Positions 1-64,000 of a stretch of DNA of 64,000 nucleotides are shown piece by piece. Below the pieces are notes generated by a model. It made no database searches, was not told where the DNA came from, and was given only the letters and a program-made list of their open reading frames with translations. The translations under genes and the position numbers were made by a program. Source of the stretch: Malacoraja senta (Eukaryota); contig CM075988.1 of the NCBI GenBank assembly GCA_038087875.1, forward strand, positions 22,694,001 through 22,758,000, in the 5' to 3' direction. How positions within the stretch are numbered: position 1 is the stretch's first letter; each line of letters begins with the position of its first letter.

Positions 1-1749
1 ACCCTTCATTTTAGAATTTAACAATTTTCCCACTGATGTTAAGCTAATGGGTTGGTATTGCATATTTTCTCTCACTCTTTCCTAAATAGTGGGGTCACTT
101 TGGCCACCCACCAATCCACAGAGATGGTTACAGATCCAAAGAATTAACCAGAGACTTATTATTTGTATAACAACATCTTTGAAGAGTCTTGGCTTTAGAT
201 CATCAGATCCATGAGAGTTATGTTTTTAGTCTCATTAACTTCTCTAGTGGAGTTTTTCATTAATACTGATAACTTTGAATTTATTTTTCTTGCTAGACGA
301 CTATTTGTTGTTTTTTCTGAGAAGAGGGACACAAAGTAGTTGCTTAATTGCTCAACTATTTCCTTATTATCCATCATGAAATTTTCTCATCACTGTTTGT
401 AAGCAACTCGCAGTTAGTTTGCAAGAATTTTCTCTTTTACATAAACTAGCTTTTATTTTCTACCGAAGACAAACTAAATATTTGCTATTATTCTATTTCA
501 TTGACAATATTTTGAGCCAAAGCTGGAAAAATAAGGCATTGGGGTAATTTTGCACGGTTTAGTTGATGCAACACCAGCAACAATCCACCCTATGCTCTTA
601 AATCTAAAATTCACTGCTGTTGGTACTAAGGTCCATAATTATAATCTGTGCCATTATTATAACTTATTCATTTTGTCATAAATACATACCATTTGGAACC
701 AGTTTGCATACCTCTGTGTTTCCAGGGAAACAATTGCTGTTCTGGCATCATTACTGATGTGACTGACATCACACTCACTGCAGTTGTGCACATAGGTAGA
801 ATATGTGCTTATGACAGCTTTGGGAAAAATAGAGGAGGGAAGCATAGAACGGCAAAGAGTAAAGCCCAATCTCAGATAATCATATTAAAAAAAAGTACTT
901 ATTTCTGGTATTTAAAATTTGTTATAATTGGGCATCTAAATGTCAATGGTTGCAGTTTGTGATCTTTCTCATTTGTGCGAATTTTATCTTTATGGTTCTC
1001 AATTATGTATAATGTGACCATTTAAACAGAACTATGTGGAAGCGAACTTTTTGGAAACAATTCCAGCAGTCTCATTGCTAATATAATAATCATATTTATT
1101 TTATGTTTACTCACTCACTATATCTCCTACCTTCCCCTTATTATCTGTATAACAACATTTTGCGACATATTTCAATTACACAGCCTTGATGAAATCGTAC
1201 TTGAGCTGAGTTTCCTTCAGCACAGGAGCTGGGAAAACTGAAGCTATACATTCTACCAATACCTACATGTTTCAAGTCTTGGCTTGATCACTTTTCTTAC
1301 TATATAATCTAAGTTAGATAATGTGAACCATGATATGTTGTTCAACTGATCGCTGTGCAACTTTTCCCACATCCTTTCTGTTATTAGCATTTGCCCAGTA
1401 ACATTTAGCTCCATCTCTTCCTGATATCTTCTGCTACCAAAATCAAAAATCTACGCCTTTATCACCAGAAGGCTTGGTTTCTCATCACCGGCCTCAGCAA
1501 GTTATGATTCATTTGACTGTCACTCCTACGTCCTCAATTGTGTTTCCATTACTCCACACGCAATACTGTTTCGCCATAACCTTGTCACTACTTTTAAATC
1601 TCTCTACAACCATATCATTTTCCTTGGTGATATCACTCTATCTCTGCATGAAACCTCTGCTTTTTTCATAACCAATTCACATCCATTGTTGCGGGTCTTT
1701 CTTTCGGATATTATTACTGTTCCTGCCAATCTCTCTGTCATGTTCACGC

Positions 1750-1836
1750 AGAAGATAGACACAAAATGCCGCTGAGTTACTCCAGCTTTTTGTGTCTATC
1801 CTTGGTTGAACCAGCATCTCCAGTTCCTTCCTACAC
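1750..1836 (+). mobile_element. Short Penelope-like (PLE) terminal fragment with a small inverted arm
   Basis: CCGCTGAGTTACTCCAGC...GTGTCTATC...CCAGCATCT matches the other PLE ends in the window. GATAGACACAAAA and TTTTGTGTCTATC are inverted copies. Confidence 0.6.
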
Positions 1837-2134
1837 ATCTCTCTGTTTAACCCCATTTTACTTTTGGGTCATCTAAAAATCTTTCCCTGTGATTTCAACC
1901 ATCTTATTATCTTTATTTCTGTTCAGTATTTTTGTTTTGCACATTATGAAGAATATTTCAGCATTTGAAATGAGCTTTGGAAATGTCAGTTTATTTTGGT
2001 AAAAATCCTTATTCTAATGAAATATACTGGACAGCGCAGTATGAGATTATGTGAAATATATTAAACCGAATAATTGATACTGTGTAAAACAGCTGTGGGT
2101 TCTACCAAGTCGGTAATGATTATTGGTTGTATTT

Positions 2135-2497
2135 AAGGTAGACAAAAATGCTCGAGAAACTCAGCGGGTGAGGCAGCATCTATGGAGAGAAGGAATAGGC
2201 GACGTTTCAGGTCGAGAGCCTTCTTCAGACTGATGTCGGGGGGAGGGGGGGGGCGGGAAAAAGAAAGGACGAGGAGGAGATAGTAGGCTTGTGGGAGAGC
2301 TGGGAAGAGGGAGGGGAAGGAGGGAGAAAGCAAGGACTATCTGAAATTTGAGGTCAATGTTCATACCCAAGCGAAATATGAGGTGCTATTTTGCGCTGGG
2401 CCTCACTCTGGCAATGGTGGAGGCCCAGGTTAGAAAGGTTATATTCGGAATGGGAGGGGGAGTTGAAGTGCTGAGCCACCGGGAGAACAGGTTGGTA
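2135..2497 (-). mobile_element. Penelope-like element 3' fragment (GIY-YIG endonuclease C-terminus plus terminal repeat)
   Basis: Minus-strand translation PVAQHFNSPSHS..LGLHHCQSEAQRK resembles the PLE endonuclease C-terminus. It is followed by a CT-rich tract and a CTGAAGAAGG...GAAACGTC motif. Confidence 0.75.
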
Positions 2498-2499
2498 GT

Positions 2500-3769
2500 G
2501 CGATAAATGAAATGGTTTGAGAAGTTGATTAGGGTGCATATCAACTCTTTCCTTAGCAAGAACTTGGACCCACTACAATTTGCAGACTACCACGATAGAT
2601 CAATGGGGGATGGGATCTCGCTGGCTCTCAACTCTGCACTTGACCACCTGGATAGTAAGAACATGTGTCAGGCTGTTGTTCATCAACTACACCTCGGCAG
2701 TTGACATCATCATCCCTTCTAAACATGTTACCAAGCTCAGGGAACTGGGTCTCTGCACATCAGCTGGATCCTCAACTTCCTCATCAACAGACCACAATCG
2801 GTACGAATTTGGAACAACACATCCACCTCGATAACCATCACAACAGGGGCACCTCAAGGCTGTGTGCTCAGTGCCCTGTACTCCTCATTCTATACCCATA
2901 ACTGTGTAACCAGTCACAGTTCTAACTCCATCATTAAATTTGCCAACGACACCACCGTTGTCGGACAAATTACAGTTAATAAGTCAGAGTATAAAAGGGA
3001 GATGGATAGTTTGATTGAATGGTGCCAGAACAAACAACCTTGTTGTCAACGTCAGTAAGACCAAGCAGCTGATTGTTAATTTTGGAAGAGGGAGGTCAAG
3101 GATCCACAAATCTGTCGTGATTGACGGGTCGGTGGTGGAGAAAGTCAACAACTTCAAGAAGACAGGTGTGCACATCATTGAAGATCTGTTCTGGGCCCAT
3201 TATATTAATGCAATTATATTGAAAGCCCATCAATGCCTCTACTTTCTTAGAAGATTGAGGAGATTTGGATTGTCAGTGGATACTCTGTGGAGCTACAGGT
3301 GTATAGTAGAGAGCATATTGACTGGTACCATCATGGCCCAGTTCGGCAATTCGAATGCCAGGAATGAAGGTGGTGGACACTGCACAGTCAATCATGGGTA
3401 CTGACCTCCCCACCATTGAAAGGATCTAAAAGCAGCCAGCATTATCATAGATCCACACCACCCTGGCCATGCTTTCATTTCACCCTTGCCATTGGGAAGA
3501 AAGTAGGAGTCTGAAAACTGACCTTTATGTTCAAGAACAGCTTCTTCTCATCAACTATCGGGTTCATGAACACCACAAACACCAATTTAAACTATGAATT
3601 ATGAATTGTTGTGGTTGCACTCAGATCTTCAGGCTTTTTTGCACTAATATTGAAGTAACATTTTTTTTGTTTGTTTATTATGTTATTTATGAGTGCTGTG
3701 TTTACAGCCCTGTAATGCTGCTGCAAGTAAGAATTTAATTGTTCTGTTTTCGGTACATTTGATAATTAA
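2500..3769 (+). mobile_element. Degenerate 5'-truncated Rex1/Babar-type LINE (RT and 3' UTR); tail resumes after the hAT at about 5813-5838
   Basis: Frameshifted RT motifs [28 protein letters not shown] and LYFLRRLRRFG. Homologous to the ORF at 37690-39006. The 3' UTR matches the tail at 46150-46235. Confidence 0.85.
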
Positions 3770-3937
3770 TAGAACCAGGATGTTTAGGCACTAAAAAACA
3801 GAAATAGGCAGGCAAAAAGGCATAATAAAATTACAAAAAAGGCACGAAAAAGGCATTTATTGACAAAAAAGGCATAACAAGGCATGTATTTCCACCACCA
3901 AAATATGGTTAAAATGATAATATAAAGGTATACTACA

Positions 3938-5230
3938 TTAAATGATCAAAGTTGCCTGGTTGCACATAATTACTAGCATTGTTTTCAAATTATCTGGTGT
4001 TAAACTATGCCGTCTGTCAGACAGAATATTTTTCAGTTGTGAAAAACTTCTTTCTACCTCAGCTGAGGTCACTGGTGCATACCTGAAACAAGCTACCGAC
4101 TCTATATTCATGTTGATATCTTGTGCATTACAACTACCTTTGAGAACTTTGGATATGTTTTGTATTTCTTCAAGATCTTCATTAGCTAAAACCACTCTCA
4201 CACATTTTCCTTGTATGTCTTTACCTACATCGCCAGGAATTTTAAGAATATCGTCAGTTACTTTGTTGAAAACCTGCAAGTTATTCACTAATATTTTGCC
4301 ACGTTTCTCAAGGGAAGTGATAGCTTGTGGGAAATTTGCAAAATTGGAAGCAATAAACACAAGATCGCGGTGGAGGGACTTTTTCTGCATGATTTCACTG
4401 ATGATCCTGACTGCAGCAGATTCTTCTTCAAATCAGTTGACAATTTCTTTTTTTTCAAAATTTGCAGCATAGTAGAGTACAGCAGAGAGCCATGTACCCC
4501 ACCTAGTCAAAACGGGCTGAGGAGGTAGCGGAATCTCGGGTGCCATTTCCTTGAACAACTGCACACGTGACGGTGGTTTGAGGAAGATTTTCTTGACATT
4601 GGAAACTAGGCAATAAGCTACGTATGTGCTTGGCAATTTTTTTTTCTCCAAAATTTTAGGATGTGCTTGGCAATTCTATGAAGTCCTTGAGCTAAGCATG
4701 TCAAATGCAACATTTTGGGAAATAAAACTTTAAGAGCACGAGCAGCATTTTTCATGTACGGAGCTGCATCAGTCACAAACAAAAGAACATTCTCATGTTT
4801 CATACCTTCTGGCCAAAGTACAGCAATTGAAGATGTAAACAACTGAGCAATAGTTGAGCTGTTTGACTTCTCCAATACTTCCGATGTCAACAAATACTCC
4901 TTTGAAGGTTGACCTGCCCCCAGTGTACCGATGACCGCATTGGTAACATATCTCCCGACAGCATCGGTTGTCTCGTCTATTGAAATCCATATTTTGTTGC
5001 ATGTAACTTCATCTCTAATTTTCTACACAACAATGTTGAAGTTGCTGTCAACATAATTTTTCCACAATGATGACTCGCTTGGTATATATTCCTCCAAGTA
5101 TTTATCTAAAAATCCTCTGAGATTTGTTTTCCAATTTCCACAGTGGAATTCCAGCATCAATGAATGCCTTGCACAGATCACTCAAACTCAGATTTGCAAC
5201 TGGAGCCAGCAATTAATGCAGTGAGGAGAC
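3938..5230 (-). pseudogene. Frameshifted hAT transposase (CGGBP1/DUF659-like clade)
   Basis: Motifs [40 protein letters not shown] and YAPVTSAEVERSFS are spread over several frames. Confidence 0.85.
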
Positions 5231-5234
5231 AAGC

Positions 5235-5508
5235 TTGGGTAGTGTACACCCCAGCGATATCAACATTGACCTCTAATTTTAGATAGCCCTTGTCTTCTCC
5301 CTCCTCCCCGTCCCCCTTCACAGCTCTCCTAGTCCTACTGTCTCCGCCTCTTCCTTTCTTCCCCCCCCCCACATCAGTCTGAAGAAGGGTCTCGACCCGA
5401 AATGTCGCATATTCCTTCTCTCCATAGATGCTGCCTCACCCGCTGAGTTTCTCCAGCATTTCTTTATCTACCTTCGATTTTTCCAGCATCTACAGTTCTT
5501 TCTTAAAT
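5235..5508 (+). mobile_element. Penelope-like 3' fragment inserted in the hAT
   Basis: Homologous to the reverse complement of 2135-2370. Contains CTGAAGAAGGGTCTCGACCCGAAATGTC at 5379-5406. Confidence 0.8.
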
Positions 5509-6557
5509 AGATCTTGGAGAAGACTGAACCAGCGGGCAGCGGCATGAACGACCGACGGTGCCGCCACCGGTTTCACCCCGGTGGTGGAAATTTTCTTGTA
5601 AGTTATACTATGTTAACACGTTAATAATATCATTAATATTATCGAGTTAACATAGAAAACATCATTGTAATCACGGTACAACTAGAGAAAATAGCACGAC
5701 CTTTTAAACGGCAAAGAAAAGGCTGATTTAGGCACTCGATCGTGAAAAAGGCATTATCCTGGAGAAATCATCAAAAAAGGCACATGGCATTTATGGCAAA
5801 ATCCTGGCTCTAATAATTAAACACTCTTGATCCTTGAACATAGCACATTTGCCTGGGATACTGGATGAATCTGTAAGTCTTTTCCTTTCTGTCATTATTC
5901 CATTTTTGTTATAATGTACCCATGTTGGACGATATGACTTGAAATGTTTTGCAGCTTATGAGCTCTATTTGAAAATTCAGTAATATAATGTATTACACTT
6001 TGATAACCATATAAAGACTGCAGTCTCTCTTGATGTGTGACAATAGAGAGTTGCCCAAACCATTAAGCATTTTGTAGGCCACAGGTTACTTGACACCTGT
6101 GCTGGATAAGTAGCTTTCATTCACTCCTCCTTAGTTAGGGTATTGGGACAATTAATTTAGACAAGCATTACTTTTAAAGGAATCACATCATTCTATCAGA
6201 GAGAAATTCGATCATTAATGATATGCAAGGCCATTGTAAGATTGCCTATATCTTGATTATAGTCTTGGAAGTGTATCTTTTGTCAGTGGTAAACCTCCAT
6301 TAGTATACTCAAGTAGGCCTAGAGGTGCTAAATTTAATCTTATAAACGTGTTTCTGTGTAAATATCCCATTTGATTATTTTGTTGCACATTAACGTAACA
6401 TTTGAGGACACATCATACATTTAGATTACACAAGTAGCATACTCACTCAGGAATATAAGGTACTAGACCAAGTGCGGACTCGTTGGACCCGTTCCCCCAA
6501 CGCAATATTCCACCATTCACCCATAGCCCCCAATTGCGCAGGCGCGGCTGACGGGTT

Positions 6558-6610
6558 CCCGTTGTGACGCCAGAGATCCCCGTTGTGACGCCAGAGATCC
6601 CCGTTGTGAC
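6558..6610. repeat. 21-bp tandem repeat (CCCGTTGTGACGCCAGAGATC, about 2.5 units) inside the Helitron
   Basis: Read directly from the sequence. Confidence 0.9.
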
Positions 6611-6699
6611 ACGAGTCACGGCAACCATCACCCGTCTGCACAGACGTTTTAAAGTTTAATATGGCAGTAACTTGTAAAATATAAGATCAATGTGAACGC

Positions 6700-7270
6700 A
6701 TCTCACTCTCCCTCTTCAGTCCCCTATTCCCCTCCTCCATTATCCTCCCTACCCCCACCCTCCACCAACCCTCCTCTGCTTCCTCCGCTCACCCCTCCCT
6801 CACCTCCTCGCTCTTCCCCCTCCCCTCCTCCATTACCTTGCCATCCCTCTTCCTAACCCTATCCTCCTCCCTTCCTCCTCATCCCCCAGCACTCCCTCCC
6901 CTTCCTCTTCACCCTCCCTCGTCTTTCCCCTCACCATCTCCTCCCCTCCCTCCCTCACCTCTCCCTCCTTTTCCTTTCCCCTACCATCAGTCACTCCTTC
7001 CCTCCCTCCATAACCCCTCTCCTCTCCCTCTATCCCCCTGCTCCCCCATTCCTCACCTCCCTCCTATCCCACTCTCCCTCCTCATCTCCCACACTGTCCT
7101 CTCCCTCTATCCCCTGCTTCCTACCTCTCCCACTCCCTCCTCCTCTCCCTCTATCCCCCCCTCCTGCCCATTCCCTCCTCACCTCCCCCACCTTCCCCTC
7201 CCTACCCCCCTCCTCTCCCTCTATCACCCTGCTCTCCCACTCCTCACCTCCCCCAATCCCACCCCACCAC
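6700..7270. repeat. Polypyrimidine (CT/CCT-rich) low-complexity tract
   Basis: About 570 bp that is almost entirely C/T on +. Confidence 0.95.
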
Positions 7271-7778
7271 AATGAAAATCGCGATGTTTAAAAAAAAAAG
7301 AAACCTCCTCCTATCTCATCCCCCAAACAATGAAAATCGCGATGTTTAAAAAAAAATGAAATTCTCAATGAAAATCGTGTTTTCTTTTCTTTAAAATAAC
7401 CTAAACACAATGTTAGCTGTTAATGAAAAAGGAAGAATTGGATTAAAACTAAGGTTTTTTTTAGAATAAAATCAATGTCAATGAAAATCGAGATTTTTTA
7501 ATGTAAATGAATTTTGAAATCCCATTGTGACGCCATTGTGACGTTGAACGCAGCTGATGTTCAGGGCAAGTGGAAAAGTGGTTTTGTAAAGTGTTTTTTT
7601 TGTAAAGTTTAAAATGTCAATAACTTGTAAAATATAACATCAATCTGAACAAAACTTGGCCACCCCAGGACACCTCACCAGAGTAAGGTGGGCCAAAAAT
7701 TGGAGCATTATTGTGTGCCATTTTGCCGGAGTTTCGGGAAATCACACGCACAAACAAACAAGATGCGAGTTTTAGTAA

Positions 7779-8818
7779 TCTATATATTACTAAAACTCTC
7801 ATCTTGTTTGTGATTCTGCATGTGTGTGTGTGCGTGATCCTGGAACTACGTCAAAACTGTACACGATAGCGCTACAATGGTGGGGGTGGGATGGGGGGGG
7901 GGTGGGGGTGGGATGGGGGGGTGAACAATGCGATCTACTTTACATTAAAAAAACTCGCTGTCCCCTATAAAAGCACGCTGGACACAGACACCAACAGGGC
8001 CCGGAGCCGCGCTCCTCCCTCCCCCTCCCGCGGCTCAAGACGGCAGCCTCAAAAACTCTCTGACTGACTTTCAATTACTTTAAAATGCCGCGCGTGCAGA
8101 GCCGCAGGAGGGAGAGGGAGAGGGAGAGGCAACCAGCCACAGGAAGAGGTAGGGAGAGGGAGAAGCGTCACCACGGGCCCGTCCGCACCGGCTCGAACCA
8201 CAGCCCAGGGCCCTGATCACAGCTAGACACAGACTGGGCCCGGAGCCGCAATCCTCCTTCCCCTCCCGCGGCAGCAGAGCTTGAACCACAGCCCAGGGCC
8301 CTGAGACACATGGCTGGACAAAGACACGGACACAGACATGAACTGGGCCCGGAGCACACTCCTCCCTCCCCATCCCGCCACTCCAGACCGAATTATTGCG
8401 TTGGGTGAACGAGGCTAAACGGGTCCCACTTGGGGTAGGGAGGGGAGAGGGGTTATGGACAATGTTAACAAAGTCAGGACTCTGAGTCCAATGAGAGATT
8501 TGTAGCATTGTTGTAAGGAGTGGGGGAGGGGGATGAGGATGCAGATAGAGGGAGAGGAGGGGGGTAGGGAGGGGAGTGGGGTTATGGAGGGTGGGAGGGA
8601 GTGACTGAGGGTAGGGGAAAGGTGAGGGAGGGGAGGAGGAGAGGGGAAAGAAGAGGGAGTTCTGGGGGATGAGGGGAAATGAGCTGTGCCAGCGCAGTTG
8701 GGGGCTATGGGTGAGTGGTGGAATATTGCGTTGGGGAAACGGATTGTGTTGGGGGAACATGTGAGTGGTGCTATATTGCGTTGGGGGAACGGGGCCGAAC
8801 GGGTCCCACTTGGTCTAG
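7779..8818 (+). mobile_element. Non-autonomous Helitron (copy 2)
   Basis: Starts TCTATATATTACTAAAACTCTCATC after an A and ends GGGCCGAACGGGTCCCACTTGGTCTAG before a T. (GT)n near the 5' end; no TSD. Confidence 0.8.

Positions 8819-8886
<68 letters not shown>
8819..8886. repeat. (TA)n(TG)n(TA)n microsatellite
   Basis: Read directly from the sequence. Confidence 0.95.
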
Positions 8887-8888
<2 letters not shown>

Positions 8889-9936
8889 TACAGATAGCAT
8901 AATTATGTATTTTTCATATTCATAATTGTGTGTTGTGGCTTTTTATATATTACTGTGGTATGGTGTGTAGACTGTCCACAACTACATTCAAATCCTGAAT
9001 GGGATTTTGAGATCACAATTTCTATTTGCCCTGAGAAAGCATTGGTTCCCAATTTCCATTTTTGTGCTTTGAAAAAAACCCCGTAAGGTTGAGCACCATT
9101 GAATAAAACCTTGTCTGTATGTCAGATCGTTTTGCTTTTAAATAATGTGGGATATGAACAATAGGCTTTTTTTTTAGAAAAGCCACAAAAATGGGTAAAT
9201 GTTGGATGGAAGCTATGTGTATGCATTATCTGTTGTCATGCTAGTTATTGTGGAATGCTGTTAATGATGGTTCTGTTTATGTTGAAGAAAGTGTTTTGTT
9301 GACATATCTGTTTTCATTTTGAGTTATAAACAATTTTGCATCACAGTATTGGAAAGCAAATCAACAAATAAAGTATGAGGCAATGATTTTGCAGTCTGAA
9401 TATTTAAGAACTTTCATACTAAAACAGAAATTGTTTCATTCAACAATCTAGGAAATATAAATTAGATTTGTATACCAAAACAGCTCTTATGTTATGGGAG
9501 ATCTAATCTAGGTATTGTTATAATTCACCGTTTTTGTGTCAGACTTATCTTTAACTCTGGAGTTGGGCTGAATCATTAGAGTGAAATCGAACCCTTTAAC
9601 TGTTATTATGGTTGGAATACCTCCTTGGACATATTTTGTCATTTTCTTCATTGTTGCTGGATCAGTATCCTAGGATTTAAAAAGTTTAAGGACAAAGACT
9701 GCGAAATTAGACATGAATAATAAATACTATGTCCATGTCCAATGAACAAATTCAATAATAAGTCACTTACAATTAATTTTCTTGCATTTACTTGTTTGAG
9801 TAATGCCCCTAAATGAGGCCAATACTGGTTCAAACATTTCTAATTCGCACTGCTATTTAAAAAATTGTACTTCCAATAAAGCAAAACAACAAATTTAAAA
9901 GGTTTGTATGATTTCTAAATGTAATGGTAACCATTA

Positions 9937-10443
9937 AGGGGCTGTCCCACGTGGGCGACCTAATCCGCGAGTTCTGGCGAGTTTGCCCTCGACTCATACT
10001 CGCAGCATGGTCGACATGAGGTCATAGGAGGTCTTTGTAACGCTCCTTCATGCTCGAGAGTAGTCCCCGTGTACTCGAGGCCTCAGCTAGGTTGCGGCGT
10101 ATTTTTCAACATGTTCAACATGTTGAAAAATGCCCGCGAGTAAAAAAAAGGTCACCATGGAAAAAATCGATACTTTTTTTACTCGTAGGTTTAGTCGTAG
10201 TAGGTCGGCATGTTAGTCGTAGGTAATAGAGGGTAGTCGAAGGTAATCATAGATAGTCTTCATCATAGTCGAAGGAGATCGAAGGAGGTGGTCTTCACGC
10301 TGCACTATTCGGTGTCCAATTTTCAAGAAGTTAGTCGTAGCTAGTCGAAGCTCGTCTTCAACATAGTCGAAGGAGGTCTACATAGTTCAACATTACATTT
10401 TTTTCAAACTCTCCTAAACCAATTAGGTCACCCATGTGGGACA
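9937..10443. mobile_element. PIF/Harbinger-type MITE; right TIR clipped by a CR1 tail
   Basis: TTA followed by AGGGGCTGTCCCACGTGGGCGACCTAAT, ending ATTAGGTCACCCATGTGGGACA. Internal TAGTCGTAGG/TAGTCGAAGG repeats. Same family as 55221-55942. Confidence 0.8.
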
Positions 10444-10570
10444 TAGAAACATACATAGAAAATAGGTGCAGGAGGAGGCCATCCGGCCCTTCGAGCGAGC
10501 ACCACCATGGCTGATCGTCCCCAATCAATAACCCGTGCCTGCCTTCTCCCCATATCCCTTGATTCCACTT
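10444..10570 (-). mobile_element. CR1 (HER1-like) LINE 3' end
   Basis: ATAGAAACATA...AATAGGTGCAGGAG...GGCCCTTCGAGC is the reverse complement of the tail at about 15240-15345. Confidence 0.8.
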
Positions 10571-11379
10571 GCCTCATTGTCCTCTTTGATATGGAGCAAT
10601 TTATATCTCAAACCTACATTGGAGCACAGAGCCATGAAGGATTATACAGAAAGAAACATAAGGACAGAACGAGACTGTTGTGTCATATGTAGCAATTCCA
10701 TTCTAAAATTAACCCCACTCACTACCTGCTCCCTCCTCAAAGTCCTATGTACTCTGCTTTAAATATATATCCACTTTTTCTACCTGTGGTAGAGAACTTC
10801 CCACCTTCCATTGTATGAAGACTGATTTCCTAATGTCCTTGCTGCCTTGGTGAATTTTTTTGGTTTACGATACCTTGGCAGTAGTATAGAATTTTGTCTT
10901 TCTTTGTTTATATGATCAAATCTATTCAGTATTTTTTTTTAAATGATCTAACTTCCTTTCAGATATCTTTGTTTTAGATAACAGACCTAATAACAAATTT
11001 ATGCTTGTAACTATAGTTTCCTACTTATGCAAGTTACCTGATTTATCTATTCTGTTTTCTGCAACATTAATGTCCTTTTTTAAAAAGGTACTTCAAAGCT
11101 ACATGTGATAGTCTTAACTGTAGTCAAACCAATGTTTTTTGCAACTTAACTTTTCCTTGTATCAATATGCCGTAAGAATAATAGAAAACAACTGCTGTGC
11201 ATCCTCCTGATAGCTCCTATCTACAAGAATATATACACATCTTGCTGAGGAAGAAATGTATCCTCGTGTATGTACTAATTGCGCAAAATTTCAGAAGCTG
11301 ACTTGGAACTGAAGTTCAGAAGAAGGGATGAATATTCTTTTTTTTCTAGATTATGCTTTATATAAAATATATGATATTA

Positions 11380-11950
11380 TTAGATTATTATTATTGTCAC
11401 GCGTACTGAGATACAGTGAAAAAATAAACAGCAGAATATAGAAATACAGCCATACAGAAAGTGAAAATTTAAAAAAAGTGCAAGGGCTGCAATTATGTAG
11501 ATTTCGAGATCAGGAATGTATCCTCACTCACGAGAGGTGTGTTCAAGAGTGTGATAATAGTGGAAAAGAAACTTCATGAATCTGCTGGTTGGTACGTGCT
11601 TTGAAGCTTTTGTATATTGTGCCTGACAGGAGAGGGAGAGAGAATGAATGACCAGAGTGTAAATGGTCATCCTCGATTATGTTGGCCGTTTTCCTGAAGC
11701 AGCCAGATGTGTATATAGAGGCGATGGGGAGAACGGTAGACCAATTTGTGTGCTGGACTGGGCTGCATCCATTACTATTTGCAATTTCTTGAGGTCTTGG
11801 GCTGAGAAGCTGCCAAACCAATTTGTAATGCCTCCCAATACGATGCTTTCAGCAGTGCAACTGTAGAAATTGGTAAGAGTCATTAGAAACATGCAGAATT
11901 TCCGTAATCTTCCGAGGAAGTAGAGGCGTTAGTGTCCTTTCTTGGCTGTA
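11380..11950 (-). mobile_element. Degenerate Rex/Babar LINE 3' fragment
   Basis: FYSCTAESIV..ITNWFGS..DLKKLQ and HSGHSFSLPLLSG motifs, plus a tail with GACAATAA. Confidence 0.75.
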
Positions 11951-12157
11951 GTTCTTTATTTATTCTTTCCTGATGTAGTGATACTGTTTATTTGACAGTA
12001 TTGTTTCGTAGAAGTCCATTTCAGTTATCACATGTCTATTTTCCTGTCCTTCCAGTAGGAATCATTGGACATTTTGGCTGGTTTTTGTCATAGTTTTAGT
12101 CCAGAGACACAACAGCTGTACCATTTATATGTACATTGATTATACCAGCTATACCAA

Positions 12158-12440
12158 GGGTGGTACAGTGGCGCAGCAGTAGAGCTGCTGCCTTGCAGCA
12201 GCAGGTACCCGGGTTCGATCCTGACTAGGGGTGCTGTAAGTCTTCCCTATGATTACGTGGGTTTTCTCCGGGTGCTCCGATTTCCTTCCATATTACAAAA
12301 CTGTACAGGTGTGAAGGTTAATTAGCTTCAGTAAAGTTGTAAATTTTCCCTGGTGTGTAGGATAGTGCTAGTGTATTGCTGGTTGACGTGGGCTCAGTGG
12401 GGCGAAGGGTCTGGTTCTGCGCTGTATCTCTAAACTAAAT
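12158..12440 (+). mobile_element. tRNA-derived SINE (HE1/V-SINE-like)
   Basis: A-box TGGCGCAGCAG, B-box GGTTCGATCC, central GTGGGTTTTCTCCGGGTGCTCC, and tail GCTGTATCTCTAAACTAAA. Confidence 0.85.
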
Positions 12441-12448
12441 TTGCTATG

Positions 12449-12654
12449 TGTAAATCACTTCAAAGCATATAAGATTTACACACATCTTTAATCAGCACAT
12501 TAACTTGGCAGCATTACAGAGCGAGGTGTTGTCAGTTCATCCTGGCTGCTTCAACTAACGGTGCTGGGAATGGGCGTTAGTATAAATGTTATAATGGGGT
12601 GGAGTTAGTGATGCTAGCTAAGTGTGATTGATTCACATGCATCATCAATCTACA
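12449..12654 (-). repeat. 3' LTR (206 bp)
   Basis: Direct repeat of 13598-13803; I found one mismatch. Adjacent to the PPT. Confidence 0.95.
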
Positions 12655-12681
12655 TCCTTCCCCCTAAAGATTAAAAGCATA

Positions 12682-13531
12682 TTAAACATACTCGCCATAC
12701 CTGTCTGGTGGTCTACTAACACGGCCCGAACGCGTGCGGACCCAACCATCCCCTCCCTCAACTGAAGGATGAGGCGGAGAGGCTGAAGGTGAAAACCGCA
12801 CGGGAGAGGATTGTGGTGACTGAGGGGGGAAACATGCGGTGGGTGAAACCCCGTGGTTAGTGGAGACAGATGGACGTGGGGGAGTGCCAGGCATGCGGGG
12901 ACGGGCGGGAGACATTGCGGAAGGCGGCTGGAACTGGAGCGGCGGAGCATATGGATCGGCAGGCGGCGGTCGGGGCTCCTTCACAGCAAGCAGGTGTTGA
13001 CGACTTCTCCGGTAAACCGCTCCCTCACAGTCCACAAGGTACGATCGCGACTCATCAGTCGGGCGCACAACTACGACCAGACGAGAATGACCAGTTGGAG
13101 TTCGTAGACGGACGACCTGGCCCGGCAGTAGAGGCTGGAGTGGTCTGCTGGAACTGTCGTATGACCGTTTCTGGGTATCGTGCTTCTCTTGGAGACGTTG
13201 CTGGATAGTGGCGGGCTTCAACACCCGAAGAACCAGCTGCTGTTGTGCGATGGGGACCGGAGACCTCGTCACCCTTGACAGCAGCCGCTGTGCTGGTGAC
13301 CCCAAGATTCCGTCTCTTGCAATGTTTCTGAGATTCAGTAGATCGAGATAGACGTCAGACTTTGAAATGCGCGCTCCCTCCAGCAAGTGCTTGGCGCTTC
13401 TGACAGCGCGTTCAACGAGTCCATTACTCTGTGGATACTCGGGACTGCTTGTGACATGCTGGAAGTTCCATCGGTCGGCGAAAAGCTTGAACAAGTGGCT
13501 GGTGAACTGTGGACCATTGTCGGTTCTCAGA
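12682..13531 (-). pseudogene. Truncated Gypsy integrase (second D and E of DDE plus C-terminal domain), uninterrupted frame
   Basis: LRTDNGPQF..HVTSSPEYPQSNGLVERAV..SPAQRL..YRRSRQHL..RTRSGRVSRPPDRY. The zinc finger and first D are absent. Confidence 0.9.
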
Positions 13532-13582
13532 ATAATGGCTGATAATTCTCAGAAAACCGTTATACAAGAGGAGTGGGTAGGA

Positions 13583-13597
13583 CCACTTCTGACACCA
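13583..13597 (-). promoter_or_regulatory. Primer-binding site, complementary to a tRNA-Leu 3' end
   Basis: TGGTGTCAGAAGTGG lies immediately after the 5' LTR and complements the recalled tRNA-Leu(CAA) end ...CCACTTCTGACACCA. Confidence 0.8.
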
Positions 13598-13803
13598 TGT
13601 AAATCACTTCAAAGCATATAAGATTTACACACATCTTTAATCAGCACATTAACTTGGCAGCATTACAGAGCGAGGTGTTGTCAGTTCATCCTGGCTGCTT
13701 CAACTAACGGTGCTGGGAATAGGCGTTAGTATAAATGTTATAATGGGGTGGAGTTAGTGATGCTAGCTAAGTGTGATTGATTCACATGCATCATCAATCT
13801 ACA
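13598..13803 (-). repeat. 5' LTR (206 bp)
   Basis: Direct repeat of 12449-12654; adjacent to the PBS. Confidence 0.95.
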
Positions 13804-13849
13804 CTATGTTGTTCCCTTTGAGGTAAGGTTAGCTCCGTCAAGCCTATGG

Positions 13850-14063
13850 ATGGACTGTGGAGAGGGAGGGAGTACTCGGGGATGAGGGGAAATGAGCCGT
13901 GCCTGCAGAGTTAGGGGCTATGGGTGAGTGGTGGAATATTGCGTTGGAGGAACGGGTTGCGTTGGGGGAACGGGTGAGTGGTGGATTATTGCGTTGGGGA
14001 ATGGGTTGTGTTGGTGGACCAGGCCTCCCGTGTGACTGGAACCCAACGGGTCCCACAGTCTAG
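13850..14063 (+). mobile_element. Helitron 3' fragment (5'-truncated)
   Basis: Homologous to 8640-8818; ends GGAACCCAACGGGTCCCACAGTCTAG|T. Confidence 0.75.
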
Positions 14064-14840
14064 TGGCTACTAAAACTGTTCTGGTTTCTATGGACAGATA
14101 ATCTCTATTTTTTACAAATTAGTAGTGGAGCTAAGCGATATTTTACTTCAAATATGAAAAAATATTTGACCGTGATTTTCTTTTCTACAGTTTTTTTATA
14201 GTAGCAAAGTATTGAGTCGGAATCTGATTTAATATTGATCTTATCTGTCAAAGATTCATAGAATGGAGAGGCTGGCAGCAAAATGTGTTTGAATGCAGCA
14301 CTTTCTGTTCTGGGCTCTGAACCTAGAATGCACCCTGGCTCAATTTACTAAATGAAACCGCATCAATGGAGTATGATTATCTGTAGTAACAGAAAATACA
14401 TTACCTATTAATAAATGGTCAAATTTGAGCAAATGTGCTTGGTAAGATTTCTTATGAAAGTAGTGCTTTATTAATGCACAAATTCACAGGATTGTGTGGT
14501 GATTCTTAAACTAAAGACATTTTGAGCGGGCATAAAATAATCTGAAATTAATAGTTTACCTTGATTAATTTAGGTGTATGAATGTATTACATTATTAGGA
14601 AAACCAAGAAAGTAATAAGAAAATGTAATTTAGCTCTCCAAACACCCTCCCACACCTCTGAAAGGGAATTCTGAAAAATATCTTCCTGAGCCTGAAGGCA
14701 AACATGAAATTGGAAAGACACAGTGGAACCCTAATTCCTTTATTGCAGGGTTATATAACTGATTTCTTGAAGATTTGTCAATACATTTGGCTACTATCAC
14801 AGACTATCCAGCATATGAGAAAATATATTAGCAATATATA

Positions 14841-15347
14841 GAGGAAGGACATTCTTGGTATTGAGGGAGTGCAGCGTAGGTTCAGAAGGTTAATTCCCGG
14901 GATGGCGGGACTGTCATATGCTGAGAGAATGGAGCGGCTGGGCTTGTACAGTCTGGAATTTAGAAGGATGAGGGGATCTTATTGAAACATATAAGATTAT
15001 TAAGGGTTTGGACACACAAGAGGCAGGAAACATGTTCCTGATGTTGGGTGAGTCCAGAACCAGGGGCCACAGTTTAAGAATAAGGGGTAAGCCATTTAGA
15101 ACGGAGATGAGGAAACACTTTTTCACACAGAGAGTTGTGAGTCTGTGGAATTCTCTGCCTCAGAGGGCCGGTTCTCTGGATACTTTCAAGAGAGAGCTAG
15201 ATAGGGCTCTTAAAGATAGCGGAGTCAGGGGATATGGGGAGAAGACATGAACAGGGTACCGATTGTGGATGATCAGTCAGGATCACATTGAATGGCGGTG
15301 CTGGCTCGAAGGGCCGAATGGCCTACTCCTGCACCTATTGTCTATTG
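14841..15347 (+). mobile_element. CR1 (HER1-like) LINE 3' fragment
   Basis: ESRTRGHSLRIRG..RKHFFTQRVVSLWNSLP motif and tail GGGCCGAATGGCCTACTCCTGCACCTATTG. Confidence 0.9.
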
Positions 15348-17179
15348 CCTAGTGCCAATGGATGTTATCTTTCCGGTAAAATCTGGGTAATGTTTTGGTC
15401 CATATTTTCATATTGTGAGCTTGTCAGACCCAAAGAGGAAAAAGGTATCATGGACCTGAGTGAACCATTGTGTGTTTATCATGTAATCAAATATATAAAA
15501 TGAGTATTAATTTTGAGAATTATCGTAGTTGGAGACTAAAGAAAAGATGGAGAAAAAGATATACCATAAATTTTACATTTTTAAGAAACTCAATAAAAAT
15601 TAGTACCTCAAAGATTATCTGATATAATCTTGATTAGATTATAGTTGCTAAATCTTTGAGAGGTTAATTGAAGTATGTCATTTAAAGTACTGCTAATCCA
15701 GGATAATTTAAGTGTCCTCAAATAGCTCCTAAATAAACTTCTTGTGCACTTCAATGGATTTTTATGATGTGTGAGGCTGAGAGAGTACATTTTCACAAAG
15801 CAATTTTTGGATTACTGCCTGTAATTGTCCGACGTTGCTACAGCAATAATGTCTGAGTAAAAGTGAGCGCATTGATATTTTCATTGTAGATAATGGGTTA
15901 TTTGTCTTTTTTTTTTCCTAGTTTGCTTTTTCCAACTTTGTTTTAAAATAATTATTGTTAGCCATCTAATTCCATAAGATGTCGATGCCACTACTACTTG
16001 GTTAACATTTAACAAATAAGTTTGTAATTGTATATGTGGTTTTTTTACTTGTAGCTCAAATATAATAGTCTGCTTGCAATTCTTTTATTCATTCTTGTCC
16101 ATGTTGAAAACCAAGATCACAAGTTCCTCAACCTTTTTTCCATTGAAAATGTTCTGATGTTGGGATGTTACTGTCTGCGGTTATCCTTTGGGCTTGCAAT
16201 TGCCTGAAACCTTTCCGAAGCACTGGCCAAAAGTTTGCACAGTATTCCAGTGTGGCCTCACTAATGATATACACAAGGTTAAAATAACGCAGTAACAAAG
16301 TAAACTAGAAATCAAACTAATGACAGTAGCAGATGTTAGCTGTTATTTCACAATTCAAACTTCAGAAATATTAGTAGTGAGTAATAATTGTTTTAGTGCA
16401 TGTTTGCACTGTTGCAACTTGCACTTTCATGGATTATTGATAAAATGGCTAAGAACTGTGGTGATTTTCTAAATAGATAATCAGTTGTGAAAATTCTAAA
16501 TTATCATGTATGAAGCATATTTTCAACATATCCACATATGTGTGCATGTACAAGGCTTGCGTGTGAGATGGAGAGAAGATTGTTTATTTACTTTATGTCT
16601 AATGATTAAATTCCAATCTTTGAAATGAGCTCTGTTTTGGGAGCTGCATTATTATTTGAAGGAGCATTGTTATAGCAGTTTTGAAAATATGGTAACCCAA
16701 AGTTTATTACTGGCTTTAAAGCAGACACAAAAATGTTTAAATTTTTTTGTGGAATTATTATTGTACAAAATAATACATTAGCAGCCTTGCATATAAACTG
16801 TGTACTTTCAATAACTATTGTCAATGCTATGAATTTAATTTGTTAATCCTTTTGCTTAGTAATTTTTTTTAAACGATTCGCAGCGGAGATAGAGAAAAAA
16901 AAGTTGGTGCTTTCTAATCATCCATGCTTGTCTTTAAAAGGAATAATAAAAATAAATGTATGATATAATGTCATTAGTGTGATACCCATGATAACTTTGC
17001 TTGTGATGTTTGTTTGATTTTCTTCTGTTGGAAAATATAAATTCCAGTTCATTGTTATTTACCTTGAAGTTATTTTTTAACTTGTTTTCCTATTTTCGCA
17101 ATTGAATGTTTTTACTTGACCTTTTCTCAAAGCCACTTGGACTAGAGGCAATAGAATTGCTTTCATTAACGCAAATGAA

Positions 17180-17830
17180 AATGGTGGAAACTCAGCAGTT
17201 TATGTATCATCTGCGGAGAGAGAATCATAATTAATATTTTAGGTTGAAAACCCTTCATCCGAATTGTGAAAGTGAGAAAACATTTTAGTTTTATGTTGCT
17301 GAGAGGATGTGAGGGATGTATAGGAGAGGTCAGGGTTGCTGAAGCTATTCTAATATTCACTGAGACATTCGGTTGAAAGCTTAATGAGGGCAGTTAGAGA
17401 TGGAGACTGAAGCCAAAAGGAGAATGCTGTAAGTACCCAGCACAACAGACCGTATCTGTTCAGAGTAAAATACCAAGTGCAGATTAGAGCTAGATAGCCT
17501 TATAACTGAATTGGCCAATGTTTACAAATGGAACAGGCTATTTACTTAAAATTATTCCAATCGATATTGAGACCCCAAGGCTGCAGCATTCCCAGAAAAT
17601 AGATGAATTGTTGTTCTTCAAGTTTATATTGAGTCTTGCTGGAACTGTATGGGAGGCCTGAGGATAGAGAAAGTGAATGGCAACTGGAAGCTTGGGGTCT
17701 GACAAACAGAATCATGCTGCAAAATGGTTAGCATGCAACAAAAGCTTTTCACTGTACCTCAGTACACATGACAATAAACAAAACTAAACTAAATGGTATC
17801 CAATCCGCATTTGGTTTCTCCATTGTAGAG
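17180..17830 (-). mobile_element. Old degraded Penelope-like fragment(s) with a short Rex/Babar tail at about 17725-17795
   Basis: GGAAACTCAGCAG...CATCTGCGGAGAGAGAA...AAACCCTTCATC is a PLE-like end. The nested tail contains TGACAATAAAC. Confidence 0.5.
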
Positions 17831-19297
17831 AAAACTTGGAAGAAGTGCAGCCATTTAGATTTCAACAATTTCAATTAGCTTTTTGTGTAATTTCTTTCCA
17901 GGTCTTCACTGGATTAACTGAAATACATTCATCATATATTTACTGGGCACATCATTTGTGTGCCAAGGGTGGGAACAAAGCAGGGAATGTGGCCAGGTGT
18001 GTATTTGGAGGCTGGTTCTGCAGCATACCCGGGAGCGAGAACTGGTGTGCAGCTGCGAGAACAGGTGTGTGGATTCTTATAGTGCCAGGAATGGGGATGG
18101 CACGGTTCCCACATTTTTAGAGCTACCTCTCACCAAATTTAGAATTTGATGTTTGCCTTCAGTGTGCAGGCATTATCTAAGGAAAAAGATGCATGAAGAC
18201 CAAGGCATCAAAACCTTGTCGTAAACATATGGTCCACCAAGCAGAGGTGATACATGACATTTTATGTTTCTGAGATTTGGATTTTTGCAATGTCACTGCT
18301 TTCTGTGACATTGCAGATGTTAAGCATGCAGCTTCACGCCACATCACAAATGATCTACCTGCCTTTCATAGCAAGCAGTTCCAGCTCCAAAAATGTTAGT
18401 ATCTGCAGACAATATTGGCTTCATTAGCTGCCTCAATATGTGCAGAAGTGGAGTGGCAACAAATTATGCTTGATCCTGAAGGACTGTCTTAGAAGAAGAC
18501 CCTATTTAAAATGTTACTTCAAGGCTTAAGCCATAATTTAACTACCGTAATTGTTTCTCTTCCACTCTGCTGAAGATTTGTGTAAAAGAAGTTAGGTTGT
18601 GTACTGATTCTTCTATGTGTAACTCAGTAAAAGTGTAACTTTAGGTGGAAAGTTTGCTAATCAATGATTTGTTAAATTTAAGCATGCTTGTAATACGTTT
18701 CTTTAGAATTTCTTTGACGACTCCCACCGATTGGATGCAAGAGGATATGATGAAATATGCATGTTTAATACCATATTGTTCATTCAAGTAGAAATGAATG
18801 AAATCGAGGTCCATTGTTTGAGACTGATTTGTAAAAAATAATCTCGCAGTCTTTAATACTATACTCTTGTGGTACAAGACCTGAAATATTCTACTTAAAT
18901 TTATTTTTAATGGTAACCCATGAATATTAAGAAATTGTCAATCCCTTTCTCACAATAATTGAGGTTTCATTGACATTTTCCAACTTTTTAAAGGTATCTT
19001 TGTTGTTTTGGCTCGGCAGTCTTGGCAGACAGAACACTAGTTGACAAGCACTTTAAGCTTTTTACCTAAGCCACAAAACTTCCAGCAGTTAACTTCATAC
19101 ACACAATGTCAGAACATTCGATAAGAGCTTTCCTAAATTTGTCTTTTCAATGCAACCATGTGTCCTAATTTAACAGTTTGTTCCATTGATATTTCATTTT
19201 GTCAGCTGCCTTTTGCCTTTATCTGGGCATCATGCTTCAGATCATCCTTTCAAAAGTGTTTTGAAACTCTCATTTGACAAAGATTGTATAGTGTCTT

Positions 19298-19532
19298 AGA
19301 AGCATGGAAAATAGGTGCAGGAGTAGGCCATTCGGACCGTCGAGCCAGCACTGCCATTCAATATAATCATGGCTGATCATCCAGAATCAGTACCCCGTTC
19401 CTGCTTTCTCCCCATATCCCTTGATTCCGTTAGCCCTAAGAGCTATATAACTCTCTGTTGAAAAAATCCAGTGAATTGGCCTCCACTGCCTTCTGTGGCA
19501 GAGAATTCTACAGATTCACAACTCTCTAGGTG
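19298..19532 (-). mobile_element. CR1 LINE 3' end
   Basis: Reverse complement of 15125-15345. Confidence 0.9.
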
Positions 19533-19892
19533 TAAAAGTTCTTGGGTAACTCCATTACTGCAACAATCTTCCAGTATTTTAAATGTGAAAATGTTATTCC
19601 CATACTGAATTCTATCTGGTAACCGTGACAATATATCAACAATCACATTTTGTTATGAGATTCTACATTCAATTATGTAATCATATTGGGAAAAGATTTT
19701 GCTCATTTGCATAATTGATGCAACCCTTTTTAATTCTCCGATTTAGGACCAAGAGAGAGAAATTTGTCTACTTAATGCTACATTATGGTGAGGTTATCAG
19801 CTACAGGCGGTATTCAACGTGTACTGTCTGTTCATTTGAAATGAGTGCTAGGAACTATCCAAAATTGTTTCCATTTGTTGGGAAATCGAACA

Positions 19893-20130
19893 CAATAGAC
19901 AATAGGTGCAGGAGTAGGCCATTCGGCCCTTCGAGCCAGCACCGCCATTCAATGTGATCATGACTGATCATCCCCAATCAGTACCCCGTTCCTGCCTTCT
20001 CGCCATATCCCCTGACTCCGCTATCTTTAAGAGCCCTATCGAGCTCTCTTGAAAGAATCCAGAGAACTGGTCTCCACCGCCCTCCGAGGCAGGGAATTCC
20101 ACAGACTCACAACTCTCTGTGTGAAAAAGA
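19893..20130 (-). mobile_element. CR1 LINE 3' end
   Basis: Reverse complement of 15120-15347. Confidence 0.9.
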
Positions 20131-20195
20131 CTCTCTGTGTGAACACCAGAGATTAGTCTCAAAATTAGACCCTATTGAGACTGAAGTTAGGAGTT

Positions 20196-20624
20196 GTATT
20201 AAAAGTATAACAGCAAAATAGCTGTAGCATAGCTACTAGATTACTACCGCATACCTCCAACAAACTGGATTCAATCCTTGCCTCTGGAGCTGTCTGAATT
20301 CATTTAGCATGTTCTCACTATGACCAGATGCCCTTGTTTATTTCCATATCCCAAAGATGTATGGGTTGGTGTGTTAACCAGCCACTAACCACATCTAAAT
20401 TGCCACTAAAATGGAATCTGGGAGTGGGAGTTGATGGGATTGTGAAGAGAATAAAATGGGATTATTTTCAATGGGTGCTTGATGGTGCAGACTCGGTGTG
20501 GCAAAGGCCCCATTTCCTTACTGTATAACTCTTGACCATAACGGTTTCCACAGTTGAAGTGGAAATAAAGGTTTAGAAGCTGCTGTCATGAGCAGCAATT
20601 GATACAATGTCAAATTAATAATTT
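20196..20624. repeat. 429-bp direct repeat, copy 1 (includes an old tRNA-SINE at about 20215-20530)
   Basis: Matches 22696-23124 at an offset of 2500, with about 5 substitutions by eye. Confidence 0.95.
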
Positions 20625-22695
20625 ATTTATTATTTTTTATTTTTTAAATTTTTTTATTTATTAGAAGTACATTACATTACAACCACATACATTAGTACTC
20701 GTCACTTATGTCTTCTTACAATTAATGTACTCCATTTGTTTTTTACACTAGTAAAAGGAAAGGATAAGATTGAAAGAAAGAAGAAAATGAAGGAAAAAGT
20801 GAGAGTGTAGAAAATGTGACAACAAAAAAGGACGAAGACCCTATAAGAACAAAATTAAAAACAAACAAAAAAGAGTTAAGAAATAGACCCTAGAAAAGAA
20901 GGAGAAAGAGAAAGAGGAAAAAGAGAGAAACAAATATTTTTTATGAGCATTACGCAAATAGGACATACCAACTCTTCAACTATCATCCCCCATTACCTGA
21001 CCTCAATTTTTTTAAGGTACCTTTGCACCCTATATTTGTAATAATTCTATAAATGCAGACCACGTCAGGTGGAAGTGATCTGGTTTACCTGCTAGGAGGA
21101 GTCTTATCTCTTCTAGGTGTAATGTTTAGAACATATTTGAAATCCACGTTTATAGTTGGTATTGGAGCCTTCTTCCAAAATTTTAGGATTAGCTTTTTTC
21201 CAGTTATTAACCCATAGTCTATTAGTTTCTTTTGAAACACATTTAGTTCTGGACCATCTTCCGTTATTCCGAAGATAATCCATTCTGCTTTGGGTATCAG
21301 TTTTATTTTAAATAATTTTGTAAAGATTTCAAAAATTTCATTCCAAGATTTTTGAATTTTTGTACAGAAAACAAATGAGTGCGCTATAGTAGCTTCTTGG
21401 GATTGACATTTATCACAAATAGATGATACATTTGGGAAAATGTTATGGATTTTAGTTTTGGAATAATATAATCTATGTAAAATTTTAAATTGTATTAAAG
21501 TGTGTCTTACATTAATCGAACATTTATGCACGTTTAATAAGTGTTCATTCCAACTTTCCTTTGAAATTTTAATAGTTAACTCTTGTTCCCAGTCTCTTCT
21601 GATACCCTCCGTAGATGGTATTTCTACATTTAAGATAATATTATACAAATATGATATTAAGTTTGATGATTCAGCTTTTATCTGCATTGCCTCATCCAAT
21701 ACATCTGCTGGGTTATTATAATGATCTTTTGTATCTTTTTTCAAATAGTCGCATATTTGAAAATATTTAAAATATTGATTATTTCCGAGTTTATATTTTA
21801 TTTGTAATTGTTGAAATGAAAGTAATTTTCCAGTTTCATACAAGTCACCGAACGTTTTAATTCCTAGTCTATCCCAATGTGTAAAAGCTTTATCTATAAT
21901 AGAGGAATTAAACGAAGGGTTATTAACTATGGGTAATAAAAGTGATAAATTTCTTAATTTTAAATTTTGTTTTATTTGTTTCCAAATTCGGATTGTGCTA
22001 TGAATAATTGGGTTCTTATTATAATTTATATTATTCAGTTTCATTGGAGAGAGGAGGATCGCTCCAATGTTTCCAGAGGAGCAATCCTATTTCTCCATTA
22101 CAATCGAGTCCACTTGCTGGGCGGAGTTATCCATCAGTTGAATCATATTTTTAATATTTACTGACCAATAATAATACATAAAATTAGGTAGTGCTAAACC
22201 CCCTAATACTTTAGATTTATTCAGATGAGTTTTTTGTATTCTATGTGATTTATAGTCCCATATAAAATTAGTGATATCTGAGTCGAGTTTTAAAAAAAAC
22301 TTCTTTGGTAAGTATATAGGAATCGATTGAAATAGGTATAAAATTTGTGGTAGAAAGATCATTTTTATTGCATTTATTCGGCCTATTAAAGACATCGGGA
22401 GCGTTTTCTAGAATTTAATTAGTGTGTTTAATTTATTAAGTAGGGGATCAAAATTTGCCTTAAACATACCTTGATATGTTCTAGTAATTTCGATTCCCAA
22501 GTATTTAAATTTTTCTGTAGCTATTTTAAAAGGGAATTTTAAAAGATGTGTTGAATCTTTCGGTTTTATTGACATAATTTCACTTTTATTCCAATTTATT
22601 CTATATCCAGAAAAAGATCCAAAGTCTTCAATTAAATTTAATATATTTGGTATAGTGATTTGAGGTTTTGTAATGTACAGTAATATATCATCCGC
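20625..22695 (-). mobile_element. 5'-truncated L1 LINE (ORF2 from YADD to the CCHC knuckle, 3' UTR, A-rich tail)
   Basis: Minus strand shows (Y)ADDILLY, SGYRINWNKS, FKYLGI, GGLALPNF, QFKILHRLY and CDKC..HSFVFC. A-rich tail at 20625-20660; several frameshifts. Confidence 0.92.
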
Positions 22696-23124
22696 GTATT
22701 AAAAGTATAACAGCAAAATAGCTGTAGCATAGCTACTAGATTACTACCTCATACCTCCAACAAACTGGATTCAATCCTTGCCTCTGGAGCTGTCTGAATT
22801 GATTTAGCATGTTCTCACTATGACCAGATGCCCTTGTTTATTTCCATATCCCAAAGATGAATGGGTTGGTGTGTTAACCAGCCACTAACCACATCTAAAT
22901 TGCCACTAAGATGGAATCTGGGAGTGGGAGTTGATGGGATTGTGAAGAGAATAAAATGGGATTATTTTCAATGGGTGCTTGATGGTGCAGACTCGGTGTG
23001 GCAAAGGCCCCATTTCCTTACTGTACAACTCTTGACCATAACGGTTTCCACAGTTGAAGTGGAAATAAAGGTTTAGAAGCTGCTGTCATGAGCAGCAATT
23101 GATACAATGTCAAATTAATAATTT
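22696..23124. repeat. 429-bp direct repeat, copy 2
   Basis: Matches 20196-20624. Confidence 0.95.
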
Positions 23125-24197
23125 CAAATAGAAAATTAATGGATTAAGGAAATGGGGAAACAGTTATATAGAGTTAGATCAGAAATTAGACATGATTTTG
23201 TTGATAGAATAGGATGGAGAAATAAATGGACTGTTCCCATTTTGGGTGTTGGTTACTGTTGAAGAATCAAAGCCTGTAAATGTGACAATTATTACCAGAT
23301 CTTAATCCAGAGAAAAAATAGCTATGGTAATTTGAAAGATTAAAATTATGATGTATTTACTACAGGGCATGTTAGAACACTACTTATTAAGTTGTGTTGA
23401 AGCAAACTATTAGTTAAGTTTCTGACTCATCAGACTAAGTGGCTGAAAATAATTAGTCATCTTTTTGTCAGCTGAAGTTGCCACAAGATGACTCGTTCTT
23501 ACTGAAATTTACACAAGAGGCTATTTGTGCATTGTTATTGGACAAAAATGAAAGTATTCAGTTAACTTCCCAGTGCATTTTGGGACATCATAAACTTCAC
23601 AGATGTTGCTCTGTAGCCTTACACAGCATGGCTCTTCAGATGTGCTTTCAGTAACTTTTAAATATGATGAGCATTTCTACTTCCACTAATCCTTCAGAAG
23701 GCAAGTTTCAAAATTCCAAATCTTAAATGAAAATTTTCCTGATCTGGCTCCTTATCGCCATGTTCCTTAATTATGAAGCACTACCAAGGGAAATAAATCC
23801 TGTTCATGATTTCTGATCTTACCCTAATTTTGTACACCTGAATTAAATCTTCCTTCATTCTGCAATGCCTCAAATAAATATCTAGTCTCTGCTAATAGAA
23901 ATTCTCCAGCCAGCCTATATTTTTGTGATTCTCCATTGCATTTTTTTCTATAGAGTTATAAAAAATTGTTGCACTCTAGTCTTAGAGTCCCAAACCATTG
24001 AAAAAAGATTAATTATCTACCATATCTATGCCTTCATAATCTGATAATCACCCCAAGCCACCTATGCTCCAGAGAGAATATATCCAGCATTTCCAATCTC
24101 TTGTAACTAAAATCTGTTCCAAACAACATCCTGGTGAATTTCATCTTCATTCTTCACTCTTTTAGAAACACACACTTCCTGCAGTGTGGCGAAGAAA

Positions 24198-24946
24198 CTA
24201 CCTCATCTGTGAAACATGGTGGTGGGGGTGTTAAGACCTGGGCATGTATGGCTGCTGAAGGTACTGGCTCACTTATCTTCATTGATGATACAACTGCTGA
24301 TGGTAGTAGCATAATGAATTCTGAAGTGTATAGACACATCCTATCTGGTCAAGTTCAAACAAATGCCTCAAAACTCATTGGCCGGTGGTTCATTCTACAG
24401 CAAGACAATGATCCCAAACATACTTCTAAAGAAACAAAGGAATTTTTCCAAAATGGCCAATTCTTGAGTGGCCAAGTCAATCACCTGATCTGAACCCAAT
24501 TGAGCATGCCTTTTATATGCTGAAGAGAAAACTGAAGGGGACTAGTCCCCAAAACAAGCATAAGCTAAATTTGGCTGCAATACAGGCCTGGCAAAGCATC
24601 ACCAGAGAAGACACCCAGCAACTGGTGATGCCCATGAATCGCAAACTTCAAGCAGTCATTGCATTCAAAGGATATGCAACAAAATACTAAACATGACTAC
24701 TTTCATTTACAGGACATTGCTGTGTCCCAAACATTATGGTGCCCTGAAATTTGGGGACGATGTATAAACACTGCTGTAATTTCTACATGGTGAAACCAAA
24801 ATGTATAGAAATTGCCTTTATTAAAATCTGATAATGTGCACTTTAACCACATGTGATTTTTTTTCTATTACAAATCTCAAATTGTGGAGTACAGAGGCAA
24901 ATAAATAAATGATGGGCCTTTGTCCCAAACATTATGGAGGGCACTG
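24198..24946 (+). mobile_element. Tc1 transposon 3' half (same family as 41377-43001)
   Basis: SVKHGGGG..WACM and ILQQDNDPKH motifs; right TIR ...CCCAAACATTATGGAGGGCACTG. Confidence 0.9.
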
Positions 24947-26211
24947 TGTGCCTTACACAAGTGACCATTATTCAAGCCTGAGTGCAGGCTGTGTTGGCAG
25001 CCTGAAGGCATCGCAGCTCAGCCTGGTTGCCTTCACTAAATTGCATGTATGATTCTAATTGAGCTCACAAGATAAAGATCAGGAGTAGAACCGCTGACTC
25101 ATTTTCCCCTTCTTGTCCCAAGATTGTTGATGTATTTGTGGCATGCTACCATCATCCTGCCCAAGATCAGTTATCTCATCACAGTTATGCAGTAGAACCT
25201 GACAACTTCCTGTTCAGCTGCTGTGACAGAGTAACTTTGAAGTTTGTATTCGTGCTTTTTTTTTTGGAAGTTGAGGCACATTGTTATAATCTTTATTGTT
25301 TGAAAGTTATATCTGCCATCCCTAATAATAATGGCTAGTTATTAAAACTGATTGCTGCAAAATGAAATGGGATAACCATTCTTGGTTTCTATTGGATGAC
25401 TCGTATGTAAAGTGAAGCGGGGGAGTATATCAATGTTCACCTGAGCAAATCATGATTTTAAAATGTGCATATATCTCAGTACTGTTACATGGCCATTTCA
25501 AGTTAGATTTAATCAGTTCCAAAACATCAGTTGCGAATCTTTATGCATCTTGAATGAGACAGATTTATCATTATGAGAGATAATTACGGTAAAATTTTGT
25601 CCCAATTTAAAAACAAAATGCAGAGGATATGATTGCTGAAATTCAAATCGTGAGATAATACACTTTATTTTTACAGTGAATCTTGGCAAAAGTGTCACAT
25701 AAAATGCCAAGGAGAATAATTCACGGCTGGTTTAAATTTCTGACTTGAAGTCTCTAAATTTTATACATTTATCAAGACACCACCCTTAACCCTTTCCTTC
25801 AACTTTTTTTAAAAATTCCCCTTCTTTATTAATTGCACTCGCCTTTTCTGATGAGAATTCTGGTTTTAGTGAAATTTACAATATTTCCAAAATATCATAA
25901 CAGAGTATATGGGACATCACATTACTACCCCTGTTTGTTGAGGATGGCAACAAAAGTCCTTTATAGCACTGAACACATTTGTCTTCTGGTGAATTCAATA
26001 AAACTAACAGTAGATTTAGAGGAGAGAAGGATTAGATTAGTTTATATAAAAATGAATGTTCCCATGTTTTTATTGATGTAAGAAGTCAATTACTAGATTC
26101 ATACGATTTACATTATTTAATTGGTATGCCAAATCCTGTAATTGATTTATAAGAGTACATTTTAAAAACATTGGGGCAGATTTCTGCTGAAGCATAGCAT
26201 CTAAAGACTTC

Positions 26212-26300
26212 TCAGGTCTTGACCCGAAACGTCACCCATTCCTTCTCCAGAGATGCTGCCTGTCTTGCTGTGTTCCTCCAGTTTTTTGTGTCTATCTTCT
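26212..26300 (+). mobile_element. Penelope-like terminal fragment
   Basis: GGTCTTGACCCGAAACGTCACCCATTCC...AGATGCTGCC...GTGTCTATC. Confidence 0.7.
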
Positions 26301-26494
26301 ATCATTAGTTAGATTTGTCTCTGCACCTTTTGGAAGCTCAGACATTTGGACTTGGAATTCAGCATCAAATTGAGTATGTGGCTATAGTACAAATATAACA
26401 CATTATTCAGCTTATTATCAGTGTTTGAGGCAGTTGCTGTGCTTTCTCTGGATAGTTAATTGAAACGTGTTACAATTTGGATAGCAATCATTGT

Positions 26495-27135
26495 ATTTGG
26501 AACAGTACAGCAGAGGAACAGACCATTCAGCCCACAACATGCTGAACATGATGTTAATTGAAACTGATCCCTTTTGCTTGTACATGATCCATCTTCCATG
26601 TTTCAGGCACCTGCCACTGTTTCTGTGCAACAACGACTTGCCCCGCACATCTTCTTTACAATTTTACCCTCTCACTTTCAAGCTATGCCATCTGGTATAG
26701 ATGATTTCCATCTTGGGGGAAAAAAGATTGACTCTACCTGATCTATGCTTGCCTTTTTTTTTAACCTTCTATCTGGTCTCCTGCCAGTTTCCGCTCTGGA
26801 GAAACAATCCAAGTTTGTCCAGCCGCTCCTTACAGCTAATACCTTTTAATCCAGGCAGCATCCTGGTAAACCTCTACAGCACCCTCTCCTAAGCCTCTAC
26901 AATCTTCCTACAATGGGGCGACCAGAACTGCACACAACACTCCAATGAAACCTTGCTGATAAAGTTCCAATGTGACTTCCTGACTTATACTGAATGCCCT
27001 GACTGTTGAAGGCAAGCATACCATATGTCTGCTTTACCATTCAACCTACTTGTGCTGAGACTTTCAGGGAGCTATGGACTAGGATTCCAAGGTCCTTTTG
27101 TACATCAGTGCTGTTAAGTGTTCTGCCTTTAACTG
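26495..27135 (-). mobile_element. Old CR1-type LINE fragment
   Basis: Degraded TAATCCAGGCAGCATCCTGGTAAACCTC and GACCAGAACTGCACACAA motifs, typical of reverse-strand CR1 ORF2. Confidence 0.65.
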
Positions 27136-27272
27136 TACAGTGGCTTGCAAAAGTATTTATACCCCTTGAACCTTTCCACATTTTGTCACGTTACAACCAC
27201 AAACGTAAATGTATTTTATTGGGATTTTATGTGATAAACCAACACAAAGTGGCGCATAATTGTGAGGTGGAA

Positions 27273-28150
27273 TTGTGAGGTTCCATCGGGGGCGCCGTTG
27301 AGTATGGCTGCCCTGCCAGCAGCTGTTAGTCTTTTCAACCTTTAAAAAAAAAATTTAGTTAGTTAAAAGTGTTTTGTTTGGAGGTCTTTTAGTCTTTTTA
27401 TGTGGGGGGGGGAAGGGGGAACTATTTTTCTCAGTCCCTACCTGGTCGGAGATGCGGTTTTTCTCCGAGCCGTATCTTCGCCCCTTCCTCACGGCCTACG
27501 GGCAGACTGGAGCGGCGTTTTCCTGCCGGGACCGGCCAGGACTTCAGCTTCGGCAGCGGCACAGCGCTGAAGCACCATCGCGGAGCGGGCGATGCCTTAC
27601 CCGGGTCGCCGTGCAGCAAGCTCCGGAGTGCTGTGACCGCCGGCACCAACATCGCGGAGCTGCGGTCTGCGGTCTGCGGTCTGCGGAGCTTCCAGCCGCG
27701 GGCGGCGCTGAACCTTAAACACCGCGGAGCCTGGGATCTCACGACGAGGTCGCCAGAGTCGGAGCATCGACCAGCGCGGCTCGCGGACTTCGGTAGCCGC
27801 GGTCTCCTGGGAGGAAGTGGCCGCTCCAGACACTCCGGGCCGCTGAGAGTGTTCACCCGACGCCAGAGCTCCATCATCCGGCGAGAGGGCCTGAAGCATC
27901 GGGCTGCCGTAGCGGCGACTGCAGAGGCCTCAATAGGCCCCGACTATGGGTGAACTGGGGATGGGACTGGACTTTGCTGCCTTCCCCCACAGTGGGAACC
28001 ATTGTGGGGGGATGTTTTTATGTTTATTGTTAAATTCTGCTAAATTCTTTAATGTTGTGTATTATCTTTATTCATGTGCTGCATTGGCAAGTCGAATTTC
28101 ACTACACCAATTGGTGTATGTGACAATAAATGTCTCTAATCTAAAAAAAA
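27273..28150 (+). mobile_element. CpG-rich non-autonomous retroposon with a Rex/Babar-like tail (copy A)
   Basis: Splits the Tc1 IR with a TGGAA duplication. Head GGGGGCGCC..GGCTGCCCTGCCAGCAGC; tail GGCAAGT..TTTCACT..GTGACAATAAA plus an A-run. Colinear with 30516-31526. Confidence 0.8.
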
Positions 28151-28400
28151 TGGAAGGAAAATGATACATGGTTTTCAAATTTTTTTTACAAATAAAAAAC
28201 TGAAAAGTGTCGAGTGCAAAAGTATTCAGCCCCCTTTACTCTGATACCCCTAAATAAAATCCAGTGCAACCAATTGCCTTCAGAAGTCACCTAATTAGTA
28301 AATAGAGTCCACTTGTGTATAATCTAATCTCAGTATAAATACAGCTGTTCTGTGAAGGCCTCAGAGGTTTGTTAGAGAACATTAGTGAACAAACAGCATC

Positions 28401-29408
28401 ATGAAGCCCAAGGAACACACCAAACAGGTCAGGGATAAAGTTGTGGAGAAGTTTAAAGCAGGGTTAGGTTATAAAAAAATATCCCAAGCTTTGAACATCT
28501 CACGGAGCACTGTTCAATCCATCATCCGAAAATGGAAAGAGTATGGCACAACTGCAAACCTACCAAGACATGGCCGTCCACCTAAACTGACAGGCCGGGC
28601 AAGGAGAGCATTGATCAGAGAAGCAGCCAAGAGGCCCATGGTAACTCTGGAGGAGCTGCAGAGATCCACAGCTCAGGTGGGAGAATCTGGACAACTATTA
28701 GTCGTGCACTCCACAAATCGGGCCTTTATGGAAGAGTGGCAAGAAGAAAGCCATTGTTGAAAAAAAGCCATAAGAAGTCCCGTTTGCAGTTTGCCACAAG
28801 CCATGTGGGGGACACAGCAAACATGTGGAGGAAGGTGCTCTGGTCAGATGAGACCAAAATTGAAGTTTTTGGCCTAAATGCAAAACACTATGTGTGGCGG
28901 AAACCTAACACTGCACATCACCCTGAACACACCATCCCCACTGTGAAACATGGTGGTGGCAGCATCATGCTGTGGGGATACTTTTCTCCAGCAGGGACAG
29001 GGAAGCTGGTCAGAGTTGAAGGGAAGATGGATGCAGCCAAATACAGGGCAATCTTGGAAGAAAACCTGTTAGAGTTTGCAAAAGACTTGAGACTGGGGTG
29101 GAGGTTCACCTTCCAGCAGGACAACAACCCTAAACATACAGCCAGAGCTACAATGGAATGGTTTAGATCAAAGCATATTCATGTGTTAGAATGGCCAAAG
29201 TCCAGACGTAAATCCAATTGAGAATCTCTGCCAAGACTTGAAAATTGCTGTTCACAGACGCTCTCCATCCAATCTGACTGAGCTTGAGCTATTTTGCAAA
29301 GAAGAATGGGCAAAAATTTCAGTCTCTAGATGTGCAAAGCTGCTGGAGACATACCCCAAAAGACTTGCAGCTGTAATTGCAGCGAAAGGTGGTTCTACAA
29401 AGTATTGA
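28401..29408 (+). pseudogene. Tc1 transposase, frameshifted
   Basis: [32 protein letters not shown] and NPIE motifs across three frames. Confidence 0.93.
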
Positions 29409-30515
29409 CTCGGGGGCTGAATACTTTTGCACGCGACACTTTTCAGTTTTTTATTTGTAAAAAAATTTGAAAACCATGTATCCTTCCACTTCACAATTAT
29501 GCACCACTTTGTGTTGGTCTATCACATAAAATCCCAATAAAATACATTTACGTTTGTGGTTGTAACGTGACAAAATGTGGAAAAGTTCAAGGGGTATGAA
29601 AACTTTTGCAAGCCACTGTATAATCAGACATCTGCCATCCATCCGAAGTAGTTGCACTGTTTGCTGTTTTATTTCACAGGTGGAGGAGTTAAAAATCAAA
29701 ATGCATGTTTCAGACCCCCATGATAGCTAGGCATATGGAACAGAGCTGCAGTGGATGTGAAGTGTAGTATTTGAACATGCATAGTTAGCTTCATTTAAAA
29801 GGAGCTGACATCCTAACCTAGTTTTTTTTTCAAGACTGAAGTAACATTTTTTGGGAATGTTGGAATGACTTCTGAATCTGAATGCAGATTGGTTCTTTTG
29901 GGAGTAATATTTAGAAAAAGGCCGGGATTTTATGATGTGTGAACCTTTACACAATGCAAGAGTAATTCTTCAACTGACATGATGAATGATAGAAAGTAAC
30001 CTTGAATTTTTCATTTTTTGCTGAATTTAAGAAAATCCTTTGTGCTATATTTTAGGGCTCACCCTCGAAGATTGGAGATTTGTAGAATCAACTTATATAA
30101 TAATTAATCAGTTCTCTGTAGTACAAGCCTAATACTGAATTGTTTCTTTAGTTTCTCCCCTGATAAACTCCCTGATCTAATTTTGTTTGTAGAATTCACC
30201 TCTTGTTGCCTTGACCGATAAAGATCTGAAAAATCCTTACTGCACATGGTCACAATTGAACAGATGAGAGTGAGGATAGTTGAACTGACCTAGAAAATGG
30301 AAGAGTGACATTAGAGAAAGATGGGGTAGTCAGGCTTTAAAAATAAATATTGCACTGGAAACCAGCATCTGTTCTGTGGTGCATCTTGTGTGGTTTAACC
30401 ACAAAGGTGTAAAGTAGCATTTTAATACCTTTTTAAATAATTATTTAAATCAGGTAATGCTGTTTAGTGTCCATTTGCATATGGGGATTGCACATGGGAA
30501 TTTCTGGAATTTACT

Positions 30516-31526
30516 GATGGGGGGCGCTGCGAGACGGCTGCCCTGCCAGCAGCGTGTTAGTCATTTTCTACTTTTTATGTTTTTATAGTATGTCCAAATG
30601 TGTGTGTTTTTAAAAAAATGTTTCTCGGTGTGTCTTATGTGGGGGGGGGGGGGGGGTGGTGGTGGGGGGGGGGGGGGGGGGTGGTGGGGGGGGGGGGGGG
30701 GTGGTGGTCGGGGGGGGGGGTAAGGGGGAAACCGTTTTCGGTCGCCTCCTCCACAGAGAGGCGACTTTTTCCATGTCGCCTCCGTCGCGGCCTAACACGA
30801 GGATCGGTGTGGCCTTTCCCAGAGTTGGGCCTGGAGCTTCAGCAGCGGGCGCAGCGTGGACTTTTTTTTATAGCGGAGCGGGTGAGCCCTTGCTGGGGGT
30901 CACCAGAAGGGAATGCTCCGATTGCTGGCCCGCGGAAGCCTGAAGGTCTGCGGAGCTTCCAGCTGGCGCGGGCGTCCGGAGCCTGGGATCCCTCGTTGGG
31001 GATCCCCGGAGAAGAGCTCCGACCGCCGGCCCGCGGCCTACATCAGCTTGAAGCCGCGGTCTGCGGTGCTTCTAACCGCGGGCGTGGTTGGGACTTACCA
31101 TCCGTAGCGGGATCCCTCGCCGGGGATCTCTGGAGAAGAGCTCCGACCGCCGGCCCGCGGCCTACAACATCTTTTGAAGCCGCGTTCTGCGGTGCTTCTA
31201 ACCGCGGCGGGGACTTAGATCTGCGGCCTACACCATCATGAAACCGCGGTCTCCCGTAGGGAAGCACCGATTCGGGACTTACCTTGCCTGCACATCTGGC
31301 CGCCCGCAGCGGCGACTGCGGAGGTTTGTGGTCCCGAACACGGGGAAAAATGGAGGAGGACTGACTAAACTTTGTGCCTTCCACTACAATGAAGAATGCT
31401 GTGGTGGATCTTTGTGTTATTTTTTTATTGTGTATTGTGTGTTCTTTTTTATTGTACCGCTGCTGGCAAGTTTATTTCACTGCACTTTATTGTATATGTG
31501 ACGAATAAATCTGACTATTGACTATA
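30516..31526 (+). mobile_element. CpG-rich non-autonomous retroposon (copy B)
   Basis: Same head and tail as copy A, with a (GACTATT) tail repeat and a possible TTACT TSD. Internal duplication of about 124 bp (30985-31096 / 31109-31217) and a G-run array at 30639-30728. Confidence 0.8.
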
Positions 31527-31859
31527 TTACTTTCCAATTCGGAACATTAAAGCTTGGAATGAAGAGAGAATTTTGAAAATTGTATTAGAATTGATTATTA
31601 CAAATATCAGTTTAAGAATAATCTGAGCTTGCAGTGTTTAAATGTGACTGTTGAACTGCATCATACTCCAGTTGCAAAAATAAATGTTAAACTTTACAAC
31701 TTTGTTGTAAAATAAAGTTAAACTTTATAAAGCAATGTCAATGTTGAAACTATTGATCATTGAATGATACTAATTTTCAAGAAAAGCTTTGACTTTTACA
31801 CCGTAGCCAAATGCAGTTTTTTGTCCTGAAGAAAGGTTTAAGATGTACTCTTATAACCA

Positions 31860-32203
31860 TAGAGACATTGAGACAAAGATATGTAAAGCACTGAAACAGG
31901 CCGTTCGGCCCACCAAATCTGCACCAACCATCAACCACCTATTTGCAATAAACTAATGTCAGTTCCATTTTATTCTCTCCACATTCTCATCAGATTCTAA
32001 CATACACTTGCACATTAAGGGAAATTAAAGTGGGCAATTCGTGGCATTGGTTTATTATTAACCTACCAGTGTAAAAAAAAAATCAAAACCCCAGAGGTCA
32101 CAGGTAGTATGTGCAAATTTATTAGAATCTGCACTGCAGGTCAGGATTGAACCTGGTCGCTAGTGTTGTGAGGTAGCAGCTCTATTAGCTGTGCCACTGT
32201 CGC
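31860..32203 (-). mobile_element. Degraded tRNA-SINE
   Basis: AACAGGCCGTTCGGCCCAC tail and GTCAGGATTGAACC (reverse B-box). Confidence 0.7.
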
Positions 32204-32277
32204 TTTCTGGAGATTCTCGAGAAAATGGCTTGGACTGGTTCCTGTCAGTTTTTAAAAAGTTATATGGTGACAACTTT

Positions 32278-32580
32278 GTGTGGCACAATGGTGCAGCTAG
32301 TAGAGGTGTGGCCTTGGTTTGATCCTGACCTCTGGAGCTGTTTGCACGGTCATCCAGTGAACTGAGTGGATTCTTCTGTCTGTTCCAGTTTCCTCCCTTG
32401 TCCTAAAGATGTGTGGTTTGGTAGGTTAATTGGCCACTTTAAATTATCTCCCTAATGAGGATGTGGTAAAATCTGATGGTAGTGTTGGGATGAATAAAAT
32501 TGGATTTGTGTAGGAACCGTGTAAATGGATGCTTGATGGTCAGTATGGACTCCAGCTGATCGACCTATTTCCATGCTCTA
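32278..32580 (+). mobile_element. Degraded tRNA-SINE
   Basis: GGCACAATGGTGCAGCTAGTAGAG head, GGTTTGATCCTGACC and GGTAGGTTAATTGG. Confidence 0.7.
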
Positions 32581-32684
32581 TAAATTGTTTAGCTCTTTAT
32601 GGGTGAAATAGGAAGCCCACTTATTACAAAACTTCTTCTAAACACATGAATGAAATGTAATTGAAATTAGTCTACAATAAAAAA

Positions 32685-33260
32685 AGAACCACAGATGCTG
32701 ATTTATAGCAAAGATTGGAAAAAAACTCAGCAGGTCAGGCACCATCTCAGGAGAAAATTGATCGGTGACATTTCATTTCGGCTTGGGATCCTTCCTCAGA
32801 CTGATTGTAGTAGGGAGAGTGGGGGGAAATCTGGAAGCCAAGCAAAACAGGATAAAAACAGGTGATGGGCAAGGAGGTTGGCTAGGCACAGCGGGGAGAG
32901 GGGGGGGGGGAGGGGAGGTGCTTAGGTGACTTCTACAAACACCCTCCCCGCCCCCCTTTCTCCCCTTCCTCCGCTAAAAGTCAGTTAACTAGTTCCATAA
33001 TTCACAGCTGTGTAACTCTCTTGGGCTCATACCTGTCTTCAGCCTCCTCGCCTGAATTCATTTACTGCTGGCCCTGATTTGTCTTTTTTTTAAAACTCGC
33101 CTTCCAGCTTTTTTCCTGGGTCCCCCCCCCCCCCACTCCCTACTATAATCTGTCTGAAGAAAGGTCCCTTTATTATTACCTGGGACATCGCTCAACCATT
33201 TTGCTCCAGAGATGCTGTCTGACCCGCTGAGTTACTCCAGCTGTTTGTGTGTATCTTTAA
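32685..33260. mobile_element. Penelope-derived fold-back (two terminal repeats in inverted orientation)
   Basis: Left arm ...TCAGACTGATTGTAGTAGGGAGAGTGGGG mirrors right arm CCCCACTCCCTACTATAATCTGTCTGAAG... Confidence 0.7.
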
Positions 33261-33643
33261 AATTAGTCTGGTAGTTTTAAAGTAATAGCATCAATGGAAA
33301 GGGATGTTCGCACCGACATTTCAATGGTACTGCAAGCTTTATGTTATCAAAAGCTTTATAGCCTTCTGTGCTTTATGTTTCTATCAGCCTACATATTTCA
33401 TTACAATTATAGTGTTGACAAAAGCAGCTCTCCCTCAGAATGTTTTGTGAAGGAAATAAAATCTTGGTACTGTATCATATGATATGTTTTGCAGGGAATA
33501 GCTACAAATATTTGGGAATTGGTGGAATGGAAATTACTGTTGATTGATTGGTATAAATTGGTGGCAGTTTCAGTACCCCAGCAACACATTAATTTTAGAT
33601 TTAGGAACCATGTGGTGTAAAACCAGATATGCATGTGATTAAG

Positions 33644-33775
33644 TGTGTAGGAAGGAACTGCAGATGTTAGTTTAAACCGAAGATAGACACAAAATGCTGG
33701 AGTAACTCAGCAGGACAGGCAGCATCTCTGGAGCGAAGGAATGTGTGACGTTTCGGGTCGAGACCCTTCTTCAGA
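33644..33775 (-). mobile_element. Penelope-like terminal fragment with an intact hammerhead core
   Basis: Minus strand CTGAAGAAGGGTCTCGACCCGAAACGTC (33747-33774). Confidence 0.8.
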
Positions 33776-35447
33776 GTGTCTGATTTGTTTTATAGTACTC
33801 CTGTAAAGCACCTTGAAATGTTTTGTTGCATTAGCGTTGCAACTTAAATATGTTTTCTACTTTAGAACAAAGAAAAATGACAGTTGATCTTTTGTGTAGG
33901 TGCTGGTTTGGTTAGGATAGTTTTATATTAATCCTACTGCCTTTTTCTCCTACAGTCATGTAGCTTTTTTTCCCTCGGAAATGTATCTGGCTTTCTTTTA
34001 AAAGATTCATTTCCATGTATTGCTTTTAATTGCAGTATAAGTCTTAATGAAATTAAATCTTTAACCTCTTATACTTTCAATGTGACAAATTTGAATCGAT
34101 GACCTTGTGTCACTAATTCCAAAAATAAGGCAATAAACCTTATTTTCATCATTGCAAAACTTTTTAGAATTTTTGTTGTTGAATTCTTTCCTTTAATGTC
34201 CAGAGATTTGAGGACAAAATCAAGATAGACCATTGAAGTACTGACATTACTGTACTTGACATGAGAGATTAGTGGACTGGTTGAACAAAAGCAAATCTTT
34301 CGCAAGCAGTGACATTTGTCACTATATTGAATACTAAAATTCCTCAGCGTCTGAACCAAATTAAATGCTACATCTTTTAAAAAACATAAACATGTTCTCT
34401 AATCTCTACATATAACTGCTCCTTCTCTTGTCTTTCTTTACAAATAACCAGATCTTTCTGGAAAAACCCAAGCTTTGGTTATGAAGAATATGTGTTGGTA
34501 AATGCTAATTGCTTTGGTAATAAAGATATGTTTTCATTCAGTCCATGTAATCCCGCTGTTGCAAATACTTCCATGATATATTTTTGAAATCTTGCAGTTG
34601 TTTCCAACAGACAGATTTCCTTCCCCAAGGTTGCAGGCAAGCATTTCCCTCAATTGATATAATGCTTCATAGTAGATCTTTGTTTTAAGAATGCATCTGT
34701 ATATTGTGTCCATTAGTTTGAATAATTTTCACAACCCAGTCAAAATAGATTTCACTGATGATTTGTGAACTGAAGTTATTTTACATTTTTTAGCTAGTCA
34801 TTGGGTTTTCTTAATGGCTCTGGAAAACTCCAAAATTATCAATAAAGTTACAAAGATTTAAACATTAAATACGAGTCAGAAGATTTTCATTGTGCATTTA
34901 AACCATAGAAAGGGAACTACTTCCATAGTTACTTTTGGGTAATTGACTTGTAGTAAATACGTAAAACCCAATCTTATATTTTGCAGGTTTAATTAACCAG
35001 TACGGTGTTGTAAAATGTTGTTTCGTGATGATTGAAGGATAATATTAGGATACAAAATGTACACAATTCTTAGTTACATTTATCTTTAATCGAAAACATT
35101 TCTTGCATTATCCACAGAGATTTTTAAAGACTTTTTTACTTATATCTTGCTTTCTGGGAGCTTTCACTTGTGTCCTTGCTTTATTTTGAAATTGAACAGC
35201 AAAATGCTTTTCATGCTGCAGTTTTTGGTTTGAACTTTGGGTGAGGTAGTTCCAGTATGACCTCTGAGAACGTAGTTTTTAGTGTACACATTAACCAGGT
35301 CTGCAGTTAAAAGAGGCTTTGATGTAGGGTTGAAGCTGGTATGCGAATTAACCCTCATTATTTTATATTTGCAGTCTCATGTATTTATTCCTTGCTGGAA
35401 TGTCAAGGTCATGGTTATTAATCTAGGATACTCAGTGACATTATTTT

Positions 35448-35544
35448 AAGGTACACAAAAATGCTGGAGAAACTCAGCGGGTGCAGCAGCATCTATGGAG
35501 CGAAGGAAATAGGCAACGTTTCGGGCCGAAACCCTTCTTCAGAC
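35448..35544 (-). mobile_element. Penelope-like terminal fragment
   Basis: Minus strand CTGAAGAAGGGTTTCGGCCCGAAACGTT...GATGCTGCTGCACCCGCTGAG. Confidence 0.8.
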
Positions 35545-35596
35545 ATTATTTTAATGTATTTCAATACAGCTTTTTCAGTGCACCTTTATAAGCTAA

Positions 35597-36287
35597 CTAG
35601 ACCAAGTGCAGACCCGTTGGGTCTGCTCCCCCAACGGTGTGCTGATGAAGCTGTTTTTGAGATGGGGCCCTCTCGCTGACGTCACATCACTGGAGGGTGG
35701 TGGAATATTCTATTTCACTGTACCATTGGGGGGGTGGGGGCATTGTGATGTCATTGGAAGCTGGTGTTTTAAAAGGTGGTTTTGTTTTAAAAAAAAACCT
35801 TTAATCATGAATAACCCGGGGGGAGGGGAGGGGAGGGGGCGGGCGGTGTGATTAACCGGGGGGAGGGGGGTGTGTGTGTAAAACCTGGGGGGGAGGGGGT
35901 GGGGGGCGTGGCACTCGGCAGTTTGAGAGGCCATTGTGATTATCATCACTGGAAGTTCCTGGAAAAAAGGCTGTCTGTGAGAAGCTGCTTGAGAGCCCAT
36001 TGTGATTGGTGCACTGTGAGTGGCATTGTGACATCATCAGTGGAAAATCTGGGAAAAAGGCTGTGTGAGAACCATTTTTTGCCTTTTAAAAAAATTGAAT
36101 CGTCAATAACTTGTGAAATATAGGAGGAAATCTTAAGTGAACCTGATTACTGCGTGGAGGGGATAATGTGAGTCAGAATATGTAAAAAGTTAAGCGCTAC
36201 CGCGTAGCGTTTTGACAAAGGTAGAAAAACACATGCACTCACGTATACATACATAAATACAAGATGAGACTTTTAATAGTATATAGA
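35597..36287 (-). mobile_element. Non-autonomous Helitron (complete)
   Basis: 5' TCTATATACTATTAAAAGTCTCATC; perfect hairpin GCAGACCC-GTT-GGGTCTGC (35608-35626) next to the 3' CTAG; A|T site with no TSD. Confidence 0.85.
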
Positions 36288-37529
36288 TGTTGTCTAGCAA
36301 ATCCTTTGATTAAAATTATCCTTATGTCTGCTCATCAGAAATATAGGACAAATAATTGTTTTAAAGAGGGAGACTTTCTCAAGTATGCTTTGTTCTTTAT
36401 TTCCACATTATTCTTAAATACTAACTTTTTGTTGTTTTTAGTTTTAAGGATTTTCCTCTTGATAAATATGGCTGCATTGGTTAAGTACTGTTTAAATTGA
36501 GCTTTTAATAGAAAAGTATGTGGCGCAGATTTTAATTCATAGATCTTTGGATAAATGTATCCACTCTCTGATTTGTCCCTGAATACCAACCAGTGTAGTG
36601 TGATTAAAGTTACTTTATGGTAAAATGTCATCGAATTTCAATGACAAATGCATTTTTTTGTTGTTGAAGTCACTGTCCTCTGTAGAGAGATTCTATAGTT
36701 CTTTTTACAGTGAGATGAATGAAAGACATTTCTTAACGTGACTAAACATACTTTCTTATAATTGAGGGCAACCCTACGTTTCTCAATAAGAATGGTAAAA
36801 CACTGTATTTAAAATCTCTCCAATATTCTGTGCTACTGCATTATTTCAGCATGCTATAAAGGTATAGCTTCCAGGAGTTGGTCATGTAAATGTATGTGCA
36901 AGATTTCAATTGCTTTTGCAGTTGTATGCAAAGGTAGTAATGCTAAATAGGAAGCCAAAGGTAGATAATTAGCATGCAGAAAATAACCTTGTCATTAAAA
37001 AAAAAATGTGCACCTTTCCGGTGGCTTTTTCAGAGTCAGTCTTTCAAGTTTCTCAACATGCCACTTTTCCCATGTGGATTGCCACATAGGTCACATACTA
37101 AAAATGTTAAATTTATTTTGTGGATAATGTATGTATTTCTAAATGATACACTGAAAATAACGGGATAATTTTGAGTTTTAACTGACTACAGTTGGTTGAG
37201 TGCGAAGGACTGTTGAGGCATATTACTCATATTTTTACATTACAATGGGATATTTCTGTTATTTTTGACCATTTGCAAACTCTGTCTTAAAAAATATTGC
37301 CATATTTTAGAAATTACCGTTTCTAAGATTTGCACTGCAACGCACATTTTTTTTTCTTTCAAATTAGTGGGCATCATTCTTGGAAAAATTGGAAAGTTTT
37401 CCTTTCTGGCAGTGTTTAAATTGACACTGACTCTAAACTGCAGGGATAATAAATCAAGCAGCAAATCATGTGTCATGTTGTTGAAGCTGGCTTTTTTGTT
37501 CATAAACCAAAAAAGTAATTTGGAAGTTG

Positions 37530-39043
37530 TTGTATTGTATTGTATATCTTTATTGTCATTTCCTGAGTATTCGCATACCCAGAGGAAACAAAAAAACGTT
37601 CCTCAACCAGTGTCCATTCCAGTGTGCAGTAAAAAATAAATAGAAGCGAAAATACATATATCATGAACAAATTAACACTCTACTAAACATCAACAGGCGT
37701 TCCGATCGGCAGCGGCACGACAGTGGCTCTGCTGCAGTGTGTCCAGGTTGGTGGTTGGTGCACGATACTTTGGCAGGGGACAAAGTCCGTTTATCAGTCT
37801 TATAACCTGCGGGAAGAAGCTGAGGAGCATCCTGCTGGTTTTGCACCTAATGCTCCGGTACCTCTTCCCAGATGGCAGGATGGAGAATATGTGATGCGAT
37901 GGGTGGTAGGGGTCTTTGATGATGGAGATGGCTCTGCTGATACATCTCTTCCTGTATATGTCCAGCAGGAAAGGGAGTGGAGCACCAATAATCCTGCTGG
38001 CGGTCTTCACAATCCTGTCTAGTTGGTGCCGTTCGTACGCCTTGCAGCTCCCGAACCAGGAAGTGATGCCGTAGGTTAATGTGCTCTCGATTGTCCCCCT
38101 ATAAAAAGTTCGTAGGTGTGTAGTGGGGAGACCTGCTTTACGTAGTCTTCGGAGAGGGTGTAGTCGCTGCTGGGCTCTCTTGACCAGTGCTGTGGTGTTG
38201 GTCGTGGACGTCAGGTCATCTGACAGGTGGAGTCCTAGGAACTTCACGCTGTTGACCCTTTCCACATCAGCTCCATCGATGTGCAGAGGTGTATAGTGTT
38301 GTTTTCCCGCCCTCCTGAAGTCAACCACCATCTCCTTAGTTTTTCCCACATTGAGAATGAGGTTGTGGGATTTGCACCATCCTGTGAGCAGCTCCACCTC
38401 CATCCTGTACGCCGACTCATCATTGTCACTGATGAGACCCACCACTGTTGTGTCATCAGCGAACTTGTTGATGAAGTTGTTGTTGAGTCTAGCAGTACAG
38501 TCGTGTGTTAGCAGACTAAACAGCAGGGGGCTTAGGACACAGCCTTGGGGCGAGCCAGTGCTCACGGCTATGGTTTTTGATGTCCTACTGCCCACCCTGA
38601 CTGTCTGCTGCCGTTGCGATAGAAAGTTCAGGACCCAGTTACATGTGCCAGCATCAACCCCCAATAGCTCCAACTTCTCCACCAGCTGCTGCGGAATGAT
38701 TGTATTAAAAGCAGAGCTGAAGTCTATGAAGAGGATCCTGGCATAAGTATTTTTCCGATCAAGGTGTGACAGTACGAGGTTCAGTGTTGTTGAGACTGCG
38801 TCCTCTGTGGATCGGTTGGCTCTGTAGGCGAACTGCAGTGGGTCTAGGTCAGCAGGTAGACTATTTTTGATATGCTGCATAACCAGTCGCTCAAAACACT
38901 TCATTACTATGGGTGTTAGAGCCACTGGTCGAAAGTCATTATGGCAGGCTGGGTTTGGTTTCTTCGGGACAGGGACGATGGTGGCACTCTTAAGACAGTT
39001 GGGCACTACTGCCTGGCTGAGTGAGATGTTAAAAATGTCTGTG
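37530..39043 (-). mobile_element. 5'-truncated Rex1/Babar-type LINE, young
   Basis: Long intact RT ORF, then a 3' UTR with AATAAA and a (TACAA)n tail. Confidence 0.92.
37690..39042 (-). CDS. LINE reverse transcriptase ORF, uninterrupted but N-terminally truncated (no endonuclease)
   Basis: About 450 codons with [45 protein letters not shown] and KFLG. Confidence 0.85.
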
Positions 39044-39114
39044 ATTCCAAAATAGTAGTCTTTGCAGTATTGAATTTGATCAGCAGTATGTATTTGTAAT
39101 TGTTAATGCCTAAC

Positions 39115-39230
39115 AGAATTAGGTAATTCTGCCCATAAAGTCTACTCCGCCATTCAATCATGGCTGATCTATCTCTCCCTCCTAACCCCATTCTCCTGCC
39201 TTCACCCCATAACCCCTGACACCCATACTA
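39115..39230 (-). mobile_element. CR1 LINE 3' end
   Basis: CTACTCCGCCATTCAATCATGGCTGATCTATC...CCCATTCTCCTGCCTTC. Confidence 0.75.
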
Positions 39231-39439
39231 ACCCGTACGAGCTGGTGTTTTTTGACAATTTGTAGCATGAACACTGAGGTGTGCTAAGATGCTAATTACA
39301 ATTCTATAACTGAAAGTTATCACTGAGTACTATTTTGGAATTATGACATGAAGAAATAGCCTGTTAATTTGGTGCAAATGTAGTACTGGAATATTTTCTA
39401 GCGGAAGTTGAATTACATTTTGTTGAGTTATCACCCTGT

Positions 39440-39600
39440 ATTTGATGTCACCATGTTGCTATAATGTTTTATGTGTTATTCTTAATTGTTACTGTATGTC
39501 ATGTTGTTACATGCGAGCGGAGCACCAAGGCAAATTCCTTGTATGTGTACATACTTGGCTAATAAACTTACTCATATCTCATATCATATCATATCTCATA
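39440..39600 (+). mobile_element. Rex/Babar-like 3' tail with (ATATC)n
   Basis: GGCAAATTCCTTGTATGTGTACATACTTGGCTAATAAA followed by a short tandem tail. Confidence 0.55.
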
Positions 39601-39974
39601 GCTCTCAATATGGAAAATCATCTATTCAAAATACTACATTTCCATAATTAATGGACAAAAACATTCATGAAGGTGACACATTTTTGAAGACATATTGCTA
39701 TAAATGGAGATTTCTGAAAATTGGATGTTTAATATGTGTTTTGGTTCTCAGAATAATCTTTCGAATTTACCTATAAAATATGTCAGATTAAAAAAATATT
39801 CTTTGTTACAGGGTTTTCTATGTTGTCCTTGTTTAAGATGAATGCTAGATTCTTTTTTGCTTAAAGTGCTGCTCTTGCTCATCTGTCACATAGTTATATA
39901 AGAAGGTTTACAAAGGAACCTTTCAGTTGGCAAAATAATTTAATAGTGTGACTGAAATGAAAAGAGATGCATTT

Positions 39975-40655
39975 TGTTTAGTTTAGTTTAAAGATACGGC
40001 ATGGGAACAGACCATCGAGTCCATGTTGACCGACAATCATCCCTTACACTAATTCTATCCGATTCACTGGGTCAATTACAGAATCTGCACGCCTTTAAGG
40101 GCCTGTCCCACTAGGCGATTTTTTAGGCGACTGTCATAGTCGTAGCAGGTCGCCGAAAAACCGGCGACTGGACTAATGGGCCTGTCCCACTCAGGCGATT
40201 TTATAGGCGACTGCCGGCGACCACGACAATGAAATTCACCAAAGTCAGCAGCGGCGACAACCTACGCCATCCTGGCGACAACCTACGACAGCACCTACAT
40301 CAGGAGAAGACTAGCTACGACAAGCCCACGGTTGCCGACTGTTGCCGAAAAGTTTTGAACATTTGAAAATCCAGCGGCGACCAGAAAAACGCTACAACTC
40401 TTTAGGCGACTGAAGACTACTCACGACTGTGCAGGCGACACCCCGGCGACCGTATGGCGACAGCCTAGTCGCCGGCAGTCTCCTTAAAAATCGCCTAAGT
40501 GGGACAGGCCCTTTAGAATGTGGGAGGCAACCAGAGCACCCAGAAAAAAACTCACATGATCACAGGGAGAACCTGCAATCTCCATACAGACAGGATCCTG
40601 TAGTCAGGATCGAACTGTGTCTCTGAACCTATAAGGCAGCAACTCTGCCACTGTG
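39975..40655 (-). mobile_element. tRNA-SINE interrupted by a Harbinger MITE
   Basis: (TTTAG)n tail at the left; GTCAGGATCGAAC and GGCAGCAACTCT head at the right. Confidence 0.8.
40098..40512. mobile_element. PIF/Harbinger-type MITE with a second internal left end
   Basis: TTA|AGGGCCTGTCCCACT...AGTGGGACAGGCCCT|TTA; a second TIR at about 40178; GGCGAC repeats. Confidence 0.85.
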
Positions 40656-41130
40656 ACCTTTTGTTTTTAAATGATGACATGTTGAAACAATTCCAAGGGG
40701 TATATTGAAAATTATGAGTTGCACATTGAGATGGCAGGAATTATTGGAATAGACGCATTTTAAACAAAAAATTTAGGAAATTGGCAGTTGATTGTTTTTC
40801 CAGATGTTTAATTAGTGCTTTGAAAAAGATATGAACGTAACACGTTATGTTGGATTAAGAGTTTTCTTTTGTTTTTTTGTTCTTACGGGTGTTTTTTGCA
40901 GCATGCAAATCAGCATTGAGGGAAAGAGAAAGTGAAGCTTTTTCAGATTTTTGTTATTTTGCAAAAAACATCCCATCAAAATGTCAGAGCACTACAGAAG
41001 CTGAATCAAAAATAGAGAATATTGGGCACCCCACTCCAAAATGTTCTCTTTTTTTCCCACTGAACATGCTAAACCTATGTTAGAATTAATAGATAGACAG
41101 AAAAACAGATCTTCAATTCGAGGGATCTGA

Positions 41131-41310
41131 TGGACTTGTCCCACTTAGGCGACTTTTTAGGCGACTGCAGGAGACTATGCAGTCACCACATGGTTGCCAC
41201 ATGTTCGCGGGTTGTTGCCGGGGAGTCGCCTTCATGGTCGTGAGGAGTTCCAGCATTCTGGGAACTAGTCGCAGCCTCATTATGGTTGCCGTGAATTTTT
41301 CAACATGATG
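41131..41310. mobile_element. Partial Harbinger-type MITE (one TIR)
   Basis: GGACTTGTCCCACTTAGGCGACTTTTTAGGCGACTG resembles the 40098 terminus. Confidence 0.7.
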
Positions 41311-41376
41311 TTTATTTAGATCTTTATCCTTCACTTTTTGCTTATTTTTGTTGAGAGTACACCTGATAACCATGTA

Positions 41377-43001
41377 CAGTGAGTGCACTCCATAATATTT
41401 GGGACAAAGATCCATCATTTATTTATTTGCCTCTGTACTCCACAATTTGAGATTTGTAATAGAAAAAATCACACGTGGTTGAAGTGCACATTGTCAGATT
41501 TTATCAAAGGGTATTTTTATACATTTTGCTTTCACCATGTAGAAATTACAGCTGTGTTTATACATAGTCCCCCCCCATTTCAGGGCATCATAATGTTTGG
41601 GACACATGGCTTCACAGGTGTTTGTAATTGCTCAGGTGTGTTTAAATGCCTCCTTAATGCAGGTTTCAGAGAGCTCTCAGCACCTAGTCTTTCCTCCAGT
41701 CTTTCCATCACCTTTGGAAACTTTTATTGCTGTTTATCAACATGAGGACCAAAGTTGTGTCAATGAAAGTCAAAGAAGCCATTATGAGACTGAGAAACAA
41801 GAATAAAACTGTTAGAGACATCAGCCAAACCTTAGATTTACCAAAATCAACGGTTTGGAACATCATTAAGAAGAAAGAGAGCACTGGTGAGCTTGTTAGT
41901 CGCAAAGGGACTGGCATGCCAAGGAAGACCTCCACAACTGATGACAGAAGAATTCTCTCTTTAATAAAGAAAAATCCCCAAACACCTGGCCGACAGATTA
42001 GAAACACACTTCAGGACTCAGATGTGCATTTGTCAATGACCACTGTCCGCAGAAGACTTCATGAACAGAAATACAGAGGCTGCACTGCAAGATGCAAACT
42101 ACTGGTTAGCCGCAAAAATAGGATGACCACATTACAGTTTGCCAAGAAGTACTTAAAAGAGCGACCACAGCTCTGGAAAAAGATCTTGTAGACAGATGAG
42201 ACGAAGATGAACTTACATCAGAGTGATGGCAAGAGCAAAGTATGGAGGAGAGAAGGAACTGCCCAAGATCCAAAGCATACCACCTCATCTGTGAAACATG
42301 GTGGTGGGGGTATTATGGTCTGGGCATGTATGACTGCTGAAGGTACTGGCTCACTTATCTTCATTGATGATACAACTGCTGATGGTGGTAGCATAATGAA
42401 TTCTGAAGTGTATAGACACATCCTATCTGCTCAAGTTCAAACAAATGCTTCAAAACTCATTGGCCAGCGGTTCATTCTGCAGCAAGACAATGATCCAAAA
42501 CATACTGCTAAAGCAACAAAGGAGTTTTTCAAAGCTAAAAAATGGTAAATTCTTGAGTAGCCAAGTCAATCACCCGATCTGAACCCAATTGAGCATGTCT
42601 TTTATATGCTGAAGAGAAGACTGAAGGGTACTAGCCCCCAAGCATAAGCTAAAGATGGCTGCAATACAGGCCTGGCAGAGCATCACCAGAGAAGACACTC
42701 GGCAACTGGTGATGTCCATGAATCGCAGACTTCAAGCAGTCATTGCATGCAAAGGATATGCAACAAAATACTAAACACAACTACTTCCATTTACATGACA
42801 TTGCTGTGTCCCAAACATTACGATGCCCTGAAAAGGGGGGACAAAAACCCCTAAAATGTATAAAAATGGCCTTTATTAAAATCTGACAACGTGCGCTTTA
42901 ACCACATGTGATTTATTTTCTATTACAAATCTCAAATTGTGGAGTACAGAGGCAAATAAGTAAATGACGGGTCTTTGTCCCAAACATTATGGAGGGCACT
43001 G
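41377..43001 (+). mobile_element. Full-length Tc1 transposon (IR/DR type), defective
   Basis: TA|CAGTG(AGTG)CACTCCATAAT...ATTATGGAGGGCACTG with IRs of about 200 bp containing inner CATAATGTTTGGGACA repeats. Confidence 0.93.
41742..42774 (+). pseudogene. Tc1 transposase with in-frame stops
   Basis: KSTVWNIIKK, TDETK, VKHGGGGIMVW, LQQDNDPKH and SPDLNPIE; stops at about 42189, 42546 and 42558. Confidence 0.92.
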
Positions 43002-43194
43002 TGATAAATGTAATTTTTCCAATCCCTAATTATTAAATTTGATTTGACAATGTTTCTATTAAACAACATGTTAAGTCAGATTGCGCTATGTTAAACACAC
43101 TATATAAACAGTTTATCATTGCAGTTAATGAGTTGCAGTTTCCTCCATCTAAATTTGGGAACATAGAAGCTATGATCCTTGGTGTGAAATGGAC

Positions 43195-43320
43195 CGCCAA
43201 TGGTTAGGGTCGGGACTCTTTTACCAGGTCTGTCTTAAGGAAGAGTCCCGACCTGAAACGTTGTCTGATAATTTCCCTCTGCAGATTCTGCCTGACTCAT
43301 TGAGTTCTTCCAGCAGTTTG
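43195..43320. mobile_element. Degraded Penelope-like end with a short inverted arm
   Basis: GGTCGGGACTCTT...AAGAGTCCCGACC followed by TGAAACGTTG. Confidence 0.6.
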
Positions 43321-44494
43321 ATTTTGTTTAAGATTCTAAAATTGATCCGTGAGGATCGTATAATTAGTTTTGCTGACAAATATTTTCCATGCTATATTTT
43401 AACCGAAAAATTAATTTATAGTCTTTGAAGGGTAGATGGAACTGCCATACATCTGGTTAATGATATATACAAACATGGCTCTGCACTGCACATCACATAA
43501 AACAGTTTAATAATATCTAGAAATTCAACTAAACCTAGGATTGACCATCTCATAAATCAGTGCGCTTAACTCTGAAACTATGACGCAAAATAGTGTATTC
43601 TTGGAACTTTACAGATGTAGAACAAACAGGGACAATGCAGACTGCAGAAATTTAATATCCCATTTCCTCTACTTGTTTTATTTCTTTAAACAACAGCTTC
43701 GATTTTCTTAGTAATTTCAATCTAGCATTTTAACATTCACAACAATATTTAGTTTACATCAATTTAGGCATGCTAACAATTTAAATTTTAAACTTTACTG
43801 TAATAACACTTGAGAATATAACCACAATATAGAGTACAGGTAATTCCGCTGTAATGTGTGTTTCCATAACATAAATTAGATACAACGCAAGTGACGAATT
43901 TTAGAAGATTTTTTTGCAATACGCAAGCCAAATTAGTTATAACACAATTTTGATCAGGAAGTATAGACTCATTTAAAAATTACTTTTGAAATTGACAAGC
44001 AGAAAACAAAAGCTGTCTTGCAAAACAAAACAAAGTTGGAAGAAAAAACTCTTTGCATGTAACTTTCCCGCAATAATCAGACATTACCTTTTTTCGGTTT
44101 TAGAAATTATTAAGCAATAATTAAAAAAAAAATTGACAGATAACCCCATTTTATTAATTAGGTCACAACTAAGATTTTAAATTTAACTTTAGTGTCGTTG
44201 TTTTGGTTTTTTTAAATCATTGTTTTGTATTGTTGAGTAGCATAGGGTAAGTGAACTAAACGTGTGTAAATCTATCAAACTGAATGGTATGATTATATTC
44301 TGGATTAATTGTTTTTAAATTTGCTGTTCTTTAAAAACAGACCAGATTTTCAAGTCTTTTAAAGTAGTTGTAACATTCAGTCACTGCCCTGATTTGCTCT
44401 TTTTTTGTGATCCTTTTTTATTTGATTATAAGAACAAACTATGAAGCTATGATCACACACAAGAAGTCAAACTATGATCATGTTAACTAAGAAC

Positions 44495-44950
44495 ATGTGA
44501 TGAGCTTTTGACAGCTCTGAGCCTGTACTCGATGAAGTTTAGAAGGGTGAGGGGGATCGCGTTGAAACTTACCAAATAATGAAAGACCTGGATAGAGTGG
44601 GTGTGGATGCTTCAAAACACATAGGATGTTTCCACTAGTGGGAGGGTCTAGGACCAGAGGGCACAGCCTCAGAATAAAAAGATGTATCTTTAGAAAGATG
44701 AGGAGGAATTTTGTTAGCAAGACGGTGGTGAATCTGTGGAATGCATTGCCACAAACGGCTGTGGAGGCCAAGGCTTTGCGTATTTTTAAAGTGAAAATTG
44801 AAAGGTTCTTGATTAGTTAGGGTATCAAAGGTTACGGGGCGAAGGCAGGAGAATGGGGTTGAGAAGGAAAGATAGATCAGCCATGATTGAATGGTGGAGT
44901 AGACTCTATGGGTCTTAGGGCCTGGTTCTGATTCTATATATTATAAATTT
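44495..44950 (+). mobile_element. CR1 LINE 3' fragment
   Basis: MFPLVGGSRTRGHSLRIK..VVNLWNALP. Confidence 0.88.
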
Positions 44951-46119
44951 ATGAACTGAGAAGCAATGTTAATGCACCTTGGAGATCAAGGCCTACTTGA
45001 TGTTTTAGTATTGGGTCTCCAGTGGTTTTCAAATTTTTTTGTAAAGTTTGTGAATGAGCACGATTTCTTCAGCTAAGCTGATTGTAGTCAGTATCAAATT
45101 TTGAGAGAATTAGAAGAATAGTTCTTGAAAGTCTGAGCTGGAGAATGTTTAATATTTAAAAAGTTGTACATTCCTTCTTCAACTTTTTTCATATTGCGCT
45201 TGTTCAGGCATATATCATATTCTATCGCACTCCTGACTTGCACTGTCTGGGTGATCGGGAAGCACTAGGTGTGCATATCATAGAATTTACAACCTGCAAT
45301 GTCCTTTACTGGACAAAATATGGTGGCTTGAACAGTTAAATATTTGGTCATTAATGCTTATGTTTTTTGATGTGTGGAGCTGCGTATGTGAAGTGGGCTG
45401 CTAGCACTTGCTCCCCATCCTTCTGCTTAATTTGCAAAAAGATTTGTAAAAGCCAATTTATTTTTTGCTTCATTACATTCTAATCATGAGAATATTTTTA
45501 TGATTTATATCTCTGCCCTAATGCTAAATGCTCTTTCCATTTTCACCATAACCCCATCATGGATCATCAGTGACAATTTTAGTGTCACTAAGAAACCGTT
45601 TCAAGAATTGTTCTCCTTTTGCCTTTTGTTTCAATCAGATGGTTGATTTGACAATGGCATTGTCTTCCCAGCAGCTGAGAAACTCGTATTACTCAGGAGT
45701 TTAGCTGACAATTTGACGTGATGTGCAAAACTGCGATACTTTTTAAAGCTGTGGGGATCATCGTTTTTTGTGTTCCATGCTGCTGGTGGCAGGGAGATGA
45801 AATCATGAATAACAATTTGTGAGTAAGGAGATATGAGTGTGTACATTGACATATTAATGTCCCGCCTGAACGTCCAGGTGCAGAAACCTGGCAAATAATC
45901 GACATACTTCACTAAAATTGTTTTATTTAAAAGTATTATACTTTGGTATACTTTAATTTATTATTAATATAAAGTATAAACATTCTGTAGGCTGCTCTCT
46001 TCATATGTTTCACAATGCTTTTGCTGGATCAGCATAGTGATGTGGGAACCCTACAAATTCTTCTGTTTTCTATATGTTTAACAAATTTATCATTATCAGT
46101 TTATAAATGATTTTTTTTT

Positions 46120-46236
46120 CCTTGTTTGTTTACTGTAGTATCTATTGAGAAATGTGTTTCTAAACCTGCTCTGCTGCTGTTGTAAGTAAGAATTTGTTCT
46201 GTTTCGGGACATATGACAATAAAACACTCTTGACTC
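46120..46236 (+). mobile_element. Rex/Babar 3' tail
   Basis: TAAGTAAGAATTT..GGACATATGACAATAAAACACTCTTGACTC, similar to 3715-3769 plus 5813-5838. Confidence 0.65.
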
Positions 46237-46837
46237 TTTTTCCAAAGTTTGATATGGCTGAAAAGAGTCACATGAGTGTTCGTGTGAAAAATGGAAAACC
46301 CAGTTGAAGTTACTTCTCTTCCACTCATGTCATTGTTTCTAAATTGGTTAGATCTAGGGCAGCTATAATTATACAGCCATAAGATATTCAAATCATTTGT
46401 GAGCATTGTTAAACAAAGATTTTTTTTTTTTTTTTAAAGCCTCATCTATAACATATACATGGCAAATAGAGTATGATGATGATGCAGTGCTTTACATGCT
46501 AATCTGCAAAATAGTAATATATTTTCCCAGAAATGTATCAATCTTTTGATCTCAAGGTCTATCATAAACAAAGGTAAAATTCTATTTTTTTCATGGACTT
46601 TGGAAACAATAGTCATGCCAATAAGTGGACTGGCCAGTAATTATGGAAACTGGGATTATCTGCAGCATTCACGGTAATTGAAGCAGCTTTAATCTCTTTT
46701 AATAGTATTGTATAACAGAAATAATGTTCTTTCAATTAGATAACAGCTACATTGGTGTTGTGATCAGATCTTGCTGTGTGCTGTTATCGGAATATATGAA
46801 TATGCATGATGCATCAATTGAACAATTATTATTACTA

Positions 46838-47335
46838 TTGCTATTGAGGGAGTGCAGCGTAGCTTTACAAGGTTAATTCCCGGGATGGCGGGACTGTCAT
46901 TTGCTGAGAGAATGGAGCAGCTGGGGTTGTATACTCTGGAATTTAGAAGGATGAGAGGGGATCTTATTGAAACATATAAGATTATTAAGGGTTTGGACCA
47001 CAAGAGGCAGGAAACATGTTCCCGATGTTGGGCGAGTCCAGAACCAGGGACCACAGTTTAAGAATAAGGGTAAGCCATTAGAACGGAGATGAGGAAACAC
47101 TTTTTCACACAGAGTTGTGAGTCTGTGGAACTCTCTGCCTCAGAGGGCAGTGGAGGCCGGTTCTCTGGACACTTTCAAGGGAGAGCTAGATTGGGCTTTT
47201 AAAGATAGTGGAGTCAGGGGATATGGGGAGAAGGCAGGAACGGGGTACTGATTGGGGATGATCAGCCATGATCACATTGAATGGCGGTGCTGGCTCGAAG
47301 GGCCGAATGGCCTACTCTGCACCTATTGTCTATTA
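46838..47335 (+). mobile_element. CR1 (HER1-like) LINE 3' fragment
   Basis: Close paralogue of 14859-15347; QRSFTRLIPGM..RRMRGDLIETYKI. Confidence 0.9.
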
Positions 47336-47939
47336 GACTGGAATTATCTTTTTTACTTCTTAACCAATAACAATGGATTTTGCTTGGAAAAAAGAGTATT
47401 AATGAGCCATTCTTATGTCTTCCTAAATATACACAAAGTGTCGCATATTTGTCATTGAATGTAGTTTGATTGTGTAGTTACACCCATCACAACGTTTATC
47501 AATCTTATATCTGCTTAGCCTTGTTTTTCTATTTGTCTTTTGAATTAAAGGTTACGGCTTCAAGTTTCACTTTGGAAACTTGAGCACCATAATTCAGGTT
47601 AACATTTGAACTTTGTTCTTGATGTCTTTTCAAAGGGCTGGCTTTTCAACTGAGGTTTATTCCTCTCTTGGTGCATGGAAAAGATATGTTTGTCATTTCA
47701 ATAACAACTTTTATATTAAAAAACAAATTGCCAAAGGAACTCAACAGATCGAGGTTTTGTATTGAGAATCTGTATCATGTGGAGAGATACCAGCATATGC
47801 AGACTTTTGTGTCTCTTATTTGTATTGCATCAGTAATAAAGCAAAGCCACAGAAATGTGTGAGCCACATTATTCCATCAGCTTAGAAAAGCAAGAGATTT
47901 TAAGCAGTGACTTAGAGATAGAAGTTCAGAAAGGATGCT

Positions 47940-48425
47940 CTAAAGTACAGAGATTAGTGGACTCTGCCCGGTCCATCACCGGTAGTGTGAATCTGGTAGT
48001 GTGGGAATTCAGGCGTCTGTACCTCCTGCCTGATTGTAGCCGTGAGAAGAGGGCATGCATCAGATGGATATAGCCACTTTGAGGCGTTGCCTCATGCAGA
48101 TGCTTTTGATGGTAGGGAGGGCTGTGCCCATGATGGACTGGGGAGAGTCCACCAATCTCTGCAGTCTGTGTTTCCTGTACATTACCGTTACCGACACGAT
48201 GCAACCAGTCAGGATACTATTCATAGTACGTTGGAGAACTTTATTAGACATGCCAAATCTCTTTAAACTTCTAAGAAAGAAGAGGTGCTTGCAGGCCTTC
48301 ATCATGACATCTACCTGCTGAGCCTAGAACTGATCATATGAGATGTTAACTTCCAAGAATTTGAAACTGCTAACTGTACCACTGACCCACCAATGAAACT
48401 TGTGCATGGTATCCCGATCTTCTCT
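47940..48425 (-). mobile_element. Degenerate Rex/Babar LINE fragment
   Basis: HLFFLRSLKRFGMS and FSRLQSGRRYRRL. Confidence 0.75.
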
Positions 48426-48432
48426 TTCTGTT

Positions 48433-48652
48433 CATAGAAAAATAGGTGCAGGAGTAAGCCATTCGGCCCTTCGAGCCAGCACCGCTGATCATGGCTGATA
48501 ATCTAAAATCAGTACCCCGCTCCTGCTTTTAACCCATATCCCTTGACCCCTTTAGCCCTAAGAGCTAAATCTAACTCTTGAAAACATCCAGTGAATTGAC
48601 CTCCGCTGCCTTCTGTGGCAGAGAATTCCACAGATTCACAACTCTCTGGGTG
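48433..48652 (-). mobile_element. CR1 LINE 3' end
   Basis: Near copy of 19304-19532. Confidence 0.88.
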
Positions 48653-48769
48653 ATATTTGTATATTTTAGCCTTATGTTCCTGGCGCTGTGATTTTGCAGA
48701 GTCGTAGAGTTTCTGACGGATAGTTGCCGCTTTTTATCTCTGTTCTGAAAACGAGCAACGTAATAAGTT

Positions 48770-48774
48770 AAAAA
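48770..48774 (-). terminator. Pol III T5 terminator of the tRNA gene
   Basis: TTTTT 2 nt downstream of the discriminator base on the minus strand. Confidence 0.7.
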
Positions 48775-48776
48775 TG

Positions 48777-48865
48777 AGGCTCGTCATGGGATTTGAACCC
48801 AGGACCTCTCGCATTTTTGCTATTTTAATCCCAAAACGCGAATCATACCCCTAGACCAACGAGCC
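48777..48865 (-). tRNA. tRNA-Pro(TGG) gene or pseudogene with a 16-nt intron-like insertion (48814-48829)
   Basis: GGCTCGTTGGTCTAGGGGTATGATTCGCGTTT-TGG-G [ATTAAAATAGCAAAAA] TGCGAGAGGTCCTGGGTTCAAATCCCATGACGAGCCT. The body matches vertebrate tRNA-Pro, with a perfect acceptor stem, intact A and B boxes and no encoded CCA. Confidence 0.88.
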
Positions 48866-49870
48866 CTTCAATAGATTAGTTCCTCTCTAGGTGTCTTGAA
48901 CTGTTGCATCGCAGTTGTGACAGTTTAATTTCTTATACTGGTCGTTCTCAATGTTAAAGGTAGTTTTGTGTAATCCAAGCAGGTTGTGTAATCAAAGCTG
49001 TAATCCAAGCAGGTAGAGACAGCTCGGGTCCATTTTGTTCAAATCTATTTGTAGTGGGTGGAGTTCAGAGACCTGTGCCTATTAGTCTGGGCAAAGCGGT
49101 GAATGAACTGTGTATTAATAATGCACTGTGGTACTTAGTTTCTGATTTATTTATGCTTGGGGAATAGATGATGAATGTGAGTAAGTTATGAAACTACAAT
49201 TAAATTGAACCACAAGATAATCTTTGAATGTATCATGAGTATCAGAATTTCAATATTGAATTAATTTGCTCATCTGCAAGAAGACATTTGTAATATATTA
49301 ATATTCATGACAGCATTTCTTCTATACATTTTTCTATCATAACCTCTGTCCATATTTATGTCTATATATGTCACAATGTAATCACATTATCTTACTGGTA
49401 ATGACATTCTAACACTTATGTTTGTCTCTCTTCGAATGGACCTTGATTGAAGCATATAATGGGTCTTGAACAAATTATATCTAGCTTTTCAAACCTTTAT
49501 TTGAAACTCTTTCCTCCAGGTCTGTAATGCCAAGGGAGATGAACTAGGTTTAGGTTAAGGTAGTTCCCTGTGACCATCAGGGATATGACCACTTTTGTTA
49601 TTGGCATTTTTTCTTCTTTGATAAGCAATTCAGAGAATCAAGCTCATAATACGAGCAAGCAAACATATGAATTTGGAGCAAGAATAGATCATTGGTCTCC
49701 ATTTAATAAGATTATATATAGTCTGATTGTTATTGCATTTCCATAACCTTTTAACCCCTTTGCCCATCAAGGTTTTGTCTATCTCTGTCGTACAAATATT
49801 CAGTCTATTTTCACTAGCTTTGAAGAAGAAATTACCAAAGAATCATGAGACCTTCTGAGAAGAAAATAAC

Positions 49871-50182
49871 AGGGCACCACATTAGCATTGTGGTAAAGTT
49901 GCTGCCTTACAGTGCCAGACACTCAAGTTCAATCCCTGACCATGGGTGCTGTCTGTATGGTGTTTGTAGGTTCTCCTGTGATCACATAGATTTCTCCGGG
50001 TGCTCCAGTTTCCTCCCTCATTCCAAAGACATGCAGGTTTGTAGGTTAATTGGCTTCTGTAAATTGCCCCCGGTGTATAGGATGCGAAAGTGGGATAACT
50101 AGTGTACAGGTGATAGTTGGTTGGCGCAGACCCGGTGGGCCGAAGGGCCTGTTTCCACATGGGATCTCTAAAACTAAACTTA
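49871..50182 (+). mobile_element. tRNA-derived SINE (HE1-like)
   Basis: Tail GTGGGCCGAAGGGCCTGTTTCC...TCTCTAAAACTAAAC and central TGTAGGTTAATTGG. Confidence 0.85.
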
Positions 50183-51204
50183 AATTTAATCTTTGTAAAA
50201 AATATTGGGCCAAAAGGCTGTTTGAGTTGGACCGATGGGCAGTGACCCTATGTTCTAGATTCTCCCACATGAAGAAACATCTTCTCCTTGTCAGGATCCT
50301 TTAGATCTTATATGCTTCAATCAAGTGCCTCCCGCTCCTGTTGATGCAAGGCCTGTCCAACCTTTCATCATAAAAAAAACCATTCTGAAAAGACACTGAC
50401 TTCAACAGTTTACTGTTTCTCTTTCCACAGATCCTGTCTGACCTGAGTATTTCCAGATTTTCTGTTTATATTTTGCCCATTCCAGATATTAATCTAGTAA
50501 ACCTCTAACAAACTGCTGTCAATGCATTGATATTCATCCTTGTATAAGAAGATGCAGTGTCTCCAGTGTCTGATGTAACACAAATATAATTCCCTAATTT
50601 TATCTTCCATTCCCCTAGTAATAACTAATAATATTCTGCTTGCGGCTTTCTTAATTACTGGCTGTACCAGCCTATTAGCCTTTAGCTAAGCATGCATTCA
50701 GACACACAGAGCTCTGTATTCTTTCACCATTTATGTAACATGCTTTTTTTATTTTTCACTTTCCCCCACAGTATAATCTATATATTAGATCTGCCCATTT
50801 TTGTAACCTATTTGTTTTATTTTATTGTCTCCTTTATTCCTCTTCATAACTTGCATTTCTTCTCCATCTTTATGTTATCAGCAAATTTAGCAATCATACT
50901 TTATATACTTTCATCCAAATCATTTGTATAAGTAAAATGTTGAGGCCTCATGAACTAGAATATGGATGGCAAATTCCCCATCCTTGTATCACTGGACAAT
51001 TGTGCAATATGTTAATCTGATAGTTTTTATGGCAACTATTTAATATTATCTCTCATATTACCAGATTTTATGAAGGCCGTGCTGATATGTGAAATCTTAC
51101 CTCTGGGCTTTATACCTGTACAGTTACCATAACAGTACTCTATCCCTAGATATAGTAATTTTTTATATCTACATGTTTCATTACTTAATAAATTATGAAA
51201 TTAA

Positions 51205-51512
51205 GGAGCTTTGTCAAGAGTGTTTAATTGTCTTATGTACTTGGACGGGCACAATGAAATTCTTACTGGACGATGCAATACAGGCACATCAAATGCAAAA
51301 ACATGACAAATAAGTATATAATAAATTATCAGCCACTATAGGTAAATGAGACCATGACAGTGCAAGCCAAAATACGTAATGTAACCTAAGTAGTACAAAG
51401 TCCATGGTAGTTTAGGTTGTTCAGGGTAGTTCAAGAGCCTGGCCTGATGGTTGATGGGAATAAGCTGTTCTTGGACCTGGAGTTTGAGGTTCTCAGGCCC
51501 CTGTACTTTCTT
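51205..51512 (-). mobile_element. Rex/Babar LINE 3' end (left of the Tc1)
   Basis: GTTCAAGAGCCTG..GGGAATAAGCTGTTCTTG..CTGG and tail CAAGAGTGTTTAATTGTC. Confidence 0.7.
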
Positions 51513-51516
51513 GGTG

Positions 51517-53077
51517 ACATTTTGTTACGTTACAGCCTTATTCTAAAATGGATTAAATTCATTTTTTTCATCATCAATCTATACACAATACCCCATAATA
51601 AAAAAGCGAAAACAGGCGTTTAGAAATTTTTGCAAAGTAATTAAAAGAAATAACTGAAATATCACATTTACATAAGTATTCAGACCCTTTGCTATGACAC
51701 TCAAAATTGAGCTTCGGTGCATCCTGTTTCCATTGATTATCCTTGAGATGTTTCTACAACTTGATTGGAGTCCACAAGTGGTAAATTTAATTGATTGTAC
51801 ATTTTGGAAAGGCACACACCTGTCTATATAAGGTCCCGCAGTTGACAGTGCATGTCAGAGCAAAAACCAAGCCATGAAGACGATGGAATTGGCCGTAGAC
51901 CTACCCCTGAGACAGGATTGTGTCGAGACACAGATCCGGGGAAGGGTATAAAACAATTTCTGCAGCATTGCAGGTCCCGAAGAGCACAGTGGCCTCCGTC
52001 ATTCTTAAATGGAAAAACTTTGAAACCAACAGGACTCTTCATCGAGCTGGCTGCCCGGCCAAACTGAGCAATCGGGAGAGAAGGGCCTTGGTCAGGGAGG
52101 TGACCAAGAACCCGATGGTCACTCTGACAGAGCTCCAGAGTTCCTCTGTGGAGATGGGAGAAACTTCCAGAAGGACAACTATATCTGCAACACTCCACCA
52201 ATCAGGCCTTTATGGTAGAATGGCCAGACAGAAGCCACTCCTCAGTAAAAGGCACATGACAGCCCGCTTAGAGTTTGCCGAAAGGAACCTAAACACGATT
52301 CTCTGGTCTGATGAAGCCAAGATTGAACTCTTTGCCTGAATGCCAAGTGTCACGTCTGTAGGAAACCAGGCATCGCTCATCACCTGGCCAATACCATACC
52401 TACGGTGAAGCATGGTGGTGGCAGCATCATGCTGTGGGAATGTTTTTCAGCGGCAGTAACTGGGAGACTAGTCAGGATCGAGGGAAAGATGAACAGAGCA
52501 AAGTACAGAGAGATCCTTGATGAAAACCTGCTCCAGCGCGATCAGGACCTCAGACTGGGCCAAAGGTTCACCTTCCAACAGGACAACGAACCTAAGCACA
52601 CTGCCAAGACAACGCAGGAGTGACTTCGTGACAAGTCTGTGAATGTCCTTGAGTAGCCCGGACTTGAACCCGATCGAATATCTCTGGATGGATCTGAAAA
52701 TAGCTGTGTATCGACGCTCCTCATCCACCCTGACAGAGCTTGAGAGGATCTGCAGAGAAAAATGGGAGAAATTACCCATATACAAGTGTGCCAAGCTTGT
52801 AGAGTCATACCCAAGAAGACTCGAGGCTGAAATTGCTGCCAAAGGTGCCTCAACAAAGTACAGAGTAAAGGGGCTGAATATGTAAATGTGGTATTTCTGT
52901 TATTTATTTTTAATTACTTTGCAAAAATTTCTGAACACCTGTTTTCACTTTTTTTAATTATGGGGTATTGTGTATAGATTGATGATAAAAAAAGAATTTA
53001 ATCCATTTTAGAATAAGGCTGTAATGTAACAAAATGTGGAAAAAGTGAAGGGGTCTGAATACTTTCTGAATGCACTG
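51517..53077 (+). mobile_element. Tc1 transposon (third family), outer left IR deleted, decayed transposase at about 51874-52870
   Basis: Right end TACTTTCTGAATGCACTG|TA; inverted arms at 51517-51690 and 52870-53040; [25 protein letters not shown] and SPDLNPIE. Confidence 0.92.
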
Positions 53078-53079
53078 TA

Positions 53080-53760
53080 TGCTTGCAGAAGTTCAATAAA
53101 TTGTTTAGTGACGCCAAATCTTCTCAAACCTCTGTAGAAGTGGAGTTGCTGGTGAGGGTTCTTTGCAGTTACATCATTGTATTGGACCCAGGACAGTTCA
53201 TCAGAGATGTGTACACTCAGGAACTTGAATCTGTTGAACCTCTCCACTGCTGTCCCGCTGTTGAAAAAACTGATTTATCGTCCCTTGGCTTTCCCTTCCT
53301 GAAGTCAATAGTCATCTCCTTGGTCTTGCTAAACATTGAGAATAAGGTTGTTGTTCTAGCACCATTCAACTGGATTGACAATCTCCTGTTGTACTCTAAC
53401 TCATTGTTGCAATGATGGTGGTATCTTCAACAAATTTTAAGATGACGTTGCAACTGTTTCTGGTTATAAAGTCCAGGGTATGGAATGAGCAGAAGCACAA
53501 AGTAAATGGTCTGAGCATGAAGCCTTGATGTGCTTTTACACTGATGCTTCGCAAGTAGTTATTAACAATTCATATTGATTGAGGGCTGCCGATGAGGAAG
53601 TCGAAGATCTAGTTGCATAGAGCGGAACAGAGATCCAGTTCCCTGAGTTTGACATTAAATTTGGATGGGATGATTGTGCTGAATGTAGAGCTATATTCAT
53701 TGAACAGCATCCTGATTATGTGTCCCTGTAGTCCAAGTCGTCCAATGAGAAGTTAGCAAG
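53080..53760 (-). mobile_element. Rex/Babar LINE body (right of the Tc1)
   Basis: FKFLSVHISDELSW..LHFYRGLRRFG and decayed upstream RT. Confidence 0.75.
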
Positions 53761-54141
53761 ATCAAATCTGCTGTTCATCTTTTGTGTCTGCGTCTGTTAC
53801 TGTTATTTGCTGCATGAGATGTGATGTATTGTGCATTGCTTGTTTGTTGGGAATGCAGATATGCATGGAACTTGAAATTTTGGAAATGAGCAGCATAGTT
53901 CAAATAGTAAGAAATAACTATGATCTATTGTTTCTGTAAAGTCTTTTGAATAGCTGTGTCCAAGGTGGGAATATGAAAAGGCATTTTATCAATTTTATGT
54001 TTGGAATTGCATGATACCATTTAAAATCTTAAATAATTTTTAAAAAGGAAGTATGTTGAAAAAAAAGGTAATAATCTTGGGAAACGTAACTTTAGCAAAA
54101 AGTAATCTTATAAAGTTTTTTTCTGCACCTTGATCTTTTTA

Positions 54142-54275
54142 TGTACAGGAAAGAACTGCAGATGCTGGTTTAAATCGAAGGTAGGCACAAAATGCTGGAG
54201 TAACTCAGTGGGACAAACAGCATTTCTGGAAAGAAGGAATGGGTGATGTTTTGGGTCGAGACCTGTCTTCAGATT
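54142..54275 (-). mobile_element. Penelope-like terminal fragment
   Basis: Close to 33644-33775; the hammerhead core is mutated. Confidence 0.75.
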
Positions 54276-54311
54276 GACCTTTTTATGTATAAATCTATTA
54301 TCTCTTGGGAT

Positions 54312-54428
54312 GATGGGGCAAAGGCAGGAGAATGGGGTTGGGAGAGAGAGATAGGTCAGCCATGATTGAATGGTGGAGTAGACTTGATGGGCCGAATGTC
54401 CTAATTCTGCTCCTATCACATGATATGA
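54312..54428 (+). mobile_element. CR1 LINE 3' end
   Basis: AAGGCAGGAGAATGGGGTTG..CAGCCATGATTGAATGG..GGGCCGAATG. Confidence 0.8.
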
Positions 54429-55220
54429 CCAAAAAGGCAATTGTCTGTGATTATTGCAGCCATTCCTGAAGAATAGTAGCATAATCATTCTTAAAGACTT
54501 TGTATTAGCCTGGAAAAGTATAAAACAAACTAGACATTTTGGGGGTTCTGTTCTCTTTCTATAAATTCAAATGGTATTAAATGTTTTCAACGTGTGGCTT
54601 TACTATAAATAGAAGTATAAAATACAGAGCAAGTCAATTATATTAATTTATCATAAATCACTGTTTTTGTATGTTAGATAGAATGTTGTGTCCAGTTCTA
54701 GTCATCACATCTTAGGAGGTTCAAGCATTGGAGGGGATGCAGAAGAAGTTTACCAGCACAATGACAGGAACAAGAATGGGGGGAGACTTGAAAAATGGGA
54801 TCATTAAGTAGATTAAAAGGTATTTTAATAATTTTATACAAAATTATGAAGTTTGAATGATCAAAATTGATAGGAAAAAAAAACTGATTCCACTGGACTT
54901 TGTAACTGCTTCCACTTGGCAATTTGATGGTAGCCAAACTTTTAAGACAGGAGGAAAAAGCTTAGAGTTGAAATAAATACATTTCCACACATAATTTTGT
55001 CTAAAAGTCACTATCTAAAAAGGCGATCGAAACTAAATCATTGTTAATTTTCAAAAGGGAATTGGATAGGTACAAAAAACTTAAAATGCTATGGTGAAAT
55101 CTCTTTTGGTGCAAGGGTAAAAAATCACTGCAGTCTTGCCTTATTGAGTAGCAATACAGCCAAATTGGAAATCTTGTGGCCCTCTTTGCACTCTATATAT
55201 CTTTGATGCACTGGATGTTA

Positions 55221-55942
55221 AGGGGCTGTCCCACTTGGGCGACCTAATCTGCGAGTTTAGAAGAGTCTTCGACCATCAAACTCGCACCATGGTCGACTCG
55301 TGGTCCTAGGAGGTCCTATGAGGTCGCTGGAACTCTCCTTCGAGGGAAGTTCCCGAATACTCGTGGCCTCAGCTAGGTCATGGAAATGTTTCCAGCATGT
55401 TGAAAAATTTTCCGCGAGTAAAATTTGGTCGGCATGGGTCTTTTTAACTCGTAGTGCAGTGGAGTGGGGTCGCTATTTACTTACAGGCAGTCGAGGGCAG
55501 CCATAGGCAATCTCTTTCGCTGACCGGGCATTTTGATTGGCTCATTGGAGTTTTCAGGACCAAGGAAAACCGACCGGTAGGTAAAATGCCCGCTAAACTT
55601 TATTAAACTTCTTAAAAGTGTCTCCACCCCTTCTCTCCCCCCTTCTCTCCCCCCTTCTTTCCCCCCTTCTCTCTCCTTCTCCCACCCCCCCCCACCCCGC
55701 GCTCTCTAAAGGACTTACCTTACACTGTCCAGCCGTTTTACCTTCTTCTTCATCGCGGGTGCTCACCCGCTTTCCTGGCCCCCGCCTTTGCGGTGTGTGT
55801 GTGTGGTCGGTCGATCTAGCTCGCGGTTTCAACGCGGACGGTCGATCCAGCTCGAGGCTTTCCAGGCGTGTGCCCTCGAGCTTGAAGGTCGAAGACACTC
55901 TTCTGGACTCGCGGATTAGGTCGCCCAAGTGGGACAGCCCCT
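55221..55942. mobile_element. PIF/Harbinger-type MITE, complete
   Basis: TTA|AGGGGCTGTCCCACTTGGGCGACCTAATC...GATTAGGTCGCCCAAGTGGGACAGCCCCT|TTA. Confidence 0.9.
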
Positions 55943-57989
55943 TTAAGCTTTTTAAAATGTGATCCAGAAAAACTCTGTTTTTCTTTATTTGTTGGCTACA
56001 TTTCTACTTCCTGTGATGTGCATTTATTTATAGCTCTAAATCTGCTCACACACAGTGCAAACATGATTATGAAGCAATGAATGAATGTAAACTTGGAGAT
56101 CAATCACCAAACATGTATATCTAGTCCATTATGAAATATCAAATGGAGTAAGAATGTTAACATTGCTTCCTGGAGGATGAAGCTGGTAAGCAGCTTTACA
56201 AACAAACTGTATCTATAGACAACGTTTTCTTGCTATAGGCATTAACATATTACTTTATCCATCGCAGCAGATTATTGTGAGGATCATAACAGAGCTTTCT
56301 GAAAGTTCAGGCAAATTATAATCACCGGATCATTGTAATTTTATAATTTAAATGAAATTAGGTACAATTGTTTCTGGAAACTGCACCTGAATATTACTGA
56401 TAATGCACTCTCTGTATGGAATACCATTTATTACTGCTTATGCCTTTTGAGCACCTTGACTATTAATTGAATCAAAATAGTCCATTGTTACACAGGATCT
56501 GGGCTGGTAGTGGATGTTTACTTTCTTGTCTCTCCAAGATTACACTTGCACCTGTGTTAATGCTGTTATTTTTCCTGTTATCTACACGCTTATCATAGAT
56601 TTTTAATCTGTTCAAAAATGGTGCCCCACCAACAGAAGGAGTTAATAAAAACAAATTTAAAATATCAATTTTGAGAAACCTTTCCTATTTGTTTTGCAGA
56701 ATATTTTAATGGCCCCATGAAATCTTTTATGGAATATTCTTTATATAGCTAAAAATGTCAAATTATTTTTGTTGTGAACATGAGAGAGTATGAAGTATCA
56801 TAAATGTTTTTTTGATTGCAATTATAATGAATGGAATAATCCAAGATTCGTACTTTGTGGGTTTCTGTTTGCATTATGGAAGTTCCCCTGGGTTTGAATT
56901 ATAATGCATCATGTGCTGTAGTTAAATTATGCAATTAACTGTAACAACTCGATCATACGCAAGAAATAGTTAGATTATCCTAATTATAATGACATGAAAA
57001 ATGCTGGCAGGTTAAGCAACATCTGTAGAGAGAGCAACAGAATTAATGTTTCAGATCAATGACGTCTTTATTATCTCTATCTTTCCACTGATTCTGCCTC
57101 AGCAGCTGAGTGCATCCATCATCTCCCGTTTTTAGATGTACAGCATTTGGAATTTTTTTCATCTCAAGTTGTCACTTAAATATTAAAATGATTGAAGCAC
57201 GTACAATTTCTTACTGAAAATTGCATTTAATGTCATTAAATTGATGATTTGTTATCCAGAATGTTTTGCGACACCTCTACTTCCTCACATCCGATTCTGA
57301 TTATTTTAACTCATAAAACTGCCATCCAGCATCATGCCGTACATCAATTCTAGCCTCAATGACAGCCTTGTTTGCCTACCGTTGCAACAGGTCCCCAGCA
57401 TTTGCCATTTCTCTGGCCCAACACTCATCACTGGAACATATAAATAACAAGGACACCTAGGTCCGCTGCATTGTTGAAAAAGATGAATGAGTTGCTGAAC
57501 TGCATCTTGTAGTTGGTATCCACTGCAGTCATGAATTTTAGACTTGCTGATCTAATGGTGACATAATTATAGCTGTTTGCAATCTGTTTCTGGTATCAGC
57601 AAATAACTAGCAATTTTTAATGTAATATTTAAAGAATATAATGAACACTGATTTTCACTTCAACATGGAGATATCTTGGAAAATATTTTAAAATACCTTA
57701 CATTTTGCTGACGGCTTCTTGTTGGATATTTTCTGAATAGTTATCAAATCATGATTCATGAACAATTTTATGCTTGACTCATTTGTTTGGGAAGACTGAT
57801 AAGAAAAGAAAATTAAAGTATATCTGCAAATTGTATATGCACAATATTTTGCAAAAATGCAGCATAAGTATCAAGTGCTTTTACAACACTAGGAATGAAT
57901 TTTCTGAGAGAAACCATTACCATTTTTAATAACAGGATGCTGTAAAAGCCAATGTGCAAATTCCAGTTTTGGGTTTGTAGGTCACACAC

Positions 57990-58303
57990 GGGCAGCACGG
58001 TGGCGCAGCAAATTCCTTACAGCGAATGCAACACTGGAGACCCGGATTTGATCCCGACTACGGGTGCTGTCTGTACGGAGTTTGTGCGTTCTCCCCGTGA
58101 CTTGTGTGGGTTTTCTCCGAGATCTTCAGTTTCCTCCAACACTCCAAAGACGTACAGGTTTGTAGGTTAATTGGCTTGGTAAATGTAAAATTTGTCCCTT
58201 GTGTGTAGGATATTGTTAATGTGCGGGGATCGCTGGTCGGCGCGGACCCGGTGGGCCGAAAAGCCTGTTTCCAGGCTGTATCTCTAAAACTAAAAAAACT
58301 AAA
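57990..58303 (+). mobile_element. tRNA-derived SINE (HE1-like)
   Basis: GGGCAGCACGGTGGCGCAGC head and GGGCCGAAAAGCCTGTTTCC..TCTCTAAAACTAAA tail. Confidence 0.88.
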
Positions 58304-59929
58304 CAAAGTAATCAATTTATATACCACCATTTACCTATTTATGGGGCTTAAGAGATTTGGGATTAACATACCTAATTTTATTCAAAGATAAATAATCTAA
58401 ACTCCAGCAACTCAGTGAGTCAGAGACAATCAGACAGTAAGACAACATAATAGGATTGTGAGGCAGTGGGAAAAATGAAGAAATTCGACCATGAGGTGGT
58501 TTTAAATCAAGGATGATTATTTGTTAAATTGTTAATATAATAATAGCTTCAGTTTTTATTATTATAATGGTTGGATTTTTAAAACCAATATAACTGGTTT
58601 TGTTCATTGATTGGAGGACTTGCTGTTGGTCATCAAGTAATTCAGATGAATTGTTGATAAAGAAAAATAGTGCTTGCCATATTTTGTATGTTATGTAAGT
58701 GTACATTTACATTGATCAGAAGTCTAGATTTTTCTTTGGATGATAAAAATGATTTATTTCTGAACATGAACACCTCGGGTAGTGGTTGCTTGGCAATTTT
58801 CATAGTGCAAGACTAACCTTTTATTTGCATTTTTCCTCTCAAGTCTCAGATCTGTTAAGTTGATCTGCAATTAATTTGCTCCCGAGGCTCACTGCAGCAC
58901 CCGTTTATTTTGCTGATGCAATTTGTTTATGAGAATAATTGCAAACAGAAATGTCGTTGCATATTAATAAAAGGAAACCACTCCGTGCCCCTTATTTGTA
59001 TTCCAGATGATGAACAGAAAGTGACATAAAAGGTTTATGCTATACAGTGTTATGTTGCAAAATGCACACAACCTGCTGTTTCAAAGCCTAGAAGCATCTC
59101 ATTTTGAAAAGGTCCTCATTAGTTTTGAACACTTCTGCTAACTTCATATTTACTGGCATTCCCTATGAATGTAATTATTTCCAGAATATTCCTTATGCAT
59201 TTCAGCTATACAGTGGAAATTATGAAATCATAAAGAACATCACATACAGAGAAGTGATGAACTCATCTAATTGATATTACTAACGGCACCATGTAACTGA
59301 ATCATACAAACCTGGAAGTCTCCAGTTCATTTCCTGGTTTGCACTCTGTTAACTGACCTCAGTTGCTGACCTGGTGTTAGCATCACGGAATTAGAAAGAG
59401 AAAATATGTCAGAGCTTTTACAGTTGTTAGGTACCAGTAGGTATACTGGTACTTGTTGGAATGTGTGCAAAAGTGGACACTTTTGGAATGTGTGCAAAGG
59501 TGGATATCTGTTTAGGCTGTGATTCGGTTACAACTGCCAACTTATCTCATTACCTTGCAAACTAAGGTTGACATTGATAATGGTAACTGATAGAGTGTCT
59601 TGTTCTCTTGATGCAGTACTCCTCAGTAACAACAATCCCCCCCCCCCCCTCCCGCAGCCATCAAAACAAAAAAAAAGGTGTTAACTAAATGTATTTTGAA
59701 AGGCATAAACTACATTAAAAAGGTAAAAATATATGCCTTTCTCTGTAGTGTAAATCAGTACAATTCTAGATTGTACATGATTTATGATGTATTCATATAC
59801 ATGATTTGCTGCTCGCCATAATGGGCTTTGGGAAGGGAATTGGATCCAACTGCTCTACACAGACGTAAGTAGCGCAATCCAAATCAATGAAAACAGATAG
59901 CTTCCCCATCAAGTCTGGAGTAAGGAAGA

Positions 59930-60215
59930 GTCGCCCAGTCTAACCTATCTTTTTCAGTGTGCTGTATAAAACCCTTGCCAAATCCATCAGGAAGGATATG
60001 GACAAAAGAAGGATGATGATGCAGGCAGTGTAGACACTCAGATCAAAACTTTCTTGCAATGGATTACAGCTTGGATGTAGAGGTTGGTGAGGGTTGTTGG
60101 AACATGCTGAACTTCCTAAGCCATCTAAGTCATTACGTTGATGTGCTTTCATGGCCATTGCTTCAATGTGGCTGGTCCAGGACAGATTACAGGTGATATT
60201 TAGAACTTGAAATTT
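59930..60215 (-). mobile_element. Old Rex/Babar-like fragment
   Basis: TTTCTTGCAAT, GTGTGGCTGGTCCAGGACAGATT and GGTGATATTT resemble decayed reverse-strand LINE sequence. Confidence 0.5.
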
Positions 60216-60289
60216 GAAGAACTAGGAGCAGCTGAGACGTGTAACAATATTTTGCTAGAGTAGACAGGCAAGTAGACAGGCTCCCTCTC

Positions 60290-60617
60290 AATAACTGGCA
60301 AGCACCTGGTCATCGGGTGCAAGGTGGTCTTGGTGTTCTATTTGGTGCAGACATGACCCATAACCCACTCCACCACCCTGGCAGTCACCCAAGCCATTTT
60401 CTCTTTCGTCTGAAGATCCAAGATGGAATGTGTACAACGGGTCGCGATGCTCAAGTCCCCACACAATGGAAGGGAAAAGCCTACCCAGCATTGTCCTTGT
60501 CGGGATGGCCATCTTTGTGTGTGGCTGCATCAAGCTGCATGTAGAATCAGTATGCAGGCACCAAGTGTCACTACAGAGTTTCCACCCATTCCTGGTGTTG
60601 GGAAGGATGGGTCTGAA
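60290..60617 (+). mobile_element. Tx1-type LINE ORF2 fragment
   Basis: SKMECVQRVAMLKSPHNG and LPSIVLVGMAIFVCGCIKL..RMGL resemble recalled fish Tx1 ORF2 downstream of RT. Confidence 0.6.
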
Positions 60618-62379
60618 TATATAGAATGGATAACATTGATTGTAAAGAAAGCCATGCACTTTTTTGTATTTCTTGGATATACTTTTGTGAATTAAGATTA
60701 TTTTTGAAAGTACAAATAGTGATGCTGTTCCAGAGTAGAGTAAATGTTGAAATCTCCTTGTGCATCCATCTATCCCCCTCTTTTTCTTCTTCTCTTTCAG
60801 ATTCAAAATGAGAAACTCTAAAAAATCTTCTAAAATTAAGTTATGAATTTTATTTTAACTGTGGTTTTACTATTCAGAATTTGAGTATTGTTAGCTATAT
60901 CCTCCTATATAGATGATAGGATTTACAGTAGAAAACTATTTTGAAGAAATTATGATGAATGCATTATTTTGTGAATGTTAAATTTGAAAAAATATATTTT
61001 TCCATATGCCATTGGTCATTGAATCAAATACTTTAAATTGGTATTTTGAAGTTGGCCATGCATTAGAAAGGTCAAATGCGGCAATCATTAAGGTTTTTTA
61101 TACAGATACAAAATATTACGAAGTGTGACACCCTCCTAGGTGTGATGTTATCATGTACCTGAACTATAATATCTTAAAAATTCTGATATATATTGCTTTG
61201 AAGTATTCACTTGGGTTCTTTGAAGACAATGAGTGCACCTGTAATAGCGATTTTAAATATTGCCAGTGCCAGTAAGTAATTTCATTTTGCTAGTAAGTGA
61301 TTTTTGAGTATTGTTTTACTATTCATTAACTCATTTTGAACTGTTTAGTGTTATCAGTTGTATAGTACAAAAGTAGACATTCACATAATTGCTATTTAAA
61401 ATAAAGATGGCATATACCAGTTGACAAAGTAAATTTGACAGATAAAGGAAGCATAAGTGATGTTTTTGTAGTCTATGGCGGAAAGTGCCTGTGAAGAAGA
61501 ATTAGGCTCAATATTGACATTGTCTGTGATCAGAAAGTCTACCTCGTCCCACAGATAAAAATGGGCGTACTTTTTCCCTGAGCCACTGCAGGAAAGATTT
61601 GATTTAAAAATTAGAAATTAATCCTAAAGCTACAGGAGGAGATTTGAATATCAGGAGATGGTGAAATTAGCAAGCATATAAACAGTTATGTGTGAACCAT
61701 TTTTTGACATTTTATAGCATCACATGTGTTGATAAGCTGGGCATGACAAATTGCCATGTTATTAGATAGGATTTGGAAGAACTTATATAAGAAAACTTCA
61801 TAACAGGGAGGATTATAATGTGTTTTGGCACAACATAAAAATGAACACATCATCCTTTTAATATGATCCTCCAAGGAAACACTGTCTCCTTTATCTCATA
61901 GGGCCTTGGCTGTTAGCTTTGCAATAATTTTCCTTCTTTCTAGTACACGTAACATTTAGCTCACATGGATAATGATTTAACTGTACCTTGAGATTAATAA
62001 TTGTATGTAGCCTGTCTTCTTTGAAGCATTGTTTGAGGGTCCAAGGCAGATTATGTAATCTTGACAAATGTGATGCTCAATTCGTTTCAAGTTTGAGGGA
62101 AAGGAGGAAAGGCTTGCTTTTTCATATTAAGTTGAATGTATAAACATGTTTGGTTTAACTCTGGAAAGTCAATCTACATCCTGGATAAGTTTGTCGCCTT
62201 CATTTTGTGATCGTTTATATTTATCTTTATTGTATCATGAAGTTTAGAGAAACTTATCTATGAATGCGTAGCTTAATTCAAAAATCATAAAATTGCTATG
62301 AGCATTTATTTCTCAACTTGACTTCCTGACCCATTGATTACAATCAGTAAGAAAAGGCAGCAATACTTCTCCATGATAA

Positions 62380-63350
62380 TTCACAACACTGGTGCCCATG
62401 AGGCTGTGCTCAGACCCTTGCTATACTCCTTATGCACTCATGACTGTGTGGCCAAATTATGCTCCAACTCATTAACAAGTTTGCAGATGACTCCACCATA
62501 CTGATCTCAAACAATGATGAGACAATACAGGAAGAATATAGAGAGCGTGGTAGTGTAAATGTCAAGACAACAACACTTCCCTCTTGTCAATGAAACAAAA
62601 GAGCTGGTCATTGAATTCAGGAAGTGGAGTGGAATACACACCCCAGTCTGTATCAATGGTGTTGAAGTTCCTGGGTGTGAATGTCACCAACAATTTGTCC
62701 TGATCGAGCCAAGTTGATACTACAGCCAAGAAAGCACACCAATGCTTCTACTTCCTCAGAAGACTCAGGAAATTTAGCATGTGTCCAATTATTCTTAACA
62801 GATACACTTCAGAAAGCATTCTATTGGGCTGCATCACAGCTTAGTATGGCAATTGCTCTGCCCATGACTGCAAGAAATCACAGAGAGGTACGCACCACAG
62901 TCCATCATGCAAACCAGCTCAATTGACACCATCTATGCTTTGCTCTTTCTCTGAACAGCAGACAACAAAACCAAGGACCTTTTGCTCCCCCCCCCCCCCA
63001 AAAAAAAAACCCAGGCAGAATATACAAAAGGTTGAAAGCAAATACCACCAGATTCAAAAACAACTTCTTCCCTGCTCTTATCAGATTCTTGAATGGACCA
63101 CTCAAATGCTAAGGATGTATTCCTAACCTTCCAATCTACCTCATAGCAAACACTCACTTTTTTATCTGTACTTTCTCTGTAGCTGTAATACTGTATTCTG
63201 GAATCTGCTTCTGTTCTCTATTTGCACTATTTCATTCAACCCATGTATGCTATGTTTGTCCTCATGGTATGATTTTCCAGCTAGCACTCAAAACAAAGTT
63301 ATACACTGTATCTAGGTACAAGTGAGAATAATAAACCAATACCAATAAAC
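62380..63350 (+). mobile_element. Degenerate Rex/Babar LINE fragment
   Basis: GGCTGTGCTCAGACC..AAGTTTGCAGATGAC (KFADD), CTACTTCCTCAGAAGACT and a tail ending (ACCAATA)n. Confidence 0.8.
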
Positions 63351-63459
63351 CAATAACTGCACTCTAATAATGTTTTTTCTAATGGGAAAGACGGATGTCT
63401 GTAGAATTGATGGCTGCTGAGCTGATGAAAGTTCACTTATAATGATATCAATAATGAAA

Positions 63460-63545
63460 TCTGAAAAAGGGTCCCGACCCAAAATGTTGTCTATCCATGT
63501 TCTCCAGAGATGCTGCCTGATGCGCTGAGCTATCCCAGCACGTTG
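63460..63545 (+). mobile_element. Penelope-like terminal fragment
   Basis: CTGAAAAAGGGTCCCGACCCAAAATGTT..AGATGCTGCCTGATGCGCTGAG. Confidence 0.7.
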
Positions 63546-64000
63546 TGACATAAAAAAAATACAATGTGGTTACGTGGCAGCTAATTGGGTATATAAAAGT
63601 GTTCACTTTTGCTTTAACTATGTTATTCCACTTCAAACATGATGTTTAGAACTGATGACTTTATAATTTGAGCCAGGCGTTTTGGGCTAATTATGCCCCT
63701 GCTTGTGACTGGTTTGGTTTGTTGATTTGCATCACATACTGATCTCAGTTTTGAAACTTTGAATCCAGTTAGTCTTAACCTTTTACGAAAAAAACAAAGT
63801 TTAAAAATCATTGATGTGAACAATTCATTTTATACATGTGCAGTTATACATGGACCTGAAATAAATACTGAAGTGGTTATAACATCTATATTCACCATAT
63901 ACATTGTAATTCTGCACTACATGTTGCATGGTTGGCTTACAGCATCATCTAATTTTAAATCACTGTAAAGCCATTCTCTTTCTTAGCCATTTACAGACAT

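What the first reader, a model, noticed from the sequence alone, without database searches (positions are those of the whole stretch)
20196..23124. L1 insertion flanked by a 429-bp direct duplication (giant target-site duplication?)
Seen: 20196-20624 and 22696-23124 are colinear copies with about 5 substitutions, and they abut both ends of a 2071-bp minus-strand L1. The A-rich tail joins ...ATAATTT. The 5' truncation falls at the YADD motif, where the Tyr codon overlaps the repeat edge (possible microhomology). Known: L1 TSDs are normally about 7-20 bp. Inference: second-strand cleavage far from the first nick, or insertion coupled to replication or repair, created a retrotransposition-driven duplication. 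The roughly 1% divergence would date it.
Basis: partly seen in the sequence, partly recalled or inferred. Interest (0 to 1): 0.72.

Follow-up and report, generated by a model that had tools for sequence, protein, structure and literature searches.

The report
L1 insertion with 429-bp flank duplication
A young, shortened jumping gene (L1) in what is probably a ray or skate genome sits between two near-identical 429-base copies of ordinary host DNA, most likely an unusually large insertion-site duplication of a kind already seen in cultured cells and other organisms, but not yet confirmed here by sequencing reads.

Summary
Observation confirmed. 20196-20624 and 22696-23124 match at 424 of 429 bases without gaps and abut a 2071-bp minus-strand insert. 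The insert is the 3' part of an L1-clade ORF2 whose homology starts exactly at the Tyr of YADD, inside the right copy, followed by a 3' UTR and an A-rich tail. This is the geometry of target-primed insertion with a far-off second break and a 3-4 nt microhomology join. The L1 looks young (CpG o/e 0.78; 2 missense in 137 conserved columns), but it has four premature stops and a frameshift, more than 5 differences in 429 bp predict (stops alone P 0.004-0.01; combined P 0.06-0.09). An LTR reading failed. The decisive tests (junctions in reads, empty allele, family survey) were not achieved, so an artefact or a two-step origin stays open. Large L1 TSDs are known from HeLa, NER-deficient cells and cancers, and heritable long TSDs from Dualen, R9 and HERV-K. 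Verdict: probably a natural germline example of a known rare outcome; modest interest.

The parts
20196..20624 (+). Left copy of the 429-bp duplicated host segment; its end abuts the L1 tail (inferred first-nick side)
20265..20528 (+). Old, decayed SINE-like repeat inside the duplicated unit (same in the right copy at 22765-23025); shows the unit is ordinary host DNA
   Evidence: nhmmer with 4 window repeat copies, E 5e-15 and 6e-14; CpG o/e 0.08; the SINE label is from recall
20625..20663 (-). A-rich 3' tail of the L1, 39 nt of A/T only, interrupted by T
   Evidence: sequence
20664..21011 (-). L1 3' UTR, T-rich on the element's strand
   Evidence: follows the stop that aligns with relatives' C-termini; composition
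21012..22698 (-). 3' part of L1 ORF2, from the YADD motif through the CCHC motif to the natural stop; premature stops at 22410, 22089, 21128, 21032 and a frameshift near 21150
   Evidence: Pfam RVT_1 E 4e-9; 50% over 515 aa without gaps to P0001, which matches human ORF2p full length, E 5e-180; stops; CCHC
22696..22699 (-). Inferred 3-4 nt microhomology at the 5' junction (Tyr codon, plus one base if the preceding Leu codon ends in A)
   Evidence: Leu precedes the motif in 41 of 46 relatives; TTA or CTA are 38 of 57 Leu codons in this ORF
22696..23124 (+). Right copy of the 429-bp duplicated segment; its start abuts the L1 5' truncation

Best explanation
One retrotransposition event made both the insert and the duplication. 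The plus strand was nicked at the right end of the 429-bp segment (reconstructed site ATTT/CA) and its T-rich 3' end primed reverse transcription on the L1 RNA tail. Reverse transcription stopped after about 2.07 kb at the YADD codons. The cDNA end was then joined through 3-4 nt of microhomology to a point 429 bp upstream, either because the other strand broke there (distant second nick) or because the other end was extended by break-induced or replication-coupled synthesis. Fill-in gave two copies, which have since gathered 5 differences. Shown: the geometry, the L1 identity, the tail and the junction overlap. Inferred: the nick, the priming, simultaneity, and the single-copy empty site. The two sub-routes cannot be told apart from sequence.
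For: Both L1 ends coincide exactly with the copy boundaries, with no lost or extra bases. The tail lies at the copy end that would serve as primer, and the 5' truncation at the start of the other copy. The in-frame Tyr overlap has chance about 0.05. No alternative short TSD of 7 nt or more was found. The L1 is young by CpG (24 seen, 30.6 expected, o/e 0.78, against 0.06 in the right flank and 0.85 in a young LTR element nearby) and by missense at conserved columns (2 of 137, d about 0.7%, CI 0.1-2.7%, against 0.58% per copy, CI 0.19-1.36%). No N at the junctions. Precedent: TSDs over 100 bp in up to 10% of HeLa L1 insertions, median 1495 bp in NER-deficient cells, with cleavage sites such as TTTT/c and ATTT/t (PMC5223499); very long TSDs go with 5'-truncated L1 in HeLa (PMC2912911).
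Against: Four premature stops and a frameshift in about 560 codons. Stops alone give d 4-5% (conditional P 0.004-0.01 against 5 differences in 858 bp; with 3 stops P 0.02-0.04). Stops plus conserved missense give d 1.5-1.8% (P 0.06-0.09). The stop-only test was chosen after seeing the stops. This needs a defective source RNA, gene conversion between the copies, or bad luck. The nick site ATTT/CA is not the mammalian TTTT/AA consensus. No read, contig or orthologue supports the junctions. No family member closer than 83% amino-acid identity was found, so the microhomology is inferred from codons.
Confidence: 0.68

Rival explanations
1. Two steps. An older, longer L1 insertion with an ordinary short TSD came first. 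Later a replication or repair template switch left the L1 at YADD and resumed, through the same microhomology, 429 bp upstream on an L1-free homologue. This removed the L1's 5' part and made the second copy from another allele.
For: The L1 has more stops than the copies' divergence predicts. Microhomology is equally expected from a template switch.
Against: It needs two rare events at one spot while the L1 was still polymorphic. Copies taken from two alleles would start out different, which makes the event even younger than 0.58%. CpG content and conserved missense say the L1 is young.
Confidence: 0.13
2. Assembly artefact: a filled and an empty haplotype were joined, so the 5 differences are allelic.
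For: A short near-identical direct repeat around a repeat element is a classic haplotype-merging pattern (general knowledge). No read evidence was obtained.
Against: No N or gap. The join falls exactly at an L1 5' truncation with an in-frame 3-4 nt overlap, whereas assemblers join on long overlaps (inference). A filled haplotype would then need another 5' junction, and none is present: no further L1 piece lies in the window.
Confidence: 0.09
3. A tandem duplication made by break repair, with a piece of L1 DNA or cDNA captured as filler at the junction without endonuclease-primed insertion.
For: Imperfect nick motif. A decayed donor copy would explain the stops.
Against: The insert ends exactly at the element's natural A-rich 3' end on a T-rich target, which a random filler would rarely do.
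Confidence: 0.06
4. A pre-existing tandem pair into whose junction the L1 inserted, or the two copies are LTRs of an element that captured an L1 piece.
For: The outermost bases read TG at 20195-20196 and CA at 23125-23126.
Against: Landing exactly on the junction has chance about 1 in 858, and would also need no TSD. The inner ends lack TG and CA, there is no 4-6 bp outer TSD, no primer-binding site is apparent on either strand, and the unit contains an old SINE-like repeat.
Confidence: 0.04

Closest known systems
Large-TSD L1 insertions in human cell culture (Servant et al. 2017, PMC5223499; Gilbert 2002/2005 and Symer 2002 as cited there)
   Same: 5'-truncated L1 with an A tail between direct copies of hundreds of bases; loose nick motifs; explained by a distant second nick
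   Different: Those are engineered or somatic events, enriched in NER-deficient cells. This one is an aged, apparently inherited copy in a cartilaginous fish, with 1.2% divergence between the copies.
L1-associated 1-10 kb tandem duplications in RPE-1 clones and cancers (bioRxiv 10.1101/2024.12.14.628481)
   Same: Duplication flanking a TPRT insertion, regarded as a large TSD; break-induced replication proposed
   Different: Somatic, human, larger
Dualen-4b_cRei of Chlamydomonas (PMC9977147) and R9 of rotifers (126 bp, as cited there)
   Same: Heritable non-LTR insertions flanked by long target duplications (Dualen median 900 bp)
   Different: There it is a family-wide habit of other clades (Dualen has two endonucleases). 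Here it is one L1-clade event, and the family's usual TSD length is unknown.
ZfL2-2 long TSD of 1228 bp in DT40 cells (PMC2666801); HERV-K(HML-2) germline sites with 250- and 111-bp TSDs (PMC5488345)
   Same: Rare long TSDs from a fish LINE, and long TSDs fixed in a vertebrate germline
   Different: L2 clade in chicken cells; and an integrase-based element

Membership tests
L1-clade non-LTR retrotransposon | ORF2 RT domain most similar to L1 ORF2p | tested here: met
   RVT_1 C-terminal part; 50% over 515 aa without gaps to P0001, which matches human ORF2p over residues 13-1257, E 5e-180, against E 3e-23 for R2. Indirect; no tree was built, so L1 versus Tx1 subgroup was not tested formally.
L1-clade non-LTR retrotransposon | APE endonuclease and ORF1 | not testable with these tools
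   Lost by 5' truncation. Full-length relatives P0001-P0003 carry PF03372.
L1-clade non-LTR retrotransposon | C-terminal CCHC motif | tested here: met
L1-clade non-LTR retrotransposon | 3' UTR and A-rich tail | tested here: met
   the tail is interrupted, 29 A of 39
Canonical L1 insertion | Short TSD (about 5-30 bp) | tested here: not met
   No exact match of 7 nt or more between 20540-20624 and 22690-22790; the duplication is 429 bp
Canonical L1 insertion | TTTT/AA endonuclease site | tested here: inconclusive
   ATTT/CA; similar loose sites are listed in PMC5223499 tables; the preference of this family is unknown
Large-TSD TPRT insertion | Direct copies abut both element ends, tail at the primer end | tested here: met
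Large-TSD TPRT insertion | Empty site holds one copy | not tested
   No genome held; no reads were laid; metagenome scan 0 matches
Large-TSD TPRT insertion | Element and duplication of the same age | tested here: inconclusive
   Missense and CpG agree; stops do not
Large-TSD TPRT insertion | Junctions present in independent reads | not tested
   No read or contig alignment was obtained
LTR element (copies as LTRs) | TG...CA on both repeats, 4-6 bp outer TSD, primer-binding site | tested here: not met

The most novel reading that the evidence does not exclude
This cartilaginous-fish L1 family routinely resolves insertions with TSDs of hundreds of bases in the germline, as Dualen-4b does in Chlamydomonas. 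That would make it an overlooked source of small tandem duplications in shark and ray genomes, missed because TSD surveys stop at about 30 bp, and each copy would carry an LTR-like clock.
Probability: 0.08. Interest if true: 0.68.

Novelty: new member of a known kind. Interest (0 to 1): 0.36.

Why it matters
Very long L1 TSDs are known mainly from cell culture and tumours. Kojima 2010 (PMC2912911, passages) notes that they were put down to HeLa peculiarities, that his genome survey covered only 5-30 bp, and that longer TSDs in vivo still needed study. A read-confirmed, inherited 429-bp case in a non-mammalian vertebrate would be one data point that this outcome reaches the germline and persists. 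It would matter more only if a genome-wide survey showed it to be common. No host exon was identified in the duplicated unit, so no functional effect is indicated.

Tried and rejected
Genome-wide survey of the family: no genome is held. Reads across the junctions: none obtained, so artefact and empty allele stay open. Run search: 18 runs listed; 2 of 18 hold half the words or more (X16 0.81, X17 0.77; one study, and either may be the source sample). My arithmetic gives 0.40 for an empty allele alone, rising to about 0.85 or 0.74 if other family copies lie 0.6% or 1.5% away, so the shares do not tell filled from empty. Metagenome contigs: 0 matches to a pattern from the unit; 0 of 504 pattern hits confirmed as L1 relatives. 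Protein searches (70 proteins) found nothing above 83% identity, too far for a family consensus. Rfam: 0 matches in the window. LTR reading rejected. Short alternative TSD not found. Earlier findings: 6 look-ups; five were empty, and the 8 entries do not bear on this locus. Pfam on 9 further ORF pieces: 4 transposase-type hits, 5 without a family; no host gene identified. Gilbert 2005 is not held and is cited second-hand.

Full report
Observation. 20196-20624 and 22696-23124 match at 424 of 429 positions without gaps, and similarity ends sharply on both sides. The 5 differences are 3 transversions and 2 transitions. The copies enclose 2071 bp (20625-22695) with no other match in the window, and the window has no N. 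Among 7 direct pairs of at least 40 bp and 85% identity within 8 kb, this is the longest.

The insert. On the minus strand it encodes the end of a reverse transcriptase domain (Pfam RVT_1, E 4e-9) and the rest of ORF2, including a CCHC motif. It aligns without gaps over 515 residues at 50% to P0001, a full-length relative that matches human LINE-1 ORF2p end to end (E 5e-180). The closest named relative is a Leucoraja erinacea protein at 80%, the closest overall is P0019 at 83%, so the host is probably a cartilaginous fish. I built no tree. The natural stop at 21014-21012 lines up with relatives' C-termini. A T-rich 3' UTR follows, then a 39-nt A/T-only tail (29 A on the element's strand, counted) that touches the end of the left copy.

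Junctions. Four relatives that extend further upstream all begin aligning at 22698, the Tyr codon of YADD, whose three bases are also the first three of the right copy. A Tyr codon would arise there by chance about 5% of the time. Leu precedes the motif in 41 of 46 relatives, so the overlap is 3 or 4 nt and no more; this is inferred from codons, not from a family consensus. The reconstructed nick site is ATTT/CA: T-rich as a primer should be, but not the mammalian TTTT/AA. No shorter TSD of 7 nt or more was found under other boundaries. The duplicated unit is ordinary host DNA: it holds a decayed copy of a repeat found elsewhere in the window (E 5e-15; SINE label from recall), with CpG o/e 0.08.

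Age. The copies imply 0.58% per copy (CI 0.19-1.36%). The L1 retains its CpGs (24 seen, 30.6 expected), like the young LTR element nearby (0.85) and unlike the right flank (0.06). At 137 columns conserved among relatives it shows 2 missense changes and 1 stop; the missense give d about 0.7%. Against this, it has four premature stops (22410, 22089, 21128, 21032) and a frameshift near 21150. Stops alone give 4-5% (conditional P 0.004-0.01, a test chosen after seeing them; 0.02-0.04 if one stop is discounted), and stops plus missense give 1.5-1.8% (P 0.06-0.09). So equal age is not rejected but is not shown. A defective source RNA, gene conversion between the copies, or a two-step history could each explain the excess.

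Mechanism. The best reading (0.68) is one target-primed insertion: a nick at the right end of the unit, priming on the L1 tail, a stop at YADD, and microhomology joining to a point 429 bp upstream, through either a distant second nick or break-induced synthesis. Rivals: a later template switch onto an empty homologue that truncated an older L1 (0.13); haplotype-merging artefact (0.09); repair duplication with L1 filler (0.06); pre-existing tandem pair or LTR pair (0.04). The LTR reading was prompted by outer TG and CA, but the inner ends, outer TSD and primer site do not fit.

What could not be tested. No genome is held and no reads were laid on the locus, so the junctions, the empty allele and the family's TSD lengths are untested. 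Two of 18 listed runs hold 0.81 and 0.77 of the sampled words, but the arithmetic shows this cannot separate filled from empty alleles. Metagenome scans gave nothing.

Comparison with what is known. PMC5223499 (passages and Discussion): TSDs over 100 bp in up to 10% of HeLa events, median 1495 bp in NER-deficient cells, distant-nick model. bioRxiv 10.1101/2024.12.14.628481 (passages and section 12): 1-10 kb duplications treated as large TSDs, break-induced replication model. PMC2666801 (passages): 1 of 25 ZfL2-2 insertions in wild-type DT40 cells had a 1228-bp TSD. PMC9977147 (passages): Dualen TSDs of median 900 bp, and R9's 126 bp cited second-hand. PMC5488345 (abstract and outline): germline HERV-K sites with 250- and 111-bp TSDs. 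PMC2912911 (passages): genome survey limited to 5-30 bp, long TSDs in vivo left open. PMC12350158 and PMC12633430 (passages): human germline TSD medians of 21 and 15 bp. PMC13320814 (passages) traces L1 TSD length across vertebrates; I saw no values for cartilaginous fish and did not see its figures or supplements, which may bear on this. PMC8934628 and 10.1101/522623 (passages) added nothing. Ten searches and the 11 papers opened showed no natural vertebrate germline L1 with a TSD of hundreds of bases; the library lacks most subscription papers, so this is weak evidence of novelty.

Verdict. The feature is real in the sequence and is best read as a new instance of a known rare outcome of L1 insertion, possibly a useful inherited example outside mammals. 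It is a single event with no identified gene effect and no read support. Interest 0.36. If the family did this routinely (probability about 0.08), interest would be about 0.68.

Noticed in passing
window 12449-13803: Young, internally deleted LTR retrotransposon: 206-bp LTRs matching at 205 of 206, TG...CA ends, 5-bp TSD, a 288-codon open frame with a weak integrase-core match (E 4e-5, below the curated cut-off).
   Followed up: partly
window 27136-29620: Tc1-like element with 137-nt inverted arms (96%) that begin and end in TA; at 2.5 kb it includes a GC-rich stretch near 27350-27950 that may be an inserted repeat.
   Followed up: partly
window 37690-39102 (-): Uninterrupted 470-codon reverse transcriptase frame of another LINE type (RVT_1 E 3e-32 plus ALKBH8_N); no TSD of 9 nt or more in the flanks tested.
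   Followed up: partly
window 20112-20143: 14-bp direct repeat with a 4-bp spacer at the end of the repeat copy 19893-20129, about 50 bp left of the duplication; perhaps a slip or small target duplication.
   Followed up: no
window 24197-24948, 41382-43003: Related Tc1-like transposon copies, 87-90% identical.
   Followed up: no
window 3938-5022 (-): hAT transposase remnant (DUF659 and dimerisation domain).
   Followed up: no
window 21012-22698 (-): The L1 has 4 nonsense changes but only 2 missense at 137 conserved columns, an unexplained excess of stops for a CpG-rich young copy.
   Followed up: partly

Follow-up and report, generated by a model that had tools for sequence, protein, structure and literature searches.

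The 64,000 nucleotides of DNA analysed here (the window) contain a tRNA-Pro(TGG)-like gene with a short insert between positions 37 and 38. Comparison with the rest of the genome suggests, on balance, that this locus is a relic of a small and old family of intron-bearing tRNA-Pro(UGG) genes, the members of which have one homologous short insert at 37/38. Most likely, the transcript of the ancestral gene would have been spliced by the tRNA splicing endonuclease; the gene would then have been duplicated to give a family, of which we found seven loci, and its members would have decayed. We infer past splicing from the insert at 37/38 in every copy, from a U32-antepenultimate-A pair and 4-bp helix in three of the four full-length copies and from a switch at position 34. 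The window copy today is probably no longer a working tRNA gene, i.e. it would be either silent or of no use, because it has a G.A mismatch, a U.G pair, a favoured shifted helix that hides the splice-site bulges, an extra T-stem base and a rate of change like that of its flank. It may nevertheless still be transcribed, since it keeps its boxes and terminator. A dead family would fit the evidence better than a working, spliced tRNA-Pro family.

The window copy and its surroundings

When introns were allowed, ARAGORN reported a tRNA-Pro(tgg) at c[48776,48865], which was the sole call of the default intron run across the 64 kb; run without the intron option (as for bacteria), it made no calls in the window. 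A BLAST comparison of the window sequence with the intact 72-nt Pro-TGG genes of the same genome gave an E value of 7e-13, and the likeness is therefore homology and not chance. The features of the locus, together with those of its surroundings and the other members of the family, are listed in Table 1. ARAGORN also offers an alternative parse, in which the intron has 14 nt and the register of the anticodon stem is shifted by one.

Table 1. Positions of the window features and of the seven insert-bearing loci; positions without a contig name are those of the window.
Feature	Position	Strand	Remarks
tRNA-Pro(TGG)-like gene	48777-48865	-	reads 48865 to 48777
5' exon, tRNA positions 1-37	48830..48865	-	34/36 bases match intact Pro-TGG gene
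Presumed A box	48858-48848	-	
Anticodon TGG	48833-48831	-	inside 5' exon
Insert (intron), 16 nt, ATTAAAATAGCAAAAA	48814..48829	-	G37/T38 junction, from alignment to intronless copies
3' exon, tRNA positions 38-73	48777..48813	-	33 matches, 3 substitutions and 1 inserted base relative to intact gene
Presumed B box	48799-48789	-	
TTTTT run, Pol III terminator-like	48770..48774	-	two bases past discriminator, from reading of the sequence
High-copy interspersed repeat	48436-48653		just past the tRNA terminator
Long ORF	12682-13548		
Long ORF	21085-22086		
Long ORF	28586-29221		
Long ORF	37690-39102		
Long ORF	41688-42191		
Long ORF	51911-52339		
Family locus 1 (window copy)	C12		TGG; full-length
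Family locus 2 (C2)	C2:77150530		TGG; full-length
Family locus 3 (C9a)	C9:9473181		anticodon AGG; full-length
Family locus 4 (C9b)	C9:9472113		GGG, very decayed; full-length
Family locus 5	C17:5075449		halves about 430 bp apart, (TTAGGG)n-like and other sequence between
Family locus 6	C1:45902708		tandem pair with locus 7; breaks off in SINE past intron
Family locus 7	C1:45909940		tandem pair with locus 6; breaks off in SINE past intron

Aligned with the intact gene, the exons of the window copy have five substitutions and one inserted base. The changes in the 5' exon are T28>G, which gives a G28.A42 mismatch, and C31>T, which gives a U.G pair; those in the 3' exon are C50>T with G64>A and C73>T, the last of which leaves T and not C as the discriminator. 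The inserted base is an extra T on the 3' side of the T stem. The acceptor stem is a perfect 7 bp, and the stretches that we take to be the A and B boxes are letter-identical to those of the genome's intact Pro genes. An earlier, sequence-only reading of this DNA had placed a 16-nt insertion exactly at 37/38 of a tRNA-Pro(TGG), and the alignment to intact Pro genes, with the junction at G37/T38, confirms this. The same reading had described intact A and B boxes, a T5 terminator (TTTTT at 48774-48770) and the absence of an encoded CCA, and had noted a G:A mismatch in the anticodon stem and one extra base in the T stem; all of these are present as it described them.

The translations of the long ORFs in the window, as judged by eye, look like fragments of integrase, reverse transcriptase and Tc1/mariner-type transposase, with no obvious host gene among them. 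The repeat just past the terminator is of very high copy number: its contig depth sums to millions in four runs with four organism labels, two of the runs being guessed to be RNA, and it has dispersed matches close to the paralogs. The contigs of runs X20 and X21, both guessed to be RNA, are confined to this repeat, at roughly 48402-48673. The flanking SINEs may be of a cartilaginous-fish type. As in the window, where the copy is solitary, no tRNA gene was called by ARAGORN in 10 kb taken from one side of each of four paralogs (4 x 10 kb). A search of metagenomes with a pattern for the 5' exon and intron start gave a single match (L099), which is not a tRNA and was set aside as chance.

An insert-bearing tRNA-Pro family

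We searched the assembly (1.94 Gb in 6,182 contigs) with two patterns, one for the 5' half and one for the 3' half of the gene, and the resulting whole-genome counts are lower bounds, so that an intact intron-bearing copy could be missed or could lie outside the assembled sequence. With at most two mismatches the 5'-half pattern gave 29 rows, as against three for the reversed control; nine of these were insert-bearing, 18 were intronless Pro-like genes or pseudogenes and two were chance matches. The nine insert-bearing rows, all with Pro-like bodies and with A or G after G37, represent seven distinct loci plus two rows on a duplicate contig, C1743. The 3'-half pattern gave 49 rows (one for the control), and none of the 49 was a further insert-bearing copy; nor was a new one found when a covariance model, R1, was run on the window and 54 loci. 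Four of the seven loci are full-length, one is split by telomere-like repeats and two are cut by a SINE. The two C9 copies lie 1 kb from each other in opposite orientations.

In all four full-length copies, alignment to the intronless Pro genes places the insert between G37 and T38, and the 5' boundary of the insert is identical in the three broken copies. The upstream context is TTNGGG, and the downstream context, wherever a 3' exon remains, is TGCGAG or TGCAAG. The inserts are AT-rich, start with ATTAAAA, ATTTAAA, ATCTATC, ATGTAAA, ATTTGAT or GTAAAAA and have a common core, ..AAG(C/T)..; these alike starts and the common core point to a single origin. In a MAFFT alignment the first ~10 intron bases are roughly as alike between copies as the exons are. 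An apparent contrast between exon identity (80-85%) and intron identity (18-59%) was rejected as weak, since it depends on naive global alignment, applied to strings that are short and AT-rich, and MAFFT disagrees with it. Outside the ~100-bp tRNA body the loci have only dispersed repeats in common, and their trailers differ from copy to copy. Intact intronless 72-nt Pro-TGG genes are also present in this genome, e.g. three within 1 kb on contig C4, and the intron-bearing Pro genes are therefore not needed.

Several further observations concern the make-up of these loci. Contig C1743 repeats the truncated pair of C1 and contig C2675 repeats the three-gene cluster of C4, each with the same flanks; both contigs are probably haplotigs or assembly duplicates, in which case raw gene counts are inflated. 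In the C17 copy (L021/L053, C17:5074984-5075477) the 5' half has the family intron start and differs from the intact gene by six mismatches and a gap, and the 3' half has one mismatch to the intact gene and keeps 4/4 of its CpGs. The two halves look to be of unequal age, with gene conversion or a chimeric join as candidate explanations. L089 (C8:54121169), a lone Pro 3' half that follows transposon-like sequence, shares the GAGGTGCC variant with the C17 copy and may be another broken member of the family. L054 and L055 (C1:60526418 and C1:60640413) are near-identical sequences 114 kb apart, in which a Gly(GCC)-like 5' part is fused to a perfect Pro 3' half; this chimeric tRNA-like sequence is not called by ARAGORN.

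Splicing-type pairing, damage and change

tRNA introns are defined (PMC10275265) as lying between N37 and N38, with intron bases complementary to N33-N35 and with C32 or U32 paired to an antepenultimate A or G of the intron. The window copy has each of these features. Its anticodon-intron (A-I) helix consists of U32:A (the antepenultimate base), U33:A, U34:A and G35:C, and is followed by a 3-nt 3' bulge made up of the last two intron bases and T38. What it lacks is an undamaged mature domain, by which the endonuclease measures, given G28.A42, the extra T in the T stem and a score of 21.6 bits against the Rfam tRNA model. In C9a the helix is formed by U32:A, U33:A, A34:U and G35.U plus two further pairs, and the unsupervised MAFFT alignment puts C9b in a register with this same helix. 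The C2 copy is without the A-I pair, so that three of the four full-length copies keep both the pair and the 4-bp helix; pairing in the helix between anticodon and intron (helix 4) amounts to 93.8% over the four copies. Opposite position 34 the intron has an A if the anticodon begins with T and a T if it begins with A or G (the AGG and GGG copies). This switch is a single covarying event, does not result from a CpG effect, and carries some weight but not much: an A-rich insert beside a U-rich loop pairs easily by chance, and the weight that we give to the covariation and to the A-I helix is therefore limited.

Covariation was also seen in the cloverleaf stems, where six pairs are changed on both sides, a number reached by at most 10 of 500 shuffles. 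We rejected this as a sign of selection, because five of the six are CpG/CpG pairs, for which three of the four possible results of neutral two-strand deamination are standard pairs.

Every family copy is structurally damaged. The 21.6 bits of the window copy (local E 0.063) compare with a gathering threshold of 29, so that a search of the window at gathering level gave no match, and with 30.5 bits for the C2 copy and 56.7 bits for intact Pro genes; for loci L016 and L034, which contain the C9 copies, there was no Rfam tRNA match at E<=1. A cloverleaf with the A-I helix has a predicted energy of -17.0 kcal/mol, which is 12.3 kcal/mol above the minimum (-29.3 kcal/mol, not a cloverleaf), and, if the mature domain is enforced, a helix without bulges and in a shifted register, CGCGUUUU with AAAAUGCG, reaches -24.1 kcal/mol. 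The splice-competent fold of the window copy is therefore 7-12 kcal/mol worse than the alternatives; the cloverleaf of an intact Pro gene lies just 2.1 kcal/mol over its own minimum. The window copy keeps 4/6 of the CpGs of the intact gene by our reading of the alignment, which is above what would be expected of long-methylated dead DNA.

The window locus could be compared with its counterpart in run X2, which has another organism label and a contig on 48788-49300 with 14 substitutions. Differences fall at 3/62 exon sites, 1/16 intron sites and 8-10/435 flank sites; the substitutions were placed by depth bookkeeping, 78 tRNA bases are covered and the numbers are small. All three exon differences are in the 5' exon. 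When the intact gene serves as outgroup, C31>T falls in the window lineage and G19>T and C29>G in the X2 lineage, i.e. the window copy's own lineage has had one mild exon change since the split. The odds ratio for change in exon relative to flank is 2.2-2.7, so that the exons are not slower, and at least three exon changes would have a probability of p 0.0004 under tenfold constraint. Judged by these substitutions, the window locus shows no purifying selection on its exons between the two organisms. A second contig, bearing intron bases specific to the C2 copy, was seen in both runs, including X2; with the window locus and a C2-like copy both in X2 contigs, at least two members of the family predate the split of the two organisms.

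These results bear on two proposals of the sequence-only reading, that this lineage may have an intron-containing tRNA-Pro family and that the window copy may be decaying. The second is upheld by the low Rfam score, the damaged stems and exons that change no more slowly than the flank. The first stands at the level of DNA, where the genome-wide look for further Pro loci with a 37/38 insert that the reading had called for gives, by the pattern censuses, seven distinct loci with a homologous insert; a family of maintained genes is less likely, with damage in every copy and an ortholog comparison that reveals no constraint.

Origin of the family and comparison with known tRNA introns

A fuller history can be proposed tentatively, with slightly less than an even chance of being right. 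In it a TSEN-spliced intron was gained in a tRNA-Pro gene, the gene diversified into UGG and AGG forms with co-adaptation of anticodon and intron, and the family died as intronless Pro genes took over. The main rival, which we regard as rather unlikely, is that the family was dead on arrival: a short AT-rich segment became inserted into the anticodon loop of a Pro gene or pseudogene and was never spliced, and the dead copy was duplicated, both the 37/38 position and the A-I pairing being coincidence. Damage in every copy is what this rival would predict, and the cheapness of pairing between a UUU-rich loop and an A-rich insert, the lack of the A-I pair in C2 and the explanation of five of the six double-sided stem changes by neutral decay at CpG/CpG pairs all agree with it. 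It has more difficulty with the exact 37/38 position, which is one of about 72 possible sites, with the retention of the A-I pair in three of the four full-length copies and with the switch between A34:U and U34:A, which owes nothing to CpG decay; the inverted C9 pair, 1 kb apart, moreover resembles the intact gene cluster of C4.

At the other extreme, the window copy might be a functional tRNA-Pro(UGG) gene that is transcribed by Pol III, spliced by TSEN, ligated by RtcB and decodes CCN. Its A- and B-box stretches, T5 terminator, canonical intron position, A-I helix and full 7-bp acceptor stem would all suit such a gene, as would the retention of 4/6 CpGs and the single mild exon change on its own lineage. 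We nevertheless consider it improbable, given the G28.A42 mismatch and extra T-stem base, a score of 21.6 as against 56.7 bits, a splice-competent fold 12.3 kcal/mol above the minimum, exons no slower than the flank between two organisms and surroundings rich in transposons, where it is the one tRNA gene called in 64 kb (ARAGORN default). Least probable of all, and very much so, is that the locus heads a tRNA-derived SINE, or that an unspliced pre-tRNA was copied back into the genome. tRNA-related SINEs abound in this genome and lie beside several of the copies, and a retrocopy of a pre-tRNA would keep the intron and be without CCA; however, the likeness between copies ends at the ~100-bp tRNA body, a T5 run comes straight after the acceptor, neither an A tail nor, within 80 nt on either side, a direct repeat of at least 6 nt is present, and only seven loci were found, with trailers that differ between them.

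Animals differ very little in which tRNA families carry introns, and the gain of a tRNA intron is seldom observed. A Pro family with one common 37/38 intron and with splicing-type pairing that tracks the anticodon would record how such an intron arises, spreads by duplication and is lost. If the gain of a TSEN-spliced intron and the later death of the family are true, these loci would document how a tRNA intron family was born and died in a presumed vertebrate, and related species might still harbour intact members that are spliced. The window copy itself is presumably a relic, for which no present role is evident; the value of the locus would be evolutionary.

In its anatomy, the window intron is an ordinary eukaryotic 37/38 intron. 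The available text of PMC10275265 gives Tyr-GUA, Ile-UAU, Arg-UCU and Leu-CAA as the human intron-bearing families, and Pro is not in that list. The family described here resembles the vertebrate families of that text in its short N37/N38 intron, in a bulge-helix-loop with a pair between C32 or U32 and the antepenultimate purine, in the variation of intron sequence among members and in the coexistence of intronless members, as in human Arg-UCU and Leu-CAA (PMC10275265). It differs from them in its isotype, Pro, and in that all of the members found are damaged. The literature searched, which did not extend to subscription journals, GtRNAdb or preprint supplements, yielded no account of a vertebrate tRNA-Pro gene with an intron. 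A genome-wide tRNAscan-SE study reports many intron-bearing tRNA loci in some fish lineages, sharks and rays among them, in a text that, in the part available, is without isotypes (bioRxiv 10.1101/2025.06.08.657570); the family here may be part of this pattern, if the genome belongs to that group. Copies with this much damage would probably fall below the 50-bit cut-off of the preprint (bioRxiv 10.1101/2025.06.08.657570).

The same isoacceptor has an intron at the same position in Saccharomyces cerevisiae, where all 10 tRNA-Pro(UGG) genes carry one, according to the available text of PMC4090602. The yeast genes are functional and belong to a distant lineage, so that the yeast and window introns, which we compared by position and not by sequence, are almost certainly independent. 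Like the vertebrate tRNA pseudogenes and tRNA-derived repeats described in PMC8450103, the window copy scores low against the covariance model, has broken stems, stands alone among repeats and changes in a way that looks neutral. Unlike ordinary tRNA pseudogenes, it has a homologous 37/38 insert with splicing-type pairing that is common to seven loci.
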